Shown: positions 1 to 64,000, counted from the stretch's first letter. The stretch is 64,000 nt of DNA from Bacteroidales bacterium (GCA_017471965.1 JAFURF010000009.1:7972-71971), one strand, 5' to 3'. The notes: generated by a model not told the origin, from the sequence alone. A program made the numbers and translations.

Positions 1-183
1 GAAACTGATGCCCAGGAAATACCCTATAAGGGGCATAAGTGCCTGAAAACCACCAAACCACAATCCGGTCAGAGCGACATGCTTCGGACGCAACCTTGAA
101 ACAGACAGTCCCTTGCATATCGCCACTGCAAAAGCATCCATAGACACTCCCACAGCAATCACCAGAAGTTCAGCAATTCCCAT
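1..183 (-). CDS. mntP: Manganese efflux pump MntP family protein (5' part; runs off window start)
   Basis: Not in ORF track; translated by hand from ATG at 183: MGIAELLVIAVGVSMDAFAVAICKGLS...LWFGGFQALMPLIGYFLG, with the MntP SMDAFAV and FQALMP motifs. Confidence 0.9.
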   Translation of the reverse strand, partial: MGIAELLVIAVGVSMDAFAVAICKGLSVSRLRPKHVALTGLWFGGFQALMPLIGYFLGISF

Positions 184-188
184 ATATG

Positions 189-998
189 TCAGAATTTAAC
201 CTTCAGGTTGGCAGCATTAAGTCCCCAGCACCAGTCCTGAACGACCACTACATCCTTTCCGTCCAGGTCAACAACATGCTGCATCTTATGAAGAAGAGTA
301 TGAGAGTGCCCGCCTACTATCACATCCACATTGCGTATCTGCGATGCAAGTTCCTTATCCTCCACATATCCGAGATGGCTCAGACAGATGACAAGGTCAC
401 ATTTCTTTTCATTCTTCAGATATTCGGCGTATCTGTTGACAGGAGCCACAGGATCCTGATAGACAAGTCCACCCAGCATTTCTGTTGAAACGACTTTGCT
501 GATGTCAGTAAGAAGACCTATTATACCTATCTTCAATCCCGCCCTCTTCACTATCACATATGGCTCCACAAGTATCTCCAAGGGTGTATCGGTGAAGTCA
601 TAGTTCGCACATACTACATCAGCCTTCAGACTGCGAAGCCTGCGGGACAGTTCCACCGGGCCATTGTCAAACTCATGATTTCCAAGGCATATGACATCAT
701 ATCCGAGAGCGTTCATCAGATCTATCTCGATATCTCCATGAAGTTCAGTAAAATACGAAGTCCCCTGGCTGAAGTCACCTGCATGAAGAAGAAGGACATT
801 CCTTTTTCCGTCAGCAAGTCTCACACTGTCAATATATGCAGCCTGTTCTATGATGCCACCACGTCCCTTGTAATCTCCCGCCCGCTCAGGGTCGACATGA
901 CTATGCGTATCATTGAAATGGACGATGGTCAGTTTCTGCGCATGGATATTGACACTCAGCAATATGGTCAATGCAACAAATACAATCTTCTTCATCAC
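189..998 (-). CDS. 5'-nucleotidase, N-terminal metallophosphoesterase subunit, signal peptide
   Basis: HFNDTHS, AGD, GNHEFD, SHLG, GGHSH metallophosphatase motifs. Confidence 0.9.
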   Translation of the reverse strand: MMKKIVFVALTILLSVNIHAQKLTIVHFNDTHSHVDPERAGDYKGRGGIIEQAAYIDSVRLADGKRNVLLLHAGDFSQGTSYFTELHGDIEIDLMNALGYDVICLGNHEFDNGPVELSRRLRSLKADVVCANYDFTDTPLEILVEPYVIVKRAGLKIGIIGLLTDISKVVSTEMLGGLVYQDPVAPVNRYAEYLKNEKKCDLVICLSHLGYVEDKELASQIRNVDVIVGGHSHTLLHKMQHVVDLDGKDVVVVQDWCWGLNAANLKVKF

Positions 999-1840
999 TT
1001 CTTCCTTTTATAGTCATTGATCACCACCCTGCCGTCCGTATGGTATTCGATAGGTCTTCCTGCGGCAGTCTCGGCATAGACATGCTCAAGAACGGCATCA
1101 ATGATGGCCACATCATCATAAACCGTCACAGACACAGCATCATGATCCAAAGAAAGATTGTCACCACCCTTCAGGAGGAAGGAAATAGTAGCGACTCCAT
1201 ATATCTTATCGTCATCGAGAGGCTCTCCGTCAATCTCCACCGAAAGCAACTTACCGCCTTCCGCCACTACCTTCACGCCACCGAGAACCTGAAATCTGTC
1301 TGCAGCCATGCCTTCCAGAATCTTTCTTATCTGCTTTCCCGTATGCTCGACATAAGCGAGGTAGTTCCTGAACGGGAACATCGAAAGCATATCGTCCAGG
1401 ATCAGTTCACCCTGAGGCATGTCGATCCTGATGCCTCCGAAATTCGTAATGCCCATATGGACCTTCCTGCCTGAAATCTGCTCGGTCTTCGCCATCAGGA
1501 TATCGATGAACCAGTTCGACAGGGCGCTCTCCGGATAAGATGCGGTCATCGGATTGGTAGAATATCCTATAGGCTCCTTTACACGTGCCATAGCCGGCTG
1601 TGCTTTCAAGACAACCCGGGCAGCCTTGGCCGTCGCCGATCTTCCGGAATATACAGAACCGTCAGGAGCAATATATCTACCACCCTTGAAAACGCCTACA
1701 GTCTGCGGAACATTATCCCTTGACGGAGCCACACATCCGGTCCGGGTTCCGTCCATAGGCACGGTCTCCCACTCATACTCCTGTCCCCGGAGCGAAGCAC
1801 TGCAGACTATTATCAGGATCAGTGACAATAATATTTTCAT
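995..1840 (-). CDS. 5'-nucleotidase C-terminal domain protein
   Basis: NFGGIR, MFPFRN, FLLKGGD motifs; overlaps the catalytic-subunit gene by 4 bp. Confidence 0.85.
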   Translation of the reverse strand: MKILLSLILIIVCSASLRGQEYEWETVPMDGTRTGCVAPSRDNVPQTVGVFKGGRYIAPDGSVYSGRSATAKAARVVLKAQPAMARVKEPIGYSTNPMTASYPESALSNWFIDILMAKTEQISGRKVHMGITNFGGIRIDMPQGELILDDMLSMFPFRNYLAYVEHTGKQIRKILEGMAADRFQVLGGVKVVAEGGKLLSVEIDGEPLDDDKIYGVATISFLLKGGDNLSLDHDAVSVTVYDDVAIIDAVLEHVYAETAAGRPIEYHTDGRVVINDYKRKK

Positions 1841-1849
1841 CTTTATAAA

Positions 1850-3211
1850 TTATTTCTGTTTCAGCCACTTCCACAAATCCTTGAAGGTAGTCTTCTTACC
1901 GAACATAAGAATACCGATCCTGTATATCTTGGCAGAAGCCCAACCGCATGCCAGGAATGTACCCACAAGAAGGACTACAGACAATACAAGTTCCCAGGTC
2001 GGCACTCCGAACGGAATACGGGCCAGCATCACGATAGGAGATGTGAATGGAATCATCGAGCCCCACCATACTATCTGACTGTCAGGTGCATTGAATGCAT
2101 AGAGGGCAACAAAGAAAGCAAGAATGAGAGGAATGGTCACAGGCATCTGCAGCTGATTGGTATCGGCTTCATTCTCTACAGCGGAACCGATCGCTGCAAA
2201 GAAAGATGCATAAAGGAGATATCCGAGTGCGAAATACACCACAAAGGCAATGATCATCTGCACCCAGTTGATATCCTTCAGAGTGCTGAGCACTGCTCCG
2301 AGACCTTCTTCCTGAGCCATGGTCTCCGTCATCTCAGTCACATCCACGCCACCCATCTGTGCAGTCATCTCCATCATCTGCTCTGTCTGTGCAGGGTCGC
2401 CCATCAATGAATCAAATCCGACAAACAATGAGAAACCGCCTACAAGCACGACAGTGAGGACTATCCAAAGCATGAACTGGGTCAGCGCCACACATGCGAC
2501 ACCGATGATCTTTCCGAACATGAGTTCAGTAGCCTTCACCGAAGACACCAGCACCTCGACAACGCGGCTCGCCTTCTCCTCGATCACGCTCTGCATGACC
2601 ATTCCGGAGAACATGGCGATGAACATATATATAATGATGGAAAGAATCATCGATATCAGCATATATACCTCTGAAGATGTGATCTTTTCCTCACCTTCGT
2701 CACCGATGGTATAGGTCGCCACAGAGACATCTGCCTTTACATCTTCCATGATCTGCTTGAGGTCACCCATCTCATAAAGGGAAATGCGGTAATCTTCCAC
2801 TGCCTCGCTCGCACGTGATGCGATCCTCTCCTTCATCTCCACACTCATCGGCTTCTCCGAATATGACGCTACTGTAACAGTCCTCGCAACGGTGTCAAGA
2901 GGAGAGACTACCACAAGGGCATCAAGTCCGAGTTCTTCGAACTTCACCTTCATGCTGTCCGGAGACTCTGCAGAATAATCCTCGAATGTGACAGCATCAC
3001 TGTTCTCAAGATAAGGGAGTACGAGGCCGGACTGATCGACGACTGCAAACTTCTTGCCCTCATCCTTTGCCATGAACATGATCACGCTCGGCAGGATGCA
3101 CATTGCCGCAAAAAGCACAGGCACAAGGAAAGTCGTAAGAAGGAAAGATTTCTTCTTTACACGTGTCAGATACTCCCTTGATATAATGGTATTTATATTT
3201 CTCATCTTCAT
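1850..3211 (-). CDS. ABC-2 type transporter permease (NatB/YhaP-like)
   Basis: REYLTRVKKKSF, IEEKASRVVEVLVSS, GKIIG, IPFTSP; multiple TM segments. Confidence 0.9.
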   Translation of the reverse strand: MKMRNINTIISREYLTRVKKKSFLLTTFLVPVLFAAMCILPSVIMFMAKDEGKKFAVVDQSGLVLPYLENSDAVTFEDYSAESPDSMKVKFEELGLDALVVVSPLDTVARTVTVASYSEKPMSVEMKERIASRASEAVEDYRISLYEMGDLKQIMEDVKADVSVATYTIGDEGEEKITSSEVYMLISMILSIIIYMFIAMFSGMVMQSVIEEKASRVVEVLVSSVKATELMFGKIIGVACVALTQFMLWIVLTVVLVGGFSLFVGFDSLMGDPAQTEQMMEMTAQMGGVDVTEMTETMAQEEGLGAVLSTLKDINWVQMIIAFVVYFALGYLLYASFFAAIGSAVENEADTNQLQMPVTIPLILAFFVALYAFNAPDSQIVWWGSMIPFTSPIVMLARIPFGVPTWELVLSVVLLVGTFLACGWASAKIYRIGILMFGKKTTFKDLWKWLKQK

Positions 3212-3213
3212 AA

Positions 3214-4128
3214 TTATTCCTCCTCTGTTACAAGTTTGATGAATATATCGTTCATCCTAGGCACAAGTTCCTTGAATGAATTCACTGCCACTCCCTGCGC
3301 AAGAATCTCCTTCAGAGCCTCATTGGTCTCGGATTCCTTGTCAAGGGCGAGAACTGCAGTATGTCTTCCTGCATCATCCTGATCGGAAAGCACAGAGAAC
3401 ACACCTGCCACGGGACGAAGTTCCTGGGCTGAAGTGTACACAAGTTCGACGTTGTTGTTGCCGTATTTGTGACGGATTTCATCCACACCTCCAGTTATCA
3501 CCAGATGCGACTTGTTTATGAGCGCGATGTTGTCGCAGAGTTCCTCGACAGACTCCATGTTGTGCGTAGAAAGTATGATGGTGGCACCTTCTTCCTTCAG
3601 ACGCAGGATCTCTTCGCGGATGATCTGCGCATTGACCGGGTCAAATCCTGAGAACGGTTCGTCAAGAATAAGGAGTGAAGGCTTATGGACAACAGTAGTG
3701 ATGAACTGGACCTTCTGGGCCATACCCTTTGACAGTTCCTCCACCTTCTTGTTCCACCAGCTCTCTATGCCGAACCTGACAAACCACTTCTTGAGTTCCT
3801 GCGCTGCCTCTCTGGATGACATACCCTTCAGACGCGCGAAATACATGGCCTGTTCGCCGACCTTCATCTTGCGATAGAGGCCACGTTCCTCCGGCAGATA
3901 ACCTATCTTCTCCACATCATCCTGAGTGATCTGACGGCCGTTGAAAAGTACCTCTCCTCCATTCGGAATGGTAATGCGGTTGATGATTCGTATAAGAGTG
4001 GTCTTTCCTGCACCGTTAGGTCCGAGAAGACCGAAAATCTTTCCTTTCGGGATGTCAACCGAAACATGATCAAGAGCGACTTTCTCGCCGAAACTCTTGC
4101 AGACATCTTTACATTGTATCAAACCCAT
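3214..4128 (-). CDS. ABC transporter ATP-binding protein (NatA/YhaQ-like)
   Basis: Walker A GPNGAGKTT, LSKGM signature, LDEPFSG. Confidence 0.93.
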   Translation of the reverse strand: MGLIQCKDVCKSFGEKVALDHVSVDIPKGKIFGLLGPNGAGKTTLIRIINRITIPNGGEVLFNGRQITQDDVEKIGYLPEERGLYRKMKVGEQAMYFARLKGMSSREAAQELKKWFVRFGIESWWNKKVEELSKGMAQKVQFITTVVHKPSLLILDEPFSGFDPVNAQIIREEILRLKEEGATIILSTHNMESVEELCDNIALINKSHLVITGGVDEIRHKYGNNNVELVYTSAQELRPVAGVFSVLSDQDDAGRHTAVLALDKESETNEALKEILAQGVAVNSFKELVPRMNDIFIKLVTEEE

Positions 4129-4146
4129 GTCAATATAATTTAATTA

Positions 4147-5187
4147 CTACACATTCAATATCTTCGCAGTCAGTTCCACCATCAACTGCGCCGGTGTCGC
4201 CTCTCCGACATCTCCACCTTTGCCCTTGAAATCATACTCCTTCAGCAATGCAATCACTGCCATGCATTTCTTCACAGGGTAGTTCCTTACAGCAGTGTCA
4301 TATTCACTGAAGAAGTACGGATTGACTCCCAGCACCTTGGCCTTCTTATCATTTCCCGGACGAGGATCGCTCATAAGCAGCGCATTGTACTTCAGGATCC
4401 TGTAGAAATGGGTATATAGGGCGCTGACAGCCATAGGCATCGCAAATTTGGCGGCAGAACCGATGTAAGAAGCAATCCTGAGCGCCTTTGCCGAATTCTT
4501 CATGGAAAGTTCCTTGGTCAGTTCAAATATGCTGAACTGTCTGCTTATCCCGACATTCTTCTCGATATCGGAAACACTCACCTCTGAAACTCCTTCAGGA
4601 AGATTCTTGAGCATCTTTTCCGTCTCCACTGCAATCTTGTTGAGATCGGTTCCTGCATGCTCAGCCAGAAGCGCGGCTGCATCAGGAGTGATCCTCATTC
4701 CCCTGCCTTGAAAGAACATAGATATCCATCTTGGCATCTCATAATCCCTCAATGCGGAAGAGTCCACGACAACACCCATCTTGGACACCGTCTTATATAG
4801 AGACTTCCTCTTGTCGGCAGAAGCACCATGCATGGCTATGACAAGCACTGTCGACTCCAATGGCTTCTGACAGTAGACTGCCAGGTCCTCAAGGGTCTTC
4901 ATCATCTGAGCCTCCTTGACGACTACAAGTTGCCTGTCAGCAAACATCGGGTAACGCCTCGCCGCAGTAATCACTGCATCCGCATCCACATCGGCACCAT
5001 AACAGACAGTCTGATTGAAATCCCGTTCACTCTCATCAAGACAATGCTCAAGAATCTCGTCACACACCATATCCACATAATAGGGCTCATCGCCCATCAG
5101 AAGATAGACGCTCTTGAAAATGCCTGCACGGACATCCTTAACTATATCCCGACAAAGGGAGTCGGTCTCTACAAAGCCTTTTGCCAT
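4147..5187 (-). CDS. holA: DNA polymerase III delta subunit
   Basis: VYLLMGDEPYY, RDFNQTVCYG, YPMFADRQLVVVKEAQ, VGISRQFSIFEL; start moved to 5187 because a TACCTTTG promoter lies at 5194-5201 (-). Confidence 0.9.
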   Translation of the reverse strand: MAKGFVETDSLCRDIVKDVRAGIFKSVYLLMGDEPYYVDMVCDEILEHCLDESERDFNQTVCYGADVDADAVITAARRYPMFADRQLVVVKEAQMMKTLEDLAVYCQKPLESTVLVIAMHGASADKRKSLYKTVSKMGVVVDSSALRDYEMPRWISMFFQGRGMRITPDAAALLAEHAGTDLNKIAVETEKMLKNLPEGVSEVSVSDIEKNVGISRQFSIFELTKELSMKNSAKALRIASYIGSAAKFAMPMAVSALYTHFYRILKYNALLMSDPRPGNDKKAKVLGVNPYFFSEYDTAVRNYPVKKCMAVIALLKEYDFKGKGGDVGEATPAQLMVELTAKILNV

Positions 5188-5291
5188 AGCCGACAAAGGT
5201 AATGCAATTTTCATAATATTCCATCTTTTGAAGCACCATTCTACAGCACGAGATACAATGAAATACCATAAATAATATGATAGGAATCAGA

Positions 5292-5338
5292 TTAATATGC
5301 AATTCATCAGATTTTTCCATTATCATATTGCATATTAA
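5292..5338. promoter_or_regulatory. Perfect 12-bp inverted repeat with 23-bp spacer over the upstream promoter region
   Basis: TTAATATGCAAT (5292-5303) / ATTGCATATTAA (5327-5338). Confidence 0.55.
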
Positions 5339-5357
5339 GAAAAAACATATACCTTTG
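5327..5357 (+). promoter_or_regulatory. Bacteroidetes housekeeping promoter for the peptide-fimbrillin unit
   Basis: -7 element TACCTTTG (5350-5357) matches TAnnTTTG; ATTG at 5327-5330 is a possible -33. Confidence 0.75.
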
Positions 5358-5395
5358 CACGGATTTAATCACACCACACTACACCACAGATGTTT

Positions 5396-5534
5396 TCCTC
5401 AATGGCATGCATCAAGGAAAGAAACAATTAAACACAACAATAACTAACAACAATTCAATTATGGAAAAGAAAATCTATGAGGCTCCAATGACCGAAGTCA
5501 TGGAGATCGAATCAGAAGGCATCCTCTGTGGATC
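5396..5534 (+). repeat. 139-bp inverted repeat, left copy (IRL)
   Basis: Reverse complement of 9838-9976 with one mismatch (5430). Confidence 0.97.
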
Positions 5535-5592
5535 TGTCCAGGACCTGAACGGAAACTCTATCGGAGGTTATGGTGACGAATTAAATTGGTAA
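5461..5592 (+). CDS. 43-aa peptide upstream of fimbrillin-like gene: MEKKIYEAPMTEVMEIESEGILCGS + VQDLNGNSIGGYGDELNW
   Basis: A-rich region before ATG 5461; first 25 aa identical to 9801-9911; YxxP...ILCGS pattern. Confidence 0.75.
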   Translation: MEKKIYEAPMTEVMEIESEGILCGSVQDLNGNSIGGYGDELNW

Positions 5593-5614
5593 ACAGTCTA
5601 AAACATCAAGAATC

Positions 5615-7501
5615 ATGAAAAGAATTTATTCATTTATGTTTGCGGCTGTAGCAATCTTCGCAGCCGCTTCATGCCAGAAGGAAATGGCAAATGAGCCACT
5701 TGAGAACAATGGTGGCGAGCAGTACACATTCAGTGCAACCATTCTCGAGACAAAGACCGTCCTCGCAGAAGGCAATAAGGTAAACTGGTCTGTAGGTGAT
5801 AATATCTCTGTATTTGACGCTGATGGAAAAGCGGTTACATTTACAGGACAGCATACTCAGGTCTCAGCAACAGCAGATTTCTCTGCTCAAGCAAATGATT
5901 ATACACCAGCAGATAATGCGTATGCAGTTTTCCCTGTAAAAGGTGATGCAACCATGACTGATGGAGTAGTTGGCATACTTAGAGTAGGAGGCGACCAGAA
6001 AGCAGTTGCAGGTAGTTTTGATCCGGAATTTGCATATCTGCTAGGAACCGAGAGCCAACCAAACACGCTAGCCTTCAAAAATATTCATAGCCTTGTGAAA
6101 TTTACAATCGGAGGTGAGACAGCACCATCAAAAGTCACTCTCGAAAATAAGGGTTCAAGAAACATTGCCGGTCAATTCAAATATAACACTCTTGCAGAAG
6201 AAAGCCCGGTTATTCAGACAGATGATAAGGGAAACGTTTTGCCGGGAGCCAAAACAATCAATCTTACACCAAAGGCTGGAGAATCATTTGAAGTAGGTAA
6301 GACTTATTACATTGTAGTTATCGGTGGTGGAAACTTTGCAAACATCGATCTTAAATTTGACGATACTGTTGTCAAGACTGTTTCAGGAGCAAAATACGCA
6401 GACGCATCAAACAATTATCTTGTCGGCAAGATCATCAATTTCGGAACAGTGAAATTCCCTGAAGTAACAGAAGAGCCTGTAGAATCGGCTATCAACGTAA
6501 CCAGAGTATGGGGACACTACGGGGAAGGTTCAACTGCATGGTCCAATTCATTAGTGTCATCCCTTGATGGTAATGACCGTAACCTTGCAATGGATGATGA
6601 ATATATCTACATACCTGAAACAAACCAATCTGGAAACATCCATAAATTCAAGGTTTCAGACGGATCATATGCTGGAACTCTTCCAATCATTGAGGATTTG
6701 AAAACTGCTACTCATTATACTTCATGTGTTAGAATGGTGAAGAATTCCGATCCTGAAATTAATGGTGGAAAAGATGTACTGGTGGTATGCAATCTTGCTT
6801 TATCCGGAGAAACATTGGTATTTGCTGCATATGAAAATGGCACTGCAAATGCTCCAGTAAAAATATGGTCTAAAGAAAACGGAGCAAATCGAAGATTTGG
6901 TGACAAATTCTCGGTCTACGGCGATTATAAAACAGCACAATACTGGGTTCGCACTTTCCAGGGCGGAGACACAATGACAGCAATTGTATGGCCTGGAAAC
7001 GGCTTTACTTGGCTTGAACCTAGTCGTAAAGATACTAATGATGATGCAAATACAATAGGTGAACTTGCATGGTACCCAGGACAAGCATCTTACTGCTTGA
7101 TTTCTACTACATCTTCTATCGGAGCACATCTGATGGATGGTGGTTCAGAGATTAAGACGTATCCGGCCCTTGCTAAGACATTTGGATATAATTTCTTTGA
7201 GGCAGCAGGCGAAAAATTCGTGGCATGGACGTCACTGATTAAAGGAAATGATAAACCACGCCTTCAGATTGTACAGTCTGATGCTAGCACATTAGCAAAA
7301 ATGCAGGATACATTCGATAATCTCGCAACCAGACTCGTATACGAGGCTCCGCTTCAGAATGCCGACGAAATGGATACTGCAGGAGTAGGTGGTGATAACA
7401 CAGTATGTGACTGCTGCGTCCGCGAGATTAATGGAGAAATCTATATTGCTGCTATGGCACAAAAGGCGGGCTTGTCCCTCTTCAAGGTTTCTGCAAAATA
7501 A
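5615..7501 (+). CDS. Fimbrillin-like (type V pilus-like) surface lipoprotein with probable C-terminal beta-propeller, variant A
   Basis: Lipobox AAAS-C20 then QKEMANE; ETKTVL, WSVGDNISVF, FKNIHSLVKFTI, GKTYYI; paralog of 7985-9781. Confidence 0.75.
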   Translation: MKRIYSFMFAAVAIFAAASCQKEMANEPLENNGGEQYTFSATILETKTVLAEGNKVNWSVGDNISVFDADGKAVTFTGQHTQVSATADFSAQANDYTPADNAYAVFPVKGDATMTDGVVGILRVGGDQKAVAGSFDPEFAYLLGTESQPNTLAFKNIHSLVKFTIGGETAPSKVTLENKGSRNIAGQFKYNTLAEESPVIQTDDKGNVLPGAKTINLTPKAGESFEVGKTYYIVVIGGGNFANIDLKFDDTVVKTVSGAKYADASNNYLVGKIINFGTVKFPEVTEEPVESAINVTRVWGHYGEGSTAWSNSLVSSLDGNDRNLAMDDEYIYIPETNQSGNIHKFKVSDGSYAGTLPIIEDLKTATHYTSCVRMVKNSDPEINGGKDVLVVCNLALSGETLVFAAYENGTANAPVKIWSKENGANRRFGDKFSVYGDYKTAQYWVRTFQGGDTMTAIVWPGNGFTWLEPSRKDTNDDANTIGELAWYPGQASYCLISTTSSIGAHLMDGGSEIKTYPALAKTFGYNFFEAAGEKFVAWTSLIKGNDKPRLQIVQSDASTLAKMQDTFDNLATRLVYEAPLQNADEMDTAGVGGDNTVCDCCVREINGEIYIAAMAQKAGLSLFKVSAK

Positions 7502-7526
7502 TCAGATCACAAATTTCGTATAATTA

Positions 7527-7570
7527 TGGCGAGGTATACATCACGGTATGCCTCGCCAGATTATATTTTA
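7527..7570 (+). terminator. Intrinsic terminator after variant A
   Basis: TGGCGAGGTATAC-ATCACG-GTATGCCTCGCCA followed by a T-rich tract. Confidence 0.7.
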
Positions 7571-7717
7571 GGGAATGATATACTTGTCTACACTCGCCTT
7601 CGAACAGAATTGGGGGCGACATTACTTCATCTGCCAGCAGTGTAGGCTGCTCCTTCGCCATTTCTGCACCTTATAACATCCAAGGTGGTATTCTGTTTTT
7701 AAACAGTTCTCCGGTCA

Positions 7718-7829
7718 GAATCAAAAAATCGCACGATTATTTGATTCTTATGCCTGTTTTGTGGAAAAAGAGTGGGTTTTATCCAATTATTTTCATTTGG
7801 AATCAAAAAACAGGAGGATTTTTTGATTC
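7718..7829. repeat. Two 30-bp 11-8-11 palindromes (7718-7747, 7800-7829)
   Basis: GAATCAAAAAA-TCGCACGA-TTATTTGATTC and GAATCAAAAAA-CAGGAGGA-TTTTTTGATTC. Confidence 0.75.
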
Positions 7830-7927
7830 TGGCTGGGATATCATGACAGATTGTGTAAACATGTATAGCATTACCTAACATTTAGTGTAAATCAGGATAG
7901 CAGCAAGTTTTGGCTTGAGTGTAATTG

Positions 7928-7972
7928 CTAAAAACCCGAGACCCTCCGTTGTGGAAAGCCTCGGGTTTTTAG
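7928..7972. terminator. Bidirectional intrinsic terminator after variant B
   Basis: CTAAAAACCCGAG...CTCGGGTTTTTAG. Confidence 0.8.
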
Positions 7973-7984
7973 ATGAGAGACGCG

Positions 7985-9781
7985 TTAGTCTGCAACTTCA
8001 AGTTTGAAATATGCAAGACCGCAGTTGTCAATGAGAACGGCAGCATATGCGTTGCCTTCTGCGTCAACATAAATATCGCAGTCGCAAACCGAACTTCCTG
8101 CAGTATTAGCCGAATCAGCATCGAGAACTGCAGCAGTAAGTTTCTTGCTTTGAGCCTCGAGGGTGTTTTTGAACTCTGCTGCAGAACCTTTATCTGCAAT
8201 CACGTTGAGGCTTCCGTTCTTAAGATTTGCATTTAACTGTGCATATGCAATGTATTTTGCACCTTTATATTCGAAGAAGTTGTATCCGAAAGTTTTTGCA
8301 AGACCTGGATCTGTTGTCCAATTATCCTTTGCAAGGTTATTCAACATATATCCGAATCCTGTATTTGTCAAAAGCGAATATGATGATTGTGCTGCATCTG
8401 GATATGTTACAAATTCTGTAATTCCTGTAAAACTAGGAACTGAGTATGTAGCATTAGGCCACACTTGTCCTGAATCATTTGTTCCGCCCGTAAAGGTACT
8501 GTTTGCTCGCTTAAAATACACTACGGCGGCATTTGAATTCCAATCAGGGAAACGGAACTCACCATTTGCCCAATCACCTACATATGTGAACTTATCACCT
8601 AAACGACGGAATGTATTAATAAGTTCTATTACTTCTGGTGCAGAATTTATACCGTTTGTATAAACGTATAATTTAAGAGTCGCACTTGAAGCAAGGTTGG
8701 AAAGTACAAGAATATCTTTACCTCCATTGATTGAAGGATCGTTGTTTTCGATCATCCTTACGCATGAAGTAGGATGGGTTCCACCTTCAACGCCTGTCAT
8801 ATTTACATCAATAGCGTCTCCTCCACTTACTGGAAAGGCTTTTACTGCAGCAGGAGTGTTGGCAGAGTTAGGCACAAATACGTATTCACCGTCTGTGGCA
8901 CAGTTTCTTGCACCATTTGTAGAAAGCCCAAGTTCAGCAAAAGGCTTTACCCAGAGACGGGTTGCTTTGAGGGCAGGAGCCTCCGGTATCCTAACTGTAC
9001 CGAGATTATATATTTTGTTTGGCTCAAGTGTTTTGTCTGAGCCAGTATTTTTAACAGGAACGTCATCAAAGTAGAGTGTAACACCACCTCCTACAATACC
9101 AGGGGTCATTGCTATATAATAGGTTTCACCAACAACAAATGACCCTGTAAGTGTAATAAATTTCTCACCATCAGTTACTGTAGCCGTATTATTTGTAAGG
9201 TCATAATTGAAATTACCACAAATCATACGGTGGCCATTATTCTGGAGTTTAACAGTAGTAGGTGCAGCATCTCCTCCGATTGTAAACTTGATGAGGGAGT
9301 GGACATTCTTGAAAGAGAGTTTTCCTTCTGATGTCTCAGTACCAACTGCAACTGCGTATCTTGAATCAAAACTTCCTGCTACCGCAGTCTGGCTACCGCC
9401 TATGTGAAGTGTGTTGATGACATTAGTACTAGCATCATAGGTTGTTGTCTTATCTGTTCTTGTAGGATATACGGCAAGGAGATTATCCGGTGCATCGAAT
9501 GCGGTCTTATTATTGAATGTAGCAGACACACTCTTTTCTGTGATGTCAGTATTGAAAACAACTTCTTCTCCTGATTTATTGAAGAGAGAAATCTCGTCTC
9601 CAGGAGTCCAGTAAATCTTCTTGGCATCATCATCTAGAACTGTTTTAGTCTCTGTTCCGATTGATGCGGTTACTGTAAAGGTTTCAAAAGATCCTTCAGG
9701 TTCATTTGCCATTTCCTTCTGGCAAGATGCAACTGCGAGAACTGCCACAGATGCAAGCAAGAATTTAGTAATTTTCTTCAT
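7985..9781 (-). CDS. Fimbrillin-like surface lipoprotein with probable C-terminal beta-propeller, variant B
   Basis: Lipobox AVAS-C20 then QKEMANE; ETKTVL, WTPGDEISLF, FKNVHSLIKFTI; shares SCVRM...INGGKD, RRxGDKF, LAKTFGYNFFE and VCDC with variant A. Confidence 0.75.
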   Translation of the reverse strand: MKKITKFLLASVAVLAVASCQKEMANEPEGSFETFTVTASIGTETKTVLDDDAKKIYWTPGDEISLFNKSGEEVVFNTDITEKSVSATFNNKTAFDAPDNLLAVYPTRTDKTTTYDASTNVINTLHIGGSQTAVAGSFDSRYAVAVGTETSEGKLSFKNVHSLIKFTIGGDAAPTTVKLQNNGHRMICGNFNYDLTNNTATVTDGEKFITLTGSFVVGETYYIAMTPGIVGGGVTLYFDDVPVKNTGSDKTLEPNKIYNLGTVRIPEAPALKATRLWVKPFAELGLSTNGARNCATDGEYVFVPNSANTPAAVKAFPVSGGDAIDVNMTGVEGGTHPTSCVRMIENNDPSINGGKDILVLSNLASSATLKLYVYTNGINSAPEVIELINTFRRLGDKFTYVGDWANGEFRFPDWNSNAAVVYFKRANSTFTGGTNDSGQVWPNATYSVPSFTGITEFVTYPDAAQSSYSLLTNTGFGYMLNNLAKDNWTTDPGLAKTFGYNFFEYKGAKYIAYAQLNANLKNGSLNVIADKGSAAEFKNTLEAQSKKLTAAVLDADSANTAGSSVCDCDIYVDAEGNAYAAVLIDNCGLAYFKLEVAD

Positions 9782-9800
9782 AATTTTCTTGTTTTAACTG

Positions 9801-9911
9801 TTACAGAGTTTCTTCGTCATAATACATAAAGTCGCCCGATCCACAGAGGATGCCTTCTGATTCGATCTCCATGACTTCGGTCATTGGAGCCTCATAGATT
9901 TTCTTTTCCAT
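9801..9911 (-). CDS. 36-aa peptide: MEKKIYEAPMTEVMEIESEGILCGS + GDFMYYDEETL
   Basis: Same 25-aa N-terminus as 5461-5592 with a different tail; directly upstream of variant B. Confidence 0.75.
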   Translation of the reverse strand: MEKKIYEAPMTEVMEIESEGILCGSGDFMYYDEETL

Positions 9912-9976
9912 AATTGAATTGTTGTTAGTTATTGTTGTGTTAAATTGTTTCTTTCCTTGATGCATGCCATTGAGGA
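9838..9976 (-). repeat. 139-bp inverted repeat, right copy (IRR)
   Basis: Reverse complement of 5396-5534, 138/139 identical. Confidence 0.97.
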
Positions 9977-10351
9977 TGAAAGGTACCTTAATGAGGACAC
10001 TACCCTTATCAGTCAAAATGCTGGAAACCAAGACATCACACAAATGAGGGCAGGCATTTCATATCAACACATCAGGTAAAACAATAGTGGGATTTCCGAT
10101 GAATTGTCATACAGAACAAAGTGAAACATCTTTGAAACAAAGATTCGGATCAAGTGAAAATGTAAGTTGGTAAAATCATTAGCCAGACCGACAGGCAGTG
10201 CTTTTGCACCGGGCACAGCATATACGAGTTTTGAACGAAAGTCGCACAAGGTGTGAGGGTAAAATGAACTTCATCTTCAGACTTGCCAAGATCTTTGCGT
10301 AGTGCAGGGCACCGCAGTTGGCAAATACGTCCGCCTGCTTTGCGCCGGTGC

Positions 10352-10432
10352 CGGCCATAAATAAGCCCGTTTTTCTGGCCGGAAGCAGGTTTTTCTAAGA
10401 GGCGGCCAGATATATAGCCGTTTTTCTGGCCG
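10352..10432. repeat. Two 30-bp imperfect palindromic direct repeats (10352-10381, 10403-10432)
   Basis: CGGCCATAAAT-AAGCCCGT-TTTTCTGGCCG and CGGCCAGATAT-ATAGCCGT-TTTTCTGGCCG, 25/30 identical. Confidence 0.7.
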
Positions 10433-10488
10433 AGATTGAAAACAACCGGGATTTTCCGTTGAGCCAGCATGATGGCAGTCATGAAAAC

Positions 10489-10523
10489 AAAAAAAGGACA
10501 GAAAACCAAAAGGTCTTCTGTCC
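10489..10523 (-). terminator. Intrinsic terminator of raiA
   Basis: GGACAGAA...TTCTGTCC stem with an A7 run on + (U tract on -). Confidence 0.75.
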
Positions 10524-10558
10524 CGAACTATTTCAGAGGAATCATCCTCCGTCAACTT

Positions 10559-10849
10559 CTATTCTGCTCTTCTCTCCTTTACTTTCACAAGTTTTTCCTT
10601 GAGAATGTCTGCGCAGTCCACTACTGCATCTTCGAAGGTCTTGGCATTCTTCTCGACAACGAGATTGTTGCCAGGAATGCTCACCTGTACCTTCACATTC
10701 TTGTTTTCATGATCTGGAAGCAATGACAGCGCTACGTCAACAGCAGTAACCGCGTCATAGAATTTCTCAAGTCTTGAGAACTTCTTCTCTACAAAGTCCA
10801 ACAGTTTCTGATCTGCATTGAACTTGATCGACTGCACTCTAATCTCCAT
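10559..10849 (-). CDS. raiA: Ribosome-associated translation inhibitor / hibernation factor
   Basis: MEIRVQSIKFNADQKLLDFVEKK...KTFEDAVVD; follows xerC as in other Bacteroidales. Confidence 0.9.
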   Translation of the reverse strand: MEIRVQSIKFNADQKLLDFVEKKFSRLEKFYDAVTAVDVALSLLPDHENKNVKVQVSIPGNNLVVEKNAKTFEDAVVDCADILKEKLVKVKERRAE

Positions 10850-11870
10850 TTTTACCTCCTTTTTTTGCCCTTGGATGGGCTTGTTCATAAATAGTCTTCA
10901 GCCGGGCGATGCTGCTGTGGGTATATATCTGCGTTGACGCCAGAGAAGAATGTCCGAGCATCTGCTTGATGGAATAAAGGTCAGTACCCTCATTCATCAG
11001 TCCGGTCGCGAGAGAATGTCTGAGTACATGTGGAGACTTGCGTCCCGTGATGCCCTTCACATTCCCAAACTCACGCTTCAATGCCCTGTCTACATACACT
11101 GGATACAGTTTCTTCCCTCTGTATGTGACAAACAACGGTTCCTTCAAAGACCTTTTCCCTCCGCACATCGTCTCAACTGCTTTCAAATATAACAATAATT
11201 CTTCAGACAATGAAACAACAAGAGGAATTTCTCGCATTTTATCGCCTTTTCCATGTACTTTTACAACATTTCGACCAAAATCCACATCTTCATTCCTCAA
11301 TCCTATCAATTCCGCACGACGGATACCAAGGCAGTAAAGGGTCATTATGATCAGCCTGTGAAGCAATCTCTCATATACTTCCTTCCTTCTGTCTTCAGAA
11401 GTATCGGGAGACAAAAGTTCGGCAGCACTCTCATCATCAGAATAAAAGGCCGTGGATGCGAAATATTCCTCCAGAGCGGCAGCCTTGAAAAAATGCGGAA
11501 TCCTCTTCTCGACCTTGGGCTTGGGGACGATCTTGACAGGATTGGACTTGAGACGTCCCTGCTGCATGAGATACCTGCAGAATCCGCTCAATGCCGACAG
11601 ATGCAGACTGACAGTCTTCGGCGACTTCGGAGGATCAGCGTCGAGAAGAGACGCTTCATACCCTCGTATCAGCGACGGAATAAGGGAAGCGACCAGTTCA
11701 TCATCAGTATATCCGACATCACCTTCAGCAGCCCATAAAGCAAAATCAGACAGTGCGGACTCATAGATCTGCACTGTCCGTGGGGAGTACCTGCGGATGT
11801 CACGGATGTAGGATATATATTGTTGTAAGATTCTCACGTCGCTTCGCTCCTCAGAATGACTGTCTGTCAA
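10839..11870 (-). CDS. xerC: Tyrosine recombinase XerC
   Basis: YSPRT, GIRRAEL, GKGDKMR, SPHVLRHSLAT, LGHSSLASTQIYTH (R-K-H-R-H-Y intact); synteny with raiA. Confidence 0.85.
   Translation of the reverse strand: MTDSHSEERSDVRILQQYISYIRDIRRYSPRTVQIYESALSDFALWAAEGDVGYTDDELVASLIPSLIRGYEASLLDADPPKSPKTVSLHLSALSGFCRYLMQQGRLKSNPVKIVPKPKVEKRIPHFFKAAALEEYFASTAFYSDDESAAELLSPDTSEDRRKEVYERLLHRLIIMTLYCLGIRRAELIGLRNEDVDFGRNVVKVHGKGDKMREIPLVVSLSEELLLYLKAVETMCGGKRSLKEPLFVTYRGKKLYPVYVDRALKREFGNVKGITGRKSPHVLRHSLATGLMNEGTDLYSIKQMLGHSSLASTQIYTHSSIARLKTIYEQAHPRAKKGGKNGD
11829..11860 (-). repeat. REP-like element in frame at the xerC 5' end
   Basis: GTCATTCTGAGGAGCGAAGCGACGTGAGAATC on - strand, encoding HSEERSDVRI. 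Confidence 0.55.
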
Positions 11871-13384
11871 GACTTGGAAACCGGAAATAAGCCGAGGGAA
11901 GCGGCATGACGCCGCATGTATGCATCGGCCGCCTCGAAGGTATTCTCGATTTCCCCGTCAAGAATGGCATTCTTCACGGCCTCCTTCAATATGCCGATTG
12001 TGTTGCACGGCTCGATACCGAAAAGTGCCATGACGTAGTCGCCGGTAATCGGGTTCTTGAAGTTGCGGATAGCATCCTTGGCCTCGACTTCGACCAGTTT
12101 GGCCTTCACCAGTTCGAAGTTGGCATGCAGACGGGCCACCTTGCGCGGATTCTTGGAAGTGATGTCCGCATTGCACAAGAGCATCAGGTCATCTATATCG
12201 TTACCCGCATCAAAAAGGAGACGTCTGACCGCAGAATCCGTAACTTCCTCAGTCACAAGAGCAATCGGACGCAGATGCAGGCCGACCAGTTTCTGGACAT
12301 ACTTCATCTTCTCATTCAGAGGCATCTTCATGCTCTGGAATATCTTAGGGATCCACCTTGCTCCCACGACCTCATGGCCATGGAATGTCCATCCCAAGGC
12401 AGGATCATACCGTTTCGTAGCAGGCTTGGCAATGTCATGTAGAAGAGCAGCCCACCTGAGCCATACATTAGGTGCTGTGCGGACCCTTTCAATCTCCTCT
12501 CCGTCTTCGAAGACATAATCCTTCAGACGGCCTTCGGCAATAGCGTGCATCTCGGAAGAAGCGACATTGTCAAGGACTTCAAGCGTATGTGAGAAGTTCT
12601 CCTTGTGTCCTTTACCTTCTACAGTCTCAACACCTTTCAGTTTCTCGAGCTGGGGCAGTATGTATTCAAGAAGACCTGTCTCGTCAAGAAGACGGAAACC
12701 GATGGACGGCTTAGGAGTGACGAGAATCTTGTTCAGTTCCTCGACAATCCTCTCCTTGGACAGGATCTCCATCCGCGAACGGTTGCGTCTGATGGACTCC
12801 AATGACTCCGGAACTATGGTGAACGCCTGTTCGTCAGTCGTCAGTTTCGTCGCAAATCTGATGGCCCTGACCATCCTGAGGGGATCGTCACTATATGTGG
12901 TATCAGGATCCATCGGTGTCCTTATGATACCGGAGGCGAGGTCACGAATTCCTCCGAAAGGATCGACAAGAGCACCGAAATCATCCTTCTGAAGACTGAA
13001 TGCCATGGCATTTATAGTGAAATCGCGCCTGAGCTGATCGTCTTCCAAAGTGCCGTCCTCTACAATGGGCTTTCGGGAATCACGACGGTATGACTCCTTT
13101 CTTGCACCTACAAACTCCACCTCGATCCCATGATATCTGAGCATGGCGGTTCCGAAATTGCGGAAAACCGACACATTGCTCCCGACCTTCTCCCCTACTG
13201 CTTCGGCGAGTTCTATCCCGCTGCCTTCCACTACAATATCTATATCCTTGCACGGACGGCCAAGAAAGCAGTCACGGACATATCCACCTATTACGAATGC
13301 CCGTACGCCCTTCTCCGAAGCAACATCAGAGACAATGGAAAATATCTTATGATCAAGAAAACCTTGTGTTATTGTTGCTGACAT
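11867..13384 (-). CDS. cca: CCA tRNA nucleotidyltransferase with HD domain
   Basis: GGYVRD, DIDIV, RRDFTINAMA, DDPLRMVRAIRFA, LLHDIAK. Confidence 0.9.
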   Translation of the reverse strand: MSATITQGFLDHKIFSIVSDVASEKGVRAFVIGGYVRDCFLGRPCKDIDIVVEGSGIELAEAVGEKVGSNVSVFRNFGTAMLRYHGIEVEFVGARKESYRRDSRKPIVEDGTLEDDQLRRDFTINAMAFSLQKDDFGALVDPFGGIRDLASGIIRTPMDPDTTYSDDPLRMVRAIRFATKLTTDEQAFTIVPESLESIRRNRSRMEILSKERIVEELNKILVTPKPSIGFRLLDETGLLEYILPQLEKLKGVETVEGKGHKENFSHTLEVLDNVASSEMHAIAEGRLKDYVFEDGEEIERVRTAPNVWLRWAALLHDIAKPATKRYDPALGWTFHGHEVVGARWIPKIFQSMKMPLNEKMKYVQKLVGLHLRPIALVTEEVTDSAVRRLLFDAGNDIDDLMLLCNADITSKNPRKVARLHANFELVKAKLVEVEAKDAIRNFKNPITGDYVMALFGIEPCNTIGILKEAVKNAILDGEIENTFEAADAYMRRHAASLGLFPVSKS

Positions 13385-13785
13385 ATCATATCATTATATA
13401 CCGGCACATCCTTCAACGGGACAAAACGGATGTCGTCCCCCTCGCAGGTCCGCACAAATGCACATGTCCGGGTGCCGTTGGTTATCACCATATATTTCAC
13501 GTCAAGGACCATATTGTATCTGATGGCCTGATCAAGAACTTCTCCTGTAAGTTCCACTTCGGGACGTTTGCACTCCACCACCAGAAGAGGCCTGGCCTGC
13601 CTGTCATAAACCATTATATCGCATCGCATCTGCTTGCCGCCGAGCCGGAAACCGACCTCACTCATCATCATATGCATAGGCACATGAAGGCTTTGGGCCA
13701 GCACTCCTATACACCATTGGCGCACCTTCTCTTCAGGAGTAAGAGCGACATTCTTCTTTCTCAACGGGTCAAATATGGTCTGCAT
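13369..13785 (-). CDS. Stand-alone type I restriction HsdR N-terminal domain protein
   Basis: TPEEKVRQ, RCDI, VECKRP, QAIRYN, ITNG; promoter TATATTTG at 13792-13799 (-). Confidence 0.85.
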   Translation of the reverse strand: MQTIFDPLRKKNVALTPEEKVRQWCIGVLAQSLHVPMHMMMSEVGFRLGGKQMRCDIMVYDRQARPLLVVECKRPEVELTGEVLDQAIRYNMVLDVKYMVITNGTRTCAFVRTCEGDDIRFVPLKDVPVYNDMICQQQ

Positions 13786-13837
13786 AACATGCAAATATAG
13801 TCAAAATATTGTTAGATTTGCACAGGGAATTCTCATC

Positions 13838-14539
13838 ATGAAGAAAAGAAGCGAAGATATGCGTATAGTCTACGAAGATCAGTCACTGATCGTCGTTGAC
13901 AAGCCGTCCGGTCTGCTTACGATGTCAGCCGGACGTGCCGGAGAGGAGACGGCATATAGCATGCTTACAGACTACATGCTTGGCACGGGACGTATATTCA
14001 TAGTCCACCGCCTTGACAGGGACACATCCGGACTGCTTGTGTTCGCTAAAGACCAGGAAACAAAACTGGCCCTGCAGGAAAACTGGGACGAAGCAGTCAT
14101 AGAAAGGAAATACATTGCCTTTCTCGAAGGCGAAATCAAAGACGAGGAAGGATGGATAGAAACCTGGCAGTACGAAAGTCCGAAGTCCATGAAAGTACAT
14201 TGCTATCCCATAGACAGGGATGGTGACCCGGACAGACCTCCACGCAGAGACTGGAAATATGCTTCAAGTCATTGCAGGACCTTGAAAGTCATCACAATAG
14301 ACGGAAAACAATACACCAAAGTGGAATTCTCATTGGAGACAGGCCGGAAAAACCAGATCAGAGCCCATTCGGAATGGATCGGGCATCCTATCGCAGGCGA
14401 CAGGAAATACGGTTCACAGAGCAATCCGTTCTGCCGTCTGGCCCTGCACGCCCAGACACTTTCCTTCATTCATCCGTGGACCGGAAAGACATTGAAATTC
14501 ACCGCTCCCCTGCCGAAATCACTCAGAAAGTCCCATTAA
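13838..14539 (+). CDS. RluA family pseudouridine synthase
   Basis: VDKPSGL, HRLDRDTSG, TGRKNQIR, GHPIAGDRKYG, LALHA. Confidence 0.92.
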   Translation: MKKRSEDMRIVYEDQSLIVVDKPSGLLTMSAGRAGEETAYSMLTDYMLGTGRIFIVHRLDRDTSGLLVFAKDQETKLALQENWDEAVIERKYIAFLEGEIKDEEGWIETWQYESPKSMKVHCYPIDRDGDPDRPPRRDWKYASSHCRTLKVITIDGKQYTKVEFSLETGRKNQIRAHSEWIGHPIAGDRKYGSQSNPFCRLALHAQTLSFIHPWTGKTLKFTAPLPKSLRKSH

Positions 14540-15697
14540 TTCCAGTTCCCTGGATGCTGTGACTTCCCATGAGAGTTCTGACGGAACGTGATACTCATAT
14601 GGGAAAGACAGACGCTCATTTACCTTCGAGGCAAACCTCTTCACAAACGTTTCAGCAGGAAGCAGAGGGACAACGGAATCATCACCGATCACCTCCGCAA
14701 TACCACCCACGGCCGATCCCACAGCGGAAGCACCACAACGCAGAGCCTCGGCACACACCATTCCCAGACCTTCATTACGACTCGGAAGCACGAGAACATC
14801 GATGCAGTTCATCATCGCAGGCATTTCATCTGCAGGCATATTGCCCCACATACGGACATCGATTGAGCCATCGTCTGCGACTGATGATCCGACCGTCCTC
14901 CGGATATTGCCGTCACCTATGATCCAGAATTTCAGAGGACCGTCATACAGTTTCCTCACTTCATGGAATATCGGCTGGAGCATAGTCACGTTCTTTATTG
15001 CAGACAGACTTCCAGCATAGGCCACCACCTTATCCTCAGAAGAAAGTCCGTACCTCTCCTTGAGTGCCTTTCGTTCAGAATCCGTGTATCGGACGAAAGC
15101 ATCGGACACACCGTTGTAGAGCACGGCCTTAAGTGCGTCAGAAGTGATCATATCTGAATGACGTTTCAATGACCCGCTTACGAAAAAGTTATACGAGGCT
15201 GCCTCCATCACAGCGCGTGTATCCTTCATTATCAAACCATTACGAAACGGATGAGTATGAATGTCAGACCCATGCCATGTCACATAATAGGGTTTTCCGT
15301 AAAGTCTGTTGACTTCATACCCCACCAGTGCCCCTGGAAAAGCATGCGCTGCAATGCAGTCGTAATCCCGGAGCAATTCAGCGGTACGTCTGATGAATCT
15401 TCTGAACAGAAGAGGTCTGAGGCGAAGTTTCTCCACTAAAACATGGTCAATGACAGAAAAGTCATACCAGAGCATCCTGTATGTGATATCATCTACCACA
15501 ACAGTCTCGTGCTTCTTCGAGACGTAAGGAGTATGACGGACCTTCCGCGTGAACGCAGTATCCCAACTGTGGATGCAGTACGTATCCACCTCACATCTCC
15601 CGGATGCACAAAGATGCCTGATGCGGTTATGGACAGCATTGAAGAGCCCTTTCCTGTCGAATGGGCTGCTCTCGAATATTACTGCAATTCTAGTCAT
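14519..15697 (-). CDS. Glycosyltransferase family 4
   Basis: TWHGSD, YNGV, PSRNEGLGMVCAEA (Ex7E). Confidence 0.88.
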   Translation of the reverse strand: MTRIAVIFESSPFDRKGLFNAVHNRIRHLCASGRCEVDTYCIHSWDTAFTRKVRHTPYVSKKHETVVVDDITYRMLWYDFSVIDHVLVEKLRLRPLLFRRFIRRTAELLRDYDCIAAHAFPGALVGYEVNRLYGKPYYVTWHGSDIHTHPFRNGLIMKDTRAVMEAASYNFFVSGSLKRHSDMITSDALKAVLYNGVSDAFVRYTDSERKALKERYGLSSEDKVVAYAGSLSAIKNVTMLQPIFHEVRKLYDGPLKFWIIGDGNIRRTVGSSVADDGSIDVRMWGNMPADEMPAMMNCIDVLVLPSRNEGLGMVCAEALRCGASAVGSAVGGIAEVIGDDSVVPLLPAETFVKRFASKVNERLSFPYEYHVPSELSWEVTASRELELMGLSE

Positions 15698-16721
15698 AGA
15701 AGAAGCGTAAGATTGATGATGTCATTCTATAGACGGATCTGGTAAACGAGACATTGCCTATCCTGTATAGGAAGACATTAAGGATCTGCCCCGGTATCCT
15801 ACGTTCCAGCAATCGCATCATGGAATCCTTATCCATGATGTCATACAGGATTCGCAGATTAGACTCTGTAAGGAGGATGGTCGGTTTCTTGATGAAATGC
15901 CTGAGGACACGCATGAGGTCGCAGCAGATGATATCGTTATGGAAGACACGTCTCAAGGACTGGTTGTCCGGGAATCGTCCGGTCAGGTCCACGAATGATG
16001 CCGCACACAATGGAAGGACATCAAGCAGTTGGGCAGCCCTTCTTTCTGTTGTCTTACCACCGCTCAGCGAGCCTTCGTGTCTGTAATAATCATAGACAGG
16101 AACAGATACGGAATAGGCCGATGATGCATGTTTCAGGAAATCATACAGGAACAGTTTATCCTCGGCATATGACAGTTTTGCATTGAACCTCAAAGAATAT
16201 CTTTTGATGATGGACCTGCGATAAAGTTTCGCCCATGGTCCTCTGAACAGTTCTCCCTCTCTTGACATGGTATCATTCCAGAACATGTCCATCGAATCCT
16301 GACCATAGAACCCGTCTGTCCTCGGACAGATATCAGCATAGAAAAGTCCCCCATTATATATATTGAACCCGCCCGTGACAAAGTCAGGATCAGACTCCGT
16401 CCCCTCAGACATAGCGTCAAGTGCACCGGGAGAGAGAGCATCGTCAGAGTCTGCAAACATGATGTATCTGCCATCGGCAACATTAAGGCCGGCGTTTCTT
16501 GCTTCACTGACTCCCATATTCTTCTGGTGTATGGTCCTGAAACGCGGATCCATCGAAGAATACTTCTCGCATATCATCGGGGAAGAATCCGTACTTCCGT
16601 CATTCACAAGAATGACTTCACATGAAGAATAATTCTGAATCAGGATACTGTTCAGGCATCTGTCCAGCCATTCTTCCGCATTATATACAGGAATGATTAT
16701 GCTAATCTGTACCTTATCCAT
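15690..16721 (-). CDS. Glycosyltransferase family 2
   Basis: ISIIIPVYN, VNDGSTD, GVSEARNAG, FADSDD. Confidence 0.92.
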   Translation of the reverse strand: MDKVQISIIIPVYNAEEWLDRCLNSILIQNYSSCEVILVNDGSTDSSPMICEKYSSMDPRFRTIHQKNMGVSEARNAGLNVADGRYIMFADSDDALSPGALDAMSEGTESDPDFVTGGFNIYNGGLFYADICPRTDGFYGQDSMDMFWNDTMSREGELFRGPWAKLYRRSIIKRYSLRFNAKLSYAEDKLFLYDFLKHASSAYSVSVPVYDYYRHEGSLSGGKTTERRAAQLLDVLPLCAASFVDLTGRFPDNQSLRRVFHNDIICCDLMRVLRHFIKKPTILLTESNLRILYDIMDKDSMMRLLERRIPGQILNVFLYRIGNVSFTRSVYRMTSSILRFFYD

Positions 16722-16728
16722 ATTTTTC

Positions 16729-17862
16729 CTATTTCAGTGATTTCTTAAGAAAGTCGAGAGATGAGTTTCTCATTCCTTCAAGAACACCATCCACCGCCTC
16801 CCAATCGATTCCGGAAAGATAATATTCCCCGTCATCATCAGGATCGAGCCCTTGTACAAGACGGTCTTCCAGTCCGAAAGTCTCCAGAAGCGAAGTGATT
16901 CTGGAGAGCCCACGTGCCACATTGCCAAGGACAATGAACGGCTTGTGGAACAAAATCGACATCACGCAGCCGTGAAATGAATCAGTCACCACGAATTCCG
17001 CATCCTCAAAGCATGCCACCCACTCTTCCAGAGGAGGCACGACACGTCTCTTCAACGGTATCGACAGGTCTCTCGGAGCCACGGATGCATCATGCATGCC
17101 CGCAGGGAACCAGGATGCCACGCGGTCCGCCACAACTGTCTTCTCCGGCTTCGGGTCCATTATATACTTGAGAGCCTTACCTTTCGCAGGACGTCTTGTT
17201 GCTCCTGATGCAATGTCATGATAATCATCATCAGTCAGAAGCATGACAGGATCAAGGACAAACTTCGCATCGTCACAATCAAACCACTCATCACATACAG
17301 TCACGGCACTGCTCTCGCGAACGGACACAGCGTCGAACTTCTTAAGCAGACGCGAACATTCTTCCAACTGCTCATACGAATATTCCAACTGCTCCGTACC
17401 GAACGATGCTGCATATGCGATCCTTCTAACATTCCATTTCGAAGTGAACGCAAGGAATGCATCCTCGATCCTTCCGAAATACTTCGGACGCCAGACCTGG
17501 TCGCTCCCGACGACAAAAGCATCGTACTCACCCGCCTTGATGTCATCATAACGGTCCACAGGCCTTGGAGTTATGCGGGAATCAATGAACCTGGAAACTT
17601 CTGAGGCTACGAAAGGGTGTTCCCTGACCAGTCTCCTTTCCCTGAAGATTTCCGGTCCCTTACCTCCTGAAACGATGTTCAGGGCCAGCCTTTTCGCATA
17701 TATAAGAGGCATCTTCCACTTAGGCGGGAAGACTATCTTCATATTCCTGTCGATTACATCGGCTTCATGGCCAAGGTCCATGATTGCCTTCCTCAGGGCA
17801 TATGCCTGAAGTATTCCCCCATAATTCGTATGGAGAGGCAATGTTATGATAGCGATCCTCAT
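16729..17862 (-). CDS. Polysaccharide pyruvyl transferase family protein
   Basis: NYGGILQAYAL, VGSDQVW, YAASFG, SVRE, TDSFHG. Confidence 0.9.
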   Translation of the reverse strand: MRIAIITLPLHTNYGGILQAYALRKAIMDLGHEADVIDRNMKIVFPPKWKMPLIYAKRLALNIVSGGKGPEIFRERRLVREHPFVASEVSRFIDSRITPRPVDRYDDIKAGEYDAFVVGSDQVWRPKYFGRIEDAFLAFTSKWNVRRIAYAASFGTEQLEYSYEQLEECSRLLKKFDAVSVRESSAVTVCDEWFDCDDAKFVLDPVMLLTDDDYHDIASGATRRPAKGKALKYIMDPKPEKTVVADRVASWFPAGMHDASVAPRDLSIPLKRRVVPPLEEWVACFEDAEFVVTDSFHGCVMSILFHKPFIVLGNVARGLSRITSLLETFGLEDRLVQGLDPDDDGEYYLSGIDWEAVDGVLEGMRNSSLDFLKKSLK

Positions 17863-19031
17863 CTTAAAAGTTTCTTCTTTATCACTGCCAGAAAGGTATG
17901 TACCTTTTCATAAACAGTCCTGAACAGAGTCTTACGGACCACGAAAGAACTCATATATCCGATCAGATCTTCTGCCGAATGTACACCTTTGAAAAACTCC
18001 TCCCTTTTTTCAGGCATGGTCAGAGCAGCATCAAAACCTGCATTTCGTTTTCTTCCAGTTCCAAAATCTGCCGGGACAGTCTTGAGGCCATCCCTTACAA
18101 GAGCATCAAACATCCGGAGTCCTGCATCAGTGTTCACCAGCACCAGAGATGCACCACGGTCATCATCAAACTCAGGCGCGACTTCAGACACATTCCACAG
18201 ATCAGCGAGAGTGAGGTCACTTCCGCTTCTTCCGTTTCTGGCAGGACACGAATAGCACGAAGGACGCAATGTCATATCCTGCAGGAAAAGCGCCATATAC
18301 GGATCATCCATCTTATGTACACGATGACTTTTCACCACACCATCAGACAGCACATCATACTTCACACTATACTGTCTCCAACTTTCGGACTTATCTCGGA
18401 AAGAAACCCTGCACAACCTGCCGCCTGAGCGTTTTTCATATGCAGCAACATATTTCTCCCAAAGTCCGGGACTCGGAGCACCGTGGCACGCAACATCAAC
18501 CGCGAGAAGATTGCCTTTCCTTCCTCCAAGATAGTTGTCAAGTCCCGCTATCTGACACGGAGTACCGGCAAACAGGACGCGCTTCCCATCCTCCAGCAGA
18601 TCTCTCACCTCTTCAAAAACGGCATAGAGGTCACTCTGCACATATTTTGAACCTTTCAATCTCTCAAGTCCGGCAGAATCCGTCACATCTGCATGCCCGA
18701 CAGTCATGTCTGCCATGAATGCCGCGCCATACACTACTCCGCCTTCCTGAAGGTATTTTCCTGCAAGCATCGGGAACAATCCTCCGGATGAACATCCTTC
18801 CATATCTGCCTCCGATCTTGCAGCAAAGACTGCGAGAGGGTCCGATTCAGATTGCGGATTAAGGACAGGACATACCGTTTCACATTTTCCGCAACTTATG
18901 CAGATGTCAGGATTGGCAACAGGATAGTCGAACCCCTCCCTGTCACGACGCATGACAATGCACTGCACAGGGCAGGCATTGACGCAGGCAGTACAACCGC
19001 AGCATAGAGATTTATCCGTTATCCTTATCAT
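17859..19031 (-). CDS. Coenzyme F420 hydrogenase beta-subunit-like Fe-S protein
   Basis: CCGCTAC..CP and CISCGKC..CP ferredoxin motifs, SSGG, GSKYVQS, GTPCQ, CHG, RPSCYSC. Confidence 0.88.
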   Translation of the reverse strand: MIRITDKSLCCGCTACVNACPVQCIVMRRDREGFDYPVANPDICISCGKCETVCPVLNPQSESDPLAVFAARSEADMEGCSSGGLFPMLAGKYLQEGGVVYGAAFMADMTVGHADVTDSAGLERLKGSKYVQSDLYAVFEEVRDLLEDGKRVLFAGTPCQIAGLDNYLGGRKGNLLAVDVACHGAPSPGLWEKYVAAYEKRSGGRLCRVSFRDKSESWRQYSVKYDVLSDGVVKSHRVHKMDDPYMALFLQDMTLRPSCYSCPARNGRSGSDLTLADLWNVSEVAPEFDDDRGASLVLVNTDAGLRMFDALVRDGLKTVPADFGTGRKRNAGFDAALTMPEKREEFFKGVHSAEDLIGYMSSFVVRKTLFRTVYEKVHTFLAVIKKKLLR

Positions 19032-20559
19032 TCCTTCTGATTCTATTCCTTACCGTTTCCCGGAGCCATAGTCTCTCGTCTGCTCTCAATCCAAGCATCC
19101 ATATCACAAACCCGGACCATAACACACAAAGTCCGGCACTGAGGAGGAAACCGGCAAAACCGGCAGGCTTCACCACATCTGTCAGTATAGGAAGCACCAA
19201 AGAACCGCAAAGGACCTTGAACAAGGCGGTTCCCCAGACTTCATCCAGAAACTTCCAGACAGGAAATCCCGTCGCCCTTCCGAGCATTGTGAGTCTTGCA
19301 AAAAGACATATCTGTGAAATCACTATTGCAACGACTACGGTCACTTCCGGTGCAGCGCCAAGTTTGAGGCACAGATATGACACAGGGACATTCATGAGTT
19401 GGATTCCTCCTACCACAATCTGATAGTTCCTGATGTTTCCGGTAGCGAGCATTGCAGTTATCATAGGATTGGAGAGAGATTCACTCAATGCAAAGACAAG
19501 GAACAGACGAACAAAAGATGCAGCATGTTCCGGCACATCCTTCAGCCACACTCCCAGCAGAAAGTCCGCATTGAAGAATATCGGAAGTGCAATCAGAAGA
19601 AGCAGACAGAAGGAAAGTCTTGACGATTTCCGCACAAGGGTATACATATACTCATGCTCGGACGAAGCATATGATTTCGTGATCTGAGGATTGACGGCCG
19701 TCATGAAATTGGTGACGAATCCCTGCACGGCACCGTTGAGCTGGACCGCGACCCCGCGGGCCGCATTCACTGCTGGATCAGAGAAAAGATTGACAAGGAT
19801 ATTGCCTCCCTGGTCACGCAGAACTCCTGACGCCACACCGATGAAGTTCCATCCGGCAAAGGAGAACATCTCCCTGATCAGACTTCCGTCCATGACAGGA
19901 CTGTACCTGCACTCTTCAAAATGCCTTCTGCAGTAAATTCCATACGCTGCGCGCACCGCAATCACAACGCCCGCCATCAATGCAGAATAAAGCACCAGAC
20001 GGTCACCTGAAGAATACATGATGACAAACGCCGTCCCGAAACGCAGAATTCCGTCCAATATGCCGATATATGCATATGCGGACATCTTTTCATGTGCAGT
20101 GATGGACGCCATCTGCGGAACACTCATAAGGTTGACCACAAACGCAAGCAGTGAAAACTGCAGCACCCACTTTGCCGCAGTAATCCGTTCCGGTGCAATG
20201 GTCATCTTGTTCTCTATGAACCAAAGACCTGCAGGTTCCGCCAAGACAATTACTATCACGGCAAGAATGAACTGTATGGTCACTGCAGTCGAATAGACCT
20301 TGTTCAGTTGAGCGTCGGCGCCTTTGCCCATCTCAAAGGTAATGAATCTGGAAACCGCAGAGTTGAGGGCTCCGGAAATGATCGTGAACATAGCCACAAC
20401 GCCACCGACGACATTGTATACTCCGAAGTCGTTTTCACCCAATGCGGACAAGACAATTCTTGATGTGAAAAGTCCGAGGAACATCATGAAAAGCATCCTG
20501 ACATAAAGCATCAGGGTGTTCCTGGCAATTCTGCCCGTCTTATGCATGTTTGTCTCCAT
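19012..20559 (-). CDS. Polysaccharide flippase (Wzx/MATE-like)
   Basis: RIARNTLMLYVRM, DFGVYNVVGGVV, AHEKM, PQITKSYA; many TM segments. Confidence 0.85.
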   Translation of the reverse strand: METNMHKTGRIARNTLMLYVRMLFMMFLGLFTSRIVLSALGENDFGVYNVVGGVVAMFTIISGALNSAVSRFITFEMGKGADAQLNKVYSTAVTIQFILAVIVIVLAEPAGLWFIENKMTIAPERITAAKWVLQFSLLAFVVNLMSVPQMASITAHEKMSAYAYIGILDGILRFGTAFVIMYSSGDRLVLYSALMAGVVIAVRAAYGIYCRRHFEECRYSPVMDGSLIREMFSFAGWNFIGVASGVLRDQGGNILVNLFSDPAVNAARGVAVQLNGAVQGFVTNFMTAVNPQITKSYASSEHEYMYTLVRKSSRLSFCLLLLIALPIFFNADFLLGVWLKDVPEHAASFVRLFLVFALSESLSNPMITAMLATGNIRNYQIVVGGIQLMNVPVSYLCLKLGAAPEVTVVVAIVISQICLFARLTMLGRATGFPVWKFLDEVWGTALFKVLCGSLVLPILTDVVKPAGFAGFLLSAGLCVLWSGFVIWMLGLRADERLWLRETVRNRIRRNDKDNG

Positions 20560-20712
20560 CGGATAGGTTCAATCAAAAAACAAAATTAACAATATTTTTA
20601 GATTTCTCCACTTCGGTCAAGGGCATACGGGTGAAATGACACTTATTTTTGGCTATATCAGAAATAATTGCTAAATTAGTCGCAGATATGAATCACTAAA
20701 CACTAAACGGAT

Positions 20713-21012
20713 ATGGTTAGATATTGTGTAATGTGGAAGTTCAAGCCATCAGATGGCAAGACTCCAAAGGAACTCGCGGAAGATGTCAAGGAAAAATATG
20801 AGTCACTCCTGGGACTCGTGCCTGGCCTGCAAAGCATCGAAATAGGAATCAACCGCAATGACGGTAAGTCATCTTACGATGCAGTCATGGTTGCAGACTT
20901 CGAAAGTTGGGAAGCACTCGCGGCCTACAAGGCAGACACCATGAGGGACAACGTGATAGAATACGTAAAGACCATCGCGGAAGTACGCGCAAAGGTTGAA
21001 TACGAAAGATAG
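20713..21012 (+). CDS. Dabb family stress-responsive alpha/beta barrel protein
   Basis: MVRYCVMWKFK, SYD...FESWEALAAY; 99 aa. Confidence 0.75.
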   Translation: MVRYCVMWKFKPSDGKTPKELAEDVKEKYESLLGLVPGLQSIEIGINRNDGKSSYDAVMVADFESWEALAAYKADTMRDNVIEYVKTIAEVRAKVEYER

Positions 21013-21024
21013 GATCTATCCATC

Positions 21025-21070
21025 AAATGAATACAGCCTCTGAACTTCGGTTCAGAGGCTGTATTCATTT
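21025..21070. terminator. Bidirectional terminator: perfect 21-bp stem, C-UUCG-G loop
   Basis: AAATGAATACAGCCTCTGAAC-TTCG-GTTCAGAGGCTGTATTCATTT between convergent genes. Confidence 0.85.
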
Positions 21071-21346
21071 ATTTCTGCTGTCGATCCATATCCATAGACG
21101 CCACATCAGCCATCCCCAGGCGATGAAAAGGCACACATGCACCCATACGGGAGTCTTGGCCTGATATGCATCTTCAGGCAGGACCTTGTCGAAATCAGGG
21201 ATATCCACATAATAATAAGCGCCACCTCCGAAATCATATCCTTCCACCAGACCCAACCTGTTTACCATCACATAAACAGCACATAAGACTACAGTCACCG
21301 CCATTATGACGGTGACTATCTTGAATATGAGATTCTTATTTGACAT
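21065..21346 (-). CDS. Hypothetical membrane protein (2 TM)
   Basis: 93 aa, two hydrophobic segments, overlaps the upstream transporter gene. Confidence 0.7.
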   Translation of the reverse strand: MSNKNLIFKIVTVIMAVTVVLCAVYVMVNRLGLVEGYDFGGGAYYYVDIPDFDKVLPEDAYQAKTPVWVHVCLFIAWGWLMWRLWIWIDSRNK

Positions 21347-22778
21347 CTTCTACCGGATGAGCAGCAGGCTGGGCAACCACAAGTTCCTGCTTAGCCTTGA
21401 TCTTATCCTCCTTATGTGTGAAAGTCTTGATGTCCGGTTGAGGGAATATCTTACCGGAAAGAAGAATCCATACGACAGCGAATGTCAGTATGATATTGAA
21501 AGTCTGTCCTATGATATACAGCCAAAGCACCTTTCCCCCCTGCATGCTCTTGATAATCTTCTTGAAATTAGTGTCAAGACCTATAGATGTGAAGGCCAGC
21601 ACAAATGCCCAATCCTTGAAACCGCCAAGCACCTTGTTGATGGCACCTGTCTTCTCTGCACCGACTGCCGGCACGAAAATCACGGAAGCAACTATTGAAG
21701 CGGCAATGAATCCAAGTATGAATTTAGGGAAACGATTCCATATCTCGACAGCCTTCACTTCAGAGTTGCCGGTCTTGTCGACCTTTCTCGCAAAGAATAT
21801 AGCGACAAAGAATGCGATGAAGCCGATGAGGATATTCTGAATCATCTTGACAAGCGAAGCCACCTGTTCGGCTTCAGGTCCGAGTGCACTTCCTGCCAGT
21901 ACGACGGCACCGGTAGAATCCACAGTACCACCGATGAGGGCACCACCCATGATCTGCCCCATTCCTGTCCATTCTATTATCATCGGTTCAAAGACCATCA
22001 TGATGATGGTAAAGATGATGGAGATGGAAATCGCCACAGAAAGATCTTCCTTCTTTGCACCCGAAGCGGCTCCGGTAGCAATCGCTGCAGAGGTTCCGCA
22101 CACGGATGTTGCGGCTGATAGAGTGATGAGCAGAGGCTTGTTCTTTATCTTCAGGATCCTGTTGCCAAACCACCACATGAATATGATGACCACAGGAGTG
22201 ACACCCCATGCGATGCCGAGTCCGTAAAGACCAAACTTCGCAATGTTGGAGAACAATATCGAAAATCCGAATATTACAAGGCCCGTCTTGATATAGAACT
22301 CAGTACGGATTGCTGGCTTGAGCCATTTAGGCACTCCTACTGTGTTGGCAATAAGCAGACCGATCAGAAGAGCCCAGAAAGCCCATTCAAGATATCTTTT
22401 AAGGGTAAACTCGGCACTGACCATCCTCACTACGACTGCAATGACGAACAAAATCAGAAAGGCCGGTATGAAATTGCGCAGTTTCTCTCCCTGAAGTTTG
22501 ACACCGGCACCGAACAGGACACCGAGAATCAGGACAGTCTTTATACACTTCCACCAGAAGTCCCATGAGGACAACTGTTCTCCCAGAGGTACTGTCTTCG
22601 CTGCATCTGCAGACGAAAGGGCCTCACCGATAGTCCATGTGCTGAACTTCAATGTAGAGAAGTCAAACCATCCAGTAAGCACAGCAATACACCCTAAGGC
22701 AATCACAATTGCACCTATCCACACTGAGAGCCAGTCTTCAGTATGAAGCAGATTGGAAATTCTTCTTTTATCATTCAT
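21336..22778 (-). CDS. YeiH / putative sulfate exporter family transporter
   Basis: EDWLSVW, EFYIKTGLV, SVCGTSAAIA, GGTVDSTGAV, RFPKFILGF. Confidence 0.85.
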   Translation of the reverse strand: MNDKRRISNLLHTEDWLSVWIGAIVIALGCIAVLTGWFDFSTLKFSTWTIGEALSSADAAKTVPLGEQLSSWDFWWKCIKTVLILGVLFGAGVKLQGEKLRNFIPAFLILFVIAVVVRMVSAEFTLKRYLEWAFWALLIGLLIANTVGVPKWLKPAIRTEFYIKTGLVIFGFSILFSNIAKFGLYGLGIAWGVTPVVIIFMWWFGNRILKIKNKPLLITLSAATSVCGTSAAIATGAASGAKKEDLSVAISISIIFTIIMMVFEPMIIEWTGMGQIMGGALIGGTVDSTGAVVLAGSALGPEAEQVASLVKMIQNILIGFIAFFVAIFFARKVDKTGNSEVKAVEIWNRFPKFILGFIAASIVASVIFVPAVGAEKTGAINKVLGGFKDWAFVLAFTSIGLDTNFKKIIKSMQGGKVLWLYIIGQTFNIILTFAVVWILLSGKIFPQPDIKTFTHKEDKIKAKQELVVAQPAAHPVEDVK

Positions 22779-22874
22779 ATGATTCAGGTTTTAGTATCTA
22801 TTTAATAGGTTATTAAATAATATGCAAAATAAACGATGTTTTCCTAAAAAAGCAAGAAAAACACCGTTTATCGG

Positions 22875-23990
22875 CTACTTGCGGAACTTGGCTGTATGCT
22901 CAGCAATAAGTTCAGCGTCATCAAAATAGTCTATTCTCATGGCCTTACGAACATCGGCCAAGGTCTTTGCTGCCTCTGCACGGGCCACTTCTGAACCCTT
23001 ACGGAGAATTTCATACACCTGAGGTATATTCTGCTCATAATGAGCGCGTCTCTCACGGATAGGCTGAAGAATATCCTCCATGATGTTGAAGAGGAACTTC
23101 TTGCATGTGCCGTCTCCAAGACCTCCACGACGGTAATGATCCTTCATTGCATCCAGATTCTCATATTCAGGAAGGAATTTGGCAAAATGTTCAGGAGTGC
23201 AGAATGCGTCAAGGTATGTAAACACGACATTCCCCTCAACATGACCCGGATCGGTGATCTGGAGATGCTCGGGATCAGTATACATGCTGTTGACCTTCTT
23301 CTTGATCTCCTTCGATGTATCTGAAAGATATATGCAGTTGCCTAAAGACTTGCTCATCTTGGCCTTTCCGTCTGTACCTGGAAGGCGGCAGCACACGGAA
23401 TTCTCAGGCAGCATCATTTCAGGAGTGACAAGAGTCTCACCATAGACTGCATTGAACTTATGAACGATCTCGCGGGTCTGCTCTATCATCGGGGCCTGGT
23501 CCACGCCGACAGGAACGGTAGTAGCGCGGAAGGCAGTGATATCGGAGGCCTGACTGATAGGGTATGTGAAGAATCCTACAGGAATACCTTTCCTGTTCTG
23601 ATTCTCATCCTCGTCATTGTCAGAGAATCCTCTGAGTATGATTTCCTGCTTCACGGTAGGATTACGCTGAAGACGCTGTACTGTGACCAGATTCATATAA
23701 TAAAAGGCCAGTTCACAGAGTTCAGGAACCTGAGACTGGATGAATATAGTCACTTTTTCAGGATCAAGACCTGCCGAAAGATAGTCCAGGGCGACCTCTA
23801 TTATGTTCTGACGTATCTTATCGGGATTGTCAGCATTATCAGTCAAAGCCTGAGCATCAGCAATCATGATGAATATCTTTTCATATTCTCCAGAATTCTG
23901 AAGTTCCACTCTTCGTCTGAGTGAACCGACATAATGTCCCAAATGAAGTTTACCGGTAGGACGGTCACCCGTCAATATCACTTTACCCAT
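22875..23990 (-). CDS. trpS: Tryptophan--tRNA ligase
   Basis: [26 protein letters not shown]. Confidence 0.97.
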
Positions 23991-24008
23991 AATTCCTTTT
24001 ATATTAAA

Positions 24009-26519
24009 TTATTCAACAAATACAGCCTCGAATATATCAGCCTCACCGACAACCTCAACTTTTGCTGCATTCCTTTTGATTTCAAACTGGAAATATGCCG
24101 TAGATACCGGATACTCAGCAATATAAGTACCATCCGGCGAAACCTGACGCACATAAATCTCCGATTCTCCAAGATCTTTCATCAGGAGGTGACATTGAGT
24201 TGCATCAGACGGCACATCAAATGACATGACCCCACCTGTAGGAGTAAATGTGAAAGGATTCTCATCTGCAGCGAAGGCATCCGGAGATACCGGATTGACC
24301 TGGAAAGAACGTATGACGGTCCAGCTGGTCTTCTCGGAAGCAAGTTTCCTCATCCTCACATATCTCGCCATCACAGGTTCACCTTTCCATGATATCTCAT
24401 ACTGTCCCTTGACAGGACCTGTAAGCGAGGTCCATTCCTTGCCGTCAGCAGAAGCCTCAACCAGAGCATGGTCAAAGAAGTCATTGTCATCATAGGACTT
24501 CTTTCCCTGAAGAATCTGCACCTCGCGGACCGGACGGACTCCACCCAAGTCAACTCCTATCCAATGGCCTTCCATCTGCGAGTAGCCTGAATTATAGAAG
24601 GTAGCCTCATCGTAATCGAACATCAGTTTGTTCTGGGTAGTATAGAGGGTAGGATAAGATCCCAGTCCCTGAGGATATAGCGGAGCCTTGCCGGCCACCT
24701 TGAGGTAGAAGGCAGCAGCCATGTCATCCATGACATTCTCGTAGAACGGCTGGAGTTTCAATGTACCTGACTTATGTGCATTGTATGAAGCGATATCTTC
24801 CTGAGTCATCAGATTGGATGCATAGAGATTCCAGAATCCTGCAAGATCGCCGTCCTGATACAGTTTCAAGGCTTCAAGCGCCTTCACTCCCCTGGTTCCG
24901 AGTTTGCCGAATTCTGTCAGCCAAGGCTTCAGTTCCTTAAGAAGAAGCGGATTTGCACAACTCTCCATCACGGCAGGTACCTGCTCGATCTTCTTGAATT
25001 CTGCCATCAGGGCATCATATTTCTCTGGTGTGCAGTCCTGAAGAGCAAAGGTCTCCGTCTCCCACGATTCGTCCCTTCTGTAGCCTGTCTCCGTATCACA
25101 TGAATGGATGGCGAAAGTCCTGTATGCGTCCTTTACTTCCGGAGCAAGGTGTTCCAGTCCGCGTTCCCAGTTATCGATAGGATTGTAAGCACCTACATTC
25201 CATGTATAGTCCGCAACTCCATAGAGAGCGAGTTTTGAGGCCTCGCCATGTTCCATAGGATTGCTGACAAGACCGCTCAAGTCTTCAGATGTCATATCAC
25301 CGCTCAGACCATATACAGGTCCCTGCATCAGGATATGGCGCGCATAATCTGTCACAGGATAGTTCCACCAGTAGAAGCCCGGGCGCTGGATCCTGGAGTT
25401 GAACCAGTTCATCGTATCCTTTGTAAGGTCGCTGCAGACGAAATCGCCTGTCCAGAATATCTCCACAGAAGGATCCAGAGTCCTTCCGAAAATGCTCAGA
25501 CTGCCGTTCGGTCCCGGATTGGCCCAAAGTCTTGAATAGTCTGTAGGACAGAATATGAGGTTGGTCACATCCTTTCTCTTCTTGACGAAGTCATTGACCA
25601 GACGGTTGATCAGTTCCGTCTGCCTCACAGGGTTTGTACCTTCACCGGAGATGTCGTCAAAGAAAAGAGCAAATGAACGGACGCCGAGATAGTACATCAT
25701 CTCGAACTTGTTCACAAGATTCCTGTAATCCTCCTCATTCCACTTTATGTCCTTGCCCGGATGAATTGCCCAGATGAAATCTACACGGTTTTTCTTGCAG
25801 GCCTCAACAAGTTCCCTGATGTTTTCAGATTCAGGACCAGGATAAGGAAGCCTCCAGTCCGGAGAACTATGATATGTATCATCCTTAGGGCCATAAAGGT
25901 AGCAGTTCATTTTGTTCCTACCATAAAAGTCTATGAGAGATAGCCTTACTTCATGAGACCAAGGTTCACCATAGAATCCCTCTACAACTCCCCTGTATTT
26001 GAGGTCAGGCCAGTCATTGATCTTCAAATACGGCAGTTTTTCATCTGCGCCTTCGGGGCTTTCAAGTATCTGTCTCAGGGTCTGGAGTCCATAATAGGCA
26101 CCTCTCTCGTCATATCCGTATATAGCCACTCCATCCAGATTTATCTCCAACGTGTAGGCTCCTGACACAGGCTTGACACCATGCTTCTTCACCATCTTCT
26201 TTCCATAATCGATGATGCAGTCGATTCCTGCATAACGGAATTTGATGAATCCGATGTCATCCTTGAACTTTCCCTTCACATCTTCGACCCTCAATCCTCG
26301 TCCTATGTTGAGTACCTTCCCATCTCTTATTTCCATCTGCTGAGGGACAGGGTTCAATACCATTGTACCATGGTCCAACTTCTGACCTGGGACATGATTA
26401 ATCTGCTGAGACTCCGACCTCTGTGCAGACAGATCGAATGCATCATCCTGAGCATGCAGAACGGTCGAACAAAGAATTACTGAAGCCAGAAGGGCAGCCC
26501 TTTTGATTATGGTAGTCAT
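24009..26519 (-). CDS. GH84 beta-N-acetylglucosaminidase (O-GlcNAcase-like) with F5/8-type C domain
   Basis: GVVEGFYGEPW, YGPKDD, FFDDI, WWNYPVTDY, NPMEHGEAS; start moved 3' of the promoter at 26553-26560 (-). Confidence 0.9.
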   Translation of the reverse strand: MTTIIKRAALLASVILCSTVLHAQDDAFDLSAQRSESQQINHVPGQKLDHGTMVLNPVPQQMEIRDGKVLNIGRGLRVEDVKGKFKDDIGFIKFRYAGIDCIIDYGKKMVKKHGVKPVSGAYTLEINLDGVAIYGYDERGAYYGLQTLRQILESPEGADEKLPYLKINDWPDLKYRGVVEGFYGEPWSHEVRLSLIDFYGRNKMNCYLYGPKDDTYHSSPDWRLPYPGPESENIRELVEACKKNRVDFIWAIHPGKDIKWNEEDYRNLVNKFEMMYYLGVRSFALFFDDISGEGTNPVRQTELINRLVNDFVKKRKDVTNLIFCPTDYSRLWANPGPNGSLSIFGRTLDPSVEIFWTGDFVCSDLTKDTMNWFNSRIQRPGFYWWNYPVTDYARHILMQGPVYGLSGDMTSEDLSGLVSNPMEHGEASKLALYGVADYTWNVGAYNPIDNWERGLEHLAPEVKDAYRTFAIHSCDTETGYRRDESWETETFALQDCTPEKYDALMAEFKKIEQVPAVMESCANPLLLKELKPWLTEFGKLGTRGVKALEALKLYQDGDLAGFWNLYASNLMTQEDIASYNAHKSGTLKLQPFYENVMDDMAAAFYLKVAGKAPLYPQGLGSYPTLYTTQNKLMFDYDEATFYNSGYSQMEGHWIGVDLGGVRPVREVQILQGKKSYDDNDFFDHALVEASADGKEWTSLTGPVKGQYEISWKGEPVMARYVRMRKLASEKTSWTVIRSFQVNPVSPDAFAADENPFTFTPTGGVMSFDVPSDATQCHLLMKDLGESEIYVRQVSPDGTYIAEYPVSTAYFQFEIKRNAAKVEVVGEADIFEAVFVE

Positions 26520-26609
26520 GTTATCAATCATAATGGTTAAACACATATCTGACAAAGATAATCAAAATTTGCGTATCTTTGCCATTGTATAACTAAAACC
26601 TTTAGACAG

Positions 26610-27035
26610 ATGAAAAAGATTATCATGACCATGATTTTCCTCGCTATGCCGCTCGCCGCAGCATTCGCGCAGGACGTAATCGGAAAATGGAAACTCGAAG
26701 ACGGCTCTGCAATCGTAGAGGTCTACAAGAGCGGAAATGACTTCAACGGCAAGATAATATGGCTTGCAGAACCGAACGGACCGGACGGCACTCCGGCAAA
26801 AGACAGCAACAACCCGGACAAGGCGCTCAGAAGCAGACAACTGATAGGTCTCAACATGCTGGACGGACTCAAGGCCGACGGAAAGGAGTACTCAGGAGGA
26901 AAGATCTACGATCCCGGCAACGGAAAGACCTACAACTGCTCGATGAAAGTGGAAGGTGATGTCCTCAAGGTTCGAGGTTCACTTGACAAGAAAGGCCTTC
27001 TCGGCCGCACAATGGACTGGTTCCGCGTAAAATAA
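26610..27035 (+). CDS. DUF2147 domain secreted protein
   Basis: Signal peptide, GKIIWL, DSNNPD, GGKIYDPGNGKTY. Confidence 0.88.
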   Translation: MKKIIMTMIFLAMPLAAAFAQDVIGKWKLEDGSAIVEVYKSGNDFNGKIIWLAEPNGPDGTPAKDSNNPDKALRSRQLIGLNMLDGLKADGKEYSGGKIYDPGNGKTYNCSMKVEGDVLKVRGSLDKKGLLGRTMDWFRVK

Positions 27036-27662
27036 TCAATATTGATCCTTTGCCAGAACGATCCTGTAGAGATTGCAGCCTATGAGGTTGCCCAGGACTA
27101 TGCTTACATAGAGCACAAGGACTCCGAGGGCATTGGCTTTAAGGAACGCCGCAGGAACACAAAGGTAATAGAAGACATCTGCCACACAGTGAGGGAAGCC
27201 GCACACGATGAAGAGCGGAACACCGAACAGGAGTGGCAGATATTGTTTTTCTCTGGCGAACTGAACGGCTGTGGTCATGATGAATCCGCATCCGATGGCA
27301 AGAAGACCGCAACGGACAGGGCCTGTGCTGAGACGTAATGAAAGAATCTTCTGGGCAGAACCCTGAAGATCCATTGGAGAAAGCCTCGCCAGAAGAGCGA
27401 CGCAGAGACATCCGACGATGTTTCCAAGGAGCACCATGAAAAGTTGTCCGATCTCATTCTTATTGATGAAGCCGGCCGTACCTGTATAAAGTTTAAGTTT
27501 ATAGCCTACTACAGTAAGAAGACCGAAGCAGAAGAGTACCGCTCCGACAAGAGGGCCATATGCTTCAGTCTGGACACCGGAAGCAAGGAATCCGAAACCT
27601 GCTGTACCTATGGCAATACCGGCAAATATTGAAGAACGGATAAGTTTTATCATGGCAGTCAA
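27036..27662 (-). CDS. Formate/nitrite transporter family protein
   Basis: LYTG, LLGNIVG, GFPHCVAD, LGNLIG. Confidence 0.75.
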   Translation of the reverse strand: MTAMIKLIRSSIFAGIAIGTAGFGFLASGVQTEAYGPLVGAVLFCFGLLTVVGYKLKLYTGTAGFINKNEIGQLFMVLLGNIVGCLCVALLARLSPMDLQGSAQKILSLRLSTGPVRCGLLAIGCGFIMTTAVQFAREKQYLPLLFGVPLFIVCGFPHCVADVFYYLCVPAAFLKANALGVLVLYVSIVLGNLIGCNLYRIVLAKDQY

Positions 27663-27687
27663 AGATTGAATTGCACAAAGATAACAA

Positions 27688-28365
27688 TTATTCTATATCA
27701 ATCACAGTCAGGACTCCGTCCCGGACACGGAACTTCACATTCTGTCCCGCAAAAGACAGTCCATATACCCTTTCCGGATCATCATGATATGACGGACGAG
27801 GATCAAGGCCAAGGACTTCGACCAATGCTGCCAGACGGCTTCTGTCAATCATCTTTTCAGAAACAGCCTCTGGCAGAACGACCTGCAGGGACCTTTCCTG
27901 AAGAGAATCGACATATCCGCATACGGCATCCGGCCGGGAGTCCGCATATTTTATATAAGGTTTGATGTCATAGATAGGAGTACCGTCCATGAGGTCTGCT
28001 CCTTTGACATAAATGACGGGAGCATCCGCACACTCATAATCGATGGATTCCAGACATACGCAGGAAAGTCCGAGCGGATTGGGCCTGTATGGGGAACGTG
28101 TGGCAAACACTCCCATCTGGCGGTTCCCTCCAAGCCTCGGAGGCCTCACTGTCGGCTGCCATTGAGCCTGATGACGATTGGCGGAAAATTCCCATACAAG
28201 CCAGATATGCGAGAAGTCTTCAAGTCCCCTCAAGGCATCAGCGTTCCTGTAACGGGGCTCGAACACGATGCGGGCCTGCAGTTCTGCCGCAAGCCCGCTC
28301 TGTCGGGGAATCCCGAATTTCTCAGGGAAATCCGTCCTTATATGTGCAATAGGAAAAATTTCCAT
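27688..28365 (-). CDS. tsaA: tRNA N6-threonylcarbamoyladenosine(37) methyltransferase TrmO
   Basis: KFGIPRQSGL, VRPPRLGG, GVFATRSPYRPNPLG, DGTPIYDIKPY. Confidence 0.93.
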   Translation of the reverse strand: MEIFPIAHIRTDFPEKFGIPRQSGLAAELQARIVFEPRYRNADALRGLEDFSHIWLVWEFSANRHQAQWQPTVRPPRLGGNRQMGVFATRSPYRPNPLGLSCVCLESIDYECADAPVIYVKGADLMDGTPIYDIKPYIKYADSRPDAVCGYVDSLQERSLQVVLPEAVSEKMIDRSRLAALVEVLGLDPRPSYHDDPERVYGLSFAGQNVKFRVRDGVLTVIDIE

Positions 28366-28368
28366 TAT

Positions 28369-29721
28369 TTATTTTTCAGCCGGAAGAGTCTTATGGAGAA
28401 TCAGACATCCCAGCAGGGCTGCCACAACAGATCCGATAAGGATGCCGAGTTTGGCCTGATCCAGTATATGTGCTCCGGCATCTCCTACAGCGGAATAAGA
28501 CAGGTCTGCAATGAACATCGATACTGTAAAACCGATACCACAAAGCATACATACTCCTGAGAAAGCCTTCCAAGTGGTGTTTTCAGGAAGTTTGACTATA
28601 TTCAGACGGACTGCCAGCCATGAGAATGAGAATACTCCGATGAACTTGCCAAGCACGAGACCCATCATGACTGCAAGGCCGACTCCTGAGAATATGCCAC
28701 CCACGCTCATTCCTTCAAAACAGATGCCTGCATTTGCAAAAGCAAAGAGTGGAATCACGATATAGTTTATGAGGAAATGGAGGTTGTCCTCAAGATCCTG
28801 AAGCGGACTGATCATCTTGTCCGCGGCAGATTCGATGCTCTTGAGCGTGTGGATCTCCTGATTGGTCCAGACTATGGTATCGTGCTGATTGTCAATCTCC
28901 ACAACCGGAAAACCGTTGATGCTGTTGCGGATGCGTTCAAGATAATGTCCGGTTCCCTTGCGCAGGGTTGCAGGAATACAGAAGGCTACAATCACTCCGG
29001 CAATGGTCGCATGGATTCCGGAATTGAGCATGAAATACCAAAGGACAAGTCCTACAATCACATAGAACGCCTTCGATCTCAACTTCATTATGTTTCCTGT
29101 TATCATTGCTACCACACATGCCAGAGACAGCAGGACATAAATCAGGTTGATGTCAGACGAATAGAACAATGCGATTACGATGATTCCACCGAGATCATCA
29201 GCCACCGCCAAGGCTGCAAGGAAGACCTTCAGTCCAAGAGGCACACGCCTGCTGAAGATGGAGAGGACTCCAAGCGAAAACGCTATGTCTGTAGCCATAG
29301 GAATGGCCATACCACGCTGCATGAGAACATCTGACGGACATACCAGAGAGAAAATCAATACGGGCACAAGCATACCACCGCAGGCACCAATGATAGGCAG
29401 AAGGGCCTTCTCTCTTGTAGAGAGTTCGCCGACTTTGATCTCCCTCTTTATTTCCAGCCCGACAGAAAGGAAGAAGATAGCCATCAGGAAGTCATTGATG
29501 ACGGCACCGAGAGTAAGCGCATGTCCGCCATGACTGAAAAAGTTGAATTCTCCGATGGAGAAACTTACCGGATTCTGCCAAAGGCTGAAATACCAGTCCC
29601 TTACTCCAGGAACATTGGCACAGATCAGCGCAAGTATGGTAAAGAAGATAAGAACTGCGCTTGAAGTAACATGCTTGATATATTTGCTCACGAAACTATA
29701 GTTAGTACTTGTTTTGGTCAT
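28369..29721 (-). CDS. nhaA: Na+/H+ antiporter NhaA
   Basis: INDFLMAIFF, PMATDIAF, ALAVADDLG, GIHATIAG, GIGFTVSMFI. Confidence 0.95.
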   Translation of the reverse strand: MTKTSTNYSFVSKYIKHVTSSAVLIFFTILALICANVPGVRDWYFSLWQNPVSFSIGEFNFFSHGGHALTLGAVINDFLMAIFFLSVGLEIKREIKVGELSTREKALLPIIGACGGMLVPVLIFSLVCPSDVLMQRGMAIPMATDIAFSLGVLSIFSRRVPLGLKVFLAALAVADDLGGIIVIALFYSSDINLIYVLLSLACVVAMITGNIMKLRSKAFYVIVGLVLWYFMLNSGIHATIAGVIVAFCIPATLRKGTGHYLERIRNSINGFPVVEIDNQHDTIVWTNQEIHTLKSIESAADKMISPLQDLEDNLHFLINYIVIPLFAFANAGICFEGMSVGGIFSGVGLAVMMGLVLGKFIGVFSFSWLAVRLNIVKLPENTTWKAFSGVCMLCGIGFTVSMFIADLSYSAVGDAGAHILDQAKLGILIGSVVAALLGCLILHKTLPAEK

Positions 29722-29829
29722 AGGTTGAACATATTTGGAAGACGTCTTCCGGCAGTAACATGCATAAAGACGCAAATGTAAACAATATTTTAAAGTAACT
29801 GATAATTTATATGGATTATATCATAAATT

Positions 29830-30186
29830 CTAAATCAGAAACTTCATCAGTGCAGCAACTCGCCTGATCGGATCATTTACATTTGAAATCGGATGGTGAA
29901 AAAACTTCCCCTGCCTCAGGAAAAGATCATGATTCTGAAAGAAGCGTCTCGAACTACAAAGAATATTATGCTTGTGATTCTTGAGTGAACCGGCAGTATT
30001 AATTCCGGAAGTTATCGTAGGAATGTAAAAAGCAGAAACAGCACCTCCATGAGCACTTTTATATGATGACTCGAGATTAAAGGCCATACACGAGTCATTC
30101 ATGGGTACATCATACTCCAAAACATCCCGTCCTGACAAAGCCAGGACGAGAGAAAATACGGTCAATATGAAGATTCTTCTGTCCAT
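29830..30186 (-). CDS. Hypothetical protein with signal-peptide-like N-terminus
   Basis: 118-aa ORF filling the nhaA-ferritin gap; no recognisable motif. Confidence 0.4.
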   Translation of the reverse strand: MDRRIFILTVFSLVLALSGRDVLEYDVPMNDSCMAFNLESSYKSAHGGAVSAFYIPTITSGINTAGSLKNHKHNILCSSRRFFQNHDLFLRQGKFFHHPISNVNDPIRRVAALMKFLI

Positions 30187-30246
30187 TTCTTAAAAACGGC
30201 CGCGAATTTACTAATTATTTCAATTATTGTACCCAAAATCGGACAT

Positions 30247-30325
30247 AAAAAATCAGTTGCTGACACCGCTTCAATTCGCAGAAGCATAGGCATACGCTCC
30301 GCTCATCGGCATCAGCAACTGATTT
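30247..30325 (-). terminator. Ferritin terminator with unusually large loop
   Basis: AAATCAGTTGCTGA (30250-30263) / TCAGCAACTGATTT (30312-30325), U tract on - strand. Confidence 0.65.
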
Positions 30326-30344
30326 CAGATTATATGGACAGGAT

Positions 30345-30869
30345 TTATTCTGCTGCAGTAGCGAGAGGTGAAGGAACATTGTAGACGCGCGCAGCAAGTT
30401 CCTTGTCAAGCATATACATTCCGTACTTATTGTCTTCAACAGCCTCAACTGTGGCTATCATCTCACGTGCCGATTCCTCTTCCTCTACCTGCTCGTCAAT
30501 GAACCAGTTCAGGCGGTTGATTGAAGCATAGTCACGGTCTTCATTGGCAATGGCTGCGAGATTGTTGATGAGCGCAGTCACCTTCTTTTCATGTTCGAGG
30601 GTCTGCTTGTACATGTCAAGAACCGTACCCCACGTTGCAGGTACACCCTCGATCGGAAGAAGTTCCACCTTCGCGTCACGTGAGTTCATATAGTTCATGA
30701 AGATACGGGCATGAGCCTGTTCCTCCTGAAACTGCACATAGAACCAGTTTGCAACTCCCTTGTACCCCTTTGCCTCAGCATCAAGAGACATTGCAAGATA
30801 AAGATATGCAGACCACAACTCGGCATTTACCTGAGCATTGATCGCTGAATGTAGTTTCTGACTTAGCAT
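30345..30869 (-). CDS. ftnA: Non-heme ferritin
   Basis: QVNAELWSAYLY, EEQAHA, HEKKVT, WFIDEQVEEE. Confidence 0.93.
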   Translation of the reverse strand: MLSQKLHSAINAQVNAELWSAYLYLAMSLDAEAKGYKGVANWFYVQFQEEQAHARIFMNYMNSRDAKVELLPIEGVPATWGTVLDMYKQTLEHEKKVTALINNLAAIANEDRDYASINRLNWFIDEQVEEEESAREMIATVEAVEDNKYGMYMLDKELAARVYNVPSPLATAAE

Positions 30870-31030
30870 GATTTCCTATTTTATACGTTAAGTTTCCTGT
30901 TATGTATTGCAAATATACATTTAATTTTTAATCATTCAAATTTAAATAAAGGTTTTTTGCTAATTTCCGTAAAAATATTACTTTTGTGAAAAATCAGACA
31001 ACATGTAACAGCAATGCTGCCGGACTACTT

Positions 31031-32200
31031 ATGAAAAAAATCATTCTCTTCTCAGTATTTCTGCTCATAGGACTAGCAGGCTCACAGATACTGCCGATAC
31101 TTATCGGACCTGAACATTTTGCGCACATCAAGCCCTTCTTTGACATCATGCTATATGTTTGTCTTGCATACATCATGATAAATGTAGGCAGGGAATTTGA
31201 ACTCGACAAGACCCAATGGCGCTCATACACTGAAGACTATTTCATCGCCATGGCTACTGCAGCAGTACCCTGGCTCCTGATATGCGGATATTTCATCCTT
31301 CTGATGCCCGCAGAATACAGGTCCTGGGACACTTGGAAGGAAACCCTGCTTCTGAGCCGGTTCGCAGCCCCCACTTCAGCCGGCATCCTTTTCACCATGC
31401 TGGCTGCTGCAGGTCTCAAGAAATCATGGATATACGGCAAGACCAAGGTTCTCGCAATCTTTGATGACCTTGACACGATTCTTCTGATGATTCCTCTCCA
31501 GGTCTTCATGATAGGAATGAAATGGCAGTTGGGAGTAGTCGTGATATTCGTTTTCTTCTGCCTGTATTTCGGATGGACAAAACTCAACAGATTCAGAATG
31601 AGCCAGACATGGTCCGCCATTCTCGGATACGCCACGATCCTCGTCTTCATATTCCAGGGAATATATGTCATCACCGCCGAACTTTTCGGACATGACTCTG
31701 CAATACATATAGAAATCCTTCTGCCGGCATTCATCCTGGGAATGGTCATGAGAACCCATGAGCATCACTCACATGCAGATGAAAAGGCATCGTCAGCAAT
31801 ATCCTATATGTTCATGCTTCTGGTAGGCCTAAGCGCACCGTTATTCGTAGGAGTAGACTTCAGCGCCACTGCAGGAGACTGCATGATAGGGAAGGTAGGA
31901 GACATGTCATGGGGCGAAATCACACTCCACGTATTGGTGACCACCGCCCTCTCAAACATCGGCAAACTTCTTCCTGTATTCTTCTATAGGGACAGGAGCA
32001 TTACTGAAAGACTTGCACTCAGCATAGGAATGTTCACAAGAGGAGAAGTCGGCGCAGGTATCGTGTTCATAGCTATCGGTTACGGACTCGGTGGTCCGCT
32101 CCTGGCCATTTCACTGCTGACGATTCTCACAAACCTTATACTTACAGGCTTCTTCGTACTTATCGTCAAGAAACTGGCACTGAAGGCGGAAAAAGAATAG
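31031..32200 (+). CDS. Cation:proton antiporter family protein
   Basis: APTSAGILF, LAIFDDLD, GMFTRGEVG; many TM segments. Confidence 0.75.
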   Translation: MKKIILFSVFLLIGLAGSQILPILIGPEHFAHIKPFFDIMLYVCLAYIMINVGREFELDKTQWRSYTEDYFIAMATAAVPWLLICGYFILLMPAEYRSWDTWKETLLLSRFAAPTSAGILFTMLAAAGLKKSWIYGKTKVLAIFDDLDTILLMIPLQVFMIGMKWQLGVVVIFVFFCLYFGWTKLNRFRMSQTWSAILGYATILVFIFQGIYVITAELFGHDSAIHIEILLPAFILGMVMRTHEHHSHADEKASSAISYMFMLLVGLSAPLFVGVDFSATAGDCMIGKVGDMSWGEITLHVLVTTALSNIGKLLPVFFYRDRSITERLALSIGMFTRGEVGAGIVFIAIGYGLGGPLLAISLLTILTNLILTGFFVLIVKKLALKAEKE

Positions 32201-32209
32201 ACTGAAACA

Positions 32210-32830
32210 ATGGAAAGAAACCAGAATATTGAAAAAAGGATACTGTGGGTCGCAGAACGTCTCTTTCTCGAAAAAGGATTCAGCGGCACATCCACAACTG
32301 AAATAGCAAAGGCAGTAGGCTGCAACCAGACCCTCATCCACTACTACTTCCGCACGAAGGAGAAACTCTTCTGGGATGTGTTCGCACCGAAGATGGAACA
32401 GGTCGTGGAGTATCTGGACGCACCTCTGGATGAAGAAAAGGACTTCCTCAAGAAACTGGGGAACATCATCGAATTCTATTTCGGCATGCTCGAACTTGAC
32501 GAGCGTCTGGCACCGTTCATAGTGAACGAACTTATCATGCATCCTTCAAGGTGGGACATGTTCCGCAGACGTTTCCTCAGAAGCGAAAGCCGCAGCAGCG
32601 CATTCAACAGATTTGAAGCAATGGTAAAGGAAGAGATCGACAAAGGCACCATCCGTAACGTGGAGGCCATAGATCTCGTTCTCGACATAATGTCACTGAC
32701 CATATCATCTTTCATCGTCGCTCCACTGGGCTTTGCAAAAGGCGAATGTGACTCAGATGCGCGTAAGGCATACCTTACGGGAAGGATGGAAGACATCAAG
32801 GCTCTCGTCATAAACGGACTGCGCCCTTAA
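32210..32830 (+). CDS. TetR/AcrR family regulator
   Basis: LFLEKGFSGTSTTEIAKAVGCNQTLIHYYFRTKEKLF. Confidence 0.92.
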   Translation: MERNQNIEKRILWVAERLFLEKGFSGTSTTEIAKAVGCNQTLIHYYFRTKEKLFWDVFAPKMEQVVEYLDAPLDEEKDFLKKLGNIIEFYFGMLELDERLAPFIVNELIMHPSRWDMFRRRFLRSESRSSAFNRFEAMVKEEIDKGTIRNVEAIDLVLDIMSLTISSFIVAPLGFAKGECDSDARKAYLTGRMEDIKALVINGLRP

Positions 32831-32876
32831 GACAGATAAAGCAGACTGAATCTGCATATCTTAATAAAATACTGAC

Positions 32877-33587
32877 ATGAAAAAGATCTTTGCCCTATTT
32901 GCTGTCGCAGCCACAGCACTACCTCTCGCAACCACCAGGACTGAAGCACAGAACATACAGATCCATTACGACATTGGACGTGAAGCAGTGACATCGACAG
33001 TAGAAATGTTCCGCCCGGACGGAGGCGGAAGCACATTCTTCTTCATCGACTTTGACTACACTCCAAAGGCCTGCGGAGCATATTTCGAGATATCCCGCGA
33101 AATCTGCTTCTGGCAGAAATCCAGACTCGACTGGCTTTCCGCACATATCGAATATAACGGCGGGCTCAGCACGTCAGCAGGATCCTTCAACAATGCCTGG
33201 CTCGCAGGAGCGACATACTCAGGTCATTCGGAAGATTTCTCCAAGACATGGTCGCTGACAGCAGCATATAAGGCAATACCTGGCACTCTGGATGCATTCG
33301 GCAACTGCCAGATGCACAATTTCCAGATCACCGGAGTATGGAACCTTGACTTCTTCAACCACTGGCTGTCATTCAACGGATTCTTTGACTTCTGGAGGGA
33401 AATGCGTCCATGGCAGGAAACAGAATTCATCTTCATGGCAGAGCCTCAGGTCTGGGTCAACCTCAGGAACATCAAGGGATGGGAAAAGGTCAACCTGAGC
33501 GTTGGAACAGAAGTGGAACTATCCGCAAACTTCGTGGGCAAAGGCTTCCATGCAATGCCTACCATAGCGGCAAAATGGACATTCTGA
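32877..33587 (+). CDS. DUF5020 / Tsx-like outer-membrane channel
   Basis: Signal peptide, QIHYD, TSTVEMFRPD, HIEYNGG, EPQVW, C-terminal WTF. Confidence 0.8.
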   Translation: MKKIFALFAVAATALPLATTRTEAQNIQIHYDIGREAVTSTVEMFRPDGGGSTFFFIDFDYTPKACGAYFEISREICFWQKSRLDWLSAHIEYNGGLSTSAGSFNNAWLAGATYSGHSEDFSKTWSLTAAYKAIPGTLDAFGNCQMHNFQITGVWNLDFFNHWLSFNGFFDFWREMRPWQETEFIFMAEPQVWVNLRNIKGWEKVNLSVGTEVELSANFVGKGFHAMPTIAAKWTF

Positions 33588-33655
33588 CCGTAAACCATAA
33601 AAAAAAGAGACAATTCTTGAGAAACTGCTGTAACTACTTGAGTTCCAACTGCCGC

Positions 33656-33790
33656 ATCATGATGCCTCTCACCTACTCGATTTCAAACGGTATCCTCCTC
33701 GGTATGGTCGCCTATGTGCTCATCAACCTCGTATGCAGGGACTTCAGGAAACTCTCTCCTACAATGTACATACTTGCGATACTCTTCATT
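33656..33790 (+). pseudogene. C-terminal remnant of an NCS2/AzgA-type nucleobase permease
   Basis: IMMPLTYSISNGILLGMVAYVLINLVCRDFRKLSPTMYILAILFI with no upstream body. Confidence 0.75.
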
Positions 33791-33804
33791 CGGAATAGCA
33801 CACG

Positions 33805-34227
33805 CTATTCCGATTTTTTGAATATGACATTATTGGTCATGATAAAGTTGACGAGTCCAGACACGCACATGGCCGCCAGGTTGCAGATCACGACATCCCA
33901 TCCGAAGAATCTCTCTATGATAAGAAGAATACAGAACCTCAGCAGGAAGACTGCAGAACATGACAGGTTGTAAGCGCCATACAGACGAAGGAAAGATCTG
34001 AACCCCTTGGCAGAATCCACCCTGTCCTTCCAGACATAGAAATATGATATGAGGTAGTTCACAAGCACAGCCGCCTGGAAAGAAAGTATAGGCGAGACCA
34101 CATACTCTCCCCACCATCCCTTATCAAACGCAAAATCCGAAAGAATCCAAAGCACAAGCGTGTCGATCAGAGTTCCGACCGCACTTGTGCCTATGAACTT
34201 CACATATCGTATCAGCACATTCATCAT
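33805..34227 (-). CDS. GtrA family protein
   Basis: VKFIGTSAVGTLID, NYLISYFYVW; 4 TM segments. Confidence 0.8.
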   Translation of the reverse strand: MMNVLIRYVKFIGTSAVGTLIDTLVLWILSDFAFDKGWWGEYVVSPILSFQAAVLVNYLISYFYVWKDRVDSAKGFRSFLRLYGAYNLSCSAVFLLRFCILLIIERFFGWDVVICNLAAMCVSGLVNFIMTNNVIFKKSE

Positions 34228-34940
34228 TCCTCTCTTTTTGGAAGCGGATCCATCTCCGCATATTCCCTGGCATCATGTATCACAGTGGAAACATGCATGA
34301 TGCAAAGAATGAACAGAATCACCATCGCAATATAATCCAGAGCACCGAATGTCACTTCATGTCCGAAAACAATGGCTTCATGCGAGAATTCCCTCAGCGG
34401 CCTGACAGTTGCGAACAGAGTGTTTATCAATATCATTATGATTCTGAATTCAGTAGGCCCCATCTTGGCATAAGTCAGCCGGAATTCCTTCTTCAGATGT
34501 GCATTTATGCTGACATTTATGGTCATCATCAGATAAAGGACCAGGACCGCCAGTGCCAGTTCCAGATGGACAAGTCCGGACAATCCGATACCTACAAACA
34601 TTATCACCTCATTGACGGCATCCACAGTATGGTCCAGATAATATCCGTAGACCGGACGCTGACATTTCCTCACACGTGCAAGAGTGCCGTCAAGAGAATC
34701 TCCATACCAATTGATCAAAAAACCTAACGAACTGATCCACAACCAGTTGATATTTACTGAAGAAAGAATGTATCCGGCCGCTATGACCAACGAACCGAAG
34801 GTGCCGATAAAAGTGAGGATATCCGATGTCATCCATGCCGGCTGACGTTCTGCAAGCCATACCAGAACCTTCTTTTCCAAAGCGTTGAGGACCGATGTCT
34901 GTATCCTCACCGCATCTGCCTTGTTATTTGTCATTTCCAT
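34224..34940 (-). CDS. CDP-alcohol phosphatidyltransferase family protein
   Basis: DSLDGTLARVR...GYYLDHTVD. Confidence 0.9.
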   Translation of the reverse strand: MEMTNNKADAVRIQTSVLNALEKKVLVWLAERQPAWMTSDILTFIGTFGSLVIAAGYILSSVNINWLWISSLGFLINWYGDSLDGTLARVRKCQRPVYGYYLDHTVDAVNEVIMFVGIGLSGLVHLELALAVLVLYLMMTINVSINAHLKKEFRLTYAKMGPTEFRIIMILINTLFATVRPLREFSHEAIVFGHEVTFGALDYIAMVILFILCIMHVSTVIHDAREYAEMDPLPKREE

Positions 34941-35760
34941 ATCTCGATTTTAATTCATACACACTTGAACGGAGAAAACTCCGGAATTCATTGATATCAT
35001 CATATCCTGCCTGCTGCTCAGGTGTTATCATGTTACCCAAAGCAACCCTTACCGTCGTTCCCCGTTTATTGAACACCTCGGAAGGAAGTTTGAGGAGACG
35101 CACTTTCCAATCAATCAGGCCAAGACTATAGTAAAACGCCGAATTGCCATCCAGAAAAGCGACAGGTACTATGGGGACACGGAGTTTCCGGATAAGTCTT
35201 ATGACCGGTTCCTGCCATTCCCTGTCCCTGACACTCCTGTCCCTGATGCTCAGGTCGGAGACCGCCCCTGACGGAAAGATGCCCAAAGGATATCCGCCTT
35301 TTACATGACGAAGAGCATCCTTTACACCCTGTATGCTGGCTTCCGTCGGAGCCGACCTTGTCTCACCTGTAGGTGTGACACAGATGAAATTTTCGGAAAG
35401 AGATTCCACACGACCGAGAAATCTGTTGACCATCACCTTGTAATTCCTGTTCAGATGGCCGAAGATGTCGACAAGGATGATACCGTCAATTCCTCCGTAG
35501 GGATGATTGCTTATGGTGATGAAAGGCCCGTCAGGAAGATTGTCAAGTTCCTCCATATTCTCGATTTCATAACTTACGCCGATATCCTTCAGAACAGCAC
35601 GGGCAAATCCGGGACCTGTCAGTGCAGAATTCCTGTCATACAGGTCATTGCACTTGTCCACGGAAAGCACCTTCATAAGGAATCGCGCAAACGCATTGCC
35701 GGCGCCGCCGCGGAATACGGGGGCCATGCTTTCAAGTTCCTTTACAGTCAATAATGGCAT
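34924..35760 (-). CDS. Lysophospholipid acyltransferase family protein
   Basis: NHPYGGID (HX4D), IFPSG. Confidence 0.85.
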   Translation of the reverse strand: MPLLTVKELESMAPVFRGGAGNAFARFLMKVLSVDKCNDLYDRNSALTGPGFARAVLKDIGVSYEIENMEELDNLPDGPFITISNHPYGGIDGIILVDIFGHLNRNYKVMVNRFLGRVESLSENFICVTPTGETRSAPTEASIQGVKDALRHVKGGYPLGIFPSGAVSDLSIRDRSVRDREWQEPVIRLIRKLRVPIVPVAFLDGNSAFYYSLGLIDWKVRLLKLPSEVFNKRGTTVRVALGNMITPEQQAGYDDINEFRSFLRSSVYELKSRYGNDK

Positions 35761-35942
35761 TGCAGTCGTTTTTACTGAATGCCATTATTGCAAAATGTGT
35801 GTCAAACGGACAACGGCACAAGGTAAATTATGTTCCATATGTCCGAACAGATGTCCCCAATCATACAAATAGAACATTCTGACACAATATTTGCGTAATC
35901 AAAACCGGATTTAAAGTAAATTTGTAACAAGAATTATTGACA

Positions 35943-36848
35943 ATGACAACTGACCTTTTCATCAAGGAACTGCACAGATATATCCCTGGCAGCATATCTT
36001 TCGACTCTTTCTGGATATATAGACATGACGGGGAAAAGCCTGTAAGCGAAATCCTGAACAAGCCATGCAGGATAAATGCCACTGCACTGATAATATGCAC
36101 CGAAGGAAGCATGGAACTGTCATACAACTTCAGGACCGTCAGAATGGAAAAGAACACCGTGTTCGTATCACACCCGCACAACAGTCTGAACGTATTGTCT
36201 GCAGTAGGTTGCAAGGGATATATTCTGGCAATGGAAGAAAGCGGATTCACCGACTACACCATCGACCCGAAGCATATACCTGAACTCATAGACAAGATAT
36301 ACGACTGTCCTCTGGTATCCATCACTGAAGAGGAATCGCGAAAGATATGCAAGGCTCTGGATGCACTGTCCGACTACATCAGGGACAAGAACGACAGTCC
36401 GTTCAAGAGTTCGATAATAAGGTCAGGGATGAGCACATTCGTATATATTCTGATGGATTCCCTGTATTCTCATATGGCAAGTATCGAGTGCGAACGAAAT
36501 ACCATGAACAGGGAAAAGGAACATTTCAACAGGTTCATGAAGATATTGAGTGAGAACTACCTCAAGGAAAGAGAAGTCAAATATTATGCAGACCAGATGA
36601 ACCTGACCCCGAGGTATCTGACTACGACTATCAGGAAGGTCAGCGGACACACCGTATCGGAATGGATAAGCAAGTTCATCATAAAGGATGCAAAATATCT
36701 GCTGAACCATTCGTTACTGACGGTCCAGCAGATAGCATATGAGTTGAATTTCCCGAACCAGTCGTTCTTCGGCAAATTCTTCAAGAAGCATGTCGGGATG
36801 AGTCCCGGTGCCTACAGAAACAGTACTACATCCTCTCAGGAAGAGTGA
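35943..36848 (+). CDS. AraC family regulator
   Basis: C-terminal YYADQMNLTPRYL...QIAYELNFPNQSFFGKFFKKHVGMSP. Confidence 0.92.
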   Translation: MTTDLFIKELHRYIPGSISFDSFWIYRHDGEKPVSEILNKPCRINATALIICTEGSMELSYNFRTVRMEKNTVFVSHPHNSLNVLSAVGCKGYILAMEESGFTDYTIDPKHIPELIDKIYDCPLVSITEEESRKICKALDALSDYIRDKNDSPFKSSIIRSGMSTFVYILMDSLYSHMASIECERNTMNREKEHFNRFMKILSENYLKEREVKYYADQMNLTPRYLTTTIRKVSGHTVSEWISKFIIKDAKYLLNHSLLTVQQIAYELNFPNQSFFGKFFKKHVGMSPGAYRNSTTSSQEE

Positions 36849-38616
36849 TGCCGAGTATCGACATAGCCTTGCCGAGAACCTTGGCGATGGTTTCTACCAG
36901 CACAAGGCGGTATTCCAGAAGTGCCTGATTCTCTTCGCGGAGGATAGGAGTATCGTGGTAATACTGATTGAACTCCTTGGCAAGTTCGTAGGCATAATTG
37001 GCGATTACCGCAGGCGAATATGCCGCACCGGCCTCTGCCACCTTTGCAGGGAAAGTATTGAGTATCTTTATGATACGCACCTCCTTAGGAGACAGTTCCG
37101 ATTCCGGACGGACGGCCTGAGCGGAATGCGCAATCCCTCTCTCGTCAGCCTTGCGCAGGATAGACTTGATTCGCGCATGGGTATACTGGATGAAAGGACC
37201 GGTATTTCCGTTGAAATCGATCGACTCCTTAGGATCGAAGAGCATGGTCTTCTTAGGATCCACCTTGAGAATGAAATACTTCAGCGCACCAAGACTGATC
37301 ATACGGAAGAGGGCATCCTGTTCCTCCTCACTGAGGTTGTCTATCTTTCCGAGTTCGAGTGAAGTCTCCTTTGCAGTGTTGTACATCGCAGCAATGAGGT
37401 CATCGGCATCGACTACCGTACCCTCACGCGACTTCATCTTTCCTTCCGGAAGTTCCACCATTCCATAAGAAAGATGGTAGATGCTGTCAGCCCAATCGAA
37501 TCCGAGTTTGCCGAGGATGAGTTTCAGAACCTGGAAATGATAGTTCTGTTCGTTTCCGACAACATATATATGCTCGTCGAGACTGTACTCGGCAAAACGC
37601 TGTTCGGCAGTTCCGAGATCCTGGGTCATATATACGGAAGTACCGTCTCCACGAAGGAGAAGTTTCCTGTCAAGACCGTCTGCAGTGAGGTCGCACCATA
37701 CCGATCCGTCCTCCTGAGTCTCGAAGATACCGGCCTCAAGGCCCTTCTGCACGAGAGCCTTGCCGAAAAGGTAGGTCTGTGACTCATAATAAGTCCTGTC
37801 GAAACTGATTCCAAGGTCGTTGTATGTCTTGTAGAAGCCTTCGTATACCCAGCCGTTCATCGTCTTCCAGAGTTCCACGACTTCCGCATCGCCCTGTTCC
37901 CATTTGAAAAGCATCTCCTGGGCAGCCTTCAGGGATGGAGCGTTCCTTTCGGCATCCTCCTTTGACATTCCACCGGCAACGAGTCCGTCAACCTCCTTCT
38001 TGTAGAGGTTGTTGAATGCAACATAATAGTCACCTACGAGATGGTCACCCTTCTTCCCGCTCGACTGAGGAGTCTCGCCGTTACCAAGGACCTTCCACGC
38101 ATACATCGACTTGCAGATATGGATTCCGCGGTCATTCACGAGATTGACCTTCATGACATTATGGCCGCAGACTTCGAGAAGTTTTGCAACTGACCATCCG
38201 AGAAGGTTATTGCGGATATGTCCCAGATGAAGCGGCTTGTTGGTGTTCGGGGACGAATACTCTACCATGATGGTCCTGCCTGTAGGAGCAAGTTGTCCGA
38301 AATCCTCAGTTGAGGCAATCTCAGCAAATACTCCGTTCCAATACATCTCAGAGAAAGATATGTTGAGGAATCCCTTCACCGTATTGTATCCTGCAATTTC
38401 CGGAACGTTTGTCTTCATCCACTCGCCTATGGCATTTCCCGTGTTCTCCGGAGAACTCTTGGAAATCTTGAGGAGCGGGAAGACTACCAAAGTATAGTCC
38501 CCTTCGAACTCCTTACGTGTCACCTGGACCTGAAGTTGCGCCTCAGGCACTTCAACGCCGTAAAGCGCCTGAATTGCTTCAGACGCTTTCCTTATAATAA
38601 ATGATTCTGGTGTCAT
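36826..38616 (-). CDS. argS: Arginine--tRNA ligase
   Basis: EYSSPNTNKPLHLGH, KMKSREG, GNTGPFIQY, C-terminal PERM. Confidence 0.97.
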   Translation of the reverse strand: MTPESFIIRKASEAIQALYGVEVPEAQLQVQVTRKEFEGDYTLVVFPLLKISKSSPENTGNAIGEWMKTNVPEIAGYNTVKGFLNISFSEMYWNGVFAEIASTEDFGQLAPTGRTIMVEYSSPNTNKPLHLGHIRNNLLGWSVAKLLEVCGHNVMKVNLVNDRGIHICKSMYAWKVLGNGETPQSSGKKGDHLVGDYYVAFNNLYKKEVDGLVAGGMSKEDAERNAPSLKAAQEMLFKWEQGDAEVVELWKTMNGWVYEGFYKTYNDLGISFDRTYYESQTYLFGKALVQKGLEAGIFETQEDGSVWCDLTADGLDRKLLLRGDGTSVYMTQDLGTAEQRFAEYSLDEHIYVVGNEQNYHFQVLKLILGKLGFDWADSIYHLSYGMVELPEGKMKSREGTVVDADDLIAAMYNTAKETSLELGKIDNLSEEEQDALFRMISLGALKYFILKVDPKKTMLFDPKESIDFNGNTGPFIQYTHARIKSILRKADERGIAHSAQAVRPESELSPKEVRIIKILNTFPAKVAEAGAAYSPAVIANYAYELAKEFNQYYHDTPILREENQALLEYRLVLVETIAKVLGKAMSILGITLPERM

Positions 38617-39476
38617 TATCCTAAATAACTTTTCAAAAGTTTGCTTCTTGAGTTGTTCTTGAGTTTACGGATCGCCTTCTCCTTGATCTGACGCACACGC
38701 TCCCTGGTAAGGCCGAAACGCTCACCGATCTCTTCCAGTGTCATTTCCTGGCAGCCGATGCCGAAGAACGACTTGATGATCTCGCGCTCACGTGTGGCAA
38801 GGGTAGAAAGAGCACGCTCGATCTCCTTGTTGAGGGATTCGTTCACCAGACCGCGGTCTGCACTTGGAGAGTCGTTGTTCACGAGTACGTCAAGAAGACT
38901 GTTATCCTCACCCTCGACGAAAGGTGCATCCACAGACACATGGCGTCCTGAAACCCTGAGAGTATCGGCGATCTTGTCCTTAGGGACATCGATCATCTCC
39001 GAAAGTTCCTCACTTGAAGGCATGCGCTCGTTTTCCTGTTCGAACTTCGAGAGTGCCTTGTTTATCTTGTTCAGGGATCCTACCTGATTGAGCGGAAGCC
39101 TCACAATTCTCGACTGCTCTGCAAGTGCCTGAAGGATCGACTGACGGATCCACCACACTGCATATGAGATGAACTTGAAGCCTCTGGTCTCATCGAATTT
39201 CTCTGCCGCCTTTATCAGACCGAGGTTGCCCTCGTTGATGAGGTCAGGGAGACTTAGTCCCTGGTTCTGATACTGCTTGGCAACAGACACGACAAATCGA
39301 AGATTCGCTCTAGTCAATTTCTCCAATGCCGCCTGGTCTCCCTTACGGATACGCTGGGCAAGTTCCACTTCCTCCTCCACTGTGATGAGTTCCTCGCGAC
39401 CGATCTCCTGCAGATACTTGTCGAGTGAGGCGCTCTCACGGTTCGTAATCGATTTTGTAATCTTAAGTTGTCTCAT
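38616..39476 (-). CDS. rpoD: Primary sigma factor (short Bacteroidetes RpoD)
   Basis: [45 protein letters not shown]. Confidence 0.95.
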
Positions 39477-39503
39477 TACAATATATTGGTTTGTACTTTC
39501 TTC

Positions 39504-40940
39504 CTATACTCCGAAGCCGAAGTACCCGGTTCTTCCGGATGGAGTCACACCCTCGATGAATACCGTCCTCTTGGACTTCTTCACGATGTCTATGACATCC
39601 TGCGGAGTCTTTACCGGATGGTCGTTGACATAGAGGATGATGAATCCTTCTGTCGCACCGGCCTCCTGCATCTTGCCAGGCCCCATCTCGACGATCTCCA
39701 CTCCGCTCTTCAGGCCGTATCTTGACAAGGTTTCCTCAGAAGCCTCACGGATAGACGCGCCGTAGAACGCTACCGTACCGTCATCTGCAACAGTGCCGTT
39801 CTCCTGAGACGTTCCCTTGAACGTAACCTCGAACTGCTTCTCCTTTCCATCCCTTATCACAGTCACGACCGCCTTGTCTCCTGGAGAGAATCTGCTGACC
39901 GTCTCCTGAACGGATGCAGGTGTAGTGATCTTGGTGGAATCTATTGCGACAAGCACGTCTCCGGCCTTGATTCCGGCCTGATCCGCAGCGCCGCTTTTTG
40001 AAACCTCGTTAATATATACGCCGTTTCTTGAAGAAAGTTTCAAATCCTCTGCAATTTTGTCATCAATCGGCTGCATCACAATACCGAGCACCGCCCTCTT
40101 CACGCTTCCGAAATCCATCAGGTCATATGCAATCTTCTTCACTATATTTGAAGGGACAGCAAACGAATATCCGGTATAAGATCCGGTCTGCGATATGATG
40201 GCAGTATTGATACCGACAAGATTGCCGGCCTTGTCTACGAGCGCACCGCCGCTGTTGCCAGGATTGACCGCAGCATCAGTCTGTATGAACGACTCGATCT
40301 TGAACTCTCCTGAATAGTTAGGCATCGAACGTCCCTTTGCACTTACGATGCCGGCAGTGATCGTAGACCTCAGGTCGTACGGCGAACCGATGGCGATCAC
40401 CCATTCCCCGAGACGGAGTTTGTCCGAATCCCCGAAAGGAATCATAGGAAGACCTGACGCATCGATCTTAAGAAGAGCCACATCAGTAGCAGGATCAGTC
40501 CCGACAAGAGTTGCAGGATAAGTCTGGTTCGTATTGAGCGTCACCTCTATCTTGGTAGCACCGTCTATGACATGATTGTTTGTAACGATATAGCCGTCTT
40601 CACGGATGATGACTCCAGAGCCGCTGCCGACCTTTTCCCGCTGTTGAGGAGCACCGTTCTGAGGATATCCGAAAAAGAAGTCGAAGATCGAACTCGGAGC
40701 CTGCTGGCTTGCCTGTGTGGATGTGACCTTTACATAAACCACAGCATCAACAGCAGATTCTGCAGCATATGTAAAGTCCGGCCAGTTGTCCTGTGCCAGA
40801 CTGACAGTCCTGAACTGCGCTGCACCTGCAGAAGATTCAACAAGCACAACGTCATCATTTGTCATCGTCTTCACGACAGCATAAGAAGTCAGCCCTCCGA
40901 CCATAGCGGACAGCAAGGCTATCAAAATTCCTTTTTTCAT
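39504..40940 (-). CDS. degP: DegP/Do family serine protease with PDZ domains
   Basis: GSGSGVI, TNNHV, DVALL, QTDAAVNPGNSGG. Confidence 0.9.
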   Translation of the reverse strand: MKKGILIALLSAMVGGLTSYAVVKTMTNDDVVLVESSAGAAQFRTVSLAQDNWPDFTYAAESAVDAVVYVKVTSTQASQQAPSSIFDFFFGYPQNGAPQQREKVGSGSGVIIREDGYIVTNNHVIDGATKIEVTLNTNQTYPATLVGTDPATDVALLKIDASGLPMIPFGDSDKLRLGEWVIAIGSPYDLRSTITAGIVSAKGRSMPNYSGEFKIESFIQTDAAVNPGNSGGALVDKAGNLVGINTAIISQTGSYTGYSFAVPSNIVKKIAYDLMDFGSVKRAVLGIVMQPIDDKIAEDLKLSSRNGVYINEVSKSGAADQAGIKAGDVLVAIDSTKITTPASVQETVSRFSPGDKAVVTVIRDGKEKQFEVTFKGTSQENGTVADDGTVAFYGASIREASEETLSRYGLKSGVEIVEMGPGKMQEAGATEGFIILYVNDHPVKTPQDVIDIVKKSKRTVFIEGVTPSGRTGYFGFGV

Positions 40941-41101
40941 ATATACCTTATCTTTGTTAATTGTTTCAAGTGTACTGTCCGACAGACATTTTGTCACATT
41001 TGCGGACCGGGGGATAATTTTTCAAAAAATATGCCATCACCATTGGAAAATAATTCTTATATTTGTTGACTGATATTGAATATATTAAAAAACGCTATAT
41101 T

Positions 41102-42223
41102 ATGAAACTCATCATTTCTAGTTCAGAGTTGCTGAAAGGTGTAATGGCCGTAGCAAAGGCCATACCTGCAAAGTCCCCTCTGCCGATTCTCGAGAACTTC
41201 CTTTTCGACCTCAAGGGAAACACATTGGAGATCACTGCTTCAGACTCGGAACTGACACTAAGGACCAGAATCGAAGTTGAAAGCACTGCAGAAGAAGGAA
41301 GGATAGCCGTACCGGCAAAACATGTGATGGATCTTCTCAAGGAACTTCCTGACCAGCCTCTGACCATAAATACGACAAGCGACAGTTCATTCGTATGCAG
41401 TTGGGCAAGCGGAGAATCCACTCTTCCTTACTTCCCTGCCGAAGACTACCCAGAAATAACAGGAACAGACGACACTGCAGTGACACTCCAGTTCCCTGCA
41501 CAGAGTCTTACTGACGCCATATCAAGCACCATATATGCCACAGCAGACGACGAAATACGTCCGGCAATGAACGGTATCCTCTTCGATATCGACCTTGCAT
41601 CGACGACTCTCGTCGCATCCGACTCACACAAACTGATCTGCTACACGACAGCAGACGTGAAGGCTTCGGAAAAGGCGTCATTCATCCTGCACAAGAAACC
41701 TGCAGCCATCCTCAAGGCCATCATCGGAAAGGATGTGGAAACGGTGGACATCGCATTCGACTCCAAGAACGCCACTTTCCAGTTCGGATCGACAATGGTG
41801 ATCTGCCGTCTTGTCGTAGGCAAATATCCGAAATACCGCGACGTCATCCCTCAGAACAATTCTAACATCCTCAGGATAAACCGCGCACAGCTCCTCAATA
41901 CAGTGCGCCGAGTGTCAGTATGCTCGAACAAGGCTTCGAACCACATAAAGTTCGACCTCAAGAGCGGTTCACTCATGGTATCTGCGCAGGATCTCGGCTT
42001 CTCCATCGCGGCACATGAGACAATGGAATGCCAGTACGACGGTGACGACCTTACAATCGGATTCAAGTCTCCTTTCATCATAGAGATACTTTCCAACATG
42101 GCATGCGGTGAGATCGTGATGAAGTTCCTCGACAGCAAGAGGGCGGCTCTGATTGTCCCTGCGGAAGATGAGGAGGAAAGCGACAAGATCTGCGGAATCA
42201 TCATGCCTATCATGATAAGTTAA
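41102..42223 (+). CDS. dnaN: DNA polymerase III beta clamp
   Basis: LPILENFLF, RPAMNGI, VASDSHKL, GKYPKY, IIMPI. Confidence 0.95.
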   Translation: MKLIISSSELLKGVMAVAKAIPAKSPLPILENFLFDLKGNTLEITASDSELTLRTRIEVESTAEEGRIAVPAKHVMDLLKELPDQPLTINTTSDSSFVCSWASGESTLPYFPAEDYPEITGTDDTAVTLQFPAQSLTDAISSTIYATADDEIRPAMNGILFDIDLASTTLVASDSHKLICYTTADVKASEKASFILHKKPAAILKAIIGKDVETVDIAFDSKNATFQFGSTMVICRLVVGKYPKYRDVIPQNNSNILRINRAQLLNTVRRVSVCSNKASNHIKFDLKSGSLMVSAQDLGFSIAAHETMECQYDGDDLTIGFKSPFIIEILSNMACGEIVMKFLDSKRAALIVPAEDEEESDKICGIIMPIMIS

Positions 42224-42226
42224 GAC

Positions 42227-43150
42227 ATGGAACTCAATCTCGAAAGACCATTATTGTTTTTTGACATAGAAAGCACAGGGCTCAATATCGCGTCAGACTC
42301 GATCATTGAGCTCTGCTTTGTCAAGATAATGCCAGGAAACGAACAAAGGGTAAAGACCTGGCGTGTAAAACCTTGGGACTATGAGCGCAACTGCCAGAGA
42401 CCCATCAACCCATCGGCCCAGGCCGTTCATGGCATTTCTGCAGAAGACCTTGCTGAATGCAGGACATTCTATGAAATAGCCGATGAAGTTGTGGAATGGA
42501 TGGCCGGATGCGACCTGGCAGGGTTCAATTCAGCCAAATTCGACCTTCCCCTCCTGGCGGAAGAAATCGAGCGTGTACGCAGATGGAAGCAGAGGGAACT
42601 GCCGATAGACCTCCACCAGATGAAGATGGTGGACGTACAGAACATCTTCCACGCCATGGAGCCACGCACCTTGAAGGCGGCATATATGTTCTACTGCGGA
42701 AAGGACCTCGAGAATGCTCATGCCGCAGAGGCTGACACTCTTGCCACATATGAAGTCCTCAAAGGACAGTTGGACAGATATGAAGGAGATCCGCGCATAG
42801 AGAACAACGTTGACAGACTTGCAAGGTTCTCGACCAAGCAGAGGACAGTCGACTATGCCGGCAGACTCATTCTGAACGACAAGGACGAGCCGGTGGTAAG
42901 TTTCGGAAAGCACAAGGGAAAGACCGCCCGCGAAGTATATTTTTCCGAACCTTCATATTTTGCATGGATAGACAACGGAGACTTCACATTGGACACCAAA
43001 CGTCAGTTTGCCCTTCTCAAGGCTCAATATGAGGCAGAAAAGAAGGCTGCCATGCCGCAGAGAAAGCCTGCGACATATGCACCCAGGACAAAAGGCTACA
43101 CTCCGTTTGAGGGACTTGGGGACCTTTTCTCACAGGATAACGAACAGTAA
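42227..43150 (+). CDS. DEDDh 3'-5' exonuclease (DnaQ-like)
   Basis: FDIESTG, GFNSAKFD, HAAEAD, FGKHKG; follows dnaN. Confidence 0.9.
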   Translation: MELNLERPLLFFDIESTGLNIASDSIIELCFVKIMPGNEQRVKTWRVKPWDYERNCQRPINPSAQAVHGISAEDLAECRTFYEIADEVVEWMAGCDLAGFNSAKFDLPLLAEEIERVRRWKQRELPIDLHQMKMVDVQNIFHAMEPRTLKAAYMFYCGKDLENAHAAEADTLATYEVLKGQLDRYEGDPRIENNVDRLARFSTKQRTVDYAGRLILNDKDEPVVSFGKHKGKTAREVYFSEPSYFAWIDNGDFTLDTKRQFALLKAQYEAEKKAAMPQRKPATYAPRTKGYTPFEGLGDLFSQDNEQ

Positions 43151-43710
43151 TGAACATCATAGCAAGACCTTACGGCAGCGACAGATGCTATTGCCGTCCT
43201 GATACCACCCTCCAGAAGGAGAACAGAGACCTGTACTGCCCTGAAAGTGTGGAGAGCATATCATGGGCCCCTGTCATCTTTGCAAGAATCTCAAAGGCAG
43301 GCAGATATGTAGGCGAGAAGTTCGCGTCAAGATATTATGACGGGCTCAACTTCGGCACCCTCCTCTACTTCCATGACTCATGTCATTCCGACCTGGCATT
43401 CACATCATGCGCAGACCACACTTCAATCCTTCCTTTTCCTCTTTACAATCCTGTAGTGATGGAAAACGGAAAGAATTCATTTGTGATAAGGAAAGACGGC
43501 GAGATTCTGTATACTTGTCAGGCAGAGGGAGTAAAGGCTATCGAAGAGGCAATCATACGGGCATCACAGACGACATCATTCCGTATCGGAGACCTGATTG
43601 CTGTGGAACTGACTCCATCAAGAGTCCTTGCCGCACGTAAAGACGGTGACATCAAGATGGAGGGCATCTTCTGTGAAAACGACATCTTCGCCTTCAGGAT
43701 CATTTTCTGA
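43150..43710 (+). CDS. Hypothetical protein, possibly degenerate fumarylacetoacetate-hydrolase-like fold
   Basis: RPDTT, RISKAGRYVGEKFASRYYD, FRIGDLI. Confidence 0.6.
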   Translation: MNIIARPYGSDRCYCRPDTTLQKENRDLYCPESVESISWAPVIFARISKAGRYVGEKFASRYYDGLNFGTLLYFHDSCHSDLAFTSCADHTSILPFPLYNPVVMENGKNSFVIRKDGEILYTCQAEGVKAIEEAIIRASQTTSFRIGDLIAVELTPSRVLAARKDGDIKMEGIFCENDIFAFRIIF

Positions 43711-43715
43711 CACTC

Positions 43716-44789
43716 TTATTCAAGAGGAAAGAAGTAATGAAGACTCTCTGACGTCGCATCGGATTCTCCGAAAATCGTCACCAGATCCGACAATATAAGG
43801 TCCGGACGCATGACACCGGATTCCCAGAAGTCATTACCACCCTCGGGCGTCGTCCTGAGGGTGTTGTTATATACAGGCAGTCCCTTGGCCAATGGTCCGA
43901 AAGACGGAAACAACTGATGGACAGACGCCAGTTCTGCACGCGAGCGGCAATGTCCCGGATTGAGCCATATGTCAGCATCTTCAGAAAGGCGGTAGGCCTG
44001 TTCGGTTGAAATTACGCTCGAACGACTGCTGCCGGCAACGCTGCCAAGCACTTCCCCACCCGCATCACTTATCAGCCTTGACATATAATTGTCCTGACCG
44101 GGAACATACCAGGCATCACCGTATGGTATATTCAGCAGGACCTTCTTTCGGGGCAGATCCGTACCTACATTCCTGCTGAGTGCCTCATAACTGTCCCGTA
44201 CCTCATCGAATACCGATTCTGCCTTATCCGTTCTTCCTGTCAAGACTCCGAACAGTTTCACATACTCGGCACGGGCCAGAGGATGCTCTTCCAGATGGTC
44301 GTGCAGAACAAGTACAGAACCCCCTAGCGACCTCAGTTTCGCAACATACTGAGGTTCCGCTCCCGAAACGGTATATGTCACAAGCATATCAGGATCAAGA
44401 GAAAGTACGGTCTCATATGCAAGAGAGTTTTCGTAACCGACATCATATAAAGGACGTCCGCACATACCATCAAAACGATCCCGCAAGTTCCGGTTGGTCA
44501 GATATCTTATCCCCGACACAGCAGAAATGAGAGAATCAGCATCTATGGCGGACAAAGCCGCCACATGAGACGAAGACATGCATATGATGTTGTCCATCGG
44601 AACGTCGAAGCGCAATGTATCCCTATGACCGTCAAATGGTGATACGGTGACCACGGTAGCAGAATCGGGAACATCAAAATATCTCGCATACTCACAAGAT
44701 GATCCGTAATCTTCCCCCGATGGCCCGCTACAGCCTGAGATCATTCCTGCAGCAAGAACAAGAAATATGATATACTGACACACCCTCAT
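43716..44789 (-). CDS. ABC transporter substrate-binding lipoprotein (BtuF/iron-chelate type)
   Basis: Lipobox ISGC, EEHPLARAEYVK, WYVPG, GNDFWESGVMRPDLIL. Confidence 0.85.
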   Translation of the reverse strand: MRVCQYIIFLVLAAGMISGCSGPSGEDYGSSCEYARYFDVPDSATVVTVSPFDGHRDTLRFDVPMDNIICMSSSHVAALSAIDADSLISAVSGIRYLTNRNLRDRFDGMCGRPLYDVGYENSLAYETVLSLDPDMLVTYTVSGAEPQYVAKLRSLGGSVLVLHDHLEEHPLARAEYVKLFGVLTGRTDKAESVFDEVRDSYEALSRNVGTDLPRKKVLLNIPYGDAWYVPGQDNYMSRLISDAGGEVLGSVAGSSRSSVISTEQAYRLSEDADIWLNPGHCRSRAELASVHQLFPSFGPLAKGLPVYNNTLRTTPEGGNDFWESGVMRPDLILSDLVTIFGESDATSESLHYFFPLE

Positions 44790-44871
44790 TTCAAAAATTT
44801 TTGCAAATATATGAAATATTGGCACTCGATTTGGATTGGCCGCGGAAAACGAACTTTCAAAACACTTCCCC

Positions 44872-46374
44872 ATGAACAAGAAGAAGAATCCGCGGACACT
44901 CACAGCGGAAAACGGCAGGCCCATCGCCGACAATCAGAATGTGCAGACTGCAGGTCATCCCGGACCTGTCACCATGCAGGACCCATGGTTCATCGAAAAA
45001 CTCGCCCACTTCGACAGAGAAGTCATTCCTGAACGACGCATGCACGCCAAAGGAGCAGGCGCATACGGAACCTTCACCGTCACACATGACATCATACAGT
45101 ACACCCGTGCATCGATCTTTTCAAAAATCGGAAAGAAGACCGAGTGCTTCGTCAGATTCTCCACCGTAGCGGGTGAAAGAGGTGCCGCAGATGCAGAAAG
45201 GGATATCAGAGGCTTCGCCATGAAATTCTACACAGACACAGGAAACTGGGACCTTGTCGGCAACAACACCCCTGTATTTTTCCTCAGGGACCCGCTTAAG
45301 TTCCCGGACCTGAACCATGCCATCAAGCGTGATCCGCGAACAGGAATGAGAAGCGCTACCAACAACTGGGACTTCTGGACTCTTCTTCCAGAGGCACTCC
45401 ACCAGATCACCATCACCATGAGTCCGCGAGGCATTCCTTATTCCTACAGGCACATGCACGGATTCGGAAGCCACACCTACAGTTTCATCAACGCCAGAAA
45501 TGAAAGGATATGGGTCAAGTTCCACCTGCAGACTCTCCAGGGGATCCGCAACATGACTGACGAAGAGGCAGAGAGAGTCATCTCCAAAGACCGTGACTCG
45601 CACCAGAGAGACCTATACAATGCCATTGAAAGAGGCGATTTCCCAAGGTGGAAACTCCAGATACAACTGATGACCGAAGAAGAGGCCAAATCATACCATA
45701 TCAATCCGTTCGACCTGACCAAAGTATGGTATCACAAGGACTTCCCTCTTCAGGACGTCGGAATTCTTGAACTGAACCGCAACCCGGATAACTTCTTTGC
45801 GGAAACAGAGCAGGCAGCATTCAATCCGATGAACATCATAGACGGAATAGGATTCTCTCCAGACAAGATGCTCCAGGGACGCCTGTTCTCATACGGCGAC
45901 GCGCAGAGATACCGCCTCGGAGTCAACCACAACCTTATTCCTGTAAACCGTCCGAGATGTCCGTTCCACTCATACCATCGCGACGGTCAGATGCGTACGG
46001 ACGGCAATGCAGGAAGCACCATCTCATATGAACCTAACAGTTTCGGAGAATGGCGCGACTCTCCGCATCTGAAGGAACCGCCGCTTGACGGAGGACCGGC
46101 ATACAACTACAACGAAAGGGAATATGACAGCGATTACTACACACAGCCAGGGAAATTATGGCGTCTGATGTCACGGGAAGACAAAAAAGCAACATGTCAG
46201 AATACGGCACGTGCCATGGGAGACTGTCTCCTGTTCATTAAGGAAAGGCATGTACGCAACTGCTTCATGGCCGATCCGGAATATGGCGCAGGAGTGGCAG
46301 ATGCTTTGGGAATCTCCCTGGACAATGCATTATTATCGGCAGATCCTGCTGATACTCACGAATTTTATTATTAG
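44872..46374 (+). CDS. katA: Monofunctional heme catalase
   Basis: [31 protein letters not shown]. Confidence 0.95.
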
Positions 46375-46401
46375 TTTTGCAACAGATAAACATTACGGAC
46401 C

Positions 46402-46869
46402 ATGAAAAATACCATCAGACTGACAGCAGTTACCCTGCTCTCCATCATCTGCCTGGCAGCATGCGGCAATGCAGGAGCCAAAGTAAAGAAAGAGAAAGAA
46501 GATACCGCCAGGAATGTAGTTGTTCTGGATTCGGAACAATTCCAGACAAAGGTATACAACCTTGCAGACAAAAACCTCAAATATCTCGGTGACAAGCCTG
46601 CCATCGTTGACTTCTACGCCACATGGTGCGGACCATGTCAGAGGATAAGCCCGATTCTCGAAGAACTCGCTGGAGAATACAAAGATCAGATTGTCGTATA
46701 CAAGATAGACGTAGACAAGGCCGGAGATGTGGCCAAGACCTTTGGAATTTCATCTATTCCGGCCATCCTCTACATACCTGCAGACGGCTCTGAACCTCAG
46801 ATGACAATAGGCTCCCGCGACAAGGCCACCTTCAGGAAAGAGATAGACACCATCCTGTTGGGGAAATAA
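46402..46869 (+). CDS. Thioredoxin-like lipoprotein
   Basis: Lipobox LAAC, DFYATWCGPC, SIP. Confidence 0.9.
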   Translation: MKNTIRLTAVTLLSIICLAACGNAGAKVKKEKEDTARNVVVLDSEQFQTKVYNLADKNLKYLGDKPAIVDFYATWCGPCQRISPILEELAGEYKDQIVVYKIDVDKAGDVAKTFGISSIPAILYIPADGSEPQMTIGSRDKATFRKEIDTILLGK

Positions 46870-46897
46870 AAAAAAGACCGGTGACGGTCTTTTTTTT
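46868..46897. terminator. Bidirectional terminator
   Basis: A8-GACCG-GTGA-CGGTC-T8. Confidence 0.85.
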
Positions 46898-46900
46898 GTG

Positions 46901-46973
46901 AGCCACCTATGGGATTCGAACCCACGACCTTCGCGTTACGAATGCGATGCTCTACCGACTAAGCTAAAGTGGC
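46901..46973 (-). tRNA. tRNA-Thr(CGT), CCA not encoded
   Basis: GCCACTTTAGCTTAGTCGGTAGAGCATCGCATTCGTAACGCGAAGGTCGTGGGTTCGAATCCCATAGGTGGCT folds as a cloverleaf with anticodon CGT. Confidence 0.95.
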
Positions 46974-47069
46974 AACGAAACTCCTTCATCACGTTTCTGA
47001 CAAAGGGACTGCAAATATAGAGAATTTTGGATAAATTTGCAGGGTTTTATTCAGAAAATGTAGGAAGAC

Positions 47070-48410
47070 ATGACAGGAAACACTGCAGACATAATCATCA
47101 TCGGGGCAGGTGCTGCCGGTCTTATGGCCGCAGCAGGCGCTGCGGAGCACATTTCAGAGAGCGGCAAGGATGCAAGAGTGCTGGTGCTTGAAAAGATGCC
47201 ACGTCCCGGACGCAAGATCATGATCACCGGAAAGGGAAGATGCAATTTCACCAACCTGAAGCAGTGGAACGAGTTTTCCGAGCACATACATCCGAAGCCT
47301 AATTTCCTCAAGCCAGCGTTCTACAACCTGACATCTGAGAAACTGATCGGCTTCATGGAGGCTCATGGCCTTGAGACCGTTGTGGAAAGAGGCGACAGGG
47401 CATTCCCTGCATCCCATCTTGCATCAGACGTAGTGGACACACTGGTAAAGGCCGCAATCAAGGCTGGTGCCGAAATCCTCTGCAACAAGACCGTCAGTCA
47501 TATAGAGCACTCCATCTGTCATCCTGAGCGAAGCGAAGGATCCTTCACCATCAGATGTGCAGACGGCAGCACATATACCTCCTCGAGGCTCATAATCTGC
47601 ACAGGCGGACTTTCTTATCCGAAGACCGGTTCCACAGGCGACGGATATGAATGGGCCAGACAGACCGGACACGAAATCCGTCCTCTATTTCCGTCACTTA
47701 CTGCAATTGTTCCGAAAGGCTATAAGCATACCAGTGTTGCCAAAGGCCATATCGACCGTAGCGAGCCCCTTTCGGAGATCGGCAAAGACCTGTGCGGCAA
47801 TCAGTTGAAGAATGTTGCTCTGACTCTATTTGTGGACGGAAACGAGGCGCAGCATGAGTTCGGTGACCTTGATTTCACTGACGGAGGCATCGAGGGACCG
47901 ATAGGATTCAAGGTCAGCAGAAAATGCGTCAACGCCATCATCAACGGCTCCAAGGCATATGTCTCGATCGACATGAAGCCCGCTGTGGAAATAGAGGACC
48001 TGACTGTCAGGATCTCCACTCTCTGGAACGAAGTATCAAAAGACAAGAGGAACCAGCAGAAACTTTACAAGGACAGATTCAGGATCCTTCTTGCCAAGGT
48101 TCTTCCTCAGTCGCTGATTCCGGCATTCGGCAGACTTCATCCGAACCTTGACCACAAGACTCTTCCTAATGCACTGAAGGACTGGAAGATGGAGATTGCC
48201 GGCTTTGTAGGATACGAAAGATGCGTGGTCACGGCAGGCGGCGTATCACAGAATGACATGACTCCAAAGACTATGGAATCCCGGATTGTTACCGGCCTGT
48301 ATTTCGCCGGAGAAGTCATAGACCTCGATGCCGACACCGGAGGCTATAACCTCCAGACTGCCTTCTCCACAGGCTACCTCGCCGGCATCAGTGCCGCAAA
48401 ATCTCTATAA
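47070..48410 (+). CDS. HI0933/BaiN family NAD(P)/FAD-dependent oxidoreductase
   Basis: IGAGAAG, ITGKGRCNFTN, TGGLSYPKTGSTGDG, GEVIDLDADTGGYNLQ. Confidence 0.92.
   Translation: MTGNTADIIIIGAGAAGLMAAAGAAEHISESGKDARVLVLEKMPRPGRKIMITGKGRCNFTNLKQWNEFSEHIHPKPNFLKPAFYNLTSEKLIGFMEAHGLETVVERGDRAFPASHLASDVVDTLVKAAIKAGAEILCNKTVSHIEHSICHPERSEGSFTIRCADGSTYTSSRLIICTGGLSYPKTGSTGDGYEWARQTGHEIRPLFPSLTAIVPKGYKHTSVAKGHIDRSEPLSEIGKDLCGNQLKNVALTLFVDGNEAQHEFGDLDFTDGGIEGPIGFKVSRKCVNAIINGSKAYVSIDMKPAVEIEDLTVRISTLWNEVSKDKRNQQKLYKDRFRILLAKVLPQSLIPAFGRLHPNLDHKTLPNALKDWKMEIAGFVGYERCVVTAGGVSQNDMTPKTMESRIVTGLYFAGEVIDLDADTGGYNLQTAFSTGYLAGISAAKSL
47517..47542 (+). repeat. REP-like element in frame inside the oxidoreductase (encodes CHPERSEGS)
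   Basis: TGTCATCCTGAGCGAAGCGAAGGATC; shares GTCATyCTGAG and GAGCGAAGCGA with 11829-11860. Confidence 0.6.
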
Positions 48411-48415
48411 TCAGA

Positions 48416-49825
48416 TCAGATGACTCCGGAGCCGAGCATCTCACCGTCTTGAGCGTACCAGACAGCGAACTGGCCTGGGGTGATGCCTCGTTGGGGGGAA
48501 TCAAAGAGGATGTAGAGACCGTTGTCGCGCATGATCAGGGTCGCATCCTGAAGAGGCTGACGGTAACGTATGCGGACGCGGTATCGTCTGATTTCGCCGG
48601 AAATCATCATCAGGTCAGGACGTATCCAGTGGATCTCTTCGGGAATGATCCTCAGGCAACTTCGCGAAAGCCCCTTGTGGGTGTGGCCTTCGCCTACATA
48701 TATCATGTTCCTTTCGATGTCTGTCCCGATGACGAAGACCGAATCCTTGTGACCTCCGATATTGAGGCCTTTTCGCTGTCCTATCGTATAGAACTGGGCT
48801 CCGTCGTGCTTTCCTACTATCTTTCCGTATGGATTGTCCTTGTATCTTGTCTTCTTCATATGCTTACGGCCGCTTCTGTATGTCTCGGTCTGGAATCTTA
48901 TGTCATAACGGACCGGTTCCGACAGACGCAGGAGGGTGTCGTCTGATAGAGATGCCACCTTATCCATGTCAAAAGGACAGCCGGCTGCAGTCACAGGGAC
49001 AGCCTTGTCTTCCGACACGTATTCTGTGATCATATTTACTTCATGATCATCGAGAGTAATGGATGCGAGTGTATCTGCCAAAAACACATACTGTTCATTA
49101 TCAGAATAATAGGCGTCATATACTTCGATTATATCTCCTTCGCATGGCTTAAGTTTCTGCTGGAGGAAGGTCGGGAGATCAACCTTTCCTACGAAGCATA
49201 TGCCCTGAGAGTCCTTCTTGTCTGCAGAAGGGAGGTCTGCCTCATGAGCAAGCCTTCGCACTTCCGGCTTGACGATGTCTCCTATAGGAAACATTGCCTT
49301 TGCCAACTGCTCCTGAGTGAGCTGGCAGAGGAAGTAACTCTGGTCTTTGTTGGGATCGCTTCCGGCAAGAATCCTGTAAACAGGAGCATCGTCCTTTCCT
49401 GTGACAGTCTCCTTCCTGCAATAATGACCTGTCGCGACAAACTCTGCTCCGAGTTTCATAGCACATTTCATGAAGGCATCGAACTTTATCTCCCTGTTGC
49501 AGAGCACATCCGGATTCGGGGTACGGCCTTTTTCATATTCGTCAAACATATAATCCACCACCCTCTTGCGGTATTCCTCACTCAGATCGACAAAATAGAA
49601 CGGGATACCGATCTTTCTTGCCACCATCTCAGCCACGAAACGGTCCTCCTCCCACTCGCAGTCTCCATGCAGGGTCGCGGATGCGTCATGCCAGTTCTGC
49701 ATGAACAGCGCAAACACATCGTAACCTTGCTGCTTGAGAAGAAGTGCTGCAACACTGGAGTCAACACCTCCCGAAAGGCCCACACAGACCTTTATCTTGC
49801 TGTTTTCCGGTAGATTATGAGACAT
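48416..49825 (-). CDS. mnmA: tRNA 2-thiouridine synthase with a long internal insertion
   Basis: GLSGGVDSS, TPNPDVLCNREIKF, ATGHY, KDQSYFL, DSQGICF, TIGQRKG, TPGQ. Confidence 0.95.
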   Translation of the reverse strand: MSHNLPENSKIKVCVGLSGGVDSSVAALLLKQQGYDVFALFMQNWHDASATLHGDCEWEEDRFVAEMVARKIGIPFYFVDLSEEYRKRVVDYMFDEYEKGRTPNPDVLCNREIKFDAFMKCAMKLGAEFVATGHYCRKETVTGKDDAPVYRILAGSDPNKDQSYFLCQLTQEQLAKAMFPIGDIVKPEVRRLAHEADLPSADKKDSQGICFVGKVDLPTFLQQKLKPCEGDIIEVYDAYYSDNEQYVFLADTLASITLDDHEVNMITEYVSEDKAVPVTAAGCPFDMDKVASLSDDTLLRLSEPVRYDIRFQTETYRSGRKHMKKTRYKDNPYGKIVGKHDGAQFYTIGQRKGLNIGGHKDSVFVIGTDIERNMIYVGEGHTHKGLSRSCLRIIPEEIHWIRPDLMMISGEIRRYRVRIRYRQPLQDATLIMRDNGLYILFDSPQRGITPGQFAVWYAQDGEMLGSGVI

Positions 49826-49882
49826 ATTTGACAAAAAGCATTATATTTGTGAAGTTTGCAAAGATAACTCAATTGATCTTTT

Positions 49883-50356
49883 ATGACAAGCAAAGAGATA
49901 AAAATCGCTTTTCTGGAGTATGAGAACCTCGACCAACTCGACCCGAGGGACAGACAACTCGCTCATGCTGCAATAGAGGCAATGAGCGGTGCCTATGCTC
50001 CATATTCAGGATTCAACGTCGGAGCAGCGGTAATGTTCACGGACGGAGATATCGTCAAGGGCTCAAATCAGGAAAATGCCGCATACCCTTCAGGACTGTG
50101 CGCAGAAAGGACAGCCCTTTTCTATGCAAGCGCAAGCAGACCGGACAAGCAGATGGAGGCACTTGCCATCGCTGCAGGACAGAACGGCAACATATGTGCA
50201 TCACCTGCAACCCCTTGCGGAGCCTGCAGGCAGGTAATGGCACAATATCAGACAAAGAGCGGAAGACCCCTCAGAGTCATCCTGATAGGTGCCGACAAGA
50301 TCTGGCGCTTCGAAAAGGTTGATGATCTTCTGCCTCTGATCTTCGACAGCATCTGA
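49883..50356 (+). CDS. cdd: Cytidine deaminase
   Basis: AYAPYS, NQENAAYPSGLCAER, PCGACRQ. Confidence 0.93.
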   Translation: MTSKEIKIAFLEYENLDQLDPRDRQLAHAAIEAMSGAYAPYSGFNVGAAVMFTDGDIVKGSNQENAAYPSGLCAERTALFYASASRPDKQMEALAIAAGQNGNICASPATPCGACRQVMAQYQTKSGRPLRVILIGADKIWRFEKVDDLLPLIFDSI

Positions 50357-50409
50357 CATTTTCAGCAGACGAAATTTCAATAATTTTTTGCGAGGGTCAT
50401 TTTTTTATG

Positions 50410-50417
50410 TACCTTTG
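50410..50417 (+). promoter_or_regulatory. -7 promoter element of ffs
   Basis: TACCTTTG, 5 nt upstream of the RNA's closing stem. Confidence 0.75.
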
Positions 50418-50422
50418 CATCC

Positions 50423-50519
50423 GGGTAAGTCTTACACGACCAGCTCCCTCCGAATTCCCCCAGGACTTGACCGTAGCAAGGGTAGGAGGTCGTAGCGGTG
50501 CGATGTAATACGCTTACCC
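50423..50519 (+). ncRNA. ffs: Signal recognition particle (4.5S) RNA
   Basis: Closing stem GGGTAAG/CTTACCC followed by a T run; helix-8 motif CAGG...AGCA with UGAC loop; own promoter. Confidence 0.85.
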
Positions 50520-50544
50520 TTTTTTCATACCCTATAGCGCCACT

Positions 50545-50904
50545 ATGAAGATTTCGGAAAAGCACCAAGGCATTGACGGTCAGAAGGCCTGGTCGATTGT
50601 CGTAGATTATGTTAAGACACACGAGGAAATCATGACAGTCAGCGGACTTAAGCTCACTGTCAGGTTTGTCGGCAACTGCATTTTCCTGAAAGGCGGTACA
50701 CCGGGGACCAAACGTGCCGACAAGGGAGAATACCTGACCGGAAAGGATTTCATGGCAGCATTCGACGCCATCAAGAATTGGGAAGAAATCAATACCGGCA
50801 ACGTCAAGCCATATATAAAAAGGCAGCAGACGCCTTTCATCGCGCTGCTGTACAATGCAGGCATACTTGAAAACAACATCTTAGAAACACTTACTATTGC
50901 ATGA
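50545..50904 (+). CDS. Hypothetical protein
   Basis: 119-aa ORF overlapping the CotH start by 4 bp (ATGA). Confidence 0.65.
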   Translation: MKISEKHQGIDGQKAWSIVVDYVKTHEEIMTVSGLKLTVRFVGNCIFLKGGTPGTKRADKGEYLTGKDFMAAFDAIKNWEEINTGNVKPYIKRQQTPFIALLYNAGILENNILETLTIA

Positions 50905-52370
50905 AATCCGGAATTACAGCACCAAGGATATTTATAGCATCGATACTTGCATCCGTATTGACCATATGCGGATGCGGCAAGATAGAACCTGACCCGATAC
51001 CGATACCACCTGCAGAACAGGAAAAGCCAGAAGAAGGAACAGAGCAGGAGAAGCCGTCCTGGCCAGAAGATCAGCAAGGGAAAAGTTACATATGGGACGA
51101 TACCGCCGTTCCGGAAATTTGCATAAGGATTTCAAACGGCAACTGGAATTATCTGCTTACATGTTTTGACAAGAACCATGACATATCGCCTTACATGAGT
51201 TGCGATGTGATTTTCGACAAGAAAGGTTCTGTGGACACAGTCAGGAACGTCGGCATCAGGCTCTGCGACAATAATGACGGGATGCGGCCGGAAGGAATCA
51301 GTGGAGACTCCCATTCAGCCACAGATGCGAAATGGGGATTGAGCAACTATCAGATTGACTTCGGATTCTACAAGAAGGACAAAACTCTAAGGAACGTCAA
51401 GGGAATCATGCTCCGTTCATGTGTCAACGACCCTACATTTGCAAGAGAGGCTTTCTGTCATGAACTTTTCGGACGATATGGAATATGGACCGTAGGCCGG
51501 CACTCATACTGTCGCCTGAGCATTCATGTGGAAGGCGATACTGAGCCGGCATACCTCGGCATATACCAGATGACGGAACCGTTCGACGAAGATTACATCT
51601 GCGACAGGGCCGGCAGATTTTTCAGTCAGGATGGTTATCTATGGAGATGTTCGGCAGGTGCCTTCCTCAGAGACGCTGACATAAGGACTACGGCTGACTC
51701 CGGAAAAGGTGAGAGTTCCACATATCTTCTCATGAACAATCAGGACAGGCATGCCACAGCAGAGAAGCAGTTGTCAGAATTCATAAGCAACATCAACAAA
51801 TTGAATGACAAGGCCTTTCAGGCATGGATAATATCCGTGCTTGATGTCAGACTGTTCCTGAGGACGTATGCAGTCATGGTCTGTGCAGGCCTATATGATG
51901 ACTACTGGAATACCGGTGACAACTACTATCTGTTCTTCAATTCCATGGACGAAGGCAGGTACAACGTGTTCTTCATACCTTACGGATTTGACAAGTCTCT
52001 GGGAAGTTCGGAAAAAGCCATAATGCCGGATCCTGGAATGCAGGACCCATACCACTGGGGCAGAAGCATTGCTCCGCTTGTAAACAAACTTCTGCAATGT
52101 GAGGAATTCAATGAAATATATACAGATGCGCTCTATGAACTGACGCTCCCGGAAGCATATCTCTTCAATTCGACAGAAAACATCTATATCATACAGGATC
52201 TGATGGGCAAGGTAAGTTACTACACAAAGAACGACACCGGACTATGCATGAAAGCCCAGGACAGACCTGTCGAATGGAGTTCACAGAAAAGATACAACCT
52301 CACAAAGGATGACGAAAACAACTTCTTCAGAGTGAGGTCGGAAAGAATCAGAGCCATGATAGGACAGTAG
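50901..52370 (+). CDS. CotH kinase family lipoprotein (possibly catalytically degenerate)
   Basis: Lipobox ICGC, NDPTFARE, YLGIYQMTEPFDE, GYLWRC, DDYWNTGDNYYL, FIPYGFD. Confidence 0.8.
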   Translation: MKSGITAPRIFIASILASVLTICGCGKIEPDPIPIPPAEQEKPEEGTEQEKPSWPEDQQGKSYIWDDTAVPEICIRISNGNWNYLLTCFDKNHDISPYMSCDVIFDKKGSVDTVRNVGIRLCDNNDGMRPEGISGDSHSATDAKWGLSNYQIDFGFYKKDKTLRNVKGIMLRSCVNDPTFAREAFCHELFGRYGIWTVGRHSYCRLSIHVEGDTEPAYLGIYQMTEPFDEDYICDRAGRFFSQDGYLWRCSAGAFLRDADIRTTADSGKGESSTYLLMNNQDRHATAEKQLSEFISNINKLNDKAFQAWIISVLDVRLFLRTYAVMVCAGLYDDYWNTGDNYYLFFNSMDEGRYNVFFIPYGFDKSLGSSEKAIMPDPGMQDPYHWGRSIAPLVNKLLQCEEFNEIYTDALYELTLPEAYLFNSTENIYIIQDLMGKVSYYTKNDTGLCMKAQDRPVEWSSQKRYNLTKDDENNFFRVRSERIRAMIGQ

Positions 52371-52372
52371 AA

Positions 52373-52471
52373 TCAAGGCCTGTCCACGGTATAGAACTCA
52401 ATCATACGCTCCAAGGCCCTCTGGCATACAGGGCAGAACGCATCTGCAGCATTAGTCTTCATGCGGCAGTC
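52373..52471 (-). pseudogene. Orphan diverged 3' end of the M64 peptidase gene
   Basis: DCRMKTNAADAFCPVCQRALERMIEFYTVDRP*; 23/28 aa identical to the C-terminus of 54663-55958. Confidence 0.9.
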
Positions 52472-52557
52472 CGAAATCATACAACCTCACCCATGATAAC
52501 GAAATGAACTATTTCAAGGCAAGATCAGAAACCATCAGAAAGGCAATCGGTCACTGA
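52471..52557 (+). pseudogene. Orphan diverged 3' end of the CotH gene
   Basis: (PKS)YNLTHDNEMNYFKARSETIRKAIGH*; 15/25 aa identical to, and the same length as, the CotH end at 52293-52370. Confidence 0.85.
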
Positions 52558-54644
52558 TCCTTCCTGTACATCTTTATCAAGGCCGACGAACGGGGTTCGT
52601 CAAGGATAATCGTAAAGCCGTCGGAAATCAGTTCCGATCCTTCCACTTCCTTTATTTCACCGGTGTCGAAATTGACAAAACCGTACAGTGCATCAGGCTC
52701 TATATCTCCCAGTTTCGCATTGAAGACAGGTTCTGTGCATTCCTCCCTACGGAAAGCAAGGATGAATCCCTTCCCTTCTTCTGGCTTGTAAAGTTGGTAT
52801 GCGCACCATACATCCTTGCCCAGATCGAACTCAGTCAGAGGGAAATAATCCCCATTGAAGCAATCCTTGATTTCTGCATGCTGGCGCATCATCTTACGGA
52901 ACCAGTCCCATGGATAGTCAGCAGGTGCCTCCAGATAATCCCCTCTCTCACTGCGCGGCAGGAAATTGAAGTTCAGGCCGGCATTCATATTGCTTCGGAA
53001 ACTGTATGAATCACATGGCTTTATGGCTGTTCCCGTATTGCTGTACGGAATCCAGTTCATTATACCGAATGCATGGAGTTGACAGCCGATAGGATCTGCC
53101 CAGGCATGGCATGTATAATCAGTGCGATGAAGGGCAACGCTTCTACGGAGCATCTCAAGTTCCAGTCTGTGACCGCCTCCTGCACAATTATCCACAATAA
53201 GATCAGGATACCGCTCAAGGAGTTCATCCAGAAGACGGTAAAGATTGGTGATATACCTTATCTCAGTCATTCCCAGACGGTCTTCGGCATCCTTGTTAGT
53301 CCAATATTTGAGTCCCCCTGTGTTGTTGTCATTGCGCAGGATGTCTATTCCCGTCTCCTCAATGTGTCTTGAAACGAAAGAAAGAAGCCACTGATATGCC
53401 TCTTCATTGCCCAAATCAATCATGTGTGCATCGACACGGGGATACTTGCCCACCTTAGGGCGCGGATAGGAATCAGGTAGATGAAGCATCCATTCAGGAT
53501 GTTCAACCGCTACCGGAGTACCGGCAACCGCACGTTCAAGTTCAAACCACAGAAGAAATTTCATGCCGGCTTCATGCGCCGCATCACTTACCACTTTCAG
53601 ACCATCCGGATGAACAACTGTATTCACATTCCAGTCACCTACCACCCCATACCAGTCTTCATCAGCAGAGTCCTGATAAGGCAGTGTCTCATGCGGACCG
53701 CCGAACCACCCGGCATCAATCCAGTAATTGTCATAACATACGTCAAGTTCCTTGATCTTGGCAATGTTTGCCAGATGCTTCTCTGTGGACGTTCCACCCC
53801 ATGAAGGGAAAGAAATCGGCACGACAATATCCTTTCCTGAAGGTTTTGGAGACGAGTACTTGACAATATAGCGCCTAAGCACATTATGCGCATCGGTACA
53901 TTCTCCGTTCCAGAACAGCATCATTATAAGAGGAGTACGTATCTTCTCGCCTGGATACAACCGAAGATTCGTCTTTTCAAGACCAGACTCAACATTCAGG
54001 ACATCACCGGCAGTGGTGAACCTTGCCTTCCACTGTCCGGCCCATCCGACGCTTGCAATCACACCCTCCCCAGCCGATCTGTGAATATTGAAGAAGGGAA
54101 GAAAATTATATGAAGACCATCCGGCCCTTGCGTTGAAATACATCTCACCGTTTCGTGCCGTGACAACAGAATCCTTCAGGGCAAAGTCATCAAAGCCGTC
54201 ATGAGACCCGAGAGAATATCTGAATGTATAATCTCCTTCACCGGACATCATCAGAGGCAGGTCTGCGGCAAGGATATTACTGAAGACACCAGTAGTGTCT
54301 TTTCCCGTATTCTCTATATAACAGGTCCATTCAACCACTGGAAACTCAGGAGCGATCCTTGCATCTACCGTATATATCAGACCCGTACGATCATCACGAA
54401 AAGTGGAGGTACGCACCTTCCATCCTTGCCCATCAACGGACTTTCTCACCGAATGACGGGTACCGGACAGGACAGAGTCAGATGCGGCTCCCTCATATAC
54501 AAAGCCGAGCGCAGGTGATGTTTCGGATGTGATTGTCATGAAGAAATCCTCTGCACGCTCAAACTCTCTTCCGCCTCTGACGGAAAATGTACATGCAGAC
54601 AGGATCAATGATGTAAGACAAAAGACATATGATGTATACTTCAT
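52551..54644 (-). CDS. GH36-like alpha-galactosidase lipoprotein
   Basis: Lipobox LSAC, WIDAGW, PDGL, GMKFLLWFELER, DNCAGGGHR, RTD. Confidence 0.82.
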   Translation of the reverse strand: MKYTSYVFCLTSLILSACTFSVRGGREFERAEDFFMTITSETSPALGFVYEGAASDSVLSGTRHSVRKSVDGQGWKVRTSTFRDDRTGLIYTVDARIAPEFPVVEWTCYIENTGKDTTGVFSNILAADLPLMMSGEGDYTFRYSLGSHDGFDDFALKDSVVTARNGEMYFNARAGWSSYNFLPFFNIHRSAGEGVIASVGWAGQWKARFTTAGDVLNVESGLEKTNLRLYPGEKIRTPLIMMLFWNGECTDAHNVLRRYIVKYSSPKPSGKDIVVPISFPSWGGTSTEKHLANIAKIKELDVCYDNYWIDAGWFGGPHETLPYQDSADEDWYGVVGDWNVNTVVHPDGLKVVSDAAHEAGMKFLLWFELERAVAGTPVAVEHPEWMLHLPDSYPRPKVGKYPRVDAHMIDLGNEEAYQWLLSFVSRHIEETGIDILRNDNNTGGLKYWTNKDAEDRLGMTEIRYITNLYRLLDELLERYPDLIVDNCAGGGHRLELEMLRRSVALHRTDYTCHAWADPIGCQLHAFGIMNWIPYSNTGTAIKPCDSYSFRSNMNAGLNFNFLPRSERGDYLEAPADYPWDWFRKMMRQHAEIKDCFNGDYFPLTEFDLGKDVWCAYQLYKPEEGKGFILAFRREECTEPVFNAKLGDIEPDALYGFVNFDTGEIKEVEGSELISDGFTIILDEPRSSALIKMYRKDQ

Positions 54645-54662
54645 AATTATTGATGTGGCTGA

Positions 54663-55958
54663 TTATTTTTTCTGATTTTCTGTATAGAATTCAATTATCC
54701 TCGAGATCGCCCTTTGACATACAGGGCAGAACGCTTCCGCAGAATTGGTCTTCATGCGGCAGTCAGGGAACGGCCTGTAGACTCCTTTGGACTGATACCC
54801 GGCACCTTCATATACACCTATGAGACTGTCCATCGAGACTCCTTCATGGAACTGTTTCCAGATATTGCCGCTGACAGGCTCTGTAGGTATACCTACCACT
54901 TTCGGAAGCATATCGTCCCATTTCAACTTGAAGTCATAAAGTGTGGTTATGTTCTGCTCCCATGGCTCGCAGTCAGGATAATAATACTCGACGAACTGGT
55001 CGTCATAATAATACTCGTCCGCCAGTCCACCGAAACTATGTCCGAACTCATGCACCACTACCGGTTTGAATGCCGGATGTCCTGCTGTTGTCAGAGTGTA
55101 CGAATTGAAGATACCTCCGCCACCGTATGTGTCTGTGTTGGCAAGAATGATTATATGCTCGTATGGAATACCGCCAAGACGGTCATGCAGTTGACGCAGA
55201 CGAAGAGTGGTAAGGTATCTGTCCATATAGAAGGTATTGAAATGCGCGCCCAAGGCCGTCTTTTTCCATAATCCCTCTCCGGGCACACTTACACCGCTGT
55301 CCTCCGAAGGAAGGGCTACTGCCACATAATTGAACCTGTCCTTATATTTATTGAAAGGCTCATGTCCAAGAAGAGCCTCCATAGCAGTCTGAGCATCCTG
55401 ATAGAACTCATCTGCCTCTTCTTCTGTATATCCTTCTGCAACTATAGCCACGTCAATGCATTCCTCCACAGGACCGCTCTTCAGCAGATATCTGTGAGGA
55501 GCAGGATCAGGGTTCAGGCGACGGATCAGGATATCGGAAGGATCGACCATATGTGTCAGTGAAGCGGAGACACCGCCTCGGAAATCATACAGTTCCACCT
55601 TCACAAGGGCCTTAGATGAAGGCATCGGAAGAAGAAATACATTCTCGAATGACTTACGGACACGAGTAGCTTCCTCTGTAGCCTGCCATTCCTGAAAGAG
55701 AGTCGAGAAACTCTGTACATACAGAATTTCACCTGTAGATGCATCCCTCATGCAGATCTGTCCGTTACCCCTCAGAGGAGCCTTGTCAAGATTGACCCTT
55801 CTTCCGGCCCAACCCTCAAAAGAAGACATCTCGTCAAGAGATATATCCTGCGACTTTGCAGTACCGGAAAAAATATAATCCACCCTTAATGTCTTGTCCT
55901 GTGCGGCCATTGAAATCACCGACAGGAAAGTCACAAACACAGTTACAACGTATTTCAT
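54663..55958 (-). CDS. M64 family (IgA peptidase-like) metallopeptidase
   Basis: VAEGYT, YGGGG, HEFGHSFGGLADEY, EGAGY, CRM...FCPVC. Confidence 0.9.
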   Translation of the reverse strand: MKYVVTVFVTFLSVISMAAQDKTLRVDYIFSGTAKSQDISLDEMSSFEGWAGRRVNLDKAPLRGNGQICMRDASTGEILYVQSFSTLFQEWQATEEATRVRKSFENVFLLPMPSSKALVKVELYDFRGGVSASLTHMVDPSDILIRRLNPDPAPHRYLLKSGPVEECIDVAIVAEGYTEEEADEFYQDAQTAMEALLGHEPFNKYKDRFNYVAVALPSEDSGVSVPGEGLWKKTALGAHFNTFYMDRYLTTLRLRQLHDRLGGIPYEHIIILANTDTYGGGGIFNSYTLTTAGHPAFKPVVVHEFGHSFGGLADEYYYDDQFVEYYYPDCEPWEQNITTLYDFKLKWDDMLPKVVGIPTEPVSGNIWKQFHEGVSMDSLIGVYEGAGYQSKGVYRPFPDCRMKTNSAEAFCPVCQRAISRIIEFYTENQKK

Positions 55959-56061
55959 ATCTCTTTATCTATCAACTTCTTACACAATATGCGTGCTCCC
56001 CTTTGGCGGCACACACTTCTAATAACATATTAAATATCAAGCGATTGCATCGCACACATCA

Positions 56062-57597
56062 TCAGACTCGGGAAGCACAGTTTATACCATCAAGCGCAGA
56101 AGACACTATTCCTCCGGCATATCCCGCTCCCTCACCGCATGGGTAAAGTCCTGACACCTGAGTGTGCTCAAGAGTCTCCGGGTCACGAGGGATACGTACC
56201 GGTGACGATGTACGGGACTCCACGCCCAGAAGAAGAGCATCATTGGTATAATAACCGTGCATCTTCTTGTTTCCTATTTCAGGGAAGGCATACTTGAGCC
56301 TCAGCGAGACATGCTCTGGGAGAAGTTCATGCAGAGGTGCATTTGCCGCACCCGGATGGTACGAAGTCTGAGGCAGACCGCTCGAAGGAACCCTGCGGCA
56401 GAAATCCATCATCCTCTGTGCAGGAGCCTTCAGAGAGCCGGTGTACTCGAACATCTTCCTTTCAACATCCTTCTGGAAATGAAGGAGGGCGAGAGGACCA
56501 TGCTGTGCATATTCAGGAAAGTCCTCAGGCTCTATCTGTACGACAACTCCTGCATTCGCCCATTTTGAATTTCGCTGCGAATTGGACATGCCGTTGAGAA
56601 CAAGTTCCCCTGATGCCGTAGACGCCGGAACCAGGATTCCTCCCGGACACATGCAGAAAGAGAAGACTCCCCTGCCCTCGATCTGGGTTACGAAAGAATA
56701 TTCGGCCGTCGGCATATATGGCTGATATTTGCCGTGGTACTGGATCCTGTTGATAAGGGACTGCGGATGTTCCACCCTGACTCCCATGGCGAAGCCCTTG
56801 GCCTGAAGTTCCCAGCCCTTGCGGTCAAACATTTCGTATATATCCCTTGCAGAATGTCCTGTGGCAAGGATCACCTTGCGGGATGAATATACGTCAGACG
56901 CCCCGACATGGACATCAAACGATCCGTCGCCTTTCTTGACGATGTCAGTCACACGGGAATCGAAATGGTATTCACCGCCATGCTCGATGATGCACTTGCG
57001 GATATTCTCCACCACTATCGGAAGACGGTCGCTTCCGATATGGGGATGAGCGTCGATAAGGATTGTCGGGTCGGCTCCGAAACGCACCAGTTGATGCAGG
57101 ACCTCACGGATGTCTCCGCGCTTGGATGACCTTGTGTATAGTTTGCCGTCAGAGAATGTACCTGCACCACCTTCTCCGAAGCAGTAGTTCGAATCAGGGT
57201 TGACTTCTCCTTCCTTAGACAGCCTCGCCATGTCGAATTTGCGCGCATGGACATCCTTGCCGCGTTCCAGTATGACAGGCTTGAAACCTCGCATCAGCAG
57301 ACGCAAGGCGGCGAACATGCCTGCAGGACCTGCACCAACGATGATGACAGGTTCGGCCGAAGAAACGTCCTTATACTCTTCAAGGACATACTCCAGCATG
57401 ACCTCATCCGGCCTGAAGACTTCAACTCTGTATCTGTACAGGATGTCGTTGCGAGCGTCTATTGACCTGCGCACAATCCTGTATTTTATCTGCATCTTTG
57501 CCTTGGGAGAGACTCCGAGAGCCTTCAATGCTGCAGTCTGGATCTCATCGGCAGAGAGTTCCTTGCCTAGTCTGCATGTGATTTCAATCTCTTTCAT
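56062..57597 (-). CDS. FAD-dependent oxidoreductase
   Basis: VGAGPAG, FGEGGAGTFSDGKL, FCMCPGG, GEGAGYAGGIVS. Confidence 0.88.
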   Translation of the reverse strand: MKEIEITCRLGKELSADEIQTAALKALGVSPKAKMQIKYRIVRRSIDARNDILYRYRVEVFRPDEVMLEYVLEEYKDVSSAEPVIIVGAGPAGMFAALRLLMRGFKPVILERGKDVHARKFDMARLSKEGEVNPDSNYCFGEGGAGTFSDGKLYTRSSKRGDIREVLHQLVRFGADPTILIDAHPHIGSDRLPIVVENIRKCIIEHGGEYHFDSRVTDIVKKGDGSFDVHVGASDVYSSRKVILATGHSARDIYEMFDRKGWELQAKGFAMGVRVEHPQSLINRIQYHGKYQPYMPTAEYSFVTQIEGRGVFSFCMCPGGILVPASTASGELVLNGMSNSQRNSKWANAGVVVQIEPEDFPEYAQHGPLALLHFQKDVERKMFEYTGSLKAPAQRMMDFCRRVPSSGLPQTSYHPGAANAPLHELLPEHVSLRLKYAFPEIGNKKMHGYYTNDALLLGVESRTSSPVRIPRDPETLEHTQVSGLYPCGEGAGYAGGIVSSALDGINCASRV

Positions 57598-57599
57598 TA

Positions 57600-58622
57600 T
57601 CAGAATTCCGCTAATCGTGATACCGGCGCTACATCCAGAGACGAGCGCTCACCGTTCATATAATGGAACCATCCGGCAATCGCTATCATGGCAGCATTGT
57701 CAGTTGTGAACTTGAATTCCGGGAGGAAGGTCGTCCACCCCCTCTTCTTACCTTCTTCGACAATGCGCGCACGCAGTCCGCTGTTGGCGGAAACGCCTCC
57801 ACCTATCGTGATATGCCTGATACCGGTCTGCTTTGCAGCCTTTATGAGTTTGTCCATCAGTATGTCTATCAACGCCTTCTGGAAACCTGCGCAGATGTCA
57901 GCCTTGTTCTTTTCCATGAATTCCGGATCTAGAGCCATCTGGTCGCGGACGAAATACAGAAGCGATGTCTTGATGCCGCTGAAACTATAGTCGAGTCCTG
58001 GTATATGCGGTTTAGAGAACTTGAACCGGTCAGGATCGCCTTCCTTGGCCAGACGGTCCACAATCGGGCCTCCTGGGTATCCGAGTCCCATCATCTTGGA
58101 ACATTTGTCGAAAGCCTCACCTACCGCATCGTCTATGGTCTGTCCAAGGATCTCATATTCAAGAGGACTGTCGACTCTCACTATCTGTGAATTTCCTCCT
58201 GACACAAGCAGACAAAGATACGGGAATTCCGGACATCTGTTCTCTGAGCCTTCCTGCTTTATGAAGTTCGCAAGTATATGACCCTGAAGGTGATTCACCT
58301 CGACAAGGGGCTTTCCGAGAGACATCGCAAGTCCTTTGGCAAAGGATGTTCCCACTAGCAGAGAGCCAAGGAGTCCCGGGCCTCTGGTGAATGCTATTGC
58401 AGTGATATCTTCCGGACTGATGCCGGCACGGGTGATGGCCTCGCTCACAACAGGAACGATGTTGACCTGATGTGCACGCGAAGCAAGTTCCGGAATCACA
58501 CCGCCATAAGCCTTGTGGACATCCTGACTGGCCAGCACATTGGACAGAAGCCATCCGTCTCTGATGACCGCAGCGGATGTATCGTCGCAAGAAGATTCTA
58601 TTCCTAAAATTATATCTGCCAT
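57600..58622 (-). CDS. tsaD: tRNA N6-threonylcarbamoyltransferase subunit TsaD
   Basis: LGIESSCDDT, PELASRAH, NHLQGH, DDAVGEAFDK, SFSG, DNAAMIA. Confidence 0.96.
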   Translation of the reverse strand: MADIILGIESSCDDTSAAVIRDGWLLSNVLASQDVHKAYGGVIPELASRAHQVNIVPVVSEAITRAGISPEDITAIAFTRGPGLLGSLLVGTSFAKGLAMSLGKPLVEVNHLQGHILANFIKQEGSENRCPEFPYLCLLVSGGNSQIVRVDSPLEYEILGQTIDDAVGEAFDKCSKMMGLGYPGGPIVDRLAKEGDPDRFKFSKPHIPGLDYSFSGIKTSLLYFVRDQMALDPEFMEKNKADICAGFQKALIDILMDKLIKAAKQTGIRHITIGGGVSANSGLRARIVEEGKKRGWTTFLPEFKFTTDNAAMIAIAGWFHYMNGERSSLDVAPVSRLAEF

Positions 58623-58718
58623 AATATTCGGTTTCAATAAATAAAAAGGCATGTAATATGCATTTATGCCGACTGCAAAAATACGGATTTTATCCGATAT
58701 TTTTACTATTTTTGCAAG

Positions 58719-61700
58719 TTGGACAGAGCAATAAAGACCAGAGCCATCAAAAGAGTCGTTAAAATAGTCTGGCGCACATTAGTCGCCGTATCTGCTTTTC
58801 TGTTTGCGGTAGCGCTTATCTTGCAGTTGCCGCAGGTTCAGACTTTCGTCTCAAGCAAGGCACTGAATGTTCTGAGTGAGGCATTTGACGGAGACATCAC
58901 TGTCGAAAAGATCCATCTGAAGCCATTCACGACCCTGGTCATCAAAAACATAGCAATTGTCGACCGCGAGCCGGTCCAGGATCCTCTAGACCCGACGAGC
59001 GTCAGGATAGACACTCTTTTCAGAGCGGAATATGTCATAGCAAGATTTACCCTGGACGGCCTGATCCGTCAGGAAGGCGTCCATCTGAAGTCTGCATACG
59101 TGGAGAACGCCCAGATGAATCTGGTATTGGAAGACAACATCAAGGGATACACAAAGAACAAGGGCACAGACAATCTTTCCCGCATATTCCGTCTGGTTCC
59201 TAAAACTCCGGAGAAAAACGAAAAGGAAATCTTCCATATCAGAAAGGTGGAGATCCGGGACATGGGCTTTGCAATGAAGAGTTACATGACAGAAAGGCCG
59301 ACATACTCTGGTGGCATTGACTGGAATGACCTGGACATCAAGAACATAAACCTGATGGCAAAAGGACTTGGATTCAAAGGAGGCATCATGTCCGGTGACC
59401 TGGAACGCCTTTCATTCCGTGAAAAGAGCGGATATGAAGTTGAAGACCTTACGGGAAGTGCCAGAGTAGGAAGAGGAAAGACAATCGTTGAAAACCTCCA
59501 TATTGACGATCTTTGGTCGGACGTGCATCTCAACCTCTTCATGATGAGTTATGAGAATGTCAAGGCGTTCCAGAACTTCATTGAAGAAGTGAAACTGGAT
59601 GGTGACATAGCGCGGAGCGAACTGGATTTCGAGACCATTTCCTATTTTGCCCCTGAACTGAAAGGCAATGACCTGAAGGCTGTTGTCTCGGGAAAGATGT
59701 CTGGTCCGGTAGACGATTTCGCATTCAAGGACATCACAATAAACTGTCTTTCAGGAGAATTCTCAGGAAAAGCGGACGGAAGGATGACAGGACTCCCCGA
59801 CATAGGAAGGACACGCCTGACAGCGGTTCTCAAGGACTTTACATTCACCAGTACAGGACTTGGCTTGTTCATTACAGAGTGGATGATGGGCAAAGGAGTA
59901 CTGGATCTTGGAAGGTATGCGGAAGGAACGACCTTCTCCATGGAAGCAAAAGCATCCGGACTTCTGAATCACCTGAATGTCCAGGCAGACATCGGTTCTC
60001 CAGCAGGAGGACTGACGGCAGACCTTCGTCTTGACGACATCGTCATCCCCAAAAAGAGCATCGGAATTTCCGGTAATGCAACCACGGAAGCCCTGGATCT
60101 GGGCAAGATACTCGGAAAGAGCGTCCTTGGTCCTGTTGACCTGCACACATCTTTCGATGCAGGCATCGGAATCGGAAAAAATCCATCATCAGTAAGAATC
60201 GACACACTCAACATCCAGCGTCTCAATGCCAACCGATACGACTATTCGAACATAGCGGCCGTCGGAAAACTTGAAAACAATGCATTCGACGGAAGGATCA
60301 TCTGTCATGACCCTAATCTCAACTTCATCCTTCAGGGAACATTCGCCCTGTCTGCCAAAACTCAGAATGCCCGCTACAAATTCTACGCAAACGTCGGACA
60401 CGCAGACCTGCAGGCCCTGAACATAGACAAGAGAGGGACATCAAGGATAGACCTTACCGCCAGTGCCGACTTCACAAAGACGGGCAAAGGAGACTTGCGA
60501 GGAAAAATCGACATAGGAGGGCTCACGCTCGAAAACAGTATGGGGCGCAACGACATCGGAAACATCAGCGTGACCTCATACAGCAGAGACCATCAGTACA
60601 TCATAAGGATGGACTCCGGATTTGCCAATGGAAAATATACAGGCACTGCCCCTGTAACGACTTTCATATCCGATCTCAGAGACATCACACTCAAGAAGGA
60701 ACTTCCTGCCCTTCTGCCGGACTCGACATATGTATGGAACGGAAACAGTTATGACCTGAACTTCAGATGCAGCAATTCAATGGACATACTGAGTTTCATA
60801 ATGCCGGGACTGTATGTTGACGAAGGCACATCACTCGATGCATCTCTCAGCAAGGATGGCCTGTTCACGGCAGAACTGAATTCTGACAGACTGGCATTCA
60901 GAACGAATTACCTGAAGGGAATCTCTCTGAAATTCGACAATAAGGAAGATGACCTTAAGGGATCCATGGACTGCGATGAAATCAAGGTTGCATCCGTCAC
61001 ATTGAAAGACAACCGCTTCGACATCCATGGCGGGGCCGATCAGATCGGCATCAGATACGCATATGACAACACCGGGGAATTGGTCAATAAGGGAGAATTC
61101 ATCCTTAGGGCCGGACTTGAGCGTGATGCAGAAGGGCTCGGCGTAGATATGGAAGTTCTGCCATCGGCACTGTACCTGAACTCAAAGGAATGGAGTTTCC
61201 TCCCTTCTGCATTCAGAATAAAGGAAGGAAATCTTGACGTGAACTCTTTCGTGATGACATCAGGGAATGAAAGGATAAGCATAACAGGAAGAGCATCCAA
61301 AGAGCAGAAGGATACCATCACACTGAACCTTGACAGATTTGACATTTCAGCGATAAACTCCCTGCTGACCTCGGATTTCGGCATCAGAGGTGCAGCAAGC
61401 GGCAGAGTGCAGATGACATCACCGATGTCGTCAAAAGGCATTCTTGCCGACATGATCTGCGACTCAACATATATTGCAGGAACACCTTTAGGGACACTTT
61501 CTCTTGGAAGCGCCTGGAACGACGGGCAGAAGAACTTCGGCCTCTTTGTAAGGAATGACATCGACGGAAAGAACACCCTGGATGTGTCCGGAACCTTTAC
61601 TCCAAAAGGCAACATCCTGGATATCAATGCGATATTGGACAGGATGAGGATAGACTATTTCCAGCCGGTCCTCACTGATGTGTTCAGTGAAATGAAGGGA

Positions 61701-63305
61701 GAAGTATCAGGCATTTTCACCGTCAGCGGCCCGCTCGACATGCTGAATGTCGGAAGCAGGAACGCCAGACTGGAAGACGCCACATTGACGGTTGACTACA
61801 CCAACGTCCCATACAATGCAGACGGATGGTTCCATGTCGACGAGAACGGTGTCTTCTTCGACAACATCAGCATCAGGGACAGATATACAGGAACAGGTAC
61901 CGTAAGAGGCAGCATCAATTGGAACCACTTACGGAACATAAATTTCGACACGCACATCAGAGTAAACGAAATAGAAGGAATCAATCTGCCTGATGACACA
62001 GGAAAAGGCTTTTACGGAAACGTATCCGGTACCGGAAACGTATCGATCACAGGTCCTGTCAATGCACTCGTTCTGAATGTTGATGCAGTAACTGCAAAAA
62101 GCGGAGAACTGCACATTCCTCTTGCTTCATCAGCCACAGCCGGCAAGGTCACCAATCTTCTGAGATTCAAGGAAAAAGAAAGCAATGAAAGGATTGACCC
62201 ATATGAACAGATGATGCTGAGGCTCAGCACCAAGGAAAAGGAAGAAAACAATCTTGCTGTGAAACTGCGTGTAAGCGCCAACCCTGAAATCGAGGCATAT
62301 GTTGAAATAGATAAGGCAAGCGGCAACGTACTCTCCGGACACGGAAACGGACTTATCGACATAGAAGCCGACATGGAGAGGTTCAGCATCAACGGTGACT
62401 ACACCCTCACAGGAGGAAACTACAAGTTCGTTGCTATGGGACTGGTGAGCCGCGACTTCCAGATAGAGGACGGCAGTTCTGTCCGTTTCAATGGGGACAT
62501 AATGGAAAGTATTCTGGATATCAATGCCATATACCGCACCAAAGCATCTCTTTCAACTCTGTTATCTGACGTGTCATCCGTATCAAACAAGAGGACTGTC
62601 GACTGTACGATAGGCATATCGGACAAGATCAGCAACCCTAGACTCAGTTTCGGAATCCAGATTCCGGACCTGAGCCCTATGTACAAATCAAGGGTTGAAA
62701 GTGCATTAAGCACGGAAGACAAGGTGCAGAAACAGTTCCTGTCGCTGATTGTTTCAAACAACTTCCTGCCTGACGAGCAGTCAGGCATAGTGAACAACTC
62801 ATCCGTACTTTATTCGAATGTCACGGAAATGTTCGCAAACCAGTTGAACAATATATTCCAGAAACTCGACATACCGCTTGACCTCGGACTGAATTACCAG
62901 CCAAACGAACAAGGCAACGACATGTTCGATGTGGCTGTCTCGACACAACTGTTCAACAACAGGGTCGTAGTGAACGGCAACATAGGAAACAGGCAGTACA
63001 ATACAGCGGGGTCACAGAACGACGTAGTCGGAGATCTGGACATTGAAATAAAACTCAACAGGTCAGGAGCATTCCGACTGAACCTGTTCTCTCACTCGGC
63101 TGACCAGTTCTCGAACTATCTTGACAACTCGCAGAGAAATGGTGTCGGTATCATGTATCAGACGGAATTCAACAATTTCAGACGATTCGTAAGAAACATA
63201 TTCATGAGGAAGACGAAGAGGCAGGAAGCAGTTCTTCAGGAAGAACAGGCCATGCTTGAAGGCGGAAAAGTCGAACTTAAGATTGAAAGGAAAGAAGATG
63301 AGTGA
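58719..63305 (+). CDS. tamB: Translocation/assembly module TamB domain protein
   Basis: 1528 aa, N-terminal TM plus LPQVQT, beta-rich repeats, C-terminal VGDLDIEIKLNRSG region; TTG start uncertain. Confidence 0.8.
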   Translation: MDRAIKTRAIKRVVKIVWRTLVAVSAFLFAVALILQLPQVQTFVSSKALNVLSEAFDGDITVEKIHLKPFTTLVIKNIAIVDREPVQDPLDPTSVRIDTLFRAEYVIARFTLDGLIRQEGVHLKSAYVENAQMNLVLEDNIKGYTKNKGTDNLSRIFRLVPKTPEKNEKEIFHIRKVEIRDMGFAMKSYMTERPTYSGGIDWNDLDIKNINLMAKGLGFKGGIMSGDLERLSFREKSGYEVEDLTGSARVGRGKTIVENLHIDDLWSDVHLNLFMMSYENVKAFQNFIEEVKLDGDIARSELDFETISYFAPELKGNDLKAVVSGKMSGPVDDFAFKDITINCLSGEFSGKADGRMTGLPDIGRTRLTAVLKDFTFTSTGLGLFITEWMMGKGVLDLGRYAEGTTFSMEAKASGLLNHLNVQADIGSPAGGLTADLRLDDIVIPKKSIGISGNATTEALDLGKILGKSVLGPVDLHTSFDAGIGIGKNPSSVRIDTLNIQRLNANRYDYSNIAAVGKLENNAFDGRIICHDPNLNFILQGTFALSAKTQNARYKFYANVGHADLQALNIDKRGTSRIDLTASADFTKTGKGDLRGKIDIGGLTLENSMGRNDIGNISVTSYSRDHQYIIRMDSGFANGKYTGTAPVTTFISDLRDITLKKELPALLPDSTYVWNGNSYDLNFRCSNSMDILSFIMPGLYVDEGTSLDASLSKDGLFTAELNSDRLAFRTNYLKGISLKFDNKEDDLKGSMDCDEIKVASVTLKDNRFDIHGGADQIGIRYAYDNTGELVNKGEFILRAGLERDAEGLGVDMEVLPSALYLNSKEWSFLPSAFRIKEGNLDVNSFVMTSGNERISITGRASKEQKDTITLNLDRFDISAINSLLTSDFGIRGAASGRVQMTSPMSSKGILADMICDSTYIAGTPLGTLSLGSAWNDGQKNFGLFVRNDIDGKNTLDVSGTFTPKGNILDINAILDRMRIDYFQPVLTDVFSEMKGEVSGIFTVSGPLDMLNVGSRNARLEDATLTVDYTNVPYNADGWFHVDENGVFFDNISIRDRYTGTGTVRGSINWNHLRNINFDTHIRVNEIEGINLPDDTGKGFYGNVSGTGNVSITGPVNALVLNVDAVTAKSGELHIPLASSATAGKVTNLLRFKEKESNERIDPYEQMMLRLSTKEKEENNLAVKLRVSANPEIEAYVEIDKASGNVLSGHGNGLIDIEADMERFSINGDYTLTGGNYKFVAMGLVSRDFQIEDGSSVRFNGDIMESILDINAIYRTKASLSTLLSDVSSVSNKRTVDCTIGISDKISNPRLSFGIQIPDLSPMYKSRVESALSTEDKVQKQFLSLIVSNNFLPDEQSGIVNNSSVLYSNVTEMFANQLNNIFQKLDIPLDLGLNYQPNEQGNDMFDVAVSTQLFNNRVVVNGNIGNRQYNTAGSQNDVVGDLDIEIKLNRSGAFRLNLFSHSADQFSNYLDNSQRNGVGIMYQTEFNNFRRFVRNIFMRKTKRQEAVLQEEQAMLEGGKVELKIERKEDE

Positions 63306-64000
63306 CAACAGAAAAGGAAAACTATACCTGATCCCGTCGCCTCTCGGGGAGAATGACCCTGCGGAGGTTATTCCACGTCCTGTGCTTGATTCCCTGCCAG
63401 GATTCAGGACATTTGTAGTGGAAGAGGTCCGTACGGCAAGAAGATATCTTTCACGTGCAGGTCTTCGTGGAAAGATCGAATCACTGGAGTTTCATGAACT
63501 GAACGAGCACACCGACCAGGCGACAGTCGAGGGGTATCTGCGGCTGTTTGACGACGGTAATGATGTGGCTCTTATATCGGAGGCCGGATTGCCAGCAGTA
63601 GCAGATCCTGGAGCACAACTGGTTGCATTGGCTCACAGGCATGGCATTGAAGTCATACCGGCAGTAGGTCCGTCATCTCTTATGATGGCCCTTATGGCCT
63701 CAGGACTGAACGGTCAGTCATTCGCTTTCTGCGGTTACATTCCGGCAAAGACTGATGAAAGAAGAAGCCGTCTGAAGACCTTGGAAAAGGTTTCAGGACA
63801 GTTGAAACAGACACAGATCATCATTGAGACACCATATAGGAACGACTCCCTGTTTGCTGACATGCTGTCAGTATGCAGCCCCTCTGTACGTATCTGTGTT
63901 GCTGTAAACATCACCATGCCGGATGCATATATAAAGACAAAGAAAGTATCCGAGTGGAAGAAGGAAGGTCTGGTCATCGGAAAAAGACCGTGTGTATTTT
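63298..64000 (+). CDS. SAM-dependent tetrapyrrole-methylase-fold protein (RsmI-like); runs off window end
   Basis: Translated by hand: MSDNRKGKLYLIPSPLG...SEAGLPAVADPG...GPSSLMMALMASGLNGQSFAFCGYIP...IETPYRN. Confidence 0.88.
   Translation, partial: MSDNRKGKLYLIPSPLGENDPAEVIPRPVLDSLPGFRTFVVEEVRTARRYLSRAGLRGKIESLEFHELNEHTDQATVEGYLRLFDDGNDVALISEAGLPAVADPGAQLVALAHRHGIEVIPAVGPSSLMMALMASGLNGQSFAFCGYIPAKTDERRSRLKTLEKVSGQLKQTQIIIETPYRNDSLFADMLSVCSPSVRICVAVNITMPDAYIKTKKVSEWKKEGLVIGKRPCVF

Follow-up and report, generated by a model that had tools for sequence, protein, structure and literature searches.

The 4.58-kb segment at 5396-9976 of the window, by which we mean the whole 64,000-nt stretch of Bacteroidales DNA that was analysed (GCA_017471965.1), inverts. 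Both orientations occur in identical strain backgrounds and the breakpoints lie at the repeats that bound the segment. We assign a probability of about 0.78 to the reading that this is a shufflon-type segment (gene-altering inversion) that selects cassette A or cassette B. The segment has 139-nt inverted repeats at its ends and two convergent cassettes between them, each with the tail of a micropeptide and a surface lipoprotein, followed by a hairpin. The promoter, with its -7 box at 5350-5357, would stay in place next to holA, outside the segment, while a crossover between the repeats would turn the segment round. In the state found in the window cassette A would be joined to the promoter and in the flipped state cassette B; the remaining cassette would be parked beyond the hpf terminator, lacking a promoter. 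The likely outcome is a surface that varies, as a defence against phages or host immunity, or an altered ligand. The features of the locus are:

4147-5214, minus strand: holA (DNA polymerase III delta; TIGR01128, 228.8 bits; PF06144), fixed left neighbour
5327-5357, plus strand: putative fixed promoter, with -7 box TACCTTTG at 5350-5357 and TTG about 20 nt upstream
5396-5534: left inverted repeat, covering a leader of 65 nt and micropeptide codons 1-25
5396-5416, mirrored at 9956-9976: outer-edge imperfect dyad, CCTCAAT-N7-ATCAAGG
5461-5592, plus strand: micropeptide A (pepA), 43 aa, with a constant N-terminal half and a cassette-specific acidic/aromatic tail, last residue W
5611-5697, partner 9699-9785: a second, weaker inverted repeat nested within the first pair and spanning the signal peptides of the lipoproteins, 87 nt, 76%
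5615-7501, plus strand: lipoprotein A (lipoA), 628 aa, predicted pilin-like N-terminal domain and six-bladed propeller
7527-7558, plus strand: terminator-like hairpin 3' of lipoprotein A
7928-7972, minus strand: hairpin 3' of lipoprotein B
7985-9781, minus strand: lipoprotein B (lipoB), 598 aa, paralog of lipoprotein A
9801-9911, minus strand: micropeptide B (pepB), 36 aa
9838-9976: right inverted repeat, mirror of the left arm
9977-10494, minus strand: hpf-side spacer without TAnnTTTG box, presumed silent position
10495-10524, minus strand: strong hpf terminator, a 13-pair hairpin, then a T-run
10559-10888, minus strand: hpf/raiA (PF02482, TIGR00741), fixed right neighbour
10839-11870, minus strand: Xer-type tyrosine recombinase, best NCBIfam match XerC

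Repeats and segment boundaries

A repeat search of the window returned the 139-nt arms with 99% complementarity and 4303 nt between them, at the positions and with the one mismatch given in the preliminary description; the mismatch is A versus T at repeat position 35. The remaining inverted matches in the region are at most 91 nt long at 71-81% and reflect paralogy. The repeat runs into micropeptide codon 25 and therefore overlaps coding sequence; the tails and lipoproteins beyond it differ between the cassettes. In the genome bin (2.3 Mb, 64%-complete) the repeat has two copies, this inverted pair alone. Its DNA gave only chance-level short matches in 60 related genomes.

Gene calls and hairpins agree with the earlier picture of two convergent units, each with a micropeptide, a lipoprotein of about 600 aa and a terminator. 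The lipoproteins had been described as paralogous and strongly diverged, which is borne out by an identity of 37% over the full length. Both signal peptides end in A-S-C-Q-K-E, and the nested repeat that covers them has a counterpart at this position in L014 and L102, two other strains (79-98 nt, 94-100%). The AT-richer interior, previously judged by eye, was reproduced by computation, with a GC content of 0.38-0.44 over 5000-10000 and 0.46-0.52 in the flanks.

Both orientations in public assemblies

The orientation evidence comes from assembled contigs. Apart from 1 mismatch, contig L011 (4711 nt) is identical to the left flank, 5266-5395, joined to 5396-9976 in reverse complement, and contigs L023 (11,047 nt) and L020/L015 (14,117 nt) equal the in silico flipped form of L014 with 0 mismatches; L014 and L023 belong to one study series. 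The holA flank is joined to pepB in L026 as well. In all flipped contigs the flank swap starts exactly at the outer repeat boundary, and cassette-specific sequence starts at the inner boundary. The exchange of cassettes A and B beside holA by recombination between the repeats, which had been proposed for the window, is thus found assembled in its exact flipped form in the same strain background. The flipped state was seen in about 4 of about 30 contigs inspected.

It is highly improbable that the flipped contigs are artefacts of an assembler crossing the segment between the repeats the wrong way. Inverted repeats that exceed the k-mer do permit both traversals, and Logan contigs (k=31, 24 runs) do end at the repeats, but two pipelines yielded flipped contigs. 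L011 and L015 were built by MEGAHIT at k=141, which is longer than the 135-139-nt repeat and requires spanning reads, and L023 and L026 belong to two scaffold series. The same pipelines delivered the opposite state from other samples (L014, L017, L004), and the junctions are base-exact.

The only informative polymorphism, at repeat position 35, is linked to cassette B in the window, L011 and L013 and to cassette A in L012. A single fixed crossover point fails to explain this linkage; gene conversion or variable crossovers would.

Promoter position and transcription

TAnnTTTG is the Bacteroidetes-type -7 promoter box. From holA to the hpf stop it stands ahead of a cassette only at 5350, where a fixed promoter had been placed before, and the conserved box is found only on the holA side. 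It aligns at the same place in the two-cassette locus L004, the single-cassette locus L070 and the PUL-type loci L063 and L066. The motif is absent from the minus strand at 9977-10560, from the repeats and from the outward-facing inner edges. Since the box is only on the holA side and the hpf side offers a terminator without a box, inversion should decide which cassette is transcribed, and we infer from this layout that it does. An invertible promoter of the Mpi/Tsr type was rejected, as the -7 box at 5350 is outside the repeats and none is found in the repeats or at those inner edges.

The promoter prediction used here is one 8-nt motif, which leaves some room for an inversion with no regulatory effect, in which the two cassettes would both be transcribed whichever way the segment lies, through read-through from hpf or through a promoter in the repeat or hpf-side spacer that the motif does not capture. 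Immediately beyond the right repeat is a near-miss box, TACCTTTC, from which the parked cassette may be weakly transcribed, and hpf runs in the same direction as cassette B and has high coverage in RNA libraries. We consider this reading unlikely, because the repeat and the spacer lack TAnnTTTG, the near-miss box is not conserved in L004, a 13-pair hairpin and T-run lie 3' of hpf and conservation of the box on the holA side extends across the family. The repeat of L004 comes within about 55 nt of the hpf terminator. Metatranscriptome contigs (two runs, one study) lie on an A-type lipoprotein gene (5544-5735 and 5717-7655) and densely on hpf, with none on cassette B. From strain to strain the B allele diverges by up to 66%, too far for such contigs to be matched, and their lack there therefore has no bearing on the silence of B. 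The identity of the promoter, the silence of the parked cassette and the biological role are what we infer from these observations taken together.

Recombination driving the inversion

We give roughly equal odds to two routes, a site-specific exchange at the dyad on the outer edge and general homologous recombination across the 139 nt. The dyad, at which the flank swap of all flipped contigs starts, would be a weak candidate for the crossover site, with arms that match at only 5 of 7 positions. It is present only in two-cassette genomes and absent from single-cassette and PUL-type relatives; in both repeat arms of L004 the dyad arms are kept and the spacer is altered.

At the locus examined, no dedicated recombinase was found in or beside the segment; one further tyrosine recombinase and one serine recombinase are encoded elsewhere in the bin. 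The neighbouring Xer gene was rejected as a dedicated invertase in the default reading because of its order-wide synteny with hpf. Of 61 genomes of the order, 54 have a single Xer-type match, hpf adjoins the Xer gene in 27 of 29 loci, also where the cassette is absent, and the gene is present in single-cassette relatives. Its distribution suggests a housekeeping gene, for which a role as invertase is only possible.

The inversion could also be incidental, with general (RecA-type) recombination between the 139-nt homologies occasionally flipping the segment, which would make it a structural polymorphism and not a fast programmed switch. Repeats much longer than a recombinase core site, the lack of a dedicated invertase nearby, the small share of flipped contigs and the occurrence of the position-35 allele with different cassettes by strain, as predicted by variable crossovers or gene conversion, all fit such a process. 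It would have to account, however, for repeated flips between backgrounds that differ by 0-1 mismatches over 5-14 kb, seen with two different B alleles (L011 versus L015/L023), so that flipping is much faster than point mutation. Moreover, two species keep homogenised arms, and the dyad is confined to two-cassette genomes. An incidental origin seems rather doubtful, although it deserves more weight than the alternatives discussed above. The expression effect would be unchanged if the inversion were incidental.

Fold and family of the lipoproteins

In the AF2 model of lipoprotein A (pLDDT 86), residues 290-628 align with 4ftd at Z 27.3 and rmsd 3.1 over 305 residues, the next match having a Z of 19.8. 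The C-terminal half is thus modelled as a DUF4623-like six-bladed propeller (PF15416) close to 4ftd. The Pfam DUF4623 model left A and B unmatched and matched 1 of 57 relatives, at 1.5e-7. The N-terminal domain was modelled with a pLDDT of 89, and a Foldseek search of the PDB with residues 23-292 gave a top 20 consisting entirely of Bacteroidales pilin or 'cell adhesion' structures (3t2l, 3ufi, 4k4k, 3sy6, Mfa4), with Mfa2 and FimA1 lower in the list; probabilities were about 1 and TM scores a moderate 0.3-0.47. The predicted fold is a type-V-pilin-like (FimA/Mfa) two-lobed beta-sandwich on a lipoprotein precursor.

Pilin sequence families (P_gingi_FimA, Mfa_like_1 and others in Pfam and NCBIfam) had no match in A, B or the 57 relatives, a PDB sequence profile search with the lipoproteins gave no match, and no pilus genes are nearby at the locus. 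The lipoproteins carry a C-terminal propeller where pilins have donor strands, and relatives head SusC/SusD loci (PUL-type, L063 and L066). With a pilin-like fold, a propeller half and such relatives, the term 'fimbrillin-like' used in the preliminary description holds at the level of the N-terminal fold only and applies neither to the sequence family nor to the C-terminal half. The lipoproteins probably bind glycans or other surface ligands.

The micropeptide

Searches of Pfam and NCBIfam with both lipoproteins and both peptides gave nothing usable, and no name for the micropeptide was found in the sources searched. Its family is large and unannotated, with 785 cluster representatives; a word-indexed search with the micropeptide had returned only 5 near-identical matches. 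The maturase or RRE genes expected at the locus of a RiPP or lasso-type leader (YxxP) are absent from PUL-type loci L063 and L066, which carry the same micropeptide; only in L003 and L012 is there a PqqD-like gene, at a distance of about 7 kb. L161, the neighbour of a distant micropeptide, is not similar to lipoA in sequence and matches no Pfam family.

As a tentative idea, which we consider more likely wrong than right, the micropeptide could be more than a bearer of the repeat, namely the cognate partner of the lipoprotein, its acidic/aromatic W-ending tail docking on the pilin-like domain and adding a strand to it. Inversion would in that case exchange peptides and lipoproteins as matched pairs, and the pair would represent a widespread unannotated two-component surface module in Bacteroidales. 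Independently of this idea, the micropeptide family could be studied in cultivable relatives.

Relatives and origin of the switch

In L070 and L103-L105 one peptide-lipoprotein unit occupies the same holA-hpf gap without a repeat, from which we conclude that the switch arose by inverted duplication. In the related species represented by L004 both arms share substitutions that differ from the arms of the window, and the repeat arms are thus homogenised within each species by concerted evolution. A k-mer screen of 58 species-level loci, which replaced a blastn self-screen that missed the known pair in L102, found a long inverted pair only in the window's own species. Further pairs of propeller paralogs on opposite strands, examined in this genome and in four related ones, have no inverted repeats of at least 40 nt and were set aside as a different device. 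The lipoproteins vary strongly between strains. Alleles in the presumed silent slot are unrelated between strains (34% identity), so the locus also serves as a store and exchange point for surface variants.

Comparison with known systems

The layout, which the preliminary description did not recognise and thought perhaps new, is a known one, that of a shufflon or gene-altering inversion as in the Mu G segment and the Bacteroides SusC shufflons; it is the gene pair that is new. In the G segment of phage Mu and the C segment of P1 (Gin/Cin), the promoter is fixed and, like a constant 5' portion of the first gene, located at the repeat; the two-gene cassettes, Sv-U and Sv'-U', converge between the inverted repeats, and their orientation determines the pair produced. 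These phage systems have an adjacent serine invertase, 34-bp repeats and an enhancer, and their products are tail fibres. The segment described here shares the topology, but it is chromosomal, from a gut anaerobe, and has no adjacent serine invertase, 34-bp repeats or enhancer. In the sap S-layer system of Campylobacter fetus, inversion is largely RecA-dependent and its substrate is the long conserved 5' regions of opposed paralogs. There, too, a surface protein is varied from a single promoter via long paralog 5' homology, but a promoter-bearing segment inverts between flanking cassettes, whereas here the cassettes invert and the promoter is fixed.

The shufflon or 'partial intergenic inverton' of PMC9881135, PMC10028968 and bioRxiv 10.1101/521070 combines a promoter that stays fixed with a constant 5' part and interchangeable 3' cassettes. 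The definition of gene-altering inversions and partial intergenic invertons in the first two fits the segment, whose repeats overlap coding sequence with a constant upstream and an alternative downstream part. Their main texts, as searched, mention neither the gene family nor the uncultured lineage. Closest in the order are the Bacteroides PUL shufflons, in which one promoter and complete 5' end are likewise recombined onto alternative surface-protein operons; they encode a recombinase of their own within the locus, use a 7-bp site within short repeats, target susC and have three partners in B. thetaiotaomicron, where the BT1033-52 locus contains the tyrosine recombinase BT1041 (bioRxiv 10.1101/521070). 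SusC/SusD shufflons of B. fragilis are cited in the same work. The likeness extends to the lipoprotein relatives at the head of SusC/SusD loci. The differences are two partners, 139-nt repeats, a micropeptide-lipoprotein target and no dedicated recombinase nearby.

The assemblies thus provide base-exact natural evidence of a cassette-swapping inversion in a Candidatus Cryptobacteroides-like lineage of Bacteroidales, uncultured and abundant in ruminant guts, from which no inverton is named in the literature searched. The pilin-plus-propeller lipoprotein with its leading micropeptide would be a new target class in Bacteroidales surface variation, and the arrangement a cassette switch without a dedicated local invertase. 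A variant store at this locus bears on phage-host dynamics and on strain tracking in gut metagenomes.

Organization of the invertible segment

The segment is bounded by two inverted repeats of 139 nt each (5396-5534 and 9838-9976, spacing 4303 nt), the arms of which differ solely at repeat position 35. These coordinates match exactly those given in the preliminary description, and its observation of inverted repeats enclosing two cassettes is confirmed. The repeat occurs as a single pair in the whole genome bin (2.32 Mb in 85 contigs, 64% completeness); the remaining inverted matches in its vicinity, either short or of 71-81% identity, are a product of paralogy between the lipoprotein genes. 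Each repeat contains a 65-nt leader followed by codons 1-25 of a small ORF, so that the enclosed genes are:

5461-5592, + strand, micropeptide A, 43 aa
5615-7501, + strand, lipoprotein A, 628 aa
7985-9781, - strand, lipoprotein B, 598 aa
9801-9911, - strand, micropeptide B, 36 aa

The two lipoproteins share 37% identity and a hairpin is located 3' of both genes. The GC content is 0.38-0.44 within the segment versus 0.46-0.52 outside, where holA is the neighbor at the left and hpf and a tyrosine recombinase gene are found at the right. In L004, a two-cassette relative, an extra gene encoding 323 aa without a Pfam match lies between the convergent cassettes (L004:9943-10914). The spacer at the hpf side of the window carries two hairpin-forming 30-nt direct repeats, 51 nt apart (10352-10432). 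Contigs of two RNA-library runs jump from 10370 to 10422, a skip of exactly 51 nt, so that the copy number of these direct repeats varies. Just upstream of the hpf-side spacer leading to the repeat, the short contigs L024 (177-1211) and L025 (148-1182) carry a Fic-domain gene, which indicates that this flank differs among strains.

Both orientations in public assemblies

A query of public assemblies with the exact micropeptide sequences recovered contigs of both arrangements, and these assembled contigs show that segment 5396-9976 inverts. The order of the window (holA, A, B, hpf; state 1) is found in L012, L013, L014, L016 and L017 and, in a related species, in L004 and L005, while the flipped order (holA, B, A, hpf; state 2) is found in L011, L015 (the same contig as L020), L023 and L026. 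Flipping by recombination between the repeats, the core of the preliminary description, is thus borne out, and its interpretation of the locus as a cassette switch is supported. L011 is made up of window positions 5266-5395 joined to 5396-9976 in reverse complement, with one mismatch in 4711 nt. The 11,047 nt of L023 and the 14,117 nt of L020 each show zero mismatches to L014 flipped in silico. When displayed base by base, the flank swap starts exactly where the repeat starts, and the cassette-specific sequence starts past its last base. Repeats of this length could in principle yield flipped contigs by misassembly, but this is very improbable since the flipped forms are exact to the base, L011 and L015 are MEGAHIT contigs built with k=141, a k-mer that exceeds the repeat length, and L014 and L023, which differ in orientation, come from one study series and one pipeline.

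Proposed expression site and silent store

Only one copy of the Bacteroidetes -7 consensus TAnnTTTG precedes a cassette; it spans 5350-5357 and has a TTG about 20 nt upstream. Neither repeat contains the motif, nor does the - strand from the right repeat to the hpf stop, and a box aligns with this position in four relatives (L004 with two cassettes, L070 with a single one, and L063 and L066, which head SusC/SusD loci). This supports the fixed promoter that had been proposed at this position. The 3' end of hpf has a 13-pair hairpin followed by a T-run, and in L004 only about 55 nt separate this terminator from the repeat. The single -7 box at the holA side and the hpf terminator suggest that expression takes place at the holA side and that the hpf side stores a silent cassette, a proposal based on motifs and their conservation. 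Inversion would then bring either cassette A or cassette B behind the fixed holA-side promoter, with the other cassette stored at the hpf side.

Lipoproteins and micropeptides

No Pfam or NCBIfam match was obtained for lipoproteins A and B. In an AlphaFold2 model (pLDDT 86) residues 290-628 form a six-bladed propeller, for which the nearest structure is the DUF4623 protein 4ftd (Z 27.3, rmsd 3.1, 305 residues aligned; next match Z 19.8). The N-terminal domain, modelled alone with pLDDT 89, is matched best by Bacteroidales structures of type V pilins or 'cell adhesion' proteins (probability about 1, TM 0.3-0.47). The earlier label of fimbrillin-like adhesins therefore holds for the fold of the N-terminal half but not for the C-terminal half, which is a propeller. 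Relatives at 41-53% identity are encoded at the head of SusC/SusD loci that contain GH3, GH127 and DUF4855 genes, and the C-terminal domain is also found combined with N-termini of the DUF1735 and DUF4988 types. The members of the family appear to be surface lipoproteins that bind ligands or glycans.

The same genome bin has two further propeller-domain paralogs on opposite strands, separated by about 8 kb (contig C12, 10198-11214 on the + strand and 18967-19977 on the - strand), and four related genomes have similar pairs; long inverted repeats were found at none of these. In two human-gut (Hadza) Bacteroidales MAGs, inverted repeats of 42-55 nt enclose a whole gene of 746 aa whose N-terminus resembles the pilin-like domain (L111:7495-7539 / 10443-10487; L110:7232-7273 / 10274-10315). 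This may be another inverton.

The micropeptide ORF is kept upstream of members of the lipoprotein family in all contexts examined, including L063:7866-7979, L066:7946-8068 and L070:7844-7978. Its motif is Y-x-x-P ... E-G-[VI]-L-C-x-S, followed by a variable stretch and an acidic/aromatic tail in which W is usually last; a signal sequence is lacking. A profile search of 1.84 billion representatives gave 785 cluster representatives with E <=0.001, almost all of 35-60 aa and none with a name or annotation. The micropeptide family is thus large and unnamed.

Complex prediction for peptide A with lipoprotein A gave a score of 0.63 (best of three controls 0.00), which passes the tool's mark. Of 80 solved complexes, 58 attain this mark; of 110 mismatched pairs, 2 do. 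Agreement between the runs covers 42% of the contacts or more, and the pLDDT of the partner is at least 35. In the predicted complex the last ten residues of the peptide (34-43) are placed against strand 271-277 of the pilin-like domain, and the tail lies on lipoprotein residues 155-162 and 256-277. The modelling supports, but does not show, binding of micropeptide A to lipoprotein A. About 7 kb from the cassette, upstream of the start of the window, contigs L003 (1-1991) and L012 (1-1151) carry PqqD-like, NTP_transf_5 and weak ScmC-like genes, which are of interest because the micropeptide carries the YxxP motif; they are absent from the SusC/SusD-type loci with the same peptide.

Apparent allele exchange and origin of the switch

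L004 has flanks with about 80% identity to the window. Both its repeat arms share substitutions and one indel that distinguish them from the arms of the window, which is concerted evolution of the arms. The A/T difference at position 35 is linked to cassette B in the window, L013 and the flipped L011, and to cassette A in L012. Such a pattern is indicative of gene conversion or of crossovers at variable points. Recombination at the locus is ongoing.

The alleles compared show that the lipoproteins vary strongly among strains. The A alleles are 75-100% identical across strains, and in the B slot proteins can be just 34% identical among strains whose flanks match at least 92%, the 34% pair being window B (7985-9781) and L014 B (9539-11374) within one species. 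Allele A of L004 (L004:8001-9863) is 95% identical to that of L014 despite the roughly 80% flank identity of L004 to the window, and window positions 6275-7526 show 93.5% DNA identity to L004. Cassettes thus appear to have been exchanged between strains and species.

A second inverted repeat is nested over the lipoprotein signal peptides (L014:7151-7229 / 11300-11378; L102:2058-2155 / 6226-6323; window 5611-5697 / 9699-9785). In some strains it measures 79-98 nt with 94-100% identity; the pair in the window is degenerate (76%). Lipoprotein bodies could be swapped between peptides in this way; the contigs that were read included no such hybrid.

Four other species-level relatives (L070, L103, L104 and L105) have a single peptide-lipoprotein unit between holA and hpf, and the inverted repeat is absent from these loci. 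It follows that the switch originated when a resident cassette was duplicated in inverted orientation.

Recombinase and candidate crossover site

The recombinase gene next to hpf is Xer-like, with XerC as top NCBIfam match, under the trusted cut-off. It could be considered as a dedicated invertase, but of 61 genomes from across the order 54 have a single match each to this gene, and in 27 of the 29 loci examined hpf is the gene directly downstream, as it is in L070, which has a single cassette. It is a housekeeping gene and a neighbor by chance. Elsewhere the genome bin encodes a second tyrosine recombinase, on contig C29, and a serine recombinase, on contig C21. At its outer edge the repeat carries a 21-nt imperfect dyad (CCTCAAT-N7-ATCAAGG). 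Its presence in both two-cassette species, and its absence from L070, L063 and L066, make it a candidate crossover site, a lead from sequence comparison. The dyad arms are weak (5/7 match); in L004 they are conserved and the spacer is altered in both repeat arms. General homologous recombination over the 139 nt is a serious alternative for flipping of the segment.

Comparison with known systems

No paper that ties Cryptobacteroides to such an inverton was found in the literature searched. The preliminary description did not recognize the layout from described systems, but its logic is known. In this design the promoter stays in place, the 5' part is invariable and the 3' cassettes, flanked by inverted repeats, alternate. 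The Mu G segment and the Bacteroides SusC shufflons (bioRxiv 10.1101/521070) work in this way, and the same logic is catalogued as 'gene-altering programmed inversions' and 'partial intergenic invertons' (PMC9881135, PMC10028968). The locus differs from these systems in its gene family, repeat length, the micropeptide as the split gene, the host, and the lack of a dedicated recombinase locally.
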